A stretch of DNA of 64,000 bases. Source: Octopus bimaculoides (taxonomy: Eukaryota). Location: the NCBI RefSeq assembly GCF_001194135.2, contig NC_068994.1:39904097-39968096 (forward strand), in the 5' to 3' direction. Made by a program: the position numbers and the translations under genes. The stretch's first letter is position 1. Each line of letters starts with the position of its first letter. Shown piece after piece: positions 1-64,000 of the stretch. The notes beneath the pieces are model-generated. The model saw only the letters and a list, made by a program, of their open reading frames with translations. It was not told where the DNA came from and ran no database searches.

Positions 1-1104
1 GAATAGGCTTCTATTTATTCTACCTTCTATGCTTGCATGGTTTGAAAATTTCATGTTATCTATGCATGTCTCTTTTATTGCTTTGTTTCATTAGGAATTT
101 CACTGCAAATTCTCTGCTCTCTAGTTGGATGTTTCGTGACAGTTAGATTCCAACTTATATAGCTTGCGATCAAATTGTATCTTCTCTTTAATGCATTACT
201 AACGTGACATATAACCCCTAGAGTTCTGTAGATTTCTTCCAAAATCCAATTATGTTGCAGTCACTTCTAATCATCCTAGCTATACTTTATCTTCTGATCT
301 AAATATTCCAGACAATCTTCTGTAAATACAGTTTCTTATGAGAACTAAATTCTTATAAATGTTTCTTCATTTAAAAAAAAAGGGAGGGGGAGGAAATATA
401 ACATAACTCTTTAATAGAAGAGGATCTTCACAGTCAATGGATCACATCAAACCAAGAAATCATAGCCATAATGGCTTGACTTACTGAAACTGAATTCAAT
501 TCCATTTATATAACTGCTTATTTAATTCCATGATTAATAAATCATCAATGAGCTCTTCTTGTTTAAAATTTGATGGGATATTCAACTCTTTTGGCTCTAA
601 ATACTCGTTCATTGTTCTAAAACTCTTAGTAACTAGAAATGTTGCTAATCATTATCACCACCACCAACCAGTGCTGCTGCTGCTGCTAGCAGCATCTTCA
701 TTGTTTTTACATCCTTCACTTCATGTCATCAAGGGTTAGAAGAAATTTCATTGAGACAGATTCTCCATGCGTAGATTCTTTTTCTGTTACCAAACCATAT
801 GTTTTCCAAGTAAGGCATAATTTTTTTTAATTTTCACCACCCTTCATATGTCTGCAGTTAGAAACATCTATTCACTGCAGAAAGCAAACAATGCCATGGT
901 CTTTCATTCAAACACTGTAATAGCAGCCATTCATTGACTTTTATGCACATTACCCTATGCTTCTCATACACACACGTATAGGTACACACACATATATGTA
1001 CACTCACATACATATGCATGCGATGGGCTTCCTTGTAGTCTCTCCCAAGGTATCAGTGGATGACCTGTTAGAAAGTTGGTAAGATTCCATACAGATTTGA
1101 TCTG

Positions 1105-1336
1105 ACGGTGAGCTGGCAGAAACATTAGCACGCCGGGCGAAATGCTTAGCGGTACTTCGTCTGCCGCTACGTTTTGAGTTCAAATTCCGCAGAGGCTGAC
1201 TTTGCCTTTCATCCTTTTGGGGGTCGATTAAATAAGTACTAGTTATGCACTGGGGTCGATATAATCGACTTAATCCATTTGTCTGTCCTTGTTTGTCCCC
1301 TCTGTGTGTAGCTCCTTGTGGGTAGTAAAGAAATAA
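1105..1336 (+). mobile_element. tRNA-derived SINE, dominant family (Meta-domain-like core), representative copy
   Basis: Head gagctggcagaa...gagttcaaattcc, core gactttgcctttcatccttttggggtcgat..aagtac. About 30 copies in the window, e.g. 3405-3610(-), 5195-5410(-), 8325-8505(+), 8890-9130(+), 9250-9480(+), 15960-16190(+), 27060-27200(-), 52560-52750(-), 62780-62935(-). Confidence 0.85.
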
Positions 1337-2105
1337 GATTTGATCTGGCTCTTTGCATTCTGATAGTGACACCTGAGATGACACTGGTGCTAAGCTGTAT
1401 TAGCTCTAGTTGGTGGCCTTTTCCTTGGATAAAGAATAGTGGTGTGGAGAAAGGAAACTTGCATGCAGGGGAGCAACTGCCAACCTTCCTCAAAAGATCT
1501 TGCTCATGTCTGCAAACACATATATATAAATGCATGGTTAACCTCATCTTACAGAGGCCCAACAAGGAAATCAGTTATTCAATGCATCATTATCCTCATG
1601 ATCATCATCACTTAACATCCATTTTCCACATTGACATGGATTGGATAGTTTTACAGGAACCAGCTAGCCACAGGGATGCAGCATCAGGCTACAATGTCAG
1701 ATTTGGCATAGTTTCCATGGCTGGATGTCTTTTCTAATGTCAACCATTTTACAGTATGCACAGCATGCATTTTAATATGCTACCAACACTAGTTAGGTTG
1801 CCAAGTAACTTTCAAGACAGGAAAGGAACAGGAAACATAATCTGACATTAATTAATAACAAGTGCGTTAATAGGATACTGTGATTTGATGTGTAATATTG
1901 AATTTAGTAGCCATGAATATGTATAAGAAAGGGGGGGGGGAAATTTGTTATATTGACTAAATATAATTATTTGCAAATAATTTACTTGTCATATAATGTG
2001 CGTCTGAGACATAATATTTTTCTTTTTAAATGCTAAATGAAATATCCAAGTTTTGTAAATATCAATGTGTTATAAATACAAATAATTTATGAAATTATGT
2101 TTCAA

Positions 2106-2145
<40 letters not shown>

Positions 2146-2373
2146 NNNNNNNNNNNNNNNNNNNNNNNNNNNNNNNNNNNNNNNNNNNNNNNNNNNNNNN
2201 NNNNNNNNNATATATCATAAATATACAGGGATTAGCATTGAGTTGCTTCTCCAACATACTGAAAATTTAGAAATAGTAGTCAAAGAACTACTGATTCTAA
2301 ACTACAAATTTTTCTCTAAATGGATAATTCTATTATTAATTGACGATTCCCTGCCCTTATTCTTGTATATTTT

Positions 2374-2408
<35 letters not shown>

Positions 2409-2656
2409 AACGAAAATTTGTTAGAGAAATCTGCTGGGATTAAATTACTTCCAGAAGCAGTAAATGATTTTACGAAAATTGATTTGATTTAGTTTTAAGA
2501 CTAAGACAAAATAAGAGTAACATAACAGATACTATGTTCGTTTCTCTTCATTATACCTAATATGCTATTACAGTTGCTACTGCAGTAGTTGTATATCCAA
2601 ACAAATACTTTGCAGTCTATAATTTTACCTCTCTGAGCTCTAAGCTAAGATCTCAT

Positions 2657-2690
<34 letters not shown>

Positions 2691-3727
2691 CAGCAGCAGC
2701 AGTTGTTTTTGTAATTTTTGTTGTTTAACCCCTGGTCAGCTTTGATTGAGTCTGTCTAGTGATTAAAAGCCTTCCACTTGCAGCCACTACATCTATCCAG
2801 TGTTTTCCCATATTTAAAATAGTATGGGGTGTGATTTAAGAGGAGAGAGTAAACTTATGATCAAAAAGTATTTAAACCATGACTTCCCTATATTTTCTGA
2901 CAAAATTCATAGTTTACAAGCCTAGTTCATCTTGGAGTACATCATCAAATATGTCCTTCCTCTTAAGAAATTAAAAAAAAAATTACCGGAAGTGAATTGA
3001 GAGATATTTAACTATTATTTCTATTAGACCCAGCAATCCTGTTAAAGTTCCATCTCTGAAACATCATATCATATAGTTTTGGTGGATTGGCAAAACTTTA
3101 GAGAGGCAGATAAAATACTTTAGAATTTCTAGTTATGGCCCTTTATATTCTGAATCAAAATATCATTGAGGTCAACTTTGCCGTTCACTTCATGAAAATG
3201 ATAAAATATAGTATCATTGCAAATATTGGGGCTTACTGAATCAGCTAACGCCTTGCTCTACAAAATATCTATGACCTTGAGCCTATGGAAGAAATGGTAT
3301 TAATGGTATTTGTGTGTGTATGTGTGTTGGTTTGACCTGAAGAAGGCGGTTGTATTCGTGGCTTTGCAAGCTTTCCATGTCTGGAAATAAAAAAATAATC
3401 CTTTCTACTGGAAGCACAAGGCCTCAAATTAGGGGGAAGGGATTAATTCAGTTACATCGACCCCAGTGTGTAAATGGTATTCATTCAATCGACCCTGAAA
3501 GGATGAAAGGCAAAGTCAACCTTAGTGGAATCTGAACTCAGAACATAGCGGCAGATGCTAAGCATTTCACCAGGCGTGCTAACGATTCTGCCAGCTCACT
3601 GCCTTGGTAAAATAAAAAAATAAGAAATGCATCTGATGGCCATGTATTCCTGATGAAACAATGGTGAAGAAGTACTTCTGTTTTCTCTCAATAAATGCAT
3701 ACACACATTCACACACACACGAAAAAT

Positions 3728-3759
<32 letters not shown>

Positions 3760-4604
3760 GCATATGCACACACATATGTATGTGGGTGTGGGTATGTATT
3801 TGCAATGCATAAATAATATGATAACGAAACGGAAACTAGTACCAAATGTAATTATTTTTAAAAATAAAAGATATTGAACAATATCAAATACAAGTAAAAG
3901 ACAAATAAATAAATATATAAATATATTCAGATGTGATTGAGCACTGATAGATTTTGGTAGCAGATTTTTCTCTACTTTTTCATTATTTCATTTCTATCTC
4001 TTTCTCTCTCACCCTTTCTCACACTCACGTATTCTCTCTCCCATTTTCTTTTTCTTTTTTTAGAATTTTTATTTTGAAACTAGTGGACATAAAAACACAT
4101 ACAGAAAGACACATGCTAGGCAGATTTGACAGGAGTGTAATTTAAATGAAATATATGTGATGGAAATAATAGTTACAGATTTGATCAGAGTAAAGTAAAT
4201 TAAGAATTAATATCATTTCCTTAATGAATTAAAAAATGGCAAGCATAGTATTACAAAATAGAAAATAGAAAAATAATTTGTATCATTTAATGTGACAGAA
4301 TCCATGTCACTTCTGTTATTTCTGAAACACAGACATGTACACATACATACATACATACATACATGTATACATAGGTGCATACATACATGTATGCATACAT
4401 TCATATATGCATACATGCATACAAACAGGCAGACGTACAAACATACACCACAAGTAACAATAAATAGAATTACAAGCCAATGAGAAGGCCTCTATGTGGT
4501 TGCTAAAACTGGTAGAAATAGTGGTTTAATCTCTCTCAAAACACACATTTCACCATCTTAGAAACAAGGTAAGACATATTAGATGAAACATACACCTGCA
4601 TGAA

Positions 4605-4945
4605 TGTGCATCACTCAGTGATTAGCACATCAGACTCACAACCATGAGGTAGTGAGTTCGATTCCTGGACCAGGTTGTGTTCTTGAGCAAGGCACTTTAT
4701 TTCATGTTGCACCAATTCACTCAGCTGTAGAAATGATTTGTGATATCACTGGTGCCAAGCTGTATCAGCCTTTGCCTTTCCCTTGGATAACATCAGTAGC
4801 ATAGAGAGAGGAGGCTGGTATGCATGGGTGACTGTTGGTCTTCCATAAACAACCTTGTCTGGACTTGTGCCTTAGAAGGGAACTTTCTAGGTGCAATCCC
4901 ATGATCATCCATGACCAAAAGAGGTCTTTACCCCTTACACCTACA
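4605..4945 (+). mobile_element. Third tRNA-derived SINE family (CORE-like ttcttgagcaaggcactttatttc), representative
   Basis: B box gagttcgattcct. Related heads at about 16720-17030 (+) and 58790-59086 (-). Confidence 0.7.
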
Positions 4946-7900
4946 TAGACCAATGGTCAGCTTGATGAGGCATGATGTAGGGCTAAACCCTAATAACAAG
5001 ATGCAATAAAAATGAACATCTTTGTTGTCATCCAACATACTAAAAATAGTATCCCTCATCATACTACTACAATCTTTAAAGGGCTGCACTAGCAAAGGAC
5101 TGGCATGCCTTATAAGCTACATAGATTGCAATAACATGAACTGAAGGGTTTTCTTCAATGACACAAAGCACCACCTTAGCAGTAAACAGCATTCTGAATT
5201 CAAATTTTGGCACAAGGCCAGCAATTTCAGGGGAGGAAGTAAGTCAATTACATTGACCCCAGTGCTCAACTGACATTCATTTTATTGACCACAAAAGGAT
5301 GAAAGCCAAAGTAGACTTCAGTGGAATTTGAACTCAGAACACGAAGACAGATGAAATACTACTATGCATTTTACCTGATGTGCTAACAATGCTGCCAGCT
5401 CGCCGTCATAGCAGTGAACAACATATTAATGGCCAAATCATAAGATAATTTTTCTTTTCATTCCTTAAATGTCTTTTAACATATAACACAGTTAATATTT
5501 CAAAATCTAAAATAAATATATAAATATTCGATCCATTGAATGTCGATTCTTCTGCTAGTTCCAAGTATTGAAAGTGTCTAGCTGAGAAGAATTCTATCAC
5601 ATTTCTTGGCATAAAAAAAAAAGAGTAACAAAGAATAGCCACTTTACTTTGTTTAAATGTCTGTTAATGAAGAGTTCATATCTACTGCATAACTATGCTA
5701 CTAATTTGATATGTTAATTAAATCTGCACATTAAAATATTGAATGTTCCTTGTATCATTTTTGGTTAAGTAGACTTTACAAAACTACTGAAGTGCTTTAT
5801 CTGCAACACTAAATCAAGAAGTGACTGTGACAGATCTTTTTCAGTATTATCGAGATAATTCAAATATTTAAAATTTCAGATCATACAGAAAGTAAAAGAA
5901 AAGACTTTTATTGAAAATTACTGAACATTTTTTTATCAATATAATTTTTTATCAATTTTATGTGGAGTTATCAATATAACTCACACATGTTTTTTAAACA
6001 GAAACCATACTATTTGACATGAACTAATACAATCACTAAAAGTATATTTCACTGCTGTTGCTGCATCATCACCACCACCACCACCACTACTACCAGCTGT
6101 AGCAGTAGCAGCAGCATCAACATCATGATGACCACCACCACCACCACCACCAAAACTGTACAAGTTTTCAAGCAAACCACACAGGAACATTGGTACTCAT
6201 CTCCATTTTGGGTGAGTATATATATAATATATATATAATATATANNNNNNNNNNTAAAAATTAGAAATAATACATTTCTAAATCTCTCAAAGAGACTTAA
6301 GCAGTAGTGATGCGATAAAGTAGTTGTATACTGCCAACTTAACGTGACAGTCCCAATAAGGGAATATACTACTGCTATTTAGCCCTAGGAAGCTGGACCG
6401 CTTCCTGTCGGCGTTGACACATTTGATATATATATATATATATATATATATCAAATATATATTCACATATATAAATATTTATAATCAAGGGTACGAGACA
6501 GTACTAGCATTGCTACAAATAAGAGTCAAAACAACTCAAAATTCAGTTACCACTTATAAACACTGGTGAATTCGAGGAAACAAGTAAATAGAAAAACCAA
6601 CTTACACACACAGACATGCACGCACACACACACACGCACACATGTACACACACACACACACATACATATGTATATGTACATCTCAACTATGTGTGCATGT
6701 CTTTGACTGCATTTATCACCCCTCCAATAGCTAGACAACCAGTGCAACTTACATCCCCAAAAGAGACTGATAAAATAAGTACCAAACTTAAATAAGATAT
6801 AAGCAATGGATTGATTTGATCAACTAAAACCCTCCAGCATGGTCACAGTCCAATGTTTGAAACAAGTAAAAGATAAAAGATATCTTGCACTAATCTTTAA
6901 AACGTTGTCATGTTCATCTCTAAATTAGGCTTCCAGGGGTCCCCCGATTATTTCTTGTTATAACACATAGGCAACCTATATCTGACAATTGTAGTGAATT
7001 GAAAAGTAACATTCTTGAAATTACTTCAAATGTTTTCTAGAACATACTTTTCAATTTAAGCAATGAAGAATTTCTTTAAAAACATTTAAAATCTTGAAGC
7101 TAAAATCCAGAGACTTATAACTGAATTTATTTTCTGAATTACATTACACAGGAAATAGTAGCATTTCCTAATTAAATTGTTGTCTATCTTGCATATAAGC
7201 ACTGAGAGATCTTAGTTTCATGTTACCTCTTATTACTGAGAAATAAAAAGATTATATTTCTTGATGTTCAGGAATGATTAGCCTGAAATGAAGTCCATAA
7301 GCAGACTGGTGTATTTGATTGTTTCTCTTACATAGGTAATCTAATTAGTGCTGGAATTTGTGGTGTATAACAGGTAAGGTAAGAAAGAGAGATATAAGTT
7401 TGTTTCCTCTTTTGGTAAAAAGGAACTTCTCTCACTAGAGAAAAAGCAGTCTGTATGAAGTATGGGGAAATCATATATTATATGTAAGCAAGCTATGGGC
7501 TTCAAAAGATAAAGGGAAATGAAGTGGGCATAATTTGTTGGGGGATGTCTTGTTAACTACTAGGTACAGTGTAACACTATTGAATCGAGTAAGAGAGATT
7601 GGCTTTAAAAACATTGTTTGCTGTATGCAGGTAAGATAACCATACCGATGATGTAGGTGCACAATGAATGCTGTGGGAAGAAATGTTACATATATGCTTA
7701 TAAACTGTTTCTAATATAGGAACATGATCGGCTTGACTACTATTTTATTTCATTGACTCTGCAGGGATGAAAGGCAAGGTTGACTTTGGTAGGGTTTGAA
7801 CTCAGAATGCAATCCCCCACCAAAAAAATGGAAGAAATAATGCAAAGCATTTTTGTTGGTGCTTTAATGCTTCTTCTAGCCTTCCATTTTTATATAGGCT

Positions 7901-8506
7901 AATAATAAAAAATATCCATGACAGAGAAAGACTGATAGAAATGGTTTTATGATTAGTCTTTACGTCCCATGACCCATGCCAGCATGGAAGAACAGATGTT
8001 AAAAACATTATCACCACCACCACCACCACCACCACCTCCAACCACAACCACCACCACCATCATCAAGGATGCTGGATAAGCAGAATCTTAGGACATGAAA
8101 CAAAATGTCTTACACTATTTAGTTATAACTCTCTATATTCTTAATTCAAACCCTGCTGAAGTAAATTTTGTATTTCATTATTGATTGATTGATTGATTAG
8201 GTAATGATTGATTAAAAAATACTTGTTAAATATTAGGATAAAATTGACTAATTTTTCCCTGAAAAAATTGCTGGATTTGTGCATAAATCAAAAAGAATTA
8301 TCGTTATTAGTATGATGAAAAGGATGAGCTGGCTGAGTCATTGCCATAGAGTGCAAAATCCTTAGCAGCATTTATTTTGGCAACTAGGGTCGACTTTGTC
8401 GGTTATTTTTTTCAGTGTCAAGGCAATAACTATCAGTTGAACACTGAGCTCAATGTCATTAACTTCCCCCAACTCCTTCCAAGACTTGTGCCAAAATTTG
8501 AAACCA

Positions 8507-8877
8507 TTATTACCACAGCCTTAGTGAAGGCGGAGGTATTGTTTTCAGTTGCGTTTGCTTGTTTCTCAATGGACAAGATATCTCAAGAACCGCTGGATGG
8601 ATTCAGATGAAACTTTCAGGGATGTTTGGCCTCGTGACTGGCATGAACTGATCAGATTTTGGGATCAATCTGGTACCAGACAAGAATTCTGAATTATCTT
8701 GCCTGTTTTTTTACTTAATTTTTGAGAGCGGTCAGGTTCATTTTTAGTATTCTTGTTTGTGAGAGCAGTCAAGTTTATTTCAGCTATTCTCATTTTTAAA
8801 ATCATCTCTGGCTAATCGTTGAGAGGACGTTGGTGTTGCCTTGGCAGAAGTTTGTGCCCTTTGATTGCTCTTATTGT
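8507..8877 (+). mobile_element. Helentron-associated non-autonomous element (HINE/DINE-1-like), copy 1
   Basis: Begins TTATTACC...GGCGGAGGT hairpin, core ggatggattcagatgaaactttcagggatg, ends ccttggcagaagtttgtgc. Colinear with 34962-35322. Confidence 0.65.
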
Positions 8878-9220
8878 TATGATTATTATTATTATCAAGG
8901 CAGTGTGCTGGCATAGTCGTTGGCACATTGGATGAAATGCCTAGTGGTATTTCGCCCATTGATATGTTCTGCATTCAAATTCTGCTGAGGATGACTTGCT
9001 GAGGTTGACTTTACCTTTCATCCTTATGAGGTTAATAAAATAAGTACCAGTTGAACACTGGGATCGATGCAATCGACTCATCCCCACCTCCCCCAAGCTA
9101 CCCCGTGGCAAAAATTTGTAATAATAATAATTATTATTATTATTATTATTGTAGATGTAATTGACTTAAAACATCTCTCGAACTTGGTGGCCTTTCACAA
9201 ATTTAAAATCATCATCATCA

Positions 9221-9255
<35 letters not shown>

Positions 9256-11955
9256 CATCATTCTGGTAGAATTGTTAGCACACCTAGCAAAAATGCTTAG
9301 TGGTATTTAATCCATCTTCACATTCTGAGTTCAAATTCTGCTGAGTCTGACTTTGCCTTTCATCCTTTTGGTGTGTGTGGGGGGGGGCGATAAATTTATA
9401 CACTGGGGTTGATCTAATCGACTGGTTCCCTCCCCACAAAAATTTCAGGCCTTGTGCTTACAGTATAACGGATTATCATCATCATATCATCATTGTTGTT
9501 GTTGTTGTTGTTGTTATTATTAAGCAAATAACAGCAGCAGGAGAAATATTATTCTGTTGTTTCAATCATTAATCAGAGTCTTCCAGAATTTATATATTCT
9601 ATTATAATCTTGAAATTTCAGCAGCCAGTTTTATAGATTTTGGTTGGATACATAAGAATTGCAATAAACGATATCTTTTAGAGTGAATGTGTTAATAATT
9701 TAGATATTATCATGATCTTTTATGCGAAAATACAGAAATAATTTATTAGGAGGTAGAAAAGTGTAGAAACAATCATTTGTATATTTTGTTATTTAATTTT
9801 CAACACATGAATACTGTGTAACTTGATAAAATGAAATTATTTCCAATATTTTCATTTTTTTTATTTATTAGATGCAACTTGGAATTGAATTATGTAAGTT
9901 TCTTGATGTAAACAAATTCAAATTTGCAATATTTTATATATGTATTTCTAGCTCAGTAGGAACTAACTTTGGAATACCTTAAGCTTTGAAAAGCTATTAG
10001 AATTATACTACAAATAAATGTAGGCTAGTGCAGGTGCTTTTCTTCAAACTTACCATATTTAGAATAGCACAGATGTCAATTGTTGACAACACCAACCAAA
10101 AATAGACGTCAACCATCCTTTTGTATACTTCTGTGAAACATTGTGCAGAAACCAATCCTATGCATTTGGATGGAAAAGATGTTAAATATCAACCTTGTCA
10201 TTTCATCTCATCGCATCTCTTTCTTCACAATTTTCTCTCTCTTTCACTCACTCTCTCTCTCTCTCTCTCTCTCACTATATATATATTTATTTATATATAT
10301 ATATTTATTTCCTTCTCTCACACTCTTTCCCTCGTTTTCTCACATATGCACATAATGCATAATAAAAGAGAAAATAAAATAAATCTTTGTTGTTTCTGTT
10401 GTTATTATTATCGTCGTCGTCGTCGTCGTCGTCGTCATCGTCATCGTCATCATCATCATCATCATTATTATTATTATCATCAACATCATCATTATTATTA
10501 TTATTATTATCATTATTATTATATTTTCTTTATAGTGCATCAGTGCTGTATTGCAGTGTGTATGGAAACCATTTTCTATATGAATTTGTATTAAACACTG
10601 AATTAATAAGGTTTTTGGTATTTCTGACATTTGGAAAGGTATTAACACCTTTGCAAACATTTTTATTAACCTTTATTTGCTGTGTAATACTATTATCCTA
10701 TTTTATCAGATTTGTTGATTTGGAGAAAGTAGTAGTAGTAGTAGTAGTGGTGGTGACAGCAATGGGGCTTTTGGTAGTGGCGATAATTGTCATAGAGGAT
10801 AGAGGTAGCAGTAGTGGCAGTGATGTTTGTATCAGCAGCTATGATAATGACAGTGGTGCTTTGTGTGTTTAAGTTTTGAGATATCTTTAGTCAATGCATG
10901 CATGTAAGAGTGGGCTTTTCAGCTTTCTTTTTTTTTTACTAACATTATTATATCGATGACATTTGAAAAATTATGATAATATTCTTTTTCAGTTTTATTT
11001 TATTTTTTTTGTTTTTTTTTTTGTGTATTTTCGCAAAATTTTCACTTCTGAAATCATGAGCTGAAACAAATATAGTATTTTGAGAAAACTATGTTTGCCA
11101 TTAATTAATCACAAATTCTGTCGATTAGTCACTTCTTTATTCATTAATTATTTGTTTGTAGGATTCAGTAACTCCCTCACACTCCTGTGATAGCGAATTT
11201 TCAATGCCTCTCTTCTAACATGTTAGGTAGGATACAGAGGTAGTGCTTTGCTGCACCATATAATATGATTATAAATTTTCAAACTATTAACTCCATCATT
11301 AAAACTAATGCATTTTTAATTTTTACATCTACACAACAGTCATGGTTTTGCGGTTAAGAATTTCACTTTGTAACTACATCATTTCAGAGTTTATCCCACT
11401 GCATTGCACTTTCGAAAGTTATTTTCACTATAGCCTCAGTTTCACCAATGCATTGCACATGAAATTTAGAAGAGAGAATCACACAAAAGACTGTTGTGTT
11501 TTGTATGTGTGACTCTGAAGTGACCGTCATAAGGGCCAAAAGTCATTTAAGACTAAATTGTTTTTTCAATCTGTTGTTAAACAGCTAAATTTCTCATGTT
11601 TATATATCTATCACATATATCACATATGTGTTTATATATATCATATAATACCTAAGTACTAAGTCAACTGGCCACTGATACCAAATACAATATTTAACTC
11701 TTATTAGTACCAGTTCTCTGATGCTAAAATATGATGTGTATATAAACATATTGGCTACTTGCTTCTCTGGTATTGGTCAGGTAATTTCAACACCTGTGAT
11801 GAAACCTCAATAAGGATTACAAACTGACGAAGGCATATATATGCATAGATATATATGTGTGTGTGTCTGAGTGTATCCACATGGCTTTATACATACATAC
11901 ATATATACATACATACACACATACATACATACATACATACATACATACATACTTA

Positions 11956-13193
11956 ACAGGTCATTAAGAATGAAAAGTTTGATTTTCTAATGAACCAAGT
12001 TTGACAGTCATTAGATCTAAGCTTTTATCCTGAAAATTCTTTGTTTTACAACATTGAAGAGTTACATCATCACTTTTTGAAATGCAATTTATAGTGTCTG
12101 ATTATATTGTGAACCTATGGATAGATCAAAAATTCGTGTTGTTTATGAATATGAGTTCCATTGTGGAACCAATGCATCCCAGACAGCTCGAAACACCAAT
12201 GAGGTGTTTGGTGAAGATGTGGTAAAGGAGCAAACTGTACGTCAATGGTTTGAGAAGTTCCCGTCTGGTGACTTTAATCTTGAAAATCAGCCCCATGGTA
12301 GACCTGAGACCAAGGTGGATAATGATAAGGTGGAAACTGTAGTAGAAGTAGATACATCTCAAACTATGCATGAGTTAGAGGCAAGGTTGGATGTTTTGAT
12401 TCCAACTGTATTGGACCATCTGAAACAAATCAGCAACATAAAGAATCTGGACAAGTGGGTTCCACACAAACTGAATGAGCATCAACTGACATGTCATCTT
12501 GAAACTTGCTGTTCTTTGCTGCCACGGCATAAAAGTGAACCATTTTTGTCTCATATTGTTACGTTTGATGAAAAATGGGCTCTTTTCAACAATAGCAAGG
12601 ATTCTGCATGGTGGTTGGATAGAGACAAAGTGCTAAAACACAATCCAAAACAGAATATTCACCAAAAGAAGCTAATGGTGTCTCTTTGGTGGTCCAGCGC
12701 TGGTGTCATCCACAACAGCTTCATGAAACCTGGTAAGTCAATTACAGTGGATGTATACATCAACCAGTTGGATGAAATGATGAGTGAACTTGCAATTAAA
12801 CAACCGAGATTGGTCATTAGAGACAAGCCAATTCTCTTGCAAGACAATGCTCAACCATGTTGCACAAAGAACGCTACTCAAATTACAGGAGCTGAATTTG
12901 GAAGTACTCTGTCATCCACTACATTCACCAGACTTTGCACCAACTGACTATCATGTTTTCCAGGCATTAGACAACATTTTGCAAGGAAAAAATTTCAAAT
13001 CTGAAGAAGATGCAAAAACAGCCTTTCATGATTTTATCCCTTCTTGCTCTCCAGAAAAATAAGATATCAACAAAATGGCAAAATTGTGTTGATAATTTAG
13101 GTGCAAACTTTGATTAACTGCATTGCTTTTTGTTGAGATAGAGTAAAATATACTTTAAGTTCAAAATTGGACATTTCATTCTTAATGACCTGA
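11956..13193 (+). mobile_element. Full-length inactive mariner transposon (D34D, Hsmar1/cecropia-like)
   Basis: TIR core CAGGTCATTAAGAATGAAA at 11957-11975, inverted at 13174-13192, with TA at both flanks. Transposase from 12117: HTH region, WVPHKL, TFDEKW, LLQDNAQP, then a frameshift near 12858 into HPLHSPDFAPTDYHVF, stop at 13062. Confidence 0.93.
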
Positions 13194-13262
13194 TATANNN
13201 NNNNNNNNNNNNNNNNNNNNNNNNNNNNNNNNNNNNNNNNNNNNNNNNNNNNNNNNNNNNNN

Positions 13263-13295
<33 letters not shown>

Positions 13296-16200
13296 GTATA
13301 GGAGTCACCAACAGTACACAACATGAAATACGAAAACAAATGAGTTAAATATACAAACAACGAGAGAAACAAATGGAAAACTGGACAAGTAGCAAAAAGA
13401 ATGATGCTTCATCAGTAATCGGCTGGCTATCTACTTCTCATTTCAAGCAATGAGTGACAATATGAGTCTTCGAAGACAGTTGCTCTCATAAGTACCAAAA
13501 TAAAATTTAGGATTTATGGAGGGTCAAAGTTGGGAATGAAAACAGGATAGTGGAGGCTTACAAGGAAACTGAATGAAAACAAACATGGAGGGTTGTTAGA
13601 CCAGGATGAGGGTAAAATAGCGAAAGCTGAAGAAATATTTTCTTTGACAAGAGAAAAGATAGAAGAGAGACATAGGGTATGTTCAGTCCTAAAAGAAAAG
13701 AAAGATGATCATGTGAGGAAAAGAAAGATGGACGATGATTTTGTGTGAGCAACAAGAGAGAGAGAAAGGGAGAAAGAAGGGGAGAAAGAGACAGAAAACA
13801 GTGAAGGGGAGAAAAAGGGAATTAGAGAAACAATGGGGGAGAAAACAGTATAGAGTAGAGTCGCATCAAAAAAATTAAGAGGGTGACTGAGTGAGAGAGG
13901 GAGGGAGATGTGTACTAATTTGGTAATATTTTCTCTCATTTAGGTAGACTAGAAATTAAGGTGGAAAAGGTTAATCAATTATATCAAGCCTAGTACTTGA
14001 TCTGTGATTTATTTTATGAAACACAAGAAGGATTAGAAGAAACAAAGTGGAACTCAGCAGGATTTGAACTCAGAATATAAAATGTTTAAATCTTTCTGAG
14101 GTCAACCTTGCCTTTCACCTTCCCAGAGTTTAATAAATTAAAGAGCAAATCCTGGGGCCAGTGGTAGAGATTGACCACTTCCACCTAAATTTCTGCCTCT
14201 CTGCCTATGTGAGAAATTGTTGTTGCTGTAGTCGACGATGATGGTGATGATGATGATGATGATGATTATGAGGAGGAGAAGGAGAAGGATGATGATGATG
14301 ATGTTGTTGCTGCTGCTGTTATTGTTATTGTAATTATTTCAGTTTTCACAAATATTTCTCTTATACTAAAGATAGTCTGCATTTTGCCTTTTATACATAA
14401 AACATAATAAATTGTCAAAGCTGTAAAATCATTGTATTCAATGATTTTATAGAAAACTGGAATTAGAAAGTAGTAAATTTCTAAAACATTCATCACGATA
14501 TCAACTCTATTTAAAGTAACAGTCTTTATTTTTTTAAATCCTTTTGTCAGAAATAGAATAGCTGTTATACAGATAACACGTTTTAAAGACATGTACCCTA
14601 ATTTCAATTGAAACCGTCATCTGAGACAAAAAGTTATCTTTAAAAGGCATGCATCTGCTTTATAAAATAGATTATTAGATTAGAACTAAAGAGAATAGGG
14701 AGGTAGTGCAGCTTTAGTATGGCATATTTAAAATTCAGAGAGCTTAAAAGAATTTTTACTCAACAACGAAGATTTAAAATTCAGTGTATTTAATAATTAG
14801 AAAGCCCGCCTTCTAATTAAGGAAAAATGGAAAACAAAAGTCATTGATTTAATGGATAAAAGAAGAATTTAAAATTGCTTCAAAATTGACAATTATTAAA
14901 TGGACACAAACAAAAACAATAAAAATCAAGATTTACAATTTAAGAAAATGCATTTTCCGGAAAGGATTTTTAATAGGAATGAAAGAGGATTTTTATTATT
15001 GAAAATGGAAATGAAATTTAAAAAAGAAAAACATAAAAAAACTGAAATGCTAAAGCATTCTGAAAATTTAATTGTAAACAACTACATTACACAGAATAGA
15101 ATGAACATTTCAGACATGTAATTTCAGCAACAGTAATAAATTTCAATTTTATACTTCTAAATTATTGATTCTTGAAACTTTGCACAAGTTTAAGTTACAT
15201 TGAGTTGCTTCTTTTAAAAATATTTCTTAAAAAAATAAAGCTGTAATATATATATATATCTTAAAATTCAACAATATTTTGACTACAAGGGAAAACATAT
15301 TTCAGACATTGTATTCAGTTGTTCATTTATTTAATGTTCATTTTCCCGAGGTAGCATGGCTTGAATGAGAATTGATTTTGAGGTTGGATTTTACAGCAGG
15401 ATGTTCTTTCTGTCGTCAACTCTCACCTGCTACTTGCTTTACAAGTAAGGGATCTTTATATTCTACAGGATTGTAAAAGTGAAATACAACCAATCATAAG
15501 ATCAACATCACACTGTTTTACTGAAGCAGACAAATGAAGTATGAACATCAAGGTACATATGCACACACATGCATGCATGCACGCACACACACACACACAC
15601 ACATGCATGCACAACAGTTATGATACTGTTTCTATCCACCAGGCTCATTCACAGGTCATCAGTGAAACTGGAGCAATTGTAGAAAGCTTGTATCTAATGT
15701 ACCATGCTGAGGGGCTGAATCCAAACTGTTTGGCCACAAAGTTAACTTCTTAACCCCACAGCCATACCTTTGCTTATAAGCTATTCTTGTAATTATAGCC
15801 ATACCTAAGAAAATCATATTGCTCAAAAGAACAATTCATTCACAAATTTTAATTATTTTTTTTCTTCTAATGATATTGAGTAATCTATTTTATTTTAATG
15901 ATATTGTATACTCTATTGTTGAATTATACTATTATTATTATATTGCTATTGCTAATGTTGTGAATTGGCAGAGTCATTAGAGCATCTAGTTGAACGAGTC
16001 ACTGTATATCTTCCAGTTTTTTTACCTTCTCAGTCCGTCTTTTATTGAGGTCATTTTTGAATTTCATCGTTCTGGGGTCAATAAAATAATGCACCAGACC
16101 AGTACTGAGGCCAATGGTATCATCATACAACATTCCTTCAGAATTGCTGGTTTTGTGCTTAAATCAGAAACAATCATAACTATTTATTGGCTGAATCTTG

Positions 16201-16464
16201 GGAACAGTGTTGTGTCAGTACCTTTCAAAGGCCTCTCATGACTGGTGAGATGGATTCACTTGATGTACTTAATGTTTCTCTTAAGCAGCTGTAAGTCGAT
16301 GGTTGTAGGAAAAATAATAATATGCAGAGAGGGAATTCCAGAGATCCCCATTTTATAAGTCATTCATAATTTACTGGGCTTGATATAATTGACAAGACCC
16401 CTCAAATTTCTGGACACATGCCCTAGAAAGTTAGCAAATTGACAGAGTTGCTAGAGTGTCAGGT

Positions 16465-17706
16465 AAAGTGGTTTTTGTTGCTTTATATCATTAATCTAAG
16501 TCCACGATTCTTAGGCTGAGGGGAAGTGTACATTTGGAGGCGTTGTGAGCTCAAGGAAAGGAAGTAAATATCAAATGGGTGCTATGAGGTACTGGATATT
16601 TTGAAGGGTCCTAATATTTTTTTAAAATGTATTTAAACCAGATACAATACTTATATTTTAAAAATATTTTTCACAAATATTCTTAACAGTATTCATTCCA
16701 GCTTTTTGTGAATGCACATCACATAATAGTTAGGGTATTCAGTTCATGGTCATAAGATCATGAGTTCAATCCTCAGTAGCATGTTGCATCCTCAAACAAA
16801 ACACTCCATTTCATGTTGCTCCAGTCCATTCAGTTGACAAAAATGAGTTGCACCTGTAATTCAAAAATCCAGACGTGTCACATTTTGCATCATGCTGAAT
16901 CTCCCTGACAACTATATTAAGGGTATGTGTGTCTGTGGAGTGCTCAGCCACTTCTACATAAATTTCACAAGCAAACTGTTCTATTGATTGAATCAACTGG
17001 AACCCTCGTCATTATAACCAATGGAGTGCGAAGCCAGTTCTTTACATTCCCAATTCAAATCTTGCTGAGATGAATTTCACTTTTTATCCTTATGAGGTTA
17101 CTAAAGTTAAGTACCAGTTAAGTACTGGGTTGAATAAACTGACTAGACTATGCTCATCCCCTCAAAACTACCAGCCTCCTGCCTAAATTAGAAATAATAA
17201 TTAAGGACAGGGGCTTATCACAATCATTAGAATGTCAAACAAGATGCCTTGTGCTCATCAACCTTGAGAATGGGAATATTTCTTTATTCAATAGTGAAGA
17301 TTTAAAAAGAAATATTTGAATATATATTGATGTGTAAAATTATACCAGCAAGTGATAGGATAGGAATTTTGCAGATTTCAGTTGTCTGCTTGCAAGCATC
17401 ATTATAATAATGATAAAAAAAGTTATATCACTTCTTTCAAAGCAAAGTGAATAAATTCAAGTTATGTTTATTATCACTCATATAAAAATGACAGGTGACA
17501 CGAAAGTGGTTTTTGTTGCTTTATATCATCAATCTAAGTCCACGAAGTGTACATCTGGAGGCATTGTGAGCTCAAGGAAGAAAAACAAATATCAAGTGGG
17601 TGCTATGAGGTACTGGGTATTTTGAAGGGTCCTAATATATTTAAAAAATGTATTTAAACCAGATGCAATACTTATATTTTTAAAATATTTTTCACAAAAA
17701 TATTCT
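16465..17706. repeat. Diverged ~210-bp direct repeat pair (16465-16684 and 17503-17706)
   Basis: Both read aaagtggtttttgttgctttatatcat.aatctaagtccacga...ttgaagggtcctaatat...cacaaa..tattctt; one 17-nt indel and scattered substitutions. Confidence 0.9.
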
Positions 17707-18331
17707 TTGTTGGGTTTAAAATGTGAGTTGGACATAGTTTTATCAGTAAGCATAAATATGGCTGGTGATAGACCAGAGGTCAAAAGTAGCTTGTGTTTGA
17801 TTAAAACATTAAAATAATTTGATAGTCTGATGGGGGATTTTTTAATTTTATTTCAGTAAGGGCATTTGTAAAATGCCATTCAGAAAAAGGAGGTATTGAA
17901 CTTTAAATGTATGTGAACCACTGCCCTAAAGAAATAATAATCTAAATAACAGGGACATCATCATCGTCGTCATCGTCATTTAACGTCTACTTTTCATGCT
18001 GGCATGGATTAGACAGTTTGACCGGAACTGGTAAACCAGAGAGCTGAACCAGGTTCCAGTTTGATTAGGCATGGTTTCTATGGTTGGATGCCCTTCCTAA
18101 TCCCAACCATTCCAAGAGCGTAATCATAGGCATGAAAAAAATTCATAAGTTTGTGTTAATACATTTAATTCAGGGAGCCTATGATTTGCAGATGAGATCA
18201 TGAAAAAAGCTGAAGCACGTCCAAATAATTAGCTTAACAAGTATTCTTTATGGTTTAATCAGAGGAAGAATAGGGGATCTATGGCTGTTTCTAGGTCCTC
18301 TGACACCGGCAAGAAGAAGGGAATAAGTTAC

Positions 18332-18367
18332 CTTCAGATTGGAACCAACTGCATTGAATATGTTGAA
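18332..18367 (-). CDS. Candidate 36-nt phase 0-0 exon (FNIFNAVGSNLK) downstream of the large protocadherin exon
   Basis: Acceptor attattattctAG|TTC at 18368/18367 and donor GAAG|GTAACT at 18332/18331. In frame with the phase-0 donor at 19282, no stops. Confidence 0.3.
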
Positions 18368-19281
18368 CTAGAATAATAATCTAACACTAAATTCCATTTG
18401 CAAAGTTTATGATTTTAAGTATTACTGCACAAACACAGCCCCACAGATGTGCTCAAAGATATACAACAATCCACTCAGGAATGCATGCACAAAACCATTT
18501 GATACAAACAGTATGTATTTATAGACCAGTTCTTGCAAAAGTAATTATTTTTTAATGAATTTAACTTGAGAAACATGTGCTCTGTTAAACAATATCAGTT
18601 ATCATGAATAACAATATTTCTTAAATTTAAAAATTGTGTACATACACAAATGGTTTGTTTATAATGCTTTAAATACTTTCAGTTTTGAACAATATTTATA
18701 CACACACATGCATATTTTAGTCATCTATCTATAAATATATACATATATATATAGACATACACACACATATACACAAATATATATATATACAGATACATAC
18801 ATATGGACATAAAATTAATAACCATTATTATTACATTATTACTAATAGTTTACTAATTTACAGATGTTGAATGTGTCTGTGTCTGTGTCTAAGTGCACGT
18901 GTGTGTGTGAGTGTGTATAAGTATGTGCATGTGCACATGCGCATGTGTGTAGCATCAGTAAATTAGCAAAATTATAGTAATAATTATTGAGGAATAATTT
19001 TAAGAAATTTTAAAATAAATTATTACTAATCTTTTAACACAAATATCATTCAATATACTGAAATGCAGACTTTAATTAATTAAAAATCACAAGAAGGAAA
19101 GAAAACGATACACTTAAGTATATAAGCTACAACTAAAATATATGATATAATATTTAGTTTGTTATTGTTTTAAAAGACATATTAGCAGGAATTACAACCA
19201 ATTACTTATTCAAACATTATTAAAGTATAGATATCAGAAACGATGTTACAGCTATGAAATTAATAAAATTTATTTACTTAC

Positions 19282-21687
19282 AGGAATATTTCCACTGGTA
19301 AGTGTTTGACAGTGGATCTCAATTGAAGGATCCCGGAGTTTTTGGCTTGATTTATGTTCTAAGGAAAGATTTCCTCTAGACCACATGTGAGGCAGATCTT
19401 CATCTTTGTCAATGTTTTGTAAGACATCAGGGCTCTCATGAATAGATGAAACTTGCTTTGCACAAGAATATTCTGATTCTGTATTCCTGCCAACATGGCG
19501 TTTCTGTGGATCTGTTCTAAATATATGTTGGCTGCCTTGTAGATTGTTTCTTCTGACAATGCAGATAGTTATGGAGACAACCAGTAATACTGACACTGTC
19601 ACTGCAGCAACAATTATTATAATAAATAGATTAATATGTATTTTGTCATCTGATTGTAAATTAACTGCAGTAAATTTTGTTGAAGATTTGTTACTTACAG
19701 TCAATGTTAAAGACAAAGTAGTTGTTGCTGATAAAACTGGAGTACCACTGTCTTTGACGAAAAACTTGAGTGCATATGATCCAGCATCGTTTTGGTAAAC
19801 TGTACGAGAAAAGGACAAGACGCCAGTGTATGGATTCACTGAAAACAATTGTCTATTGTTACCTTTCATTATTCCATACTTCAGAAAGGCATTCTGCCGA
19901 ATATCTCTGTCTGAAGCTCTTAATGTTGTTATATCATTGCTACTCTGAGGTTGGTAGTAAACATCAAGACTGAAAGGATCCACACTGGGAAAGACAAAAT
20001 ATGGAGCATTGTCATTTTCATCCATAACTTCGACAATAACATTTGCTGTATCATTTAACGAAGGGGTTCCATTGTCCTTTACTAAAACTTTGAATTTATA
20101 AATACTCTGCTGCTCCCGATCTAATGATTGTTTTGCTAAAATAAATCCATAGTCAGAAATTTCAAAAGGAAGAACATGCTGGTTACTGCTAAGTAAAGCA
20201 TATGTAAGGTCTCCACCAATCCCTAAGTCAGGATCTGTAGCATTAATGAACCCAACAGGGAAATTAGACTTTTCGTTTTCATATGTTAAAAATTTGAATG
20301 TTTCTTTTGTGAATTGTGGCTTTACATCATTGACATCAGTTACTTTGAGAGAAAACTTATGTTCTGTTTTCAAAGAAGGAGTTCCTCTGTCACTGCAAGT
20401 TATTGTGAAATTTATTCTACTTTCACTTTCTCGATCAACAGTCTTCTTTACTGATACTTTGTATCTCTTCTGACCAAGACTCTGAAGAGTGAACTTATTA
20501 TGCTGGAGGTCACATGTCACTTGTCCATTCAAACCAATATCATTGTCAACAACTTTCACATATGCAATGAAGCTGCCAACTTCCATTGCTTCAGATATTG
20601 TTGCTGTGTTTCCAGTTAATTCTGAAAAATTTACTTCAATCACTGGAGCATTGTTTTGTTTATTGATAATATTTACCACAACTGGTACAACAGAGCTCAG
20701 AGGAGGACTGCCATTATCTCTGGCTTCAATAAATAGTTTATAAGTTTGTTTCTTTTCTGGTTTAAATTTTTTGCGAAGAAAGATTTCTCCAGTATTTTTT
20801 TTTATTTCAAAAAACGATTTTGCTCTATCAGATGTCATGGAACTAAAATAGTATGATACATTTCCATTTTTACCTGAATCTAAATCAGTAGCTGACAAGA
20901 TAAGAACTGGTATCTCTTTTGCTTGTCTGTTATTCACTGTAATGTTGTAAATGTCTTCAGAAAATATTGGTGGATTGTCATTTTCATCTGTAACTGATAT
21001 TTGAACATCCAAAATACCATGTTTTGATGGAGTACCCCCATCTTTAGCAATTATTTGTAACATATAATTGTCTTTTATTTCTCTGTCTAACTTATTTTCT
21101 AATGTTATACTTAGAGAGTAAGAACTGTCGACTCTTCTAGAAACAGCTAAAGTGAATGGGTCATCTTCCTGTTTTATTAATTCATAAGAGATTTGTGAAT
21201 TTAATAAATGAACATCTTTATCTACAGCATTTGGTATAGCACGCATAGTTCCTCTGCCATCTGTTTCATCAAAGTTTATATTTACTTCATTATCTGGAAA
21301 AATTGGTTCATTATCATTAATATCTTCTATAATAACCTTCACCTCTAAAATTTTGGCAAATGATTTTCCTTTTCTCACAGCAATATCGACCATGACTGAG
21401 CACTCAGTGTTGTACTTACAGAGGGACTCAGCATCTAGTGACTTAGCAGTGTAAAGTCTTCCAGTTTTAGAAACATTAAACAATAAGTTTCCTATCTTAT
21501 CTTCCTGGAGTTGGCTAAACCATATCAAACTATGATCTTTAGATGAAATGCTCTCCATGAATCTAGTATCTATGCCTAAATCACCAAAATATATTCCTGG
21601 ATTTTCATTTTCATTTACATGGTATGTAAAATCTACACATTCATAGGAATGCATGCAAAACAGCAACATACACACCTGCATTAACAT
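19282..21687 (-). CDS. Protocadherin, large ectodomain+TM exon (signal peptide, EC1-EC6, TM, proximal cytoplasmic region)
   Basis: 805-aa ORF (19270-21687). Hydrophobic N-terminus MLMQVCMLLFC. Cadherin linkers DINDNEPIF, DENDNPPIF, NKQNNAPVI, DVNDVKPQF, DENDNAPYF; LDRE/VDRE and DxD motifs; EC1 C-X5-C (CKYNTEC) typical of protocadherins; TM INLFIIIIVAAVTVSVLLVVSITICIV followed by RR. Strong phase-0 donor CCT|GTAAGT at 19282/19281, three codons before the ORF stop, so the true exon probably ends at 19282. Confidence 0.95.
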
Positions 21688-23220
21688 GTCTTAGAAGGTC
21701 GTATCAAAGAGTTGAATGCAACAGCTTCAGTAAGAATGGTTATTCTAGACAGTGTTCATATATTTGACAATAACATTGAATTCTGTAGTATCTAAATCAA
21801 GTGAACAGATTCTACTACATAATAACCTGGCGTGATTGGATCCTATTATTCTTATGGCATTCATTAATATAGAGTAAAAATAAAAAAAAACATCTATCCA
21901 CACACACACACACACACACACATATATAGAAGTGCAAGTATGTATATATACGTTGCCTTGCACTCATAAATAATGTGAATCTGTCACTGACATGCACTCA
22001 CACATACATATGTTATGTATGTATACGCATACGAGTATGTATATATCTGTATATATATCTTATCTCTAATATATATATATAGTAATTATAGGAGCAGATC
22101 ATGAAATATATAACAATGGAGGATATCTGCTCTGAAAATTGCTATCAACATTGATTTTCTTGTAAAATACTGTATTCCGAGGCTAATTTTCCTGCAAAAC
22201 GTTGCATGATTTAATCTTGGTTGGTACTTGTGTGACCCTGATTATTCTTAGTCACAATATACTGCAGGAAGACATCTCTCATTACCAGAGCAGTGAATGA
22301 ATGCTGCTTTCATTTCTACATATTTCACCTTACAGATATTATCGGCGTTTTAAGCACCCATTTACTTGATATGTTTCAGAAGCTGGACAATTGGGAGCAG
22401 AGCACCATGGCTGAAACTAATTTCATTTGCAATGTCTTCTGACATGAAGCATCAATCACAACCAATAAGTTCATCCACATTGTTACACGGGCACATGATT
22501 TCCCATGAACTCCCAATATGCCGCTTAGCATGCATACATTGTCTGGCTACTTTAAGTGTCTCTATAAACATGTACTTGCTTCTTCGATCCAAATACAAAT
22601 ACTCCATGGTTTTCTTGTCTTTGTCCATAAATTGTAATTTTGTTCATTCTTTCTTTCCTTCTGTTGAATGTATATTTATTTATGCATACATAAATATATG
22701 TATGTATGTATACTATATATATGAGTGTGTATGTGTTTGTGTGTGTGCAGTGTAATGTAATAATATTTTACTATTATAAGTATCTATGTATGTGTGTGTG
22801 TGTGTGTGTATTTTTGCACAAAATAACAGATGCTTGCTTGTTGTTCGTTATATGAACAACTTTCCCAAGAGTAATGACATCCTATGGTTTACAAAGTGAC
22901 AACAAGAGGTAATCACCCAATGAATGTGGAATGCAAGGGTGCCAATTTATACTGCCGCATCATGAATGTATTCCTGAAATGAAAGGTATAGAGATACATT
23001 AACCCAGTTAACAGAGATTTACAGTAAGGAAGTATTCACTCTCTGTAATGAAAATACATCAATGTTGCACAGTTTGCTTCCAGTAAAATTGAAAGCTAAC
23101 GGTGTCTCATTTGTTATTTTACTATTTATTCATTTTTTATTTATTTCTGTTTTTTGTTATTTCTTATTTATTTATTTTTTTTCTGTATAATGGAAGAGGT
23201 CACTATAAAGATTATATGTA

Positions 23221-23262
<42 letters not shown>

Positions 23263-23648
23263 TGTGTGTGTATGCTTTACCACTATTGTAATAGAAAGAA
23301 CAATAGCAACCATAAATATCAGGGAAAAAGCAAAAAAAAAAACCACACACGCACACTAAAAGGTAAGGTGGAGAAAGAAGAAAGAGAAATGAAATAATTT
23401 ATAAAAAAAAAACAAAACAAAAATACAAAACACAGAATAACAGAATGAAATTATCAAGTATAAAGTATATGCAATAAAGTATTTTTTTGAAGGAATCCTT
23501 TCATATGTATATATTGTTGCCGTTGTTGTGTGTATCTGTCAGCCTTATATGAGAGCCTGTGTGTGTTTGTATTTATATGTGAGTGTGTATGTATTGTATA
23601 TATATATATATATATAAATATATATGTATGTATCCTGCAATACACATC

Positions 23649-23681
<33 letters not shown>

Positions 23682-24066
23682 NNNNNNNNNNNNNNNNNNN
23701 NNNNNNNNNNNNNNNNNNNNNNNNNNNNNNNNNNNNNNNNNNNNNNNNNNNNNNNNNNNNNNNNNNNNNNNNNNNNNNNNNNNNNNNNNNNNNNNNNNNN
23801 NNNNNNNNNNNNNNNNNNNNNNNNNNNNNNNNNNNNNNNNNNNNNNNNNNNNNNNNNNNNNNNNNNNNNNNNNNNNNNNNNNNNNNNNNNNNNNNNNNNN
23901 NNNNNNNNNNNNNNNNNNNNNNNNNNNNNNNNNNNNNNNNNNNNNNNNNNNNNNNNNNNNNNNNNNNNNNNNNNNNNNNNNNNNNNNNNNNNNNNNNNNN
24001 NNNNNNNNNNNNNNNNNNNNNNNNNNNNNNNNNNNNNNNNNNNNNNNNNNNNNNNNNNNNNNNNNN
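23682..24066. other. Assembly gap (largest of eight)
   Basis: N runs, mostly next to (TA)n, at about 2146-2209, 6245-6254, 13198-13262, 23682-24066, 41944-41953, 48699-48707, 56468-56842 and 59665-59967. Confidence 0.98.
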
Positions 24067-24549
24067 TATAAATATATGAAAATAAAAAGCAAAAGTATAA
24101 ATGAAAGAAAGAAATGAAAATAACAACATTCTATTCTTCCGATAATAGATATTACAAATGAAATAGCAAGGACAAACCATTGACAAAAATCAGAAAGGAA
24201 TCTTTCAGCTAAACAAGAACCAGAGCGAACATGAATCTAGATTGTATTGATTGTATATCATTACAGCCCTTCAAACTAGCTTAGCTTATCGTTGAATTTG
24301 TCCTGATTTTTTTAGGTCAGATAATGTTCACTTTGATCCGCAGATACAAAACTAATCAAGTAAATCCATAAACCTATTCTTTCTACTTAAACTAACAGAA
24401 CCATCAAAACCGAAACTCTTTGTGTGTGAGTGTGTGTGTGATTGCCCACATGTATGTGTGTATGCATGTGTATGCATGCATTTGTGTGGAGTGGGCATGC
24501 AGGTGAATAAGAAAGGGAGAGTGAAAGAGAAAGACATAGTTAAAGAAGA

Positions 24550-24584
<35 letters not shown>

Positions 24585-24762
24585 AGAGAGAGAGAGAGAT
24601 AGATAGATAGATAGATAGATAAAAATTATGCCAGCATGGAAGGCAGACATCATATGATGATGATGATGATATTTATATATGTGTTTATGCATATATGTCC
24701 CTTGTATGTTTCTATGGATATATGTCTGTGTGTGTATATCTAAACACATTCATATTTATTAT

Positions 24763-24798
<36 letters not shown>

Positions 24799-25741
24799 AT
24801 ATATATCATATATTAAATTATTTTATATTATGTTATGTACACAGTTATGGATATATATATTATAAGTATATGTGTCTATATACATATAATGCATTATAAA
24901 GTATATATGTATATATGATATAGATATATACAGATATACATTATATACTAAGATTATACATATATGCATGTATATGTATACATTTCTTTGCTAATCTGTT
25001 TATTTTTCTCTCTTTCAGATCAGGTGGAACATAAAAAGAGAAAGAATTTGCAACAGAAATATATTTGGTACAAAAAGAAAAGCAAAAAATAATAAACATT
25101 GAAATATGAAATAAGTGTCTAACTTGGTTTATTTTTCTGGGGTTCTGAGCCCTTTTTTTGATAACCCCAGTTACTTTTGTTTCTTTGACTGATCCTTATT
25201 CATCTTTCATCAACTACCAGCTTAAAAAAAGTTAGGACCTTTACATACTTTCTAAACATGCTAGCAATAGTAACAAAATCTCACATAATCCACATTCCAC
25301 TATCTTAAAAATAAGACACCATTGAATATTGTAGTCTATGATGAACTTCTGAAAAAGCGATGAAGTAATCCTGAGCTAAATACCCTTTGTTTCTATTTAG
25401 CACAATACAGGAGCCTATGTAGTCACAGAAATTACTAGAAACAGCTGTGTGTCCTTAGTATCACACACTACTATCTTATAGAAGGAAAATCATTAAATAT
25501 TAGTGTATTTTTAGATATACTATTCTGGAAAGAGGACAGAGATGTGGTCATAGCTGGAATGCCTTTGAGCATTAGTCTGTGCAATCAGAATTGACCTGGC
25601 CTTTGGTTAAATAGCAATTTCAACAACTATCTTCTACTTTTCTTATTTGCTATATTAAATACATATCAGTTATACGGACACTTTTTCTCTCTCCTAAAAT
25701 TAATGAAGGTACCAAAATTAGCATTTTATTCCAAGAGCTGA

Positions 25742-26140
25742 AACTCGATTCAGATGCAAAATTGTGAATTGGGAAGTTTTACATCGTTGTTTGATGTTTT
25801 AACACTAGCATCATGGGTCCATCCAACAGTGGAAAAAGCTGTATTTTAAGATCTATTAGAAACGGCCTTAGGTGGCCAAAAGAGATGCTAAGCTTCTGAT
25901 AATTTCACATTCGGAAGCTGCATTGATAAAACACTAATATACACAGATGCGATGTGGTTCACAACAAACAACGTTAAAGAAGCCAAATGTATCATGGAGG
26001 GTACAGCAATATATATAAATATCAAACATCAAAACGAGAGAATACTAAAAAGAACTCCATGCCTATCAAGCTCAAATGTCGAACCTTACGAAGTCCTACT
26101 TCAAGACAAAAAAGCACTAGAAAACAGAATATTCTTGTCT
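25742..26140 (+). pseudogene. Endogenous parvovirus-like element: degenerate NS1/Rep SF3 helicase domain
   Basis: Walker A NTSIM-GPSNSGKS (GPSNSGKS at 25816-25839). After a frameshift near 25890: DNFTFGSCIDKTLIYTDAMW (Walker B region), EAKCIMEGTAIYINIKHQ (B'), RTPCLSSSN (motif C) and KALENRIF (arginine finger). Order and spacing match parvoviral NS1. Confidence 0.85.
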
Positions 26141-28379
26141 CATTACTGTCGCTTGTCAATGGTAAGTGTGTCTGCATGCACTCTTACACTAATTGTAACC
26201 TACATGTAATATTAATACATGTATAAGACATAATTACTACATGTTGTTTAGTGTAATAAAAACGCAAGAGGATGCGGTGGAGTACCTAACTCAGTGTTTT
26301 GCACACTCGAGATGAGCAAAATGTTATGAAAACATTGCATTCAGAGTGATTTGCAAGTGCATAAGGACCTCTAGGGAGGAATGTACAGAAAAAAAAATTA
26401 TTGATGAATCTTTAATTTTACCAATCGATAGATATGTAACTTATATTTAACTACAGTTTGCTTATGAAACTTAAAATATTTTCCCTCATCGTTTTTTCAG
26501 AGAAATTTTTTCAGTGGAAGTTTCAGATTTTGAATATGGGTAAAATATCACCCAGGAATTCTGCAATATCACCCAGGAATTCTGCATCTCTGTCATCTGA
26601 AAACCTTGATATAAGAATGATAGCTACCTTACCTTTAGAAATAATTTGAGATTGTGCCAGTCATCATATCTGATTATGGCTATAAGCTGATCTTATCAAT
26701 GGTCAAATATGAACTAGTTCACTCAGCTTTAATAAATACATTTTATAACAAAGTTGTAGTTGCTGAAGCCACACCTAATTTGCAGTTGTTTGTTGGTGTT
26801 ACTTCCATTAATTGACTTGAGTGTAAGTCATACCACTTTTCCTTGATTTTAACTGAAAAGTTGAGAAATAATTTATATGTGGGGCTAACCTAAAACTATG
26901 AAGGAAAAAAATTCACACCATGATTTAACTCTAAATTAAGGGTGAGACTTGTATATGTGTGTAACTTATACACAAGTAAATATGGTAAGTTCTAGACTTC
27001 CATTATAACTCTGTTCACATCTAGAATGCCTTAAATCACCACCAGTATCTGACTGATTGTTATTCTCTGTAGACCCCACAAGGATGAAAGAAAAAAAGCT
27101 TGACCCCAGAAAGCTTGGTACTCAGAACATAAAGGGCCATAACTAAATACAACAAATATTTTTGCCAATGCCTTAATGATTCTACCTGTTCTGAAATAGT
27201 GGAAAACTGACTCAAATTCAAAATAACACTGAGATGAACATATGATAAATAATAATTTTGTATAAAATTCATTTAAAAAAAAAAAAAGCAATCTACTTGA
27301 ATAAATATTATATTTGTAAGCATAGTTTTCCAAACCAGTTTAGGTTTCATTACAAGATATCTTCATTTTTGTTATACTTAAGCTCTCATTCAGCTATATA
27401 ATAAGACTGACCAAATTTCCCTTTCTGTGGATTTTTTAGTTTCATATTCATATTAAAGTGTGTATGAAGGTATTTTAGGCAACTTAATTAAAGTCAAATA
27501 CTAATACATTAAAATCCACTTGATAATCTAACCCACTTGATGCTACATTTGATTCTGTGCTGCAAGACCTTTCATTCTAAAATATTCCCATCCAAGTTAA
27601 TACCTTCTACATTACTATGTTAAGATATTTTTCACTTTATCTTCCAAACATAAACTTAAAATTGAAAAACAACAGGTATTGACTAAATGTCTATAAATTC
27701 TTTATTGCCAAAATTAACTGAAATGCATGGACAAGGTATTTTCACCAATTGTATAATCAAAAACTATTAAACAGCTTAATTTGAAATAAGATAAAATCTT
27801 CAGTAAGACAGTTTTAAACAAGATAGCAATACTACTTGCTACTAGAACATAAGGTGATCACTATATAAATGTTTTGTATACCAAACATATCAAACTAATA
27901 TCTAATTATGCTGCAAAGTATATTCTACTTCCCCTAAAGCATTCTAACAGGAAAATATAAGACAAATTACTAAACTGCTAAAAGACCCCAAAACTTTTCT
28001 TATGAAGAAAAAGAAATATGAAAAAGATGATTTAACAATTTTCAAGTTTTATGGATTAGAAATAGCTAAAGTGTATTAAAATTAAATAGTTAGCTAAGTA
28101 AATGAGATAGCTTAATTCTGAATAGTCAAACTTCTATGTACAAAAACTTTAGGTAAAGAATATATTATCTTTTAATATATTTATAGTAATTTGAAAGAAA
28201 GTCATTGCTCTGAATTAAAGAAAATGTGTATATGTTTATACATGTACATATGTATAGAGATAATAATAATGATAATATATCTGTATGTAAATGAGTGTGC
28301 ATATGTGTATATCTTGTGTATGTGTGTGCTTACATATAGTCATATATATATATCGGCATGTATTTATATGTATAAACAC

Positions 28380-28541
28380 ACACCTATACATTTAGATGTC
28401 TATGTGTGTATATATATGTATGTATATATATGCACACAAACACACACATATATGTACATACATAATATACTTGAATATACATTTGCACAGTAACACGCAA
28501 GCACATATACACATGCATATATGTATATGTGTATATATATG

Positions 28542-28573
<32 letters not shown>

Positions 28574-28830
28574 AATATATATGCATATACATATATGCAT
28601 GTGTATATATATGTGTGTGTGTGTGCTTGTATATACGTGTATATGTATGTATATCTACATATAAATATATATGTATATAAATATATGTGTATATATATAT
28701 ATAGATATAAGCAGATACATATGTATATACACACATATACACACACACACATATATATATATATATATGCATATACACATATATATGTATACATATGAAC
28801 ATATATATACATATATATGTATGCAGTGAT
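28380..28830. repeat. Compound (TA)/(CA)/(TG) microsatellite field
   Basis: Alternating purine-pyrimidine sequence giving YI/CV/HT-rich spurious ORFs in all frames; similar field at 56080-56870. Confidence 0.95.
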
Positions 28831-29459
28831 ATACATATACTTTTTACAACCCATCAAAGACAAACCATAAATTTATATATATATTTATATATATAATCAT
28901 ATCTGTGTGTGTGTGCATGTGTATGTGTGAATGTGTTTGTGCATATGTGTGTGTATGTGCATGTGCTTGTGTATACTTTTTTTTTTCATGAAACACAAAT
29001 ATTAAAAATGGGAAAGATATACATAAATGCAGATACTAAGCTTGTTATACACAAAAGATTCTGTCAAAGTTTGATAGAAAAATATTTATGGAACTTTGAA
29101 ACTGAAAGTTAAAAATGTGAAAATGTGTTACTCACTTTTTGTACATGGAAACAATTTTAAAGATTTGTTAAGTCTCCAAAAAATAATTTACTAGACTAGA
29201 TATTTCAATTGTGTGTTTGTATGTATAAACCTTGAAAATTATACTATAATTAGGCAGGTTCATACTTTTTGTTTCTGTCCTCTTTATCCTTTTCCCCCTC
29301 TTTTTAAAAAAAAAAAACTGATAATTTTGTGAGTTTTTTTTTTGTTTGTTTCTCTTTCAAATCATCTCCAACTATGCAGTACAAAAATCATGTTAAATGA
29401 AATTATTTTAAAAGCAAGCAGTGGAAAATAGTGAATGAAATGCAAAAAAAAAAAAAACG

Positions 29460-29490
<31 letters not shown>

Positions 29491-30141
29491 TTATAAATAT
29501 ATAAGATGAACACATACAATAGAATTCTAAGAGTAAGTAGAAAATAGAAGAAAGAAAGAAAGAAAAGAAACAAATCACTACTAAATAATGACAGGTGTGA
29601 ATGTTTTTAAAATAAAATCAAATGTTGTTTATGTAGACACTGTCTGTAAATTTTGTTTCCACATCAGGATGAAAGTACATGTTTTTATTATGTAGTGAAT
29701 TATTTATGTAAAAACAAAACAAAAATAAATACAAAACATACACACATATATACATACACACACACACACACATGCAGACACGCACACAACAAACTAACAT
29801 TTATACCACTCAGTGCCAAGAAATACTGAAGAATATATTTTGATGACAGAGCAGACATCAGTTTGATTATAAAGTATATACTTCTATAAATTTTTAATAA
29901 CATTTTCAAAACAGCATAGTATTTATTCCTCACTTTTAATAATTTTACAATATCTGTGTTGTTGATAAAAAGTACTTTTTTTTAAATATATTTTTGTTAC
30001 TACATTTATTGTTTTGTTTTATATAATTGCCATGCTGATAACTATAGGGAACATGCACACACACACGCACACAAACACACAAACACACACATACACATAC
30101 ACAAATAATATTTTTTTGTTGCTTTAGAAACAACCACTTAC

Positions 30142-30355
30142 TTGTTTCAGTATATGTTTTCCTGTCAGTCGTTAGAGAAGATGTGTATCCTGCTGTAGAG
30201 TTAGTTAAATAGTAACTGCTACTGTGGCATCAGTATTATGGTGTGTGATATAGAACTATGAAAGAGAGATCTGCAGTCCTATCAAGCAGTGTGCATATGT
30301 GTGTGTATGCAATGCCTGCTGCAGCCAATGACTAGCTGTCAGAGAGTCACATGGA
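30142..30355 (-). promoter_or_regulatory. Candidate promoter and non-coding first exon of the 19282-21687 protocadherin
   Basis: Unique, less AT-rich island between AT-rich flanks. NF-Y-type GCAGCCAATGA (CCAAT at 30325-30329), TGACTC (30344-30349) and E-box CACATG (30348-30353) upstream on minus; canonical donor CAA|GTAAGT at 30142/30141. Confidence 0.35.
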
Positions 30356-32496
30356 TAGAAACGAATTCTAACTTCAACTTTGCCAGCAAGTAGATTTTAA
30401 CCTTATAATGAGACATTTGCAATTCTTTTAGTTCTTCTAAATATATCTCCTTTTCTCTGTATATATTTAGATAAAACCACCATTACTGTCAAGTTAGGAT
30501 ATGTTCTTAAATGGAATTAATTTAGTCCCTTGATTCATAGTGTATGCCTGACAGAAAAATTAAGTACTCTCTCTATTGTTGCAAAACTTTTATTCTATGC
30601 CTCTGAGAGATGAGAAAGAGTTTATCTGAGGACTTTGTTATGCACCTAGCATATAACTGTTATCTGACTAAGCGCATGCCTTCTACTGAAAGAAGGTATT
30701 GAAAATTGAATCACGTTTTTAATCAATCTTCTGTGTTAAGAGAAAAATATTATTGATTTTTCTCCTTAATATTAAACATTACATTTTTAGCTATTTTATT
30801 TTTCCACTTTCCATCAATTTTTGACATTTTAAAATGTTTTAAATTCATTATTAGAAGAGTTTTGTTCAGAGTAGAGGAATATAGGGTAATTAGTGAATTA
30901 AAATTAAAATTGAATGAGGAATAAAAACAATTGTTTTGAATGTAATTAAATCAAAAGGTGGAAAATTCTTTAGCTTTTAGAATATCAACTGAATTTCGAA
31001 TATTGCTTTATACATTTTTAGCTTCATTCTTTTTCCATTAAGAATGTTTTATTTCATTTTCTCTTAGTATAACTTGTGCTGATTTAGATTATTATAGTAA
31101 ATGCTTCAAATTTTTTCTTTTCTTTACTTTTCATTGTTTTTGTTAACACAATAACACTTTTTTCTTTCAAATTTCAAAAGTAATTAGTAAAAAAATGTTG
31201 ATTTAATAAATGAAATTTTCAAGAGTAATAGGCTCTAAACACAGTAAGGATGCTTAGCAATTTGGACACAAATACTCAAAAATGTCAAACAGGAATACTG
31301 TATTCTGATAGCCAAAGTATAAATAGAACTTGTAAGTGTATTAGAGTGTATAAGCCACAGAGCAGACATTTTAAGACCATATCCAAGAAAGGCTACTTGA
31401 CTGATTCACAAGTTCTTCTTCATCACACTTCAATTCTGGCTCATAGCCATGCTACCTCTTCTCCCTATCTTTTCTACTTCTACTATAGTGGCCTATGCTC
31501 TTGGGAGCTGGCTGGCTAATCTCACTGTTACATGTCGCTTCAAGCGCTCTATACTCGTTCATCTCTTTTCTTCTTGATTTTATCCAGTGACTCTATTTTG
31601 GGCCTGAGCCTTGCACACTTTATCCAGTCTTTCTTCCTTAGAATTTTGGGTTCTTTGGAAATACCTCCCAGCCTATTGTTATTTTTCCTACAGCCATCAG
31701 CCTGTAACTGCTTAAGAGAAACAGTAAGTGCATCAATCTCATCAGTCTTGATAGGCCTACAAAGGCCCAGCCCCTTCCACAAGATCTAACCAATAAATAA
31801 TGATAATTGTCTCTGATTCAGACACAAATTCATCTATTTGTTGGATGGAGGTTGGTTGATACCACTGACTTCAGTACTTGACTGATACTTTACATTTTTA
31901 AATCCTGAGGAATGAAAGGTACCAATAATTTTAGCAGCAAGATTTGAAATCAGAATATAAAAAGTAAGAAGAAATACTGCAAAGCATTTTTTCTGACCCT
32001 CTAATAATTCTGCCAGCTCACTGTAACAAAGCCACTTGTAAAACATATGTTTTTTTGTTAACTTCACAAGGACATGGTTATAGTAAATATGTTAGTGTCT
32101 ACTATCACTACAAGTCCAGTTTAAAACCACAAATTTTCTAATACTTTAATAATGTCCATATGCTGTATCTTCAAACTATATATTGCTTCAGTGTATTGTA
32201 AATGAACTCACTCTGTTATATTATGTGTGAAACTTGAAACAAGAATTAATTCTAAACTGCTGAGATTCTGAAGGTTTTTTTTTATAAATTTAAAAAGATA
32301 AAATATTTTTTTTCAAAATTGCCGTGACTCTTTGAATTACTTGAGTAATTGTAGTGGTGTGTATTCAACAAAATTTGATTGAACACAAACAATATTAAAA
32401 TAGATTTTACTCAGTACTATCGGTTTGTAGAGACCATTTAAAATTCAGCTCACGCTAACATCAGAAACGAGTGGTATGAGAGATAAAATGAAATAA

Positions 32497-32528
<32 letters not shown>

Positions 32529-33047
32529 TAATAATAAAAGCAGAGCAAAGAACTAGTCAACAAAATATGGACACTAATGTACTTGAATAAAAATGAAAAC
32601 AACAAAGTATCAATATTAAAATAAAACATAACAAACACTAAACAAAATATTCAAATACAGACACAGAACTGCAGCAGGGAGGGAGAGGGGAAGGGGTTAT
32701 TAAAAATAATCAGTTCCTAAAATCTGAGAGTAATTCCGATAAAATGTCCCATAGTCTTTTAATCTGATGATAATTCATAATGTATAGAATAAAATATAAA
32801 ATAAAATATAAAATTAACAACAGCTCTAACTAAAAGAGGAAACAATGTATGTCTGTCTGTACACAGCCACACATACACAAGAATGCACTCATGAAATAAT
32901 ACTATGTTGCTGGTACATAACCATTACACCAAGGCATATATGGACGTATATAAGTAAAATAGAAGCTATAATGGCTTCATGTGTGTGCATATATGTATGT
33001 GTGTGTGTGTATATAGGTGTGTGTGTGTGTGTGTAAATATGTATGTG

Positions 33048-33085
<38 letters not shown>

Positions 33086-33254
33086 GTCCTATGTTCTGAT
33101 TCAAATTCTGCTGATGTTGACTTTGCCTTTCACGCTTTTGTGGTCAATGAAATAAATACCAGTTGACCACTGGAACTGATGTAATCAACTGGTTCCTTCC
33201 CCCAGAATTTCAGGTCTTGGGGCTATAGTAGAAAGGATTATTATTATTATTATT

Positions 33255-33680
33255 GCCTTTGCACAGCTTCTAATGCTGGAGATGTACTACAGTGTCAGCT
33301 GTTAACTACCAGTGAACTAAGGTACCACCTCTTCTTTTTTAGCACCTTCCGCAGTATTCAAGTGGTTCCAAGCAGTGCTGTTTTCTGCAAGTGCACCTCC
33401 CATGTTGCAGCCCCTATTTGTTCCAAGTACTTCTCAAGATTTTTACTCACTGTTTCCAAGGCTCTGACAATTATTGGTACCACTACCACCTTTTCCATCG
33501 ACCATAACTGCTTTACCTCCCAAGCTAACATGTCATATCTATCGACTTTTCTTTCTTACTTATCGCATACCTTGTTGTCAACTAGGCATGCTATATCTCT
33601 GATCCAGCATAATTTGCTTTCTTTCTCAATTAAGACTATGTCTGGCTTCCTATTCTATATCTCATGGTCACACTGAATCA
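33255..33680 (-). mobile_element. 3' end of R4/Dong-type non-LTR retrotransposon (restriction-like endonuclease domain)
   Basis: Minus translation: NRKPDIVLIEKESKLCWIRDIACLVD...KVDRYDMLAWEVKQLW...VVVPIIVRALETV...LQKTALLGTT*ILRKVL; flanked by (ATT)n on both sides. Confidence 0.75.
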
Positions 33681-33682
33681 TT

Positions 33683-33713
<31 letters not shown>

Positions 33714-34223
33714 TATTGTTATTATCATTTTAGTTGCTGTTGTTGTTGTTATTATTATTATTATTAGGCAGCGAGCTGGCAAAATTGTTAGCATGCTGGG
33801 CAAAATGCTTAGTGGTATTTCATCTGCGGCTATGTTCTGAGTTCAAATTCTGCTGAGGTCAACTTTGCGTTTCATCCTTTCGAGATTGATAAATTAAGTA
33901 CCAGTTGGGCACTGGGGTCAATGTAATCGACTTCTCCACTCCACCAAATTTGCTGGCCGTGTGTCAAGATTTGAAATCATCATCATCATCATCAGCAGTA
34001 GTAGTAGTAGTAGTAGTATCTTTATTAAGTTGGAGAGCTGGCAGAATTGCTAGCATGCCAGACAAAATACTCAGCAACATTTCTGAGTTCAAATTCTACT
34101 GTGGTGGACTTTGTCTTTCATCCTTTCAGGGTCGACAAAATAAATACCAGTTGAGCACAGGGGTTGATGTAATTGACTTCTTCTTCCCCTGAGATTGCTG
34201 GCTTTGTGCAAAAATTTTTGAAC

Positions 34224-34268
<45 letters not shown>

Positions 34269-34272
34269 CATC

Positions 34273-34677
34273 ATAGACGTCGCACAGTATACAATATCAG
34301 GAGGTTGTTGATTGAAGATATTGTGTCTACCAGGGGTTTGCATTGTTTGTCAAGTCACAACAAGGACCTCAGACAGACAGTACTTTAGGCAACATGCATG
34401 CAGTTCCAAGTAATGCTGACTTTTGCAATACACCTAGATTGTAGGGTATTTCTAAAGTTTCCAGATTTTTTTTTTTTTTTTTTTAGATTGGGTGGTATTG
34501 AACTCAATGCTCCAATGACAATAGGGATAACCTTTATGTTTGACTCTCATAGCTGCCACATTTTAGCGATCTCAGTTCTCAGGTCTCCATATTTATCAAG
34601 CTTTTCTCTTTCTTTTATGATGATATGTTGATCTCCTGGCACTGCCATGTTAATTATTAGGCACTCTTCTTTGCCCC
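34273..34677 (-). mobile_element. 3' end of a second, distinct R4/Dong-type RLE retrotransposon
   Basis: Minus translation: CLIINMAVPGDQHIIIKEREKLDKYGDLRTEIAKMWQL...KVIPIVIGALSSIP...LQKSALLGTACMLPKVL; 3'UTR ends in (AAT)n; flanked by (ATT)n. Confidence 0.75.
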
Positions 34678-34710
<33 letters not shown>

Positions 34711-34918
34711 GATGGCAACGAGCTGACAGAATAATAACTGCTTCGGACAAAATGCTTAGCAGCATTTCTTCCTTTTGAGTTTCAATTCAACCAAGTTGAC
34801 TTTACCTTTCATCCTTTCAGGGGCAAGAGAATAAGTACCAGTTGTGTACTGGGGTTAATGTAATAAATTTATCCCTTGCCCTGAAATTGCCGGCCTTATG
34901 CCAAAATTAAAAATAATA

Positions 34919-34961
<43 letters not shown>

Positions 34962-34969
<8 letters not shown>

Positions 34970-35322
34970 TCCGTCTTAGAGAAGGTGGAGGTACTGTTTT
35001 CAGTCGTATTTGTTTGTTTGTCCGTAGACAAGATATCTCAAGAACTGCTGGATGGATTCAGATGAAACTTTCAGGGATGCTTGACCTTATGACTGGCACA
35101 AATTGATTAGATTTTGGAATCAATCTGGCACCGGACAAGGATTCTGGATTATTTTTCTTTTTTTTTTTTACTTAATTTTTGAGAGTCATCAGGTACGTTT
35201 TTAGTATTCTAGTTTGTGAGAGCAGTCGAGTTTATTTCAGATATCCACATTTTAAAATATCATCTCAGGTTAATCATTGAGAGGACGTTGGTATTGCCTT
35301 GGCAGAGGTTTGTGCTCTTGTT
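34962..35322 (+). mobile_element. Helentron-associated non-autonomous element (HINE-like), copy 2
   Basis: 5' hairpin TACCTCCGTCTT-agag-AAGGTGGAGGTA; same body as 8507-8877; sits in an (ATT)n SINE tail. Confidence 0.65.
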
Positions 35323-35576
35323 GTTGTTGTTCTTATTATTATTATCATTATTATTATTGTATTAAGGTGGTGAGCTGGCGGAATTGTTAGCACACCAGGC
35401 AAAATGCTTAGCGGTATTTCATCTGTCTTTACGTTCTGAGCTCAAATTCCGTCGAGGTCAACTTTTCCTTTCATCCTTTCGGGGTCGATAAATTAAGTAC
35501 CAGTTGCAAACTGTGGTCGATCTAATTGACTGGTCCCCCATCCCAAATTTCAGGCCTTGTGCCTATAGTAGAAACG

Positions 35577-35608
<32 letters not shown>

Positions 35609-35979
35609 CATTATTATTATTATCATTATTATTATTATCATTATTATTATCATTATAAGTTACATGTATCATAGTTTTTAGTTTCAAATATATACAACTG
35701 TTCAAACTAGTCATTTGAAGCTTTAGCTTCAAATAAACTATACACATACTAATTTCTGTATTGAGTTCTTTTCCCACTTCACATTTGTAAACACAGGCTT
35801 TCAACTGTCATCTTAATCTAAGTACAAAGTGGACACATATATTTACATAAATAGTGCAGATTTGAATATGCGTGTGTAATGTAGGTGGTATGTGTATGAA
35901 TATATTTATGTATCTCTGTCTGCCTATTTGTATATCTATCTATCTATCTATCTATCTATCTGTCAGTCCCATGTTTCCG

Positions 35980-36330
35980 CACACACACACATACATACAC
36001 ACACATCATATGCGTGTGAATATATATATATTTTCTGCATATACAATATATATATATATTATACATACACACACATATACATACATACATAAACAAACAC
36101 ACACACACACACATCATATGTGTGTGAATATATATATATATTTTCTACATGTACAATATATATATATATATATATATACATACACACACATATACGCACA
36201 TACATAAACAAACACACACACACACATCATATGCGTGTGAATATATATATATTTTCTACATATACAATATATATATACATGCACACATACATAAACAAAC
36301 ACACACACACACACTCATACACACATGAAA
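35980..36330. repeat. Minisatellite of about three ~115-bp units built from (CA)/(TA) microsatellites
   Basis: Recurrent unit acacacatcatatgcgtgtgaatatatatatattttct.catatacaatat...cataaacaaacacacac. Confidence 0.8.
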
Positions 36331-36819
36331 TATAGAAGCAGAAAGAAAGACATATATAATATATATATTTATATAAGAGAACTGACACATAGTTGTTAAC
36401 AAAGCTGTATGTTAGTTCCACATCTACTTTTAAACACATTCACATAGAAAATAGAGTTTATTATATATTAAGAAGATCTTTGAATGGTCTCAGTTGAGTT
36501 TAGTTTTTTTTTTTTATATTTGTTAGTATTTTTTTAATCATTTTATTTCGTTTTTATTTTTGTTTTTGTTTTGACTTGTCTTCTCTCTTTGCTTACTAAC
36601 AATGAAGATCATTGGGTGAGCACCAGTATGACTGTTCTGGCTGAGAATCACAGCATAATGATTCCATTGACTAAGACATAAGTGACAAGCATATGTCTGT
36701 AGCTGTTACATCAAAGTCGTTCGCTCTATATTGGTTAGCAACCAATACTAATGAACTGGGTCCTTTCTTATCCATCAATGATCAGTGATCAGACAATGTT
36801 AAAACAGTTTCAGTGAAGA

Positions 36820-37123
36820 AGAGGTGGTGGTGGTGGTGGTGGTGATGGTGGCAACAGCAGCAATCTTGGTGGTGATGGTGGTGATGGTGTTGTTGTTCTT
36901 TGTGGTAAAGATGGTGGTGGAGCTGGTAGCAATCATGGCTTTCATGGTTGTGGTTTAGGTGATGTTAGTAATGGCAATGTGGCAATGATGATGGTGGTAG
37001 TAGTGGTTGTGGTTATGGTGGTGGCAAAGCTAGTGGTAGTAATGGCTTTGATGGTTGTTGTATTGGAGATGCTAGTAATGGCGGTGTCGATAGTGGCAAT
37101 GGTGATGGTTGTGGTGGTGGTGT

Positions 37124-37163
<40 letters not shown>

Positions 37164-37173
37164 GGTGGTGGTG

Positions 37174-37204
<31 letters not shown>

Positions 37205-37495
37205 CAGCAGCAGCGGCGGTGGTGGCGATGGTATTGGTGGCGATGGTGTTGGTGGCAGCAGTGGTGGTGGTAGTGGTAGTGGTGATACTAGCAGTAATGA
37301 TGATGATGGCAGTAGTGGTAGTAGTGGTAGTAATAGCATTGATGGTGATGGTAGAGAGGATAATAATGGTGGTAATGGTGATGTCTGTGATGGTATCCTG
37401 ATGGTGGTGGTGAGGATTGACGTGGTGGTGGTGGTGAAGAACAATACCAGTGGTGTAATGGTGATGGTGGTAGTGGTGGTGGTGGTGGTGGTAGA
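36820..37495. repeat. Mosaic trinucleotide low-complexity tract (GGT/AGT/GAT/GCA)
   Basis: Continuous GTG/GTA/ATG triplets; source of the poly-Val and poly-Pro/Leu ORFs. Similar tracts at 57830-58035, 10405-10515, 42670-42780, 6040-6150. Confidence 0.95.
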
Positions 37496-38126
37496 GGATA
37501 TATGTTTTCTACAGAACTGCAATAAACACATTATATATAGAAAGTATACTCTGTGTGTATGTGTGTGTGTGTGTGTGTGCAGATGTGTGGGTGTGTGTAT
37601 GTGGACAGAGGGATTGTCTGTTTATAGTTAAAGAACACAGAAACTACATTACAGAAAAAAAAATTTTAAATACCTCTTACAGCAGTAAAAATTGCTTACA
37701 ATAATGTTACACTTCAGATTTTAAGATGAGTGAAATGAGATGTTGAGATGTTCATGCCATTCCTTTGAGCATTTGGTACAGTGAAAGAAAGATAATGGGG
37801 AAAAGAGAAAACAATAGTACAAAGTAAATATTTCTTTGTGATTTTAACACAAGGCCAGCAGTTTGGGGGAGGAGGGGATAAGTTGATTTAAATCGACCCC
37901 AGTACTCAACTGGTATTCATTTTATCAATCCCAAAAAGATGAAAATCCCTGGTGGGATTTGAACTCAGAACCTAAAGATGGATGAAATGCCACAAAGCAT
38001 TTCACTCAGCGTGCAAACGATTCTGTTTGCTCACCGCCTTGCAAGGCCAATAATATAGATTTCAAATTTTGGCCCAAGGCTAGCAATTTTGAGGGAGCAG
38101 GAAATCGATTACATCAACGCTAGTAC

Positions 38127-38632
38127 TCATCATCATCATCGTTTAACGTCCGTTTTCCATCCTGGCATGGGTTGGATGGTTTGACTGGGGTCTGGGAAGC
38201 CAGGAGGCTGCACCAGGCCCCATTCTGATCTGACAGTATTTCTACAGCTGGATGCTCTTCCTAACACCAACCACTCCAAGAGTGTAGTGCGTGCTTTTTA
38301 CATGCCACTGGCACAGGGGCCAGAGGAGCTGGCATCGACCATGATTGGAAGGTACTTTTTACGTGCCACCGGCATGGAAGCCAGTCAAAGTAGTATTGGC
38401 ATCAGCCACATTCAGATGGTACCTTTTACATGCTACCGGCACGGGGCTCACAACTACAATTTCCATTTGATTTGATTTGGTTTTGATATTGCTGATGTTG
38501 ATGTACTTGACTCAATAGGTCTCCTTAAGCACAGCATGTTGCCCTACGATCCAAGGTACTTTTGAGTGGGCTGGTTATGCGACACTGATGTAGGTTACAG
38601 CTGTGGACTCACTTTATTTGCCGGGTCTTCAA
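38127..38632 (-). mobile_element. RTE-type LINE/SINE 3' portion (same family as 54015)
   Basis: Reverse complement of the same 3'UTR and (GAT)n tail. Further copies at about 17956-18120 (-), 61020-61445 (+), 1600-1800 (-), 7970-8060 (+), 43240-43300 (+). Confidence 0.7.
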
Positions 38633-38750
38633 CTGGTACTTATTTTATCAAACCTGGAAGATGAAAGGCAAAGTTGGTAACAGTGGCATTTGAACTCAGA
38701 ACCGAATGGTGAATGTAATGCCACTAAGTTTTTCACCCAGCAGGCTAATG

Positions 38751-39287
38751 GGATCTTTTTTAAAACGGGGGCCACATTTTTCATTAATGTTTTACGTAGT
38801 GTTTTTGGTACGGAAAGATTTTCAAACTTCGTATACTTATCTATTTTGTGTTATAGAACAGAAAAATATTTTTGTATTCGAATTTATTTCATGTAAAAAA
38901 TTGTCTTATTTCGATAATTTCAACCAATCACTGACGTCCATTCAGTCGATATACATTAATTGCCGACTACATAAACAAACGATTCTTCATTTTATTTGCT
39001 TTTTTCATTTTAAATTTGCTTTAACCCTAACCCTAACCCTAACCCTAACTCTAACCCTAATCGTTTGTTTATGTAGTCGGCACTTAATGTATATCGGCTG
39101 AATGGACGTCAGTGATTGGTTGAAATTACAGAAATACGACAACTTTAACATGGAATAATTTATGGATTTCTTTTTTTTTAAAGAAGACTAAGAGAAAAAG
39201 ATGTTTTATATGACACATTCTACCAGTGTTCCAAGTTTCAAAGTGTTTCGTTAATGAAAAATGTGGCCCCCGTTTTAAAAAAGATCC
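38751..39287. mobile_element. Non-autonomous TIR DNA transposon (MITE) with internal palindrome and (TAACCC)n; superfamily uncertain (Merlin or MULE candidate)
   Basis: Perfect 37-bp TIRs starting GGATCTTTTTTAAAACGGGGGCC; exact 8-bp TSD GGCTAATG (38743-38750, 39288-39295); 70-bp inner inverted repeat (38915-38984 / 39059-39128, 2 mismatches); splits a SINE into two joinable halves. Confidence 0.88.
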
Positions 39288-40233
39288 GGCTAATGATTCT
39301 GACAGCTTGCCACCTTGTAATATCAGTAATATTGAGGGTAAGGGGAAGTTGATTACATCTATAGCAGTACTCAATTGGTAATTATTTTATTGACCATAAA
39401 AGGATTCAGTATAAAGTCGACCTTGGTAGCATTTAAGCTCAAAACATAAAGGGCCAGAAGAAATGCTGCCAAGCATTTTGTCTAACAAAGTAACAATTCT
39501 GCTAGATCACTGTTTTAGAGCAATGTAAATAATAAGATATAGGAAGTTTTAGAATTTGAGCGTGAAGAGTACCAAAATAATAATTTTAAATCTTGGCACA
39601 ATGCCAGCAATTTCGGGGCAGGGTCTAAGTTGATTACATCAACCCCAGTATTCAACTGGTACTTATTCTATCAACTTTGAAAGGTTGAAAGCCTCTATGG
39701 AATCTGAATTCAGAAAGTAAGAACAGATGAAATGCCACAAAGCAATTTGCCCACTGTGCTAACAATTCTACCAGTTCACTGTCTTGAAGAATTGCTAAAT
39801 AATAGTTTCAAATTCAATTACAAGGTCAGTAAATTTGGGGCAGGGGATAAGTCAATGACTTAACTGGTACTTATTTTATTGACCCTGAAAGGATGAAAGG
39901 CAAGGTCAACTTAGGCAGAATTTGAACTCAAAATGCATGAACAGACGAATTACCACTAAGCATTTTGCCTGGTGTGCTAATAATTCTGCCTGCTTACCAC
40001 CTTGAAGAATACCTAAATATTAATAATCATTGTTTTTTTTCAATTTAGTCATAAAGCCAGGAGTTTGAGATGGAAGGGGTTAGTTGATTAAATTAACCCC
40101 AGTAATTGACTGGAACTTTATTTTATAATCCCTGAAAGGATGAAAACTAAAATTTACTGCAGCAGGATATGATCTGTGTGTGAAAGAAAATCTGGAAGAA
40201 ATACTACAAGGCACTTTATCTCTTGCTCTAACA

Positions 40234-40623
40234 CAGTGTTTCTCATTCATTTTTTACCTATGGACCTCTTTGATGAATAATTTATTCTGGTGGACGTCCA
40301 TAGCCATTCAGCATTTAAAAACTAGTTTTATAGGTACTTCTTTCAAAATTTCTATTTTGCTTTCCTCACGTTTGTTTCTATGGGTTTGCAGTAGCTCTCT
40401 CTCTCTGAGAAAACATGCTTCAGTGGCCAGGAACATGTTGAATTATGTAAAATGTTAGAGAAAGAAACGAAGCTGTTTCTAGCAATAAATACATTTAAAG
40501 CAAAATTTTGTCATGAACGCTTAAAATACTGTGGATCCCTAAATCCCTATTTTGCTTGTGTGGACCCCCAAAAATCTTATATAGACCTCTAGGGGTCACA
40601 TGAACCTTGGTCAAGAACCACTG
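40234..40623. mobile_element. hAT (Charlie-like) MITE
   Basis: Ends CAGTGTTTCTCA ... TCAAGAACCACTG; 8-bp TSD CTCTAACA / CTCTAATG (6/8). Confidence 0.7.
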
Positions 40624-41452
40624 CTCTAATGATTCTGCTTGCTCACTGCCTTTATCATAATCTTTAAGCAACAAGGGTAGCAATTTTGGGCAGCAGTTTC
40701 AACAATGCCATCAGCTTAGTACTTGAATAACACCATATTTTATCAACCGCATTGGTATGAAATTTAAGATTGATCTCTATGGGATTTGAACTCAGGATGT
40801 AAATATCTGCATGAAATACTGCTCAGCACTTTTTTCCAATAATCTAATTAAGGCCAGCAATTTTGAAAAAGTGGAGCTAATCAATATCATCAACCCCAAT
40901 ACTTGATGGGTATGTTATTTTATCAATGCTGAAACAATGAAAGGCAAAGTTGATCTCACCAGGATTTTAGCTCCAAAGATAAAGAGCCAGTACAAATATA
41001 GCAAAGCATTTTCCCAACTCACTGCAATGATTCTTTCAAACCATCACTCTTATATTGATGATGATGGTGATGGTGGTGGTGGTGGGGGAGTATAGTTTCA
41101 GACAGCAGTATTTATTATTTTAAACTAGCATAATCCTTAAGAAGATAGAGTTATGCAGCTGAAAAGAACTATTATCTGTCTGTTTTTCTATCACTGCCTC
41201 TCTCTCCCTCTCTGTCTCTTTCTCTCCCTCTAAATAGATAGATAGGTAAAAATAGACAGGTATATGTATATATCATCATCTTCAACATCATTCAATGTTC
41301 ATTTTCCATTCTGGCATAAATAGAATGGTTTGACAGGAATCCAAAATATATATCTATAACTATACATATTCATATATATATATATATATATATATACAAA
41401 CACACATATGTGTGTGTGTATATATGTGCATGTGTGTGCGTATGCATATATA

Positions 41453-41609
41453 GGCGAAGGAGTGGTTGTGTGGTAAGAAGCTTACTTCCCAACCGCATAG
41501 TTCTGGGTTCAGTCCCACAGTGTGGCACCTTGGGCAAGTGTCTTCTATAGCCTCGGGCTGACCAAAGCTTTGTGAGTGAATTTAGTAGACGGAAACTGAA
41601 AGAAGCCCG

Positions 41610-41641
<32 letters not shown>

Positions 41642-41642
41642 A

Positions 41643-41673
<31 letters not shown>

Positions 41674-41891
41674 ATTTGTGTATGTGTCTGTGTTTGTCCT
41701 CCCACCATTGCTTGAGAACTGATGTTGGTGTGTTTACGCCCCCATAATTTAGCGGTTCGGGAAAAGAGACCGATAGAATAATTACTAGGCTTATGAAGAA
41801 TAAGTCCTGGGGGTCGATCTGTTCAACTACAGGTGGTGATCCAGCATGGCTGTAGTCAAATGACTGAAACAAGTAAAAGAATAAAAGAATA
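41453..41891 (+). mobile_element. tRNA-derived CORE-like SINE with internal (TG)n, full-length representative
   Basis: Head ggcgaaggagtggttgtgtggtaagaagc...gggttcagtccca, CORE-like ggcaccttgggcaagtgtctt, tail gactgaaacaagtaaaagaataaaagaata. Other copies at about 44405-44790(+), 50665-51090(+), 51625-51785(-), 58060-58440(+), 60580-60960, 61680-61905(+), 63760-63950(-), 6580-6880(+). Confidence 0.85.
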
Positions 41892-41912
41892 TATATTTAC
41901 ATACAATAACAT

Positions 41913-41943
<31 letters not shown>

Positions 41944-41967
41944 NNNNNNNNNNACATACAATAACAT

Positions 41968-42007
<40 letters not shown>

Positions 42008-45000
42008 CATGCTTCTTTTAGCTTCTGTCCAAAACCGTGTGGTTGGGAAGTTAACTTCTTAACGCCACAACACCTGTACTTATATCTTTATAAATAAATC
42101 TATGGTAGGCTTATATGCAATGCTTGTCAACCAAATTTACTGATAAGCTTTGGTCAATGTGGGGCTATAGTAGATAACACATGCCTATGGAACCATTAAG
42201 GTCGACTGAACATGAGATGAGACCATATGGTCAGAAAGTGAACTTCTTATATACCTGCACATACACGGTGGATGATCACTGTATAAATACTCCAAATACT
42301 CCAAGTTAATGGATCCCATGAATGAAGGAGACTATTATGGAAGACTTGAGATGAAATATTGAAGGGTGATCTGAAGATGCTGCATTTCACCAAAGAGATG
42401 ACAAAGGAATGTGACCATCTGATTGATGACTAGTGTTGCTGCAAAACACCTGACTGCTTATTGCAAAACATATCCTGACATGTGTGTCATGTTTAAAGGC
42501 TGAAATGCTTTGTGCTCTGCAATGTGCACAAGACACATTTTGCTGTCTCACTTTAGCTAAACATCTTTCTATCTTTTGACTTTCTGGATCACTCTGTAGC
42601 TCACTTGCCACCCCCATCAGTACTGTGTATGAGAGACTCCATTAGTTTTTGCCATTTATCTGACATTAAATAATGATGATGATGACGATGATGATGACGA
42701 CAATGACGATGACGACGATGATGACAGCAATGGCAATGATGATGACGATGTCAATGGTGGTGGTGGTGATAGAATTATATAATGATGATAGAATTATTGG
42801 AGATGTATGTAGAGTTGAGTTGGTCAGTTGGATAGGTACTATATAATATGTCAGAGTACTGGTTCATTAAAAACAATGAGGATATTGGATAGGGTCCTTA
42901 ATTCATATACTTGCTTTAGTAATTCCAAAGGCATCACCTTTTCTGTACTGGGGCCAGCTGATAGCTCAGACTCCATTAAAGTGACACATATGTAAAACAA
43001 TCTTTCTAGCGCTGGTACCATAAAGTAGATTCTGTAAAGAATTTGGCAAATTGAACAGAGAATGCATAAGGTATTGAGGCACCTTTATTTGACCTCTCTA
43101 GTATTGTTGACATGAAAACACACCCAGTACACTTTGTAAATTTGTAAGCAATAGTCAGGGAATCCACCCAAAGCCAAAATCATATGTTTCAGCCTCAGTC
43201 AATGGGAGAAGCAGCTCTCAATAAGAGATGGCACAAACTTTGATGGCCCATCTGACTCATGCCAACATGGAAAGTGGATGTAAAAATGATAATGATGATG
43301 GTCTCACACACACACACGTGCCCACAAGCACACATACACATTCATCATATGAGCAAGTACTAAAAGCATTTACTCAGGCTAGACTGATGATTTGCTTCAT
43401 CCCCACAATAAGTTTTTCACTTCTTTTAATTACCGTTTCAGTCAATGGACTGTGGTCATGCTGGGGCACCACCTTGATACTGGGACACCACACTTGGGTG
43501 ATTTTTGTTCATACAAATATAGCAACATAAAAACACTTCTCTCTACCCCACTCTTTCTCTCTCTTTGTTTGCCTGTGTTTCTATCACATTAATAGTATTT
43601 CTTTCTCTCTTTCTCCCTCTCTCACTTTGTCTGTCTGTCTTTCTCTCACACTAGAACTCTTCTCTCTCTCTCTTTCACACACACAAATAAATATACATAC
43701 ATCTTACTCTCTTTTTTCTCTATCTCTCCCTCACATACTAATACTCTCTCACTTACATACATAGTAATGTAATACCCTTCTCTCTCTTTCACTTTATCCC
43801 TCTCTCCCACTCTCATCTTTCACACAATAATAGAGAAAGAATTATCAAGTATATATACACATGTGAGCATACAGAATTCTGGAATATATTAAAATTATAA
43901 AACAAAAGTAGTTTTCTTCTATTTTTTTTCTTTTTTACATGAACAAAACGCTTCAGACTTATATGAAATGAAAATTTGACTGTGCAATGACATCTTGAAT
44001 TTAATTAGGAATAAAAATACAATGAAACCAGTTCTAAAACTAAGAAGTGTATGTTGATGTCAGCACTAAGGCTTGCCAAACTTCTTATGATGACATTTGC
44101 CACTTCACCTTTTAGCAAGAATATTTCCAATGAAATACATCATGTTTCAACTACGTTTGAAAATAACCAAGAATTTAGTAAATTAACCGAGTTTTACTTT
44201 ATTAAAATGGTGTTTGAAGCAAAAATTTCTTTAATAAAATAAAAATAGGGAGAGGTTTGATTTAAATATAAACATTTTAAAGTGACAGGTTTTATATCAT
44301 TGAACCAGGGTTGGTCTCAGGTAGGTTAATATCATAACATTTAATATAAGTGTTTAAACTGTTATCTGGTTTGAGTAGAACATGTGTGTGTGTGTGTGTG
44401 TGTGTTTAAGAAGTTTGCTTCTAACCATGTGTTTTGGGTTCAGTCCTATTACATGGCAGCTTAGGCAAACGTGTTCTGCTATAGCCTTTGGCTAAACAAA
44501 GCCATGTGAGTGGATTTGATAAACAAAAACCTGAAAGAAGTCCATCATCTATGTGTATGTATACATGCATGTTTGCTTTGTGTGTTTGTGTATGTGTGTG
44601 TCTATGTGTGTGTGTGTGTTTGTGCTTCGTTGTCTTAATATTAGCGATAGTTGTAAATGAGTGTCACAGTCATACAGATTGTGTAATTTATTTCTAATCT
44701 TCCTTGATACACACATTTGTTAAAGGGAAAATATTACCTTGTTTGGAAACAGGTAAGGGTTAACAACAGGAAAGGCATCTGATTGTAGAAAATCTGTTTC
44801 AACAAATTCTGTCTGACCCATGTAAGTTTGAAAAAGTGTATGTTAAAAGGACAACGACAATGATGATGATGACAATATATTGTCAATATATTGTGTGTGA
44901 GTGTGTGTATGCATTTTTGTATGACTGCATACACAGACAAACACATACACATGGAAATACTTACATACACACATACAAGCACACCACATATGCACAACAC

Positions 45001-45852
45001 ACAACAACACTTATAAATATATGAAACAGAATAGCAAATTGTAGAAAGTGGAATTCAGGAAGAGATTTCTGCCATATATCTAGAGAAATTCTAGACTTGG
45101 CCAACTAAGTTTCACACATTAATGTTGTAATTAAAATAATCATAGTTATTAATTCGTTAATAGGATGACAGATATTAAATGAACCAAATAATATGGAATG
45201 GTAGTTATGGTGGACAGATGATGCATGCTTCATATATTAGTTGCGTAGATTCCATTATATTTATTAGCAAAGCTGAGCAAAACTATTTATATGATGATGA
45301 AGAACTGAATATGACAGTATGCAAGTTTATAGTAGATAGCAAAAATATATTGTATTTATTGTAAGGCCAGTCAAAATGAAATTACATGCATGGTATTAAT
45401 GGTAGTATTGAAATGTTTATTTTAATGCTTGCATCTAGATCTCCAATTCCTGTTTGGTGAAAACAATATTATTTAGCAAAGTAATGAACTATGGAAAATA
45501 AATTAAATATTTAAGAAAAAGTAAAAACAGCTGCCATATTTAGAGTTAAGCAATCATGATAAAACATCTGGCCTAATATTAATATACAGCAGTTAAATTT
45601 TAGAACTGAAGGCAATATAAAGGAAATTTATAAAGTAATTAATTTGAAAGAATTACCTTGTAATATGTTTCTGGAATATTTCCAGAGTTCAAAATAATAA
45701 AGATGTTCAAATTTTGAAGTATTCATATTGAATAATTAAATTTCTAATGAACAATTCTTTTATGTCATTTCGTATAAAAGCAGATTTTAAAGATCATTCT
45801 ACTCAGTTTCACAAGTCATGTGTGTGTGTGTGTGTGTGTGTGTAATTTTATT

Positions 45853-45891
<39 letters not shown>

Positions 45892-45936
45892 AATTTTATA
45901 TATAAACATATATATATGTATATCTATCTATCTGTC

Positions 45937-45972
<36 letters not shown>

Positions 45973-46234
45973 CATTTATACACACATTCTAGTTCTCAGA
46001 GTAAGAAGGAGTGGTCTTATATATCAATGACCTAGAGAAGAGTAGCCAATTCCATGAATCAGAATTTGAATCATTGTTACTGACACCACTTGTTCAGAAT
46101 CTGACCAACATTACACCCTCTAAGGTAAATTTTGCACAAATATAAATATTTTCAAAATAGAGGTTTTTTAAAATTTCTTCATTGTTTCCAGTGTAAACAA
46201 TGCTAAGAATATATTCCCAGTCCAAAGAATCTAA

Positions 46235-46506
46235 TTACGAATCTGCAAGTTTTGGCAAAGCTGGCAATGGCTTTGAGAAATTGAAACTGTTTCTTGTGGG
46301 TAGTTCCCAAAGCTGGAGAGGGACATTATAATTGCTACTGTTTAATAGATTTGACTTTTGAACATCATTGTAGCTTGTATTTCGCATGTTATTAGATTGG
46401 TAGGAACATCTGCTTGAGTCATTCATGTTCTTTGATCTGCCGGGTGTCCGAGGCAGGGACTTTTGATCTGTATCGTGGAACTTTTCAAGTGAACATGATT
46501 TCTGAC
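46235..46506 (-). CDS. Terminal coding exon of an upstream gene, most likely the cytoplasmic tail of the neighbouring protocadherin
   Basis: Acceptor ttctacaccactttaatctttcAG|GT at 46507/46506, then an open phase-1 frame (G)QKSCSLEKFHDTDQKSLPRTPGRSKNMNDSSRCSYQSNN...LWELPTRNSFNFSKPLPALPKLADS*. Unique non-repeat sequence followed by a long AT-rich 3'UTR-like region with AATAAA on minus (e.g. about 45355, 44198). The LPRT..G.SK and W.LP.RNSF..KPLPA.P motifs match my recollection of octopus protocadherin C-termini (recall, not searched). Confidence 0.72.
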
Positions 46507-47553
46507 CTGAAAGATTAAAGTGGTGTAGAATGTGAAGCTTAATACATTACAACTCCTGAGAATAAAATGGTATTTTCCCCCCCTTTTAATCTCTTGCGAG
46601 TGTAGAATCAGTGAAATGTCTAGAAACGGTTATCCTCTATTGCTTTTGAATAAAAGTTGAAAAACTAATTTGATGAATGAAAAAGCTGACAAGAGGCTGG
46701 CAGGAATGTGATATCCTATCTAACAATCTGAACCGGATCTAAAGCTCAAATAAGGATGTGAGGTTGCAAGGTCAGATCAATGCATTTCTAATAATTTAAT
46801 TATAGTCACTCGAGGAGATGAAAGAGTTTTGCAGGGAAATTATTAAATACTTATAACTGCAAATTCTTTTGATGGTAATTAAAGAATATTAACTAATATT
46901 GATACTACTGGTTGTAAATAAGGAATATTTAGAATGATTATAGACACTATAAGGAGAAAAGGAGATATATTTATAAGAATTAATCATTGTGGTGGTGGGA
47001 GAACGTAGAATATAATATATGCAACAGAAGTGGTTGCAATCAGTAGTGAGTACGGAATGGATGTAATTGTCAATAATTGCATCAGAATATACATGAAATC
47101 ATTGTAATAATGAACACTATTAGAAAAGAACATAAAATATTCAGAATAATTGAACATAATACTGCAAGTAGTTATAGAATATTTGCAATAATTAAAGATT
47201 TTACTAGCAATGACCTCTGAATGTTTATAAGAAACGATATAATTAGAACAAATTAAATATTTGCCATATGGATAATATTAATTAAAAAAAAAACGTGGAA
47301 TATATTTACACAGTCATGTGAAAACATATTAGCAATGCATATAATTTTCCAAGTCACAGTAAAGCATTTTCAATCAGGAAGGAAGTCTATCCATGCTGAT
47401 TATACCTCACCAATTAATTATTTTCTGCTTTCAGACAACTATGAAAGAAAAATAATTTATCAGAGATTTTGTGAAGTACAACAAATAGGAACCTGGATTG
47501 GAAATAGTTTTTTTTTAGTTTTTGTTTCTGTCTTTTTAATATATTTTTTCTTT

Positions 47554-48476
47554 GTAAGTCAGACAGTCCTTGGATTTGATTATGGAAAACTAAAATATTC
47601 AGTTTTCTCAGACTATTAAATTAGTTATCTATTAAGATATAAATGCTATTCAAAGAACCAGAATACGACTCAAAGATAGGCGACAACTTGAGCCAATGAG
47701 GGAGCTTCTTGATAGAGGCATTTGCTTGATCTTTTAGCAACATCAGTCATTTCATCAAATTACAAGGAACAACACAACCTAAATATTTGATATTGTCATA
47801 GGGCTGTGTGGTGAAGGAGCCCACTTTGCAACCACATTGTTTCAGGTTCAGTGCCATTCTTCAGAACCTTGGGTAAATATCTTCTCTGCAGCCTTGGGCC
47901 AACCAATGCCTTATGAGAGAATTAGATTGATGGAAACTACACCAGGCTTAAAAAGTATGTATTGTCATTGATTTGTTTGTTCACACCCTTCAAGGTGGTG
48001 TCCCAGCATGGTTGCAATCCAATGACCAAAGTAAACGATGAATGATTAAGAAAAAAATGTTCATAGAATAACTGTGATACCAAGCATGTTGGGGTACTCT
48101 GTGCAGCTGACATTGTGTGGAAGAAGGACTGGGTAATGTGATCAATACAATACCTGGAGGTGATGCTGGGAGGGTGGAGTCAATATAGGTGACAGGAAGA
48201 GGAGATATTAGTGTCCTAGGTGTGTCTGAATGTATGTAGTACAAGAGTAATCAGTTCTGCAAAGTAGAGTATATTGTGGTAGCAGAAGAACTGTCAGTGT
48301 AGAAACGGTATGTCAGTAGCCTAGATTTTTGCCAAATGTTGGCAGCAACTTCATGCCTTTCAGTCAGGTAGTTATCTATTGGATATATTTTGTGATATTT
48401 TCTTTGTGACTGGAATAATTTGATAGACAGAAACTGTACTGTGTGAAAGCTTATCATATGTATGTACATAAAGGCA

Positions 48477-48520
<44 letters not shown>

Positions 48521-48664
48521 TTTTCTTCGTAAGTCAGACAGTCCTTGGATTTGATTATGGAAAACTAAAATATTCAGTTTTCTCAGACTATTAAATTAGT
48601 TATCTATTAAGATATAAATGCTATTCAAAGAACCAGAATACGACTCAAAGATAGGCGACAACTT
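47554..48664. repeat. Identical 136-bp direct repeat pair (47554-47689 and 48529-48664)
   Basis: gtaagtcagacagtccttgg...gataggcgacaactt is identical in both copies by eye. Confidence 0.9.
48154..48225 (-). CDS. Candidate 72-nt phase 1-1 penultimate exon of the upstream gene (DTPRTLISPLPVTYIDSTLPASPP-G)
   Basis: Branch-like CTGAT about 25 nt upstream, acceptor acattcAG|AC at 48226/48225, donor CCAG|GTATTG at 48154/48153. No stops, Pro/Ser/Thr-rich, and the phase-1 end joins the 46506 exon in frame (G|GT CAG). Confidence 0.4.
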
Positions 48665-48707
48665 TTTTTTTTTCTCCAATTTTTTTTCTCCGTGTTTTNN
48701 NNNNNNN

Positions 48708-48890
48708 NTTTTTTTTTTCTCCAATTTTTTTTCTCCGTGTTTTTCTCCCTGTCTCCGTATTCTTTCTGTTGAAGAGCGTAGCTCGAAACGTCAAAGACTT
48801 TCCGTATTCCCGAGCGTCATACTAATATATACTTTTGTTATTTACACCACCTGTCCTCGTCTGTTGTCATTATTTGTATATTCTCCCATA
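48708..48890 (+). mobile_element. Penelope-like pLTR fragment
   Basis: tctttCTGTTGAAGAGCgtaGCTCGAAACGTCaaaga is a minimal hammerhead-type fold characteristic of PLE termini; adjacent to a gap. Confidence 0.55.
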
Positions 48891-50266
48891 TATATATATA
48901 TATATATATATATTGTATCTATGTTTGTTTGTATGTAAGACTGTGTCATAAATATCTATATCTATGGCAACCAGTGTATCGGGTTGTGTCTATTTATAAC
49001 AAAGTATGTTACATAACAATTCAATAAAAGATATCAACAAAATAGATATCAGACTGAAATAAGCACTAGGGATGGGGTTACATGATCAACTAAAACCCTT
49101 GCAAGACATGCTACAGTATGACTGTAGTCATACTGAAAAACATAAAAGAAAACTGCAAAACATAAAAGAAAACTGCAAAACATAAAAGAATAAGACACCT
49201 ATTCAATAAACATTGCTTTCATAAATATTCATGAAGCTGTTTTTGGTTGTGTTGTCTGAAGCAAGAAAAGAAAACAAATCTTCTTTGGAAAGGATGTCAG
49301 TCTGTCACAGACATATTTTTTTCACAATCTAGTACTTATTTCCATGTCTTATGAAACAGGTGTATCCACAATTAAGTGTCTACATTCTTCTTCTGATAAT
49401 ATTACATCAGGCATGATGATAGACATCCTATATATTACATTAATTACAAGGTTTTGAGTGGCTTTGTCCCTTCATTTATGTCTTTCAGAGATAATGATGT
49501 CTTGTGCAATTGTTACTCTTCATAAGATTACAGTAGCTGTTGTGAACTATACTCTCATTGACCCATGATGTATAAACAGGACTAACATAGTTTATTTAGG
49601 ATTCTCAGCTGAAAAAGTCTTTGAGATAACAGCATCAGCAGAACCCATAAGCAAAATTTGTTCAATAATACTGTGTAACTAAATTTTTATTCTTATTTTG
49701 TCTTTGGTCAGTGTTATTTCCTATTTGCTTCTATCTAGAAATCAAAGGAAATGTCAATTATTCCTTTCAAATTTTGCTTTTGTGATGTAGACATCAAAGT
49801 TTTGAAACTGACCTATTTTCCATTACATTTAAGACCGATTCAGTGCTAAGTTGCTGAAGCAGAAATATCGTGATAGCAAATATTCTGCTCAATACCACAG
49901 ATTTGCTTGTGAGTTGCTTGACCTTAACCACTTGAGCATGTTCCTTAATGGCTGCCAGTGTGTGCATCTCTGATCATGAGTAGGAATAGTGGAGGAGCAT
50001 CATAGCCATGTATTGAGAGGGATTCTTTGGGGTTCAAATAAATGTAATAAAAGCAAATCTTCAAGGAAATATTAGATATTTTTCATAGTTTCCAGGGGTA
50101 AGCAAATAAGAAATAACAGTTGCTACCCAAGGACAAAAGTCAGGTTACACAATGTGAATTATCCACATTAATAGAATATAACTGAAAAAGAAAATTACTG
50201 CTTTTTGTCATACCGCAAACTATTAACTTTGGAGGATGACATCGTTAGGTAGTTTACATCCTAAGG

Positions 50267-50607
50267 TCGTGTTTCTCAACCTTTTACCCTTAAATAAATT
50301 ACATGCCTCAAGGAACACATGCACAAAAAAATGATATACCATATCTTTCTCATATATTTTTCGTCATAGTACATGTGATAAATATCATATATATATATAT
50401 TAATGGTTGTTATATTTTTTGATAACATAACAGGTTTGATAGGATGATGTCTATATTACAACATTACAATAACCAATAATATTTTGCGCATGTGTTATAA
50501 TATTACGATCATGGAATTAGCATTGGCTTATCTCATTCTTTCTTGTGGAACCCCTAGAACCTTTTGCAGAACCCTAGAGTTCCAGGGAACCCAGCTGAGA
50601 AACACTG
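50267..50607. mobile_element. hAT (Charlie-like) MITE
   Basis: Ends (tc)gtgtttctcaac ... ctgagaaacactg; 8-bp TSD TCCTAAGG / TCATAAGG (7/8). Confidence 0.8.
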
Positions 50608-53475
50608 TCATAAGGTGTTCCTACCAAAAGTTACCTAGACAGCTGTGGGTAGAAAGAGTTACTTGACAGATGCAGCCATGGCTGTGTGGTTAAGAAGCTC
50701 ACTTTGCAACCATGTGGCTTCGTGTTCAGTTCCACTGTGCAGTACCTTGAGCAAATGTCTTCTACAGGTTGACCAGTGCCGTGTGAGTGAATTTGGTAGG
50801 CAGAAACTGTGTAGGAGTTCATCATGTGTGTGTATGCATGTATGCCTGTGCATGCCTGTTTTGTGTTTGTGTGTGCACATATGCATGCATATGTATCTTT
50901 GTGTCTGTGTTTCTCCCCTGCCACCACTTCACAATGTTGGTTTGTTCACGCTCGTATAACTTAGCAGTTGAACAAAAGAGAGCAATAGAATAAGCACCAG
51001 ACTTGAAATTTTTAAGTCTTGTTTGACTAACCCCTTCAAGTTGATGCTCTAGCATGGCCTCAGTTCATTAACTACAGCAAGTAAAAGATAACAGATAAAA
51101 GATTGAGATGAAATCAGCAGAAGGGTTTTACAAAATTTTCAGAGACCATATACAGCAAGTAGAAATGTTTTAGTTGATTCCACAATGAATTTCATCTAAT
51201 CAGAATGAAATGGACACTTTATAGGACATCTTCCTTTTGCGACCATGGAACAGTCCAGGTTATGAGTCACCTGCTCGTTTTGCCTCATATTGGATTCTCC
51301 TTATTGTTTGGATGCTTTGTGAAATAGCACAAAGCATACATACATTTCATGAAAAGAAGGTTTGATTTAGATGAGTAGTAGTAGTAGAGGTGGTGGTGGT
51401 GGTGGTAGTAGCAGCAGCAGCAGTAAAATCATTACTCACTCAATAATAATAATAATAATAACAACCCTTTCTTTCATAGGCACAAGGCCTGAAATTTAGG
51501 GGAAAAGGGTTAGTTGATCACATCAACCCCAGTGTATCATTGGTACTTAATTTTTCAACCCTGAAAGGATGAAAGGCAAAGTCAACCTCAGAGCAACAGG
51601 TGGAATACTGCTAAGCATTTATATGACGGGCTTCTTTCAGTTTCCATCTAACAAATCCACTCAGAAGGCTTTGGTCAGCCCGAGGCTATAGTAGAAGACA
51701 CTTGCCCAAGGTGCCATGCAGTGGGACTGAACCCAGAACCATGTGGTTGGTAAGCAAGCTACTTACCACACAGCTACTCTTGCGCCTATCTGCACCACTT
51801 CCAAAAAGTAAAAGCTCTGAAGCTAAAAGATGCATTGAAAAGACATTAAAGACATCTTGCTTCAACAAATCTTCATTATAATGAATGTTGTTATATATTC
51901 AAAGTGACAAATTTTTCAGAAGACAGAAAAAGGAAAAAAAGGATCTAAGAAATTCTTTTGGGATTTTTACTCTCGCGAATCTTTATTTCAGCATTTTCCA
52001 AGCTGATGGACTATTTAATTAATAACAGAGGAGTAGGTTCTATGTTGATTAACAGAATCATGTTGATTTGTGCTATAATTACTTGCAGCAGCAATGGAAA
52101 AAGAAAAGGGAAGTGAAAAATGCGTTGCTAAAGAAAAGTACTTAAAATTCATTGACAGTATTTTGTATATGTTTTTTTTTTTCCCCCACTTGTTATCTAA
52201 GACTTTAATTAATTGATATTTAGCTACTTTCAATTGAATTATTTATTTTTTTAAGAAAGAAAATTACAATTTTGAAATGTTTTTTTTTTTTCGTTAGTTA
52301 TCTTCTAAATTCAAATCACTATTTTCGTTATCATTACATATGATAAAAATGTTGTGATTCATTGGAACCTATAAATGGTATATTCATTTTTATACAGTCC
52401 ACATTTTGTTTTTTACATTCACTTTGGCCTTCACTGCTAAAAAATACTTTTAATTACCAGCATTCTATGTGTGGTTTTAAAATCATGTCAAAATTAATTT
52501 ATGTTGCAGTCCTCACAAAAATTTTAAAATTACTCTGACATTACAATAGTTCAATATTCGTTTCAAATTTTGGAGGAAGGGGATAAGTTGATAAGATCAA
52601 CCCCAGTGCTCAGCTGGTACTTATTTTATTGACCCCAAAAAGGATAAAATGTAAAGTCAACCTCAGAGGAATTTGAACTCAAAACATCACGATAGACAAA
52701 ATGCCACAAAGCATTTTGCCTGGCATGCTAATGACTCTACCAGCTCACCCCCACTACAACAGTTCAATATTGAGTACATTACACTTTTTTAGTACCATGG
52801 TAACATACATTAACAAAAGTGAACATAAATCTAAAAATCAACAATTTTGTTTCTGTGAAGAATAAAGTAAAGACTAACTTTTGTTTCCATTTCCTTTTAC
52901 CTGATCTTATTAACATTTAAAAAAAAAACTCTTGGATTTATCATCACAGTTTTGTCAATTCAGTATTTCACCATTTTACTCAATACTGGAATGTACTGTT
53001 TATATAGGTTAGTTTTAGCAATAACTCATCAAAGAATTGTCATTAGTTAAAACCTCGTTGCAATTTTCAACAAAGGAAATGATTCAAGAAAATATTTTGC
53101 TAATGTATTCATTCATTGATAACCAATATAACCTAACTACATGTCATTGTTATGTCTATAATATTTGAGTATCAGCATAAAAATGTATGAGAAAGCTAGA
53201 TTTGCTTAGAACAGCATGCCACTGAATCAACATCAGAAAACAATGAAATTTATTTCATAATGAACCCAAGTTGTTCAGTCTGATCTTTTGAGGAAACGCC
53301 ACATGAAACAAAATAACAAAGGCAAAGTAATTGACACTGAAACTATTTACATATGAAAGAGCTAAAACCTTTCAGATCTAATATTGAATAAAATGCCCAA
53401 TTTATAAAGAAAAAAAAAAAATAATAAATTAGTCTCTTCAAAATCCATGGCAAGCCAAGAGTTTTTAAATCCTTC

Positions 53476-53830
53476 TTGATGTTGTATGATGCCTTAAACA
53501 AAAGTTATTTCAACAATATACCTGCAGCCAATTCCTTAACTCTGCAATGCATAATCACATTACAATACAACTACTTTTTGTCAACAGGCCATGCTCTACT
53601 TTATATTATCCCAAAACAAGTCAAAAGAAGAAAGAGAGCCCATCACCTTCGAAATGATATCTGGACAAATTTCTTCAAGGGAAACAAGACAAGCCACCTT
53701 ATACATGGATATTTTTCAGTCAACTGGAGTTCCCTACTTGAATGGGCCATAACACCTGAAAACTTGACTTGAATATGATTTAACAAATTCCATCAGGTTA
53801 TAGATGGTCTAGACCGATTCTGGCTTAAAC
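53476..53830 (+). mobile_element. Possible very old CR1/L2-type LINE 3' end
   Basis: HHLRNDIWTNFF...NWSSL...LDRFW loosely resembles the CR1 terminal motif R.D.RK.FFS.RV...WN.LP...F...LD.F. Confidence 0.35.
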
Positions 53831-54014
53831 ATATCTAAGTTAATCTGTAAGCCAACATTTTAAGGGACAGGCATGTTTTAGACAGAAAAAGCAATAGCAA
53901 ATAGATACATGGTGAAGTTGACATGGTTGAAGTAAAGAATAATAAAAAGGGTAACTATAGATAAAAAGAATAACTATAGATAAAAAGGGTAACTATACAT
54001 TTGATCATAGGACT

Positions 54015-54497
54015 ACAGAATCATGGCTAACCTTACAAAGGCAATGACAGGAGACTGAGACCTTTGGAGATATGCTGTGATTGAGAAGACCTGGCAACTA
54101 AAGTGAGATCGCAACCACATATGTCCAGCCCAGTTAAGAGTACCCCTGATGCGTCGTGCGACATGATATGCTTGAGAAGACCTGTTGAGTCAAGTAAAAC
54201 CAATATCGTAGCTGTGGCCAGTACCCACTGACTGGCTCTCATGCTGGTGGCAGGTAAAAAGTACTATCTGAACATGATCGATGCCAGGCCCACCTGACTG
54301 GCTCCTGTGCTGGTGGCATGTAAAAACCACCCACTACACTCTTGGAGTGGTTGGCGTTAGGAAGGGCATCCAGCTGTAGAAACATTGCCAGATCAGATTG
54401 GAGCCTGATGCAGCCACTGGCTCTCCAGATCTCAGTCAAACCATCCAACCCATGCCAGCATGGAAATCAGACATCAAACAAGGTTGATGATGATGAT
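54015..54497 (+). mobile_element. RTE-type LINE 3' end with subrepeated 3'UTR and (GAT)n tail
   Basis: LTKAMTGD*DLWRYAVIEKT resembles the RTE ORF end, followed by ggttggcgttaggaagggcatccagctgtagaaac...catgccagcatggaa...(gat)n. Confidence 0.6.
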
Positions 54498-56286
54498 ACA
54501 CACACACACACACATACATATACACACATATATGGTATGTGAAAATATATTTATATATACATATATATATATAAACATGTATATACATATGTATGTGTGT
54601 GTATATATATGTTTTGTAATATGGTATATATGTTTACATGTGTATATATGTATGCATGCATGTATATATACCAAAGTGTGCTTATGTACAGCCAAGTATA
54701 GGAACAATCAAACATTAACTGAAAGAGCATTCAATACATCATTTAAAGAGATGTTTAGATAGATAGTGTACTGAATTTATTTTTCACAAGAAAAAGTTTC
54801 ACAGTGACTTTGAAGCTTCTCCAGTGACAGCATGATACAAGCTTAGATTATTACATGTGTGTGTGCACGAGTGCGTGCATGTGTGTGTGTGTGTTTGTGT
54901 GTGTGAAGTAAAGATATACAAATTAATGAGAAGAACAATCAAACACTGCAACAAGTATGACCACCTTGCAGTATTTGTTTCATCTATGTTTTGCAAGTAG
55001 TCAGCATCATCATTATCATCTTTGTTTCAATGTTTATTTATACATGTTTGTATGGGTCAGGTAGAGTTTTATTGAGGCAGATTTTCAAAGGCTGGATACC
55101 CTTCCTGTCAACCAATACCCTTAACTGTTTCCAAGCAAGGAAATATTTCCTATCACCAAACATATTGGAAATGAATGACATTGATTGTTATAGATATAAC
55201 ATAGTGCCTGGTCCAAGAACTGAAACTCACAACATAGTGACCATGAGCTGAATACTCTAACCACTAGGCAATGGCCCTTCACAGGATAGGATATAAGAAA
55301 GACGATATCAATGTTCTAACAAATATTACTAGTTTAAATTCTCCTCAAAAATCACTGTAAAACACAAGAGAAATGAAATGAAGTATCAAACTTTTACAAT
55401 ATAATCAAGTAGTTTGCATTTCTTTCTCTTTTTTTTTTTTTCATTTTTAAAACATTCTTTACTTTACTATGATCAAAAAGCAACAACACTGCTTTCTCTC
55501 TTTTCATTCACTTAGATGGAGGGCACAAGCGTGAAATGCGAGAGACTTTTTACTCCTCATGGTAACTGAACATATCATGAACTCTTCCACAAACTCTGCT
55601 ATTTCTGTAATGGACAGTTGCCTTATGCAATGACTGTGTTATTTACACTTGCTTTACAAGACACTTTCAGCATGGGAAGTCGAGGGAAGGATAATTTTAC
55701 ACCCAACAACTGAAGTATTGAATAATTGCCTTATGAAAAGTAAAAAAAAAAAAAAGATTAAAATTATTAGAACATTTAAATTATATGGCCTGTTGCAATA
55801 GAGACAAGTGTTTTATGGACACTTGCATTTTATAACATGTTCTAGTTACTGAGACATTTCCAATAAAAATATTGCAATATTGTTTGATTTTGACCTATTA
55901 ATTATCGCCATATTAATCGATAGACGAGAAACAATATTTAGGATTTAAATTGATATTGATATTGATCTTGCTAGATTTTAATTACTTAAAATTAATAACA
56001 AAATGAAAGACTTTAAAAACATTTGACTAATAACTAGTCTGAATGTATTTTGTATGCTGCCGCAGAATTATTACATGTGAATTATGGCTTTCACATACAC
56101 ACACACACATGCATACACACACACACACCACACAAACCCATACACACCACACACATGCCAACTCCAACACACCATACACAAACACACAAGTGCTTACACC
56201 TCATACAAATACATACACACATGTAGATATGTATATAATATGTACATATATATATATATATATGTAAATATATATATATATGTGTG

Positions 56287-56339
<53 letters not shown>

Positions 56340-57902
56340 GTATATATATATATGTATATATATATGTGTATATATATATGTGTATATATATATGTGTATA
56401 TATATATATGTGTATATATATATATGTGTATATATATATGTGTATATATATATGTGTATATATATATNNNNNNNNNNNNNNNNNNNNNNNNNNNNNNNNN
56501 NNNNNNNNNNNNNNNNNNNNNNNNNNNNNNNNNNNNNNNNNNNNNNNNNNNNNNNNNNNNNNNNNNNNNNNNNNNNNNNNNNNNNNNNNNNNNNNNNNNN
56601 NNNNNNNNNNNNNNNNNNNNNNNNNNNNNNNNNNNNNNNNNNNNNNNNNNNNNNNNNNNNNNNNNNNNNNNNNNNNNNNNNNNNNNNNNNNNNNNNNNNN
56701 NNNNNNNNNNNNNNNNNNNNNNNNNNNNNNNNNNNNNNNNNNNNNNNNNNNNNNNNNNNNNNNNNNNNNNNNNNNNNNNNNNNNNNNNNNNNNNNNNNNN
56801 NNNNNNNNNNNNNNNNNNNNNNNNNNNNNNNNNNNNNNNNNNATATATATATATATATATATATATATAAACATTCACACAGATTATATGCATATGCAAG
56901 ATATACACTCAGTCATCATCATCATCATCATTGTTGTCATCACCATCATCACTAACATCCTCATCGTTGTCGTTATCATCATAATCATTCTCTGCAGCAG
57001 CAGCATTCTTGCTTTACATCCACTTTCCATACTAGCATGGGTTAGATGGGATGTTGCTACTCTCCTTGTTGGGTTTGGATTCCACAGCCCTTCTCAACAC
57101 CAACCACTTTACAAAATATACTAGGCTCAAGCTCTTGTGGTGCAAACACTAGAGAAGCTGCATCTTTGGTAAGGCTAAGGTGTTCCCTACCTAAGCCCAC
57201 AAGGAATTGAAACCATGATCTCGTGGTTGTGTGTACAACAGCCTAAACATTAGATCATGCATCCTCGAATAAAACCCACATATCACAACAAAAATATTCT
57301 AAGTTGTTGTATTGCTGTCATGTTTTACAAATAATTCAAATTTTATGACTAACATGAAGACCCACACAAAAAAAAAAAAAATATGGATATTTATGTTTTC
57401 AAAGAACAAAATCATAATAGACACATATTGCATTCTTTCATATGTGATGCTTACAGGCTTCCATAGGTGCATGTTATTCAGAAAAGGCCCACAACTTAAA
57501 GCCCAGTCAAGCCACACAATGTGAAAGTGACATACATCAGTCTGCAGCTGATTACCTAAATTGCCCTCTTCTTCATCCTCTGTATTTGACAAGTGCTTAT
57601 TCTATTATCCCTATGAGGATGAAAAGCAAATTTGACTTTAGCAGGATTTGAACTGCAGATGTAAAACAGGATGTAACTAAATACTGCAAGGCATTTTTGT
57701 CAAGTGCTATAACAACCCTACCTCAACCTCATGAACATAAATATACAAAGGAATAAAGAAATAAAAGATAATTTGGTACAAGCTTGCATAGTTCTATGGT
57801 CAAGAAGTTCTAGATGATGGTGATGAGGATGATGATGAAGGCAGTGATGCAAAGGACAATGACAAAGATATCAATGACAATGTCAATGAAGGTGGTGGTG
57901 GA

Positions 57903-57962
<60 letters not shown>

Positions 57963-58484
57963 CAACAGCAGAAGCAGCCGCAGTAACAGCAGTGGTGGTG
58001 TTGGTGGTAGTAGTAGTAGTATTAGTAGTAGTAACTGGTATTGATTTTATCATTTCAGACTTCTGGTTTCAGTCCTACTGTACAACACCTGAGACAAGTG
58101 TCTTCTACTATAGCTCTGGGTTAGCCAAAACCTTGCGTGCTAATTTGGTAGATGGTAAATGCACAGAAGTCCCTGCTATATATATGTGTGTGTATGTAAA
58201 TGCACAGAAGTCCTGCTATATATGTGTGCATGTGTGAATGTCTGTGGGGTTTTTTTCTTTTGTTTGCTTTTGTCTCGTTGTCCTTGACAACTGATGTTAG
58301 CTCGTTTACATCCTGTGACCTAATAGTTCAGCAAACAATACCAATACAACAGTACATTAAGCACCAGACATGAAATAAATTTTGAGGCCAATTTGTGCAA
58401 CTAAACCCTCCAGTACAGTGCCCCAGCATAGCCAGAGACTCCATGATTAAAAAAACTTAAAAGTATGTATGCAATTGACAATCC

Positions 58485-58564
58485 GTAGGCATATGGCGTA
58501 GTGGTTAAGAGTGCGGGCTACTAACCCCAAGATTCCAAGTTCAATTCCAAGCAGTGACCTGAAC

Positions 58565-58599
<35 letters not shown>

Positions 58600-58779
58600 C
58601 ATCGAAGAATACCTTAGGAATGAGAACCCAGGTTCGAAATTTCCCCAAGACACCTGAAGAAGGCTGGAGGATATATCAGCCAAACTGTTGTGTTAACAAC
58701 AAACAGATGAGGATAAATATCCGTCAAATGTAAATAATGTAAATAATGTACATAATTCCTCATCTCATAAGTATAGAAC
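58485..58779 (+). mobile_element. tRNA-derived SINE with Penelope-like, hammerhead-like 3' part
   Basis: A box TGGCGTAGTGG and B box AGTTCAATTCC, internal (AAT)n, tail CTGAAGAAGGCTG...CAGCC.AAAC, 9-bp TSD TGACAATCC (58476-58484, 58780-58788). Confidence 0.75.
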
Positions 58780-60471
58780 TGACAATCCATTGTTTACGAT
58801 GACGAGGGTTCCAATTAATCTGATCAACGGAATAGCCTGCTCATGAAGTTAACAGGAAAGTGGCTGAGCAGTCCACAGATACATGTGCCTTTAATATAGT
58901 TCTCAAGGAGATTCAGTGTGACAGGGCTGGCCCTTTGAAATTCAGGTATCACCCATTTTTGCCAGCTGAATTGACTGGATCAACGGGAAATAAACTGTGT
59001 TCCTCAAGGACAGGACATGTTGCTGGGAATCGAACTCACAACCTCGCAATCATGAGCCAAATACACTAACCACTAAGCCACTCACCTTCACATGAATCTG
59101 ACAAGTGTATGTGAGTATATTTTCATAATATTGCTGAAAATTTCAGTGCACAATGAAGAGATAAGTACTAAAGAAAAAGAACAGCTGAAAATAAAAAAAG
59201 AAAAGAAAAAAAAACACTGATGGCTATTCGTTATTGACCAAAGATAAGTGAAATTAAGTGTAACAAATGTATAATAAAACATTCACAATGAAATTATATT
59301 TATTAAGCTTTATATAATTTCTAAATAAAATCTTTCAAATTAACCACATTCTTTTGAAGTAAAATCAGCAATGTCCATCAGTGCAGGTTCAAATACACTC
59401 AAAAAATATTTCCAAATAAAATTTTCTTCATAATTACAATAATTATCATTTATTTTATTTTATTTTTATTTTTAATTTTTTGTATTTAAATTATTTTATC
59501 AATTTTTATTTTTTATTTTTTTTATTTTTTTTTTTTTGCATTTGCTTTGTTTCTGATTTAAAATTAACTTAAAATATTACTACTACTACTGCTGCAGCTG
59601 TTGCTGCTGCTGCTGCTGATGATGATGATGATGAAGACAACAGGGAAAATAAATAATGATGACANNNNNNNNNNNNNNNNNNNNNNNNNNNNNNNNNNNN
59701 NNNNNNNNNNNNNNNNNNNNNNNNNNNNNNNNNNNNNNNNNNNNNNNNNNNNNNNNNNNNNNNNNNNNNNNNNNNNNNNNNNNNNNNNNNNNNNNNNNNN
59801 NNNNNNNNNNNNNNNNNNNNNNNNNNNNNNNNNNNNNNNNNNNNNNNNNNNNNNNNNNNNNNNNNNNNNNNNNNNNNNNNNNNNNNNNNNNNNNNNNNNN
59901 NNNNNNNNNNNNNNNNNNNNNNNNNNNNNNNNNNNNNNNNNNNNNNNNNNNNNNNNNNNNNNNNNNATATATATATATATATATATATATATACACGCAC
60001 ACACACACATACATACTTATATACATATGTATGCACACGCACATGCATATATATATATTTGTATAAAATACATTCCACAGAAGTGCCCCAAGATGTGGAC
60101 TACTTGAACTACAGCTCCAGCTCTAATTACTAATGGATACTGAAAAGGTGATAATGGAATACATTTCCCTGGATAATTGTTTCAAGAAAAAAAAGGTATT
60201 TGTAAGTGACAGTCTTACAAGGAATTCATATTAATCATGTGCAATAATTTGGGTTGACTTTTGGGATTTATGTATTTTCATTTTCTTTCTCTCCCACCTC
60301 TTCACAGATATTACATTTGCATGTCACATTTGATTATATATATATATATATATATATATACGTATATGTATGTGTGTGTGTGTTTGTATAAATGTGTATT
60401 TTATATATATATTATATATATATATATAAACATATATATATATATATATATGAATATATATATGTATTTAT

Positions 60472-60511
<40 letters not shown>

Positions 60512-62112
60512 TCGTTATCTTCATAATTTAACTTCCTCTTTCCATTCTCTGTGTGTATGTGTGTTTGTGTGTATGCATGTGTGTATGTGTGTGTTTGTGC
60601 TGTTTGGTTTGTGTTTTTCCCTCCATACTACCACTGCCACCACGATCACCACTTAACCACTGGCTTTGGTTTGTTTACATCGCTATAACTTAACAGTTTG
60701 CCAAAATAAAAAATAAAAATTTAATTCTGTAGAATAAGTTTCAGACTTAAAATTAGTCATGTGGTTGATTTGTTCAACTAAACCCTTCAAACTGGTGCCT
60801 CAGCATGACCACAGTCCAATGACTGAAACAATTGAATGAGAAGATGAAAGAAAAAATATAAAAGATATGTGGCACCATGGTCAAGTATCTTCTACTATAG
60901 CCTCGGGCCGACCAAAGCCCAGTGAGTAGATTTGGTGGATGAAACTGAAAGAAGCCCATCATATATATGTATTTATATATATGTATATATATATGTGTGT
61001 GTGAAGCAATATGGTGTGCTTAAGAAAACCTGTTGAGGCAAGTGAAATCATTGTCGTGGCCAGTGCCAGTGCTGCTTGACTGGCACCCATGTCACTTGCA
61101 TATAAAATGCAGCATCATTCAAGCATGGCTAATGCCAGTGCTAGTGGCACGTAAAAGGCACCATTCGCACATGGTTGATGCCAGTGCTGCCTGACCAGCT
61201 CCTGTGTCAGTGGCATGTAAAAAGCACCATGCAAGTGTGGTCGACGCAAGTGTGGCCCCTATGACGGTGGCATGTAAAATGCACCCCCTACACTGGTTGG
61301 TGTTAGGAAGGGCATCCAGCTGTAGAAACCTTGCCAGGACAGATTGCATCCTGGTGCAGCCTCCTGGTTTGCCAGTCCTCAGTCAAACCATCCAACCCAT
61401 GCCAGCGTGGAAAGTAGACATTGAACGATGACGATGATGATGATGTCATTATCCCATTTTCTATCACTATATGTCATTTTTTAATTACTGATATGACATA
61501 ACATGTCACATGTGTTTGTATATTGTTATTATTGTCCTTTTAGTAAACAAATAAAAAAGTAAATTGACACAATACAATGTCTGCAAGTTGATGAATACCA
61601 CCTATTCCCCTCCATTTTCTTATTGCTATATATATATATATATAAATATATGTACGTATGTATATATCTATGTATGTGTGTCACTGTGCCTGTGTTTTTT
61701 ACTTCCATCACCACTTGACAACCAGTATTGGTGTGTTTACATCCCCATAACCTAGTGGTTTGGCAAAAAGAGACCAATAGAGTAAGTACCAGGTTTTTAA
61801 AAGAAATTAGTCCTGGGGTCAATTGTTTGACTAAAAACCTTTTAAAGCGGTGCACCAGCATGGCCATAGTCAAATCACTGAAACAAGTAAAAGAATAAAA
61901 GAATAAAAAGGATACACACTAACTCAAATACACACATCTTAATGCAATTATTATTTATTTCCTTTCAAATTGGAGAAGTACATTTTAATGCAAAGTGCTC
62001 AATGGACAAAGCAGGATGTATATATTCTTTTATTCTTTTACTTGTTTCAGTCATTTGACTGTGTCCATGCCGGAGCATCACCTTCAGTTGAACAAATCAA
62101 TCCCAGGACTTA

Positions 62113-62693
62113 TTAGGGAAAGGGGAAAAACCAGCATCCCAGGCTAAAGAATATTTTCAACTATTTCAGGTGTTGTTATCTGTTTGGTGGGATATGAAAG
62201 GTTTAGTTCACTTTGAACTTTTAAATCCAATCCAAATGGTGCAGCTTGAGGAGCTTAAGTCAGTGCTAGAAGGAAGATGATAATCTTTGGTATCAAGATG
62301 GGAGGTGTTCTTCCATTAGGATAATGCTTGGCCATAAACAGCAAGGATGACATTCTAAAGGCTGGAGTAGTTTGAATGGGAAATAATGCTCCACCCATCA
62401 TATTCGCCGGACATTGCTCCATCTGATTATCATTTATTCCACATTCTTCAAAATCATTCGAATGGAAAAATTATGAATTTTGTAGATGAGGTTAGAACAG
62501 TAGTAGAGGAGTATTTTTCCTCATGACAAGTGAATTTTGGAAGAGGGCCCTTGCAAGTTAACCAGATAGACGGAAGAACATTGTAGAAAATGAAGAGAAG
62601 TGTATTTTAGATTAAGAAAGAAATATGTCTGTCTCTATTTTGAAAAATAAAAGAAGTATAACAAAACTGCCTTATTTATTCGATGACCCAATA
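62113..62693 (+). mobile_element. 5'-truncated, heavily degraded mariner remnant (different family from 11956)
   Basis: Translates with stops to VLLSVWWDMKGLVHFELL...FH*DNAWP*...WEIMLHPSYSPDIAPSDYHLF; right end ttattcgatgacccaata followed by TA. Confidence 0.85.
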
Positions 62694-63395
62694 TATGTAT
62701 AGACAGATAGAAAAACGATTAAATAGAAATATGGTGTGCTTATATTTATAAGTGGAAATTTTATAATCATAGATATTGGTTTTAAAATTTGGCACAAGGC
62801 TAGCAATTTCAGGGGAGGAGCAAATTGACTACATTGACCCCCCAGGAAGAACAGCAAAGTCAGCCTCAGTGAAATTTAAACTCAGAACATAAAGATGGAC
62901 AATATATCATTCAGCATTTTGCTCAGCATGTTGCCTTCTTTCTAAACATACATATTGCCATACTGTATTAATAGACTCCACTGAACAAAGATTCTTCTTC
63001 TGCAAAGAAGCTGTAGAACAACTCAACTGTTTCACTTATTTTTTACAAGCTAATCAGGCATGTTTATTGCATACTTTCTGCTGAGAAAGCAAAATCTTGC
63101 AACTACTTATAAAAACTGTGATAAGAAACAGCCACTATTTTTGCACATTTGCATATCTATACTTTGTCGGTGATGTATATTAATTAACTGGAGTACTGAG
63201 ACAGCATGTTTATAGATAAATTATACAAATGTACAAGAAATAACTAATTAACATATAATTACCCTCTGTAGCTAAACTATGCATTGAATAACTTTGATTA
63301 ATTCTTTCCAATTTTCTGATTTAGACTGTGTATGCATGTGTGTGTGTGTGTGTGTTTGTATATATGTGCATGCATGTGTATGGTTTCGAGCATAT

Positions 63396-63440
<45 letters not shown>

Positions 63441-63957
63441 CTATATATCACTGGTAATCTTCTACCAACATGAGCTAATATGACATGTTTATGAAGATGA
63501 AGCCATTTTAAAAAATGGCTTTACTTTTATAATAATGCATGTTGTGTTGCATCAACTGAAGATTATCATGGATATATATTGGAATATGTACCAGCAGCAT
63601 GAAACCATTGATACTAATGTCAAGAGATGATTAAATAAATAATTTGCATTCTACCAATTCTTGTTCTTCCTTCATTTCAACATGCCAGATCACACACACA
63701 CAGTTATTTAAATCTCTCTCTCAGTCTGTCTGTCTCTCTCTTTCTATATATATAAATATATATATATTATTTTCCTTGTTTCAGTCATTTAACTGCAGCC
63801 ATGCTGGAGCACTGCCTTAAAAGGTGTTATTCAAAGAAATTGACCCCAGTACTTATTCTATCGGTCTCTTTTGCCAAACCACTAATTATAGGGACATACA
63901 CACACCAGCATCAGTTTTCAAGTGATGGCAGGAGGGCAAACACAGGCACTCACACAA

Positions 63958-64000
<43 letters not shown>

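What the first reader, a model, noticed from the sequence alone, without database searches (positions are those of the whole stretch)
25742..26350. Fossil parvovirus (densovirus/hamaparvovirus-like) NS1 helicase inside a protocadherin locus
Seen: on the plus strand, GPSNSGKS (25816-25839) is followed, after one frameshift near 25890, by NFTFGSCIDKTLIYTDAMW...EAKCIMEGTAIYINIKHQNERILKRTPCLSSSN...DKKALENRIF. The ORF track shows only the second half, without Walker A. Established: this motif order (Walker A, B, B', C, arginine finger) defines SF3 helicases of parvoviral NS1/Rep. Inference: EG...NIKHQ...R.P...S.N...D.KAL..R recalls crustacean/insect hamaparvovirus NS1 (IHHNV-like) more than vertebrate parvoviruses. 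This would record a germline infection by a virus lineage possibly not yet isolated from cephalopods. Walker B reads DA rather than DE, consistent with decay. If 30142 is exon 1, the element lies antisense within the first intron of the protocadherin.
Basis: partly seen in the sequence, partly recalled or inferred. Interest (0 to 1): 0.8.

Follow-up and report, generated by a model that had tools for sequence, protein, structure and literature searches.

The report
Parvovirus gene fossil in octopus DNA
A roughly 340-base broken remnant of a parvovirus replication (NS1 helicase) gene lies in non-coding octopus DNA about 4 kb upstream of a protocadherin gene; it is a real viral fossil of a familiar kind, and it belongs to a multi-copy cephalopod parvovirus family that no paper found here describes.

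Summary
On the + strand, window 25810-26146 encodes, in two reading frames, about 110 codons of a parvoviral NS1/Rep SF3 helicase, running from Walker A to the conserved arginine. The Pfam Parvo_NS1 match has E=1.5e-9 and the match to a family profile has E=7e-48. The piece is dead: it is cut off at both ends and carries one frameshift and one in-frame stop. No other NS1 or capsid remnant occurs anywhere in the 64 kb.

The host is an Octopus of the vulgaris/sinensis group. The fragment lies 4.1 kb upstream of a protocadherin start codon, on the opposite strand. Whether it sits in an intron cannot be told.

The fragment belongs to a discrete clade of NS1 sequences found so far only in a cuttlefish genome assembly and in unnamed sequencing-run assemblies. 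Outside that clade, the nearest relatives are unclassified metagenomic parvoviruses and a clam genomic ORF, at about 30-35% identity.

The "IHHNV/hamaparvovirus-like" label is not supported. IHHNV ranks no better than ambidensoviruses or B19. Fuller relatives also carry a PLA2 domain, which IHHNV-type viruses lack.

This is a new member of a known kind, of modest interest. The more interesting lead is the family itself: its capsid-like gene lies upstream of NS1, and some copies have uninterrupted NS1 ORFs.

The parts
25810..26146 (+). Endogenous parvoviral element: a fragment of an NS1/Rep gene (SF3 helicase core, Walker A through motif C to the conserved arginine), about 110 codons. It is broken by 1 frameshift and 1 in-frame stop and is truncated at both the 5' and 3' ends. 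Weak similarity may extend to about 25795-26160.
   Evidence: Pfam PF01057 E=1.5e-9. AAV2 Rep40 alignment. tblastx/tblastn against relatives delimit the span. Family-profile hmmsearch over all six frames of the window gives E=6.8e-48 and 1.8e-6 and nothing else.
25816..25839 (+). Walker A / P-loop motif (GPSNSGKS) of the NS1 fragment.
   Evidence: Read directly. The same motif is GxSNSGKS in the relatives P0005, P0010, P0172 and P0173.
19270..21687 (-). Neighbouring host gene: the large coding exon of a clustered protocadherin. Its ATG lies 4,108 bp from the element's outer bound (25795), on the opposite strand.
   Evidence: Pfam Cadherin x5 and Cadherin_2. 97% identity to O. sinensis protocadherin beta-15-like isoform X3 over residues 1-802. 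Distance.
23682..24066 (.). Assembly gap (run of N) between the protocadherin exon and the element, 1.7 kb from the element.

Best explanation
Window 25810-26146 is a non-functional endogenous viral element. DNA of a parvovirus that infected an ancestor of this octopus was joined into germline DNA, by analogy with other parvoviral EVEs probably through non-homologous end joining at a chromosome break. Only a piece about 340 bp long from the middle of the NS1 replication gene (the SF3 helicase core) was kept or survives. It has since drifted neutrally. It lacks the N-terminal HUH nuclease domain and the C-terminus, has no start codon of its own, is interrupted by one frameshift and one stop, and has lost the Walker B catalytic acidic pair. 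It therefore cannot make a helicase.

The source virus belonged to a discrete clade of parvoviruses whose traces are so far seen only in cephalopod sequence data. That clade is not assignable to any named subfamily with the comparators available.

Shown: the identity as parvoviral NS1, the extent, the breaks, the host context and the clade membership. Inferred: the integration mechanism, germline fixation, neutrality and the absence of a present function.
For: The only family above its Pfam cut-off is Parvo_NS1 (E=1.5e-9), and the best solved structure is AAV2 Rep40/68. Exhaustive HMMER gives 402 hits, with a tight group of 10 at E<=1e-30 and then a gap to E of about 1e-13. The window fragment is 77% identical to P0008, 72% to P0173 and 61-64% to two Acanthosepion pharaonis genome proteins, but only 29-36% to anything outside the clade. 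The NJ tree places it inside that clade.

Full-length members have a HUH motif, Walker A/B and Parvo_NS1 at E=1e-16 to 1e-18. All of the top 50 Foldseek neighbours are parvovirus or parvo-like NS1/Rep proteins. Adjacent capsid-like ORFs in relatives carry the parvoviral PLA2 domain PF08398.

The window holds no other NS1 or VP remnant. The flanks are unique, AT-rich host sequence (GC 0.30 against 0.36 in the element). The region from the protocadherin exon up to window position ~24400, about 1.4 kb short of the element, is collinear with another octopod assembly.
Against: Germline fixation is assumed from one assembly. The orthologous position in another species could not be read, because the syntenic locus L018 ends about 1.4 kb short of it. 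An assembly gap lies 1.7 kb away. No expression or small-RNA data were available, so a present role as an RNA source or regulatory DNA is not excluded. No ICTV reference set was at hand, so lineage placement rests on an NJ tree of mostly unnamed sequences and on Foldseek ranks.
Confidence: 0.86

Rival explanations
1. The fragment is exapted. It serves as a template for antiviral small RNAs (piRNA-like) or as a regulatory element of the neighbouring protocadherin, rather than being inert.
For: EVE-derived small-RNA immunity has been suggested for shrimp IHHNV EVEs (PMC11357303). The element lies antisense and 4.1 kb upstream of a protocadherin ATG. The family is multi-copy in cephalopod data.
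Against: Nothing in the sequence shows selection. The piece is short, broken and not repeated in the window. No RNA data could be consulted.
Confidence: 0.07
2. The fragment is a copy of a host repeat or transposon that once captured parvoviral genes and spread inside cephalopod genomes. On this view the many copies reflect intragenomic amplification rather than many infections.
For: Dozens of related protein clusters occur in sequencing-run assemblies. Copies in different loci share the same unit and the same right-hand end, for example L002 and L017.
Against: The shared unit consists only of viral parts: a terminal hairpin, a PLA2-bearing capsid-like gene and NS1. No transposase or transposon ends were seen. 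Flanks are not shared between loci. Copies differ by 25-50% in protein sequence and some keep uninterrupted NS1 ORFs of 514-568 aa, which fits repeated integration from evolving viruses better. The window's flanks are not repeated.
Confidence: 0.05
3. The fragment is an assembly artefact or contaminating viral DNA wrongly joined into the scaffold.
For: An N gap lies 1.7 kb upstream. No gene with the window's ORF product is on record in other assemblies.
Against: It is only about 340 bp long, carries disabling mutations and lacks the rest of the virus, unlike a contaminant contig. It is embedded in more than 1.6 kb of ungapped host-like AT-rich sequence on each side.
Confidence: 0.02

Closest known systems
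Parvovirus-derived endogenous viral elements of invertebrates (for example the non-infectious IHHNV-type EVEs of Penaeus monodon, and the parvovirus-related sequences reported from six molluscs)
   Same: Germline-integrated, fragmentary, frame-broken pieces of NS1 without terminal hairpins, lying in host non-coding DNA (PMC11357303, PMC5013282).
   Different: The host is a cephalopod, and no cephalopod is named in the main text of those papers. The sequence is not IHHNV-like: it shows 12-16% identity at structural-alignment level, and its family has a PLA2 domain.
Acanthosepion pharaonis genome proteins P0208 and P0210 (UniRef name: 'Parvovirus non-structural protein 1 helicase domain-containing protein')
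   Same: Same clade of NS1 sequences, 61-64% identical to the window fragment. They also sit inside large host scaffolds of 0.85 and 1.5 Mb.
   Different: The cuttlefish locus L017 keeps a nearly unit-length element of about 3.6 kb, with a terminal hairpin, capsid-like ORFs and NS1 pieces. The window keeps only about 340 bp.
AAV2 Rep40/Rep68 SF3 helicase (PDB 1S9H, 1U0J, 7JSI and others)
   Same: Same fold family and motif order. The window piece aligns to Rep40 residues 138-205 across Walker B, B' and motif C. The full-length relative P0172 aligns over about 175 residues at E=1.2e-8.
   Different: About 30% identity or less. The window copy is a broken fragment, not a protein. No phylogenetic closeness to Dependoparvovirus is implied, because the PDB holds almost only Parvovirinae helicases.
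Unclassified 'parvoviridae sp.' from bird cloacal viromes (Turdus, Motacilla and Tarsiger samples) and a Mactra antiquata (clam) genomic ORF
   Same: Nearest sequences outside the cephalopod clade in HMMER, BLASTP and Foldseek.
   Different: Only 24-35% identity to the family's NS1. Their own taxonomy and hosts are unresolved.
Metagenomic parvovirus genomes with non-canonical gene order: MT138329 and MT138334 (structural ORF upstream of NS; PMC9001828), and the 'megaparvovirus-like' lineage (5' PLA2 ORF, unknown ORF, NS1, VP; PMC13426907)
   Same: In the cephalopod family, a PLA2-bearing ORF and a second ORF precede NS1 on the same strand.
   Different: The cephalopod unit is about 3.6 kb and has nothing conserved downstream of NS1. 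Those genomes are 6.4 kb to more than 7 kb, and the megaparvovirus-like lineage carries a further VP gene. Sequence relatedness to them was not tested, because no comparator sequences were held.

Membership tests
Parvoviridae NS1/Rep SF3 helicase (Pfam PF01057) | Profile match above the curated threshold | tested here: met
   37.7 bits against a cut-off of 20, E=1.5e-9, profile positions 148-210. Relatives score E=1e-16 to 1e-18.
Parvoviridae NS1/Rep SF3 helicase (Pfam PF01057) | Motif order: Walker A, Walker B, B', motif C (..TSN), conserved arginine | tested here: met
   Order read directly and aligned to AAV2 Rep40 and to the family. The window copy has lost the Walker B acidic pair.
Parvoviridae NS1/Rep SF3 helicase (Pfam PF01057) | N-terminal HUH rolling-circle nuclease domain in the same protein | tested here: not met
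   Absent from the window, which holds a fragment only. A HUH motif is present in the full-length relatives P0172 and P0173.
Endogenous viral element (EVE) | Virus-derived sequence contiguous with host DNA on both sides | tested here: met
   More than 1.6 kb of ungapped host-like sequence lies on each side. Sequence from the protocadherin exon to ~24400 is syntenic with another octopod assembly. A host protocadherin lies 4.1 kb away.
Endogenous viral element (EVE) | Inherited and fixed: present at the orthologous site in other individuals or species | not testable with these tools
   The O. sinensis locus was not retrievable. L018 ends about 1.4 kb short. No exact ORF product is on record.
Endogenous viral element (EVE) | Loss of coding integrity | tested here: met
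   One frameshift, one in-frame stop and truncation at both ends.
IHHNV-like / 'hamaparvovirus' lineages (Penstyl-, Hepan-, Chaphama-, Ichthama- and Brevihama- groups; now split among Hamavirinae, Hepanvirinae and Penbrevirinae) | NS1 SF3 domain clusters with these viruses | tested here: not met
   By Foldseek, IHHNV ranks 26 and 29 (12-16% identity), level with ambidensoviruses and B19; ichthama/chap-type sequences rank 7-25, behind unclassified ones. The sequence named as a chapparvovirus, P0068, lies in another NJ clade. No formal phylogeny with ICTV references was possible.
IHHNV-like / 'hamaparvovirus' lineages | Capsid protein without a PLA2 domain (PMC11357303, PMC9896142, PMC13426907) | tested here: not met
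   In the relative L002, the ORF next to NS1 hits PF08398 Phospholip_A2_4 at E=3.5e-8. This was tested on relatives, because the window has no capsid remnant.
Densovirinae | PLA2 in VP1 | tested here: met
   PF08398 in L002 ORF 151-1167. Relatives only.
Densovirinae | NS1 clusters with densoviruses; ambisense or NS-then-VP gene order | tested here: inconclusive
   Ambidensoviruses appear from rank 16 at E of about 1e-16, no better than other groups. The gene order in relatives is the capsid-like gene followed by NS1 on one strand, which is neither canonical pattern.

The most novel reading that the evidence does not exclude
The window fragment is one trace of an undescribed, deep-branching parvovirus lineage specific to cephalopods, at genus level or above. 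Its unit has a terminal hairpin, then a PLA2-bearing capsid-like gene, then NS1 on the same strand, which reverses the canonical NS-then-VP order. Some members (uninterrupted NS1 ORFs of 568 and 514 aa in L016 and L019) are either very young insertions or viruses still circulating in cephalopods.
Probability: 0.35. Interest if true: 0.6.

Novelty: new member of a known kind. Interest (0 to 1): 0.35.

Why it matters
Parvoviral fossils are common in animal genomes, so one more short fragment changes little. The value lies in the context it opens.

- No cephalopod parvovirus or cephalopod parvoviral EVE is described in any paper I could find in the held library.
- The same NS1 clade turns up in both an octopus and a cuttlefish genome, and in many unnamed sequencing runs. 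This indicates that parvoviruses have infected coleoid cephalopods.
- If orthologous copies can be placed on the cephalopod tree, they would give minimum ages for this virus lineage.
- The unusual gene order and the PLA2 domain in fuller copies bear on how parvovirus genome layouts and the PLA2 module evolved.
- For genome annotation, the fragment should be masked as viral-derived and not called as a gene.

Tried and rejected
Steps deliberately not taken:
The two frames were searched separately.
- align_proteins prints a majority consensus by itself. These lines were not used, copied or saved.
- One early script printed raw BLAST pairwise alignments as they stand. After that, scripts printed only coordinates and scores.

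Searches that gave nothing:
- Exact-product look-ups for the window's NS1-piece ORF and for the protocadherin ORF were not on record.
- The O. sinensis locus could not be fetched through P0233.
- The syntenic 'Argonauta hians' locus L018 was fetched, but it ends about 1.4 kb short of the element's position and has no NS1 hit in 111 kb.
- IMG/VR viral contigs and JGI metagenome contigs hold no relatives of the family.
- The capsid-like ORFs of L002 gave no PDB match and no Pfam match beyond PLA2.
- No hairpin was found at the right-hand end of the units.
- Nothing is conserved downstream of NS1 between loci.
- The window's flanks are not repeated within the window.
- Flanks of the run-assembly contigs match no held host DNA.
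- Literature searches for cephalopod, octopus, cuttlefish or squid parvoviral EVEs found nothing relevant.
- The bird-virome papers do not let the nearest named relatives be assigned to a clade.

Rejected explanations: Polinton/D5-type or host helicase, and an IHHNV-like origin.
Full report
1. THE OBSERVATION

The + strand of the window carries GPSNSGKS at 25816-25839 in one frame.

- The second stretch alone matches Pfam PF01057 (Parvo_NS1) at E=1.5e-9, with 37.7 bits against a gathering score of 20, over profile positions 148-210 of 271. The only other Pfam match is a sub-threshold chance hit.
- In the PDB, the second stretch matches AAV2 Rep40/Rep68 at E=1.4e-4. It aligns across Walker B, motif B' and motif C.
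- The short Walker A piece gives only generic P-loop hits on its own.
- A profile built from relatives finds both pieces, at E=6.8e-48 and E=1.8e-6, on adjacent profile positions 172-192 and 201-284. It finds nothing else in any of the six frames of the whole 64 kb.

2. EXTENT AND STATE

Comparison with relatives by tblastx and tblastn delimits the homology to 25810-26146. Faint similarity may reach about 25795-26160. The span covers about 110 codons of an NS1 that is 514-568 residues long in the fullest relatives.

The remnant gene is broken as follows:
- one frameshift;
- one in-frame stop;
- truncation at both ends, so there is no HUH nuclease domain and no C-terminal part.

No capsid remnant exists in the window.

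The fragment has GC 0.36 against 0.30 in its flanks. The flanks are not repeated elsewhere in the window. An assembly gap lies 1.7 kb away, at 23682-24066.

3. HOST AND CONTEXT

The 805-codon ORF at 19270-21687 (minus strand) is a protocadherin, with five cadherin repeats and a Cadherin_2 domain. It is 97% identical over its full length to 'protocadherin beta-15-like isoform X3 [Octopus sinensis]'. It is 91% identical to a protein labelled Argonauta hians, and at most 72% identical to other octopod paralogues. The window therefore comes from an Octopus of the vulgaris/sinensis group. The exact species is not proven.

The O. sinensis protein starts at the same ATG as the window ORF, at 21687. 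The element lies 4,108 bp upstream of that ATG, on the opposite strand.

A GTAAGT exists on the minus strand near 30142. Whether a non-coding exon ends there cannot be tested without transcripts. In the syntenic locus L018, the annotated gene range starts at the coding exon. The statement 'inside a protocadherin locus' is fair. The statement 'in its first intron' is undecided.

4. RELATIVES

A word-indexed search found only five hits, all short PF01057 fragments from sequencing-run assemblies, at 62-77% identity.

An exhaustive HMMER search with their alignment found 402 proteins at E<=1e-3. Ten formed a tight group at E<=1e-30, followed by a gap to E of about 1e-13. A second profile search listed 61 family members. 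Two of them are from the Acanthosepion pharaonis (pharaoh cuttlefish) genome assembly, on scaffolds of 0.85 and 1.5 Mb. UniRef names them 'Parvovirus non-structural protein 1 helicase domain-containing protein'.

Identity of the window fragment to its relatives:
- 77% to P0008;
- 72% to P0173;
- 66% to P0172;
- 61-64% to the two cuttlefish proteins;
- 29-36% to everything outside this group.

In an NJ tree of the SF3 region, the window falls inside the clade, next to P0173 and P0008, and the clade sits on a long stem. DNA identity to the fetched loci is only about 70% over about 200 bp, and no flank similarity was found. None of them is therefore the orthologous locus. No relatives exist in IMG/VR or in JGI metagenome contigs.

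5. LINEAGE

Named sequences nearest to the clade are:
- NS proteins of unclassified 'parvoviridae sp.' from bird cloacal viromes (Turdus pallidus, T. hortulorum, Motacilla cinerea, Tarsiger cyanurus);
- a hypothetical protein in the genome of the clam Mactra antiquata.

These share 24-35% identity with the full-length family member P0172. 'Army ant associated chapparvovirus 6' is more distant, at 31% over 155 residues, and lies in a different NJ clade.

I predicted the structure of P0172 from an alignment of family members. The helicase half is confident (pLDDT 80-96) and the N-terminal half is poor. I then searched the model against BFVD. The top 50 hits listed are all parvovirus or parvo-like NS1/Rep proteins:
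- ranks 1-6 are unclassified 'parvoviridae sp.';
- ichthama- and chap-type viruses appear from rank 7;
- ambidensoviruses appear from rank 16;
- IHHNV is at ranks 26 and 29 (E of about 1.6e-15, 12-16% identity);
- human B19 is at rank 41 (E=6.9e-15).

There is thus no special affinity to IHHNV or to the former Hamaparvovirinae.

A second, independent test concerns the PLA2 domain. IHHNV- and hepan-type viruses and the novel hama-type viruses lack a PLA2 domain (PMC11357303, PMC9896142). PLA2 is regarded as limited to Parvovirinae and Densovirinae, apart from horizontal transfers (PMC13426907). In the relative L002, the ORF adjacent to NS1 matches PF08398 (Phospholip_A2_4) at E=3.5e-8.

The family is best described as an unassigned, invertebrate-associated parvovirus clade. 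A proper phylogeny with ICTV references could not be run, because no such sequences were available from the tools.

6. THE FULLER RELATIVES (outside the window)

Five loci show the same collinear unit: L001, L002, L016, L019 and the cuttlefish genome locus L017. In each, a capsid-like region of about 1.9 kb is followed after about 120 bp by NS1 on the same strand. The capsid-like region begins with the PLA2 domain and a glycine-rich stretch. In the two short contigs, L016 and L019, only the C-terminal end of the capsid-like region is visible upstream of NS1.

In L017, a strong hairpin lies immediately to the left of the capsid-like gene. It has 42-nt arms, a free energy of -37 kcal/mol and z=-8.6, and none of 200 shuffles folded as well. 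It looks like a relic of a terminal telomere.

Nothing conserved follows NS1, and no matching hairpin was found at that end.

The capsid-like gene is in two pieces and NS1 in at least four in L002. L017 likewise shows only short ORFs across the unit. L016 and L019, however, carry uninterrupted NS1 ORFs of 568 and 514 codons, with a HUH motif, Walker A and Walker B.

A capsid gene upstream of NS on one strand is not the canonical parvovirus layout. Two precedents exist:
- a lineage with a 5' PLA2 ORF and an unknown ORF before NS1 (PMC13426907).

I could not test relatedness to either. I could also not show that the second ORF is a jelly-roll capsid, because it has no Pfam or PDB match.

7. HOW IT MOST LIKELY WORKS

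It does not work. The most likely history is as follows. A parvovirus of this clade infected germline cells of an octopus ancestor. A piece of its DNA was captured at a chromosome break. The insertion either became fixed, or at least is present in the sequenced individual. It has been decaying since.

With only two disabling lesions in about 340 bp, any age estimate is very imprecise. By rough inference only, this corresponds to a few percent neutral divergence, that is, millions to a few tens of millions of years.

Shown here: viral origin, extent, breaks and context. Inferred: the capture mechanism, fixation, neutrality and age.

The rivals are each unlikely on present evidence, for the reasons given in their entries. 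They are a small-RNA or regulatory role, spread as part of a host repeat, and an assembly artefact.

8. NOVELTY AND VERDICT

Parvoviral EVEs are widespread. Parvovirus-related sequences have been reported from six molluscs (PMC5013282). The cuttlefish copies are already auto-annotated in UniRef. I found no paper in the held library describing parvoviruses or parvoviral EVEs of cephalopods.

The finding is a new member of a known kind. It is real and correctly recognised as NS1, but its viral lineage was mislabelled and its interest overrated. I give it an interest of 0.35.

The lead worth following is the cephalopod family as a whole. That means its distribution, its ages, its gene order, and whether the uninterrupted copies are young insertions or a living virus. 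All of this can be addressed with descriptive sequence work.

Noticed in passing
L001, L002, L016, L017 (7051-10519), L019: In fuller relatives of the window fragment, a PLA2-bearing capsid-like gene lies upstream of NS1 on the same strand, separated by about 120 bp. This reverses the canonical parvovirus NS-then-VP order. The unit is about 3.6 kb, and nothing conserved follows NS1.
   Followed up: partly
L017:6804-6907 (Acanthosepion pharaonis CAHIKZ030000499.1): A strong G+C-rich hairpin (42-nt arms, -37 kcal/mol, z=-8.6) lies immediately left of the capsid-like gene. It is probably a relic of a parvoviral terminal hairpin retained in an EVE. No counterpart was found at the other end.
   Followed up: partly
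L016:379-2085 (SRR8281675) and L019:367-1911 (SRR11869386): Two run-assembly contigs carry uninterrupted NS1 ORFs of 568 and 514 codons, with a HUH motif and Walker A/B. They are either very young insertions or an exogenous cephalopod parvovirus. The species of the runs is unknown.
   Followed up: partly
window 12117-12947 (+): A 276-codon mariner/Mos1-type transposase ORF (HTH_48 plus a partial DDE domain). It is probably a truncated transposon copy.
   Followed up: partly
window 19270-21687 (-): The large coding exon of a clustered protocadherin, 97% identical to an O. sinensis protein. The remaining C-terminal 63 residues of that protein are not encoded in the window.
   Followed up: yes
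L018: Proteins labelled 'Argonauta hians' (GCA_054771915.1) carry O. sinensis-style LOC names and are 91% identical to the window's protocadherin. Intergenic DNA still aligns at 72-80%. This is closer than I would expect for Argonauta against Octopus, so the labelling or annotation transfer deserves a check.
   Followed up: no
window 23682-24066, 56468-56842, 59665-59966 and smaller runs: Assembly gaps (runs of N) flanked by long TA/CA microsatellites. The region around the element is rich in simple repeats.
   Followed up: no
window 26544-26586: A perfect tandem duplication of a 21-bp unit, 400 bp downstream of the element.
   Followed up: no
No ORF and no transcript evidence supports it.
   Followed up: partly
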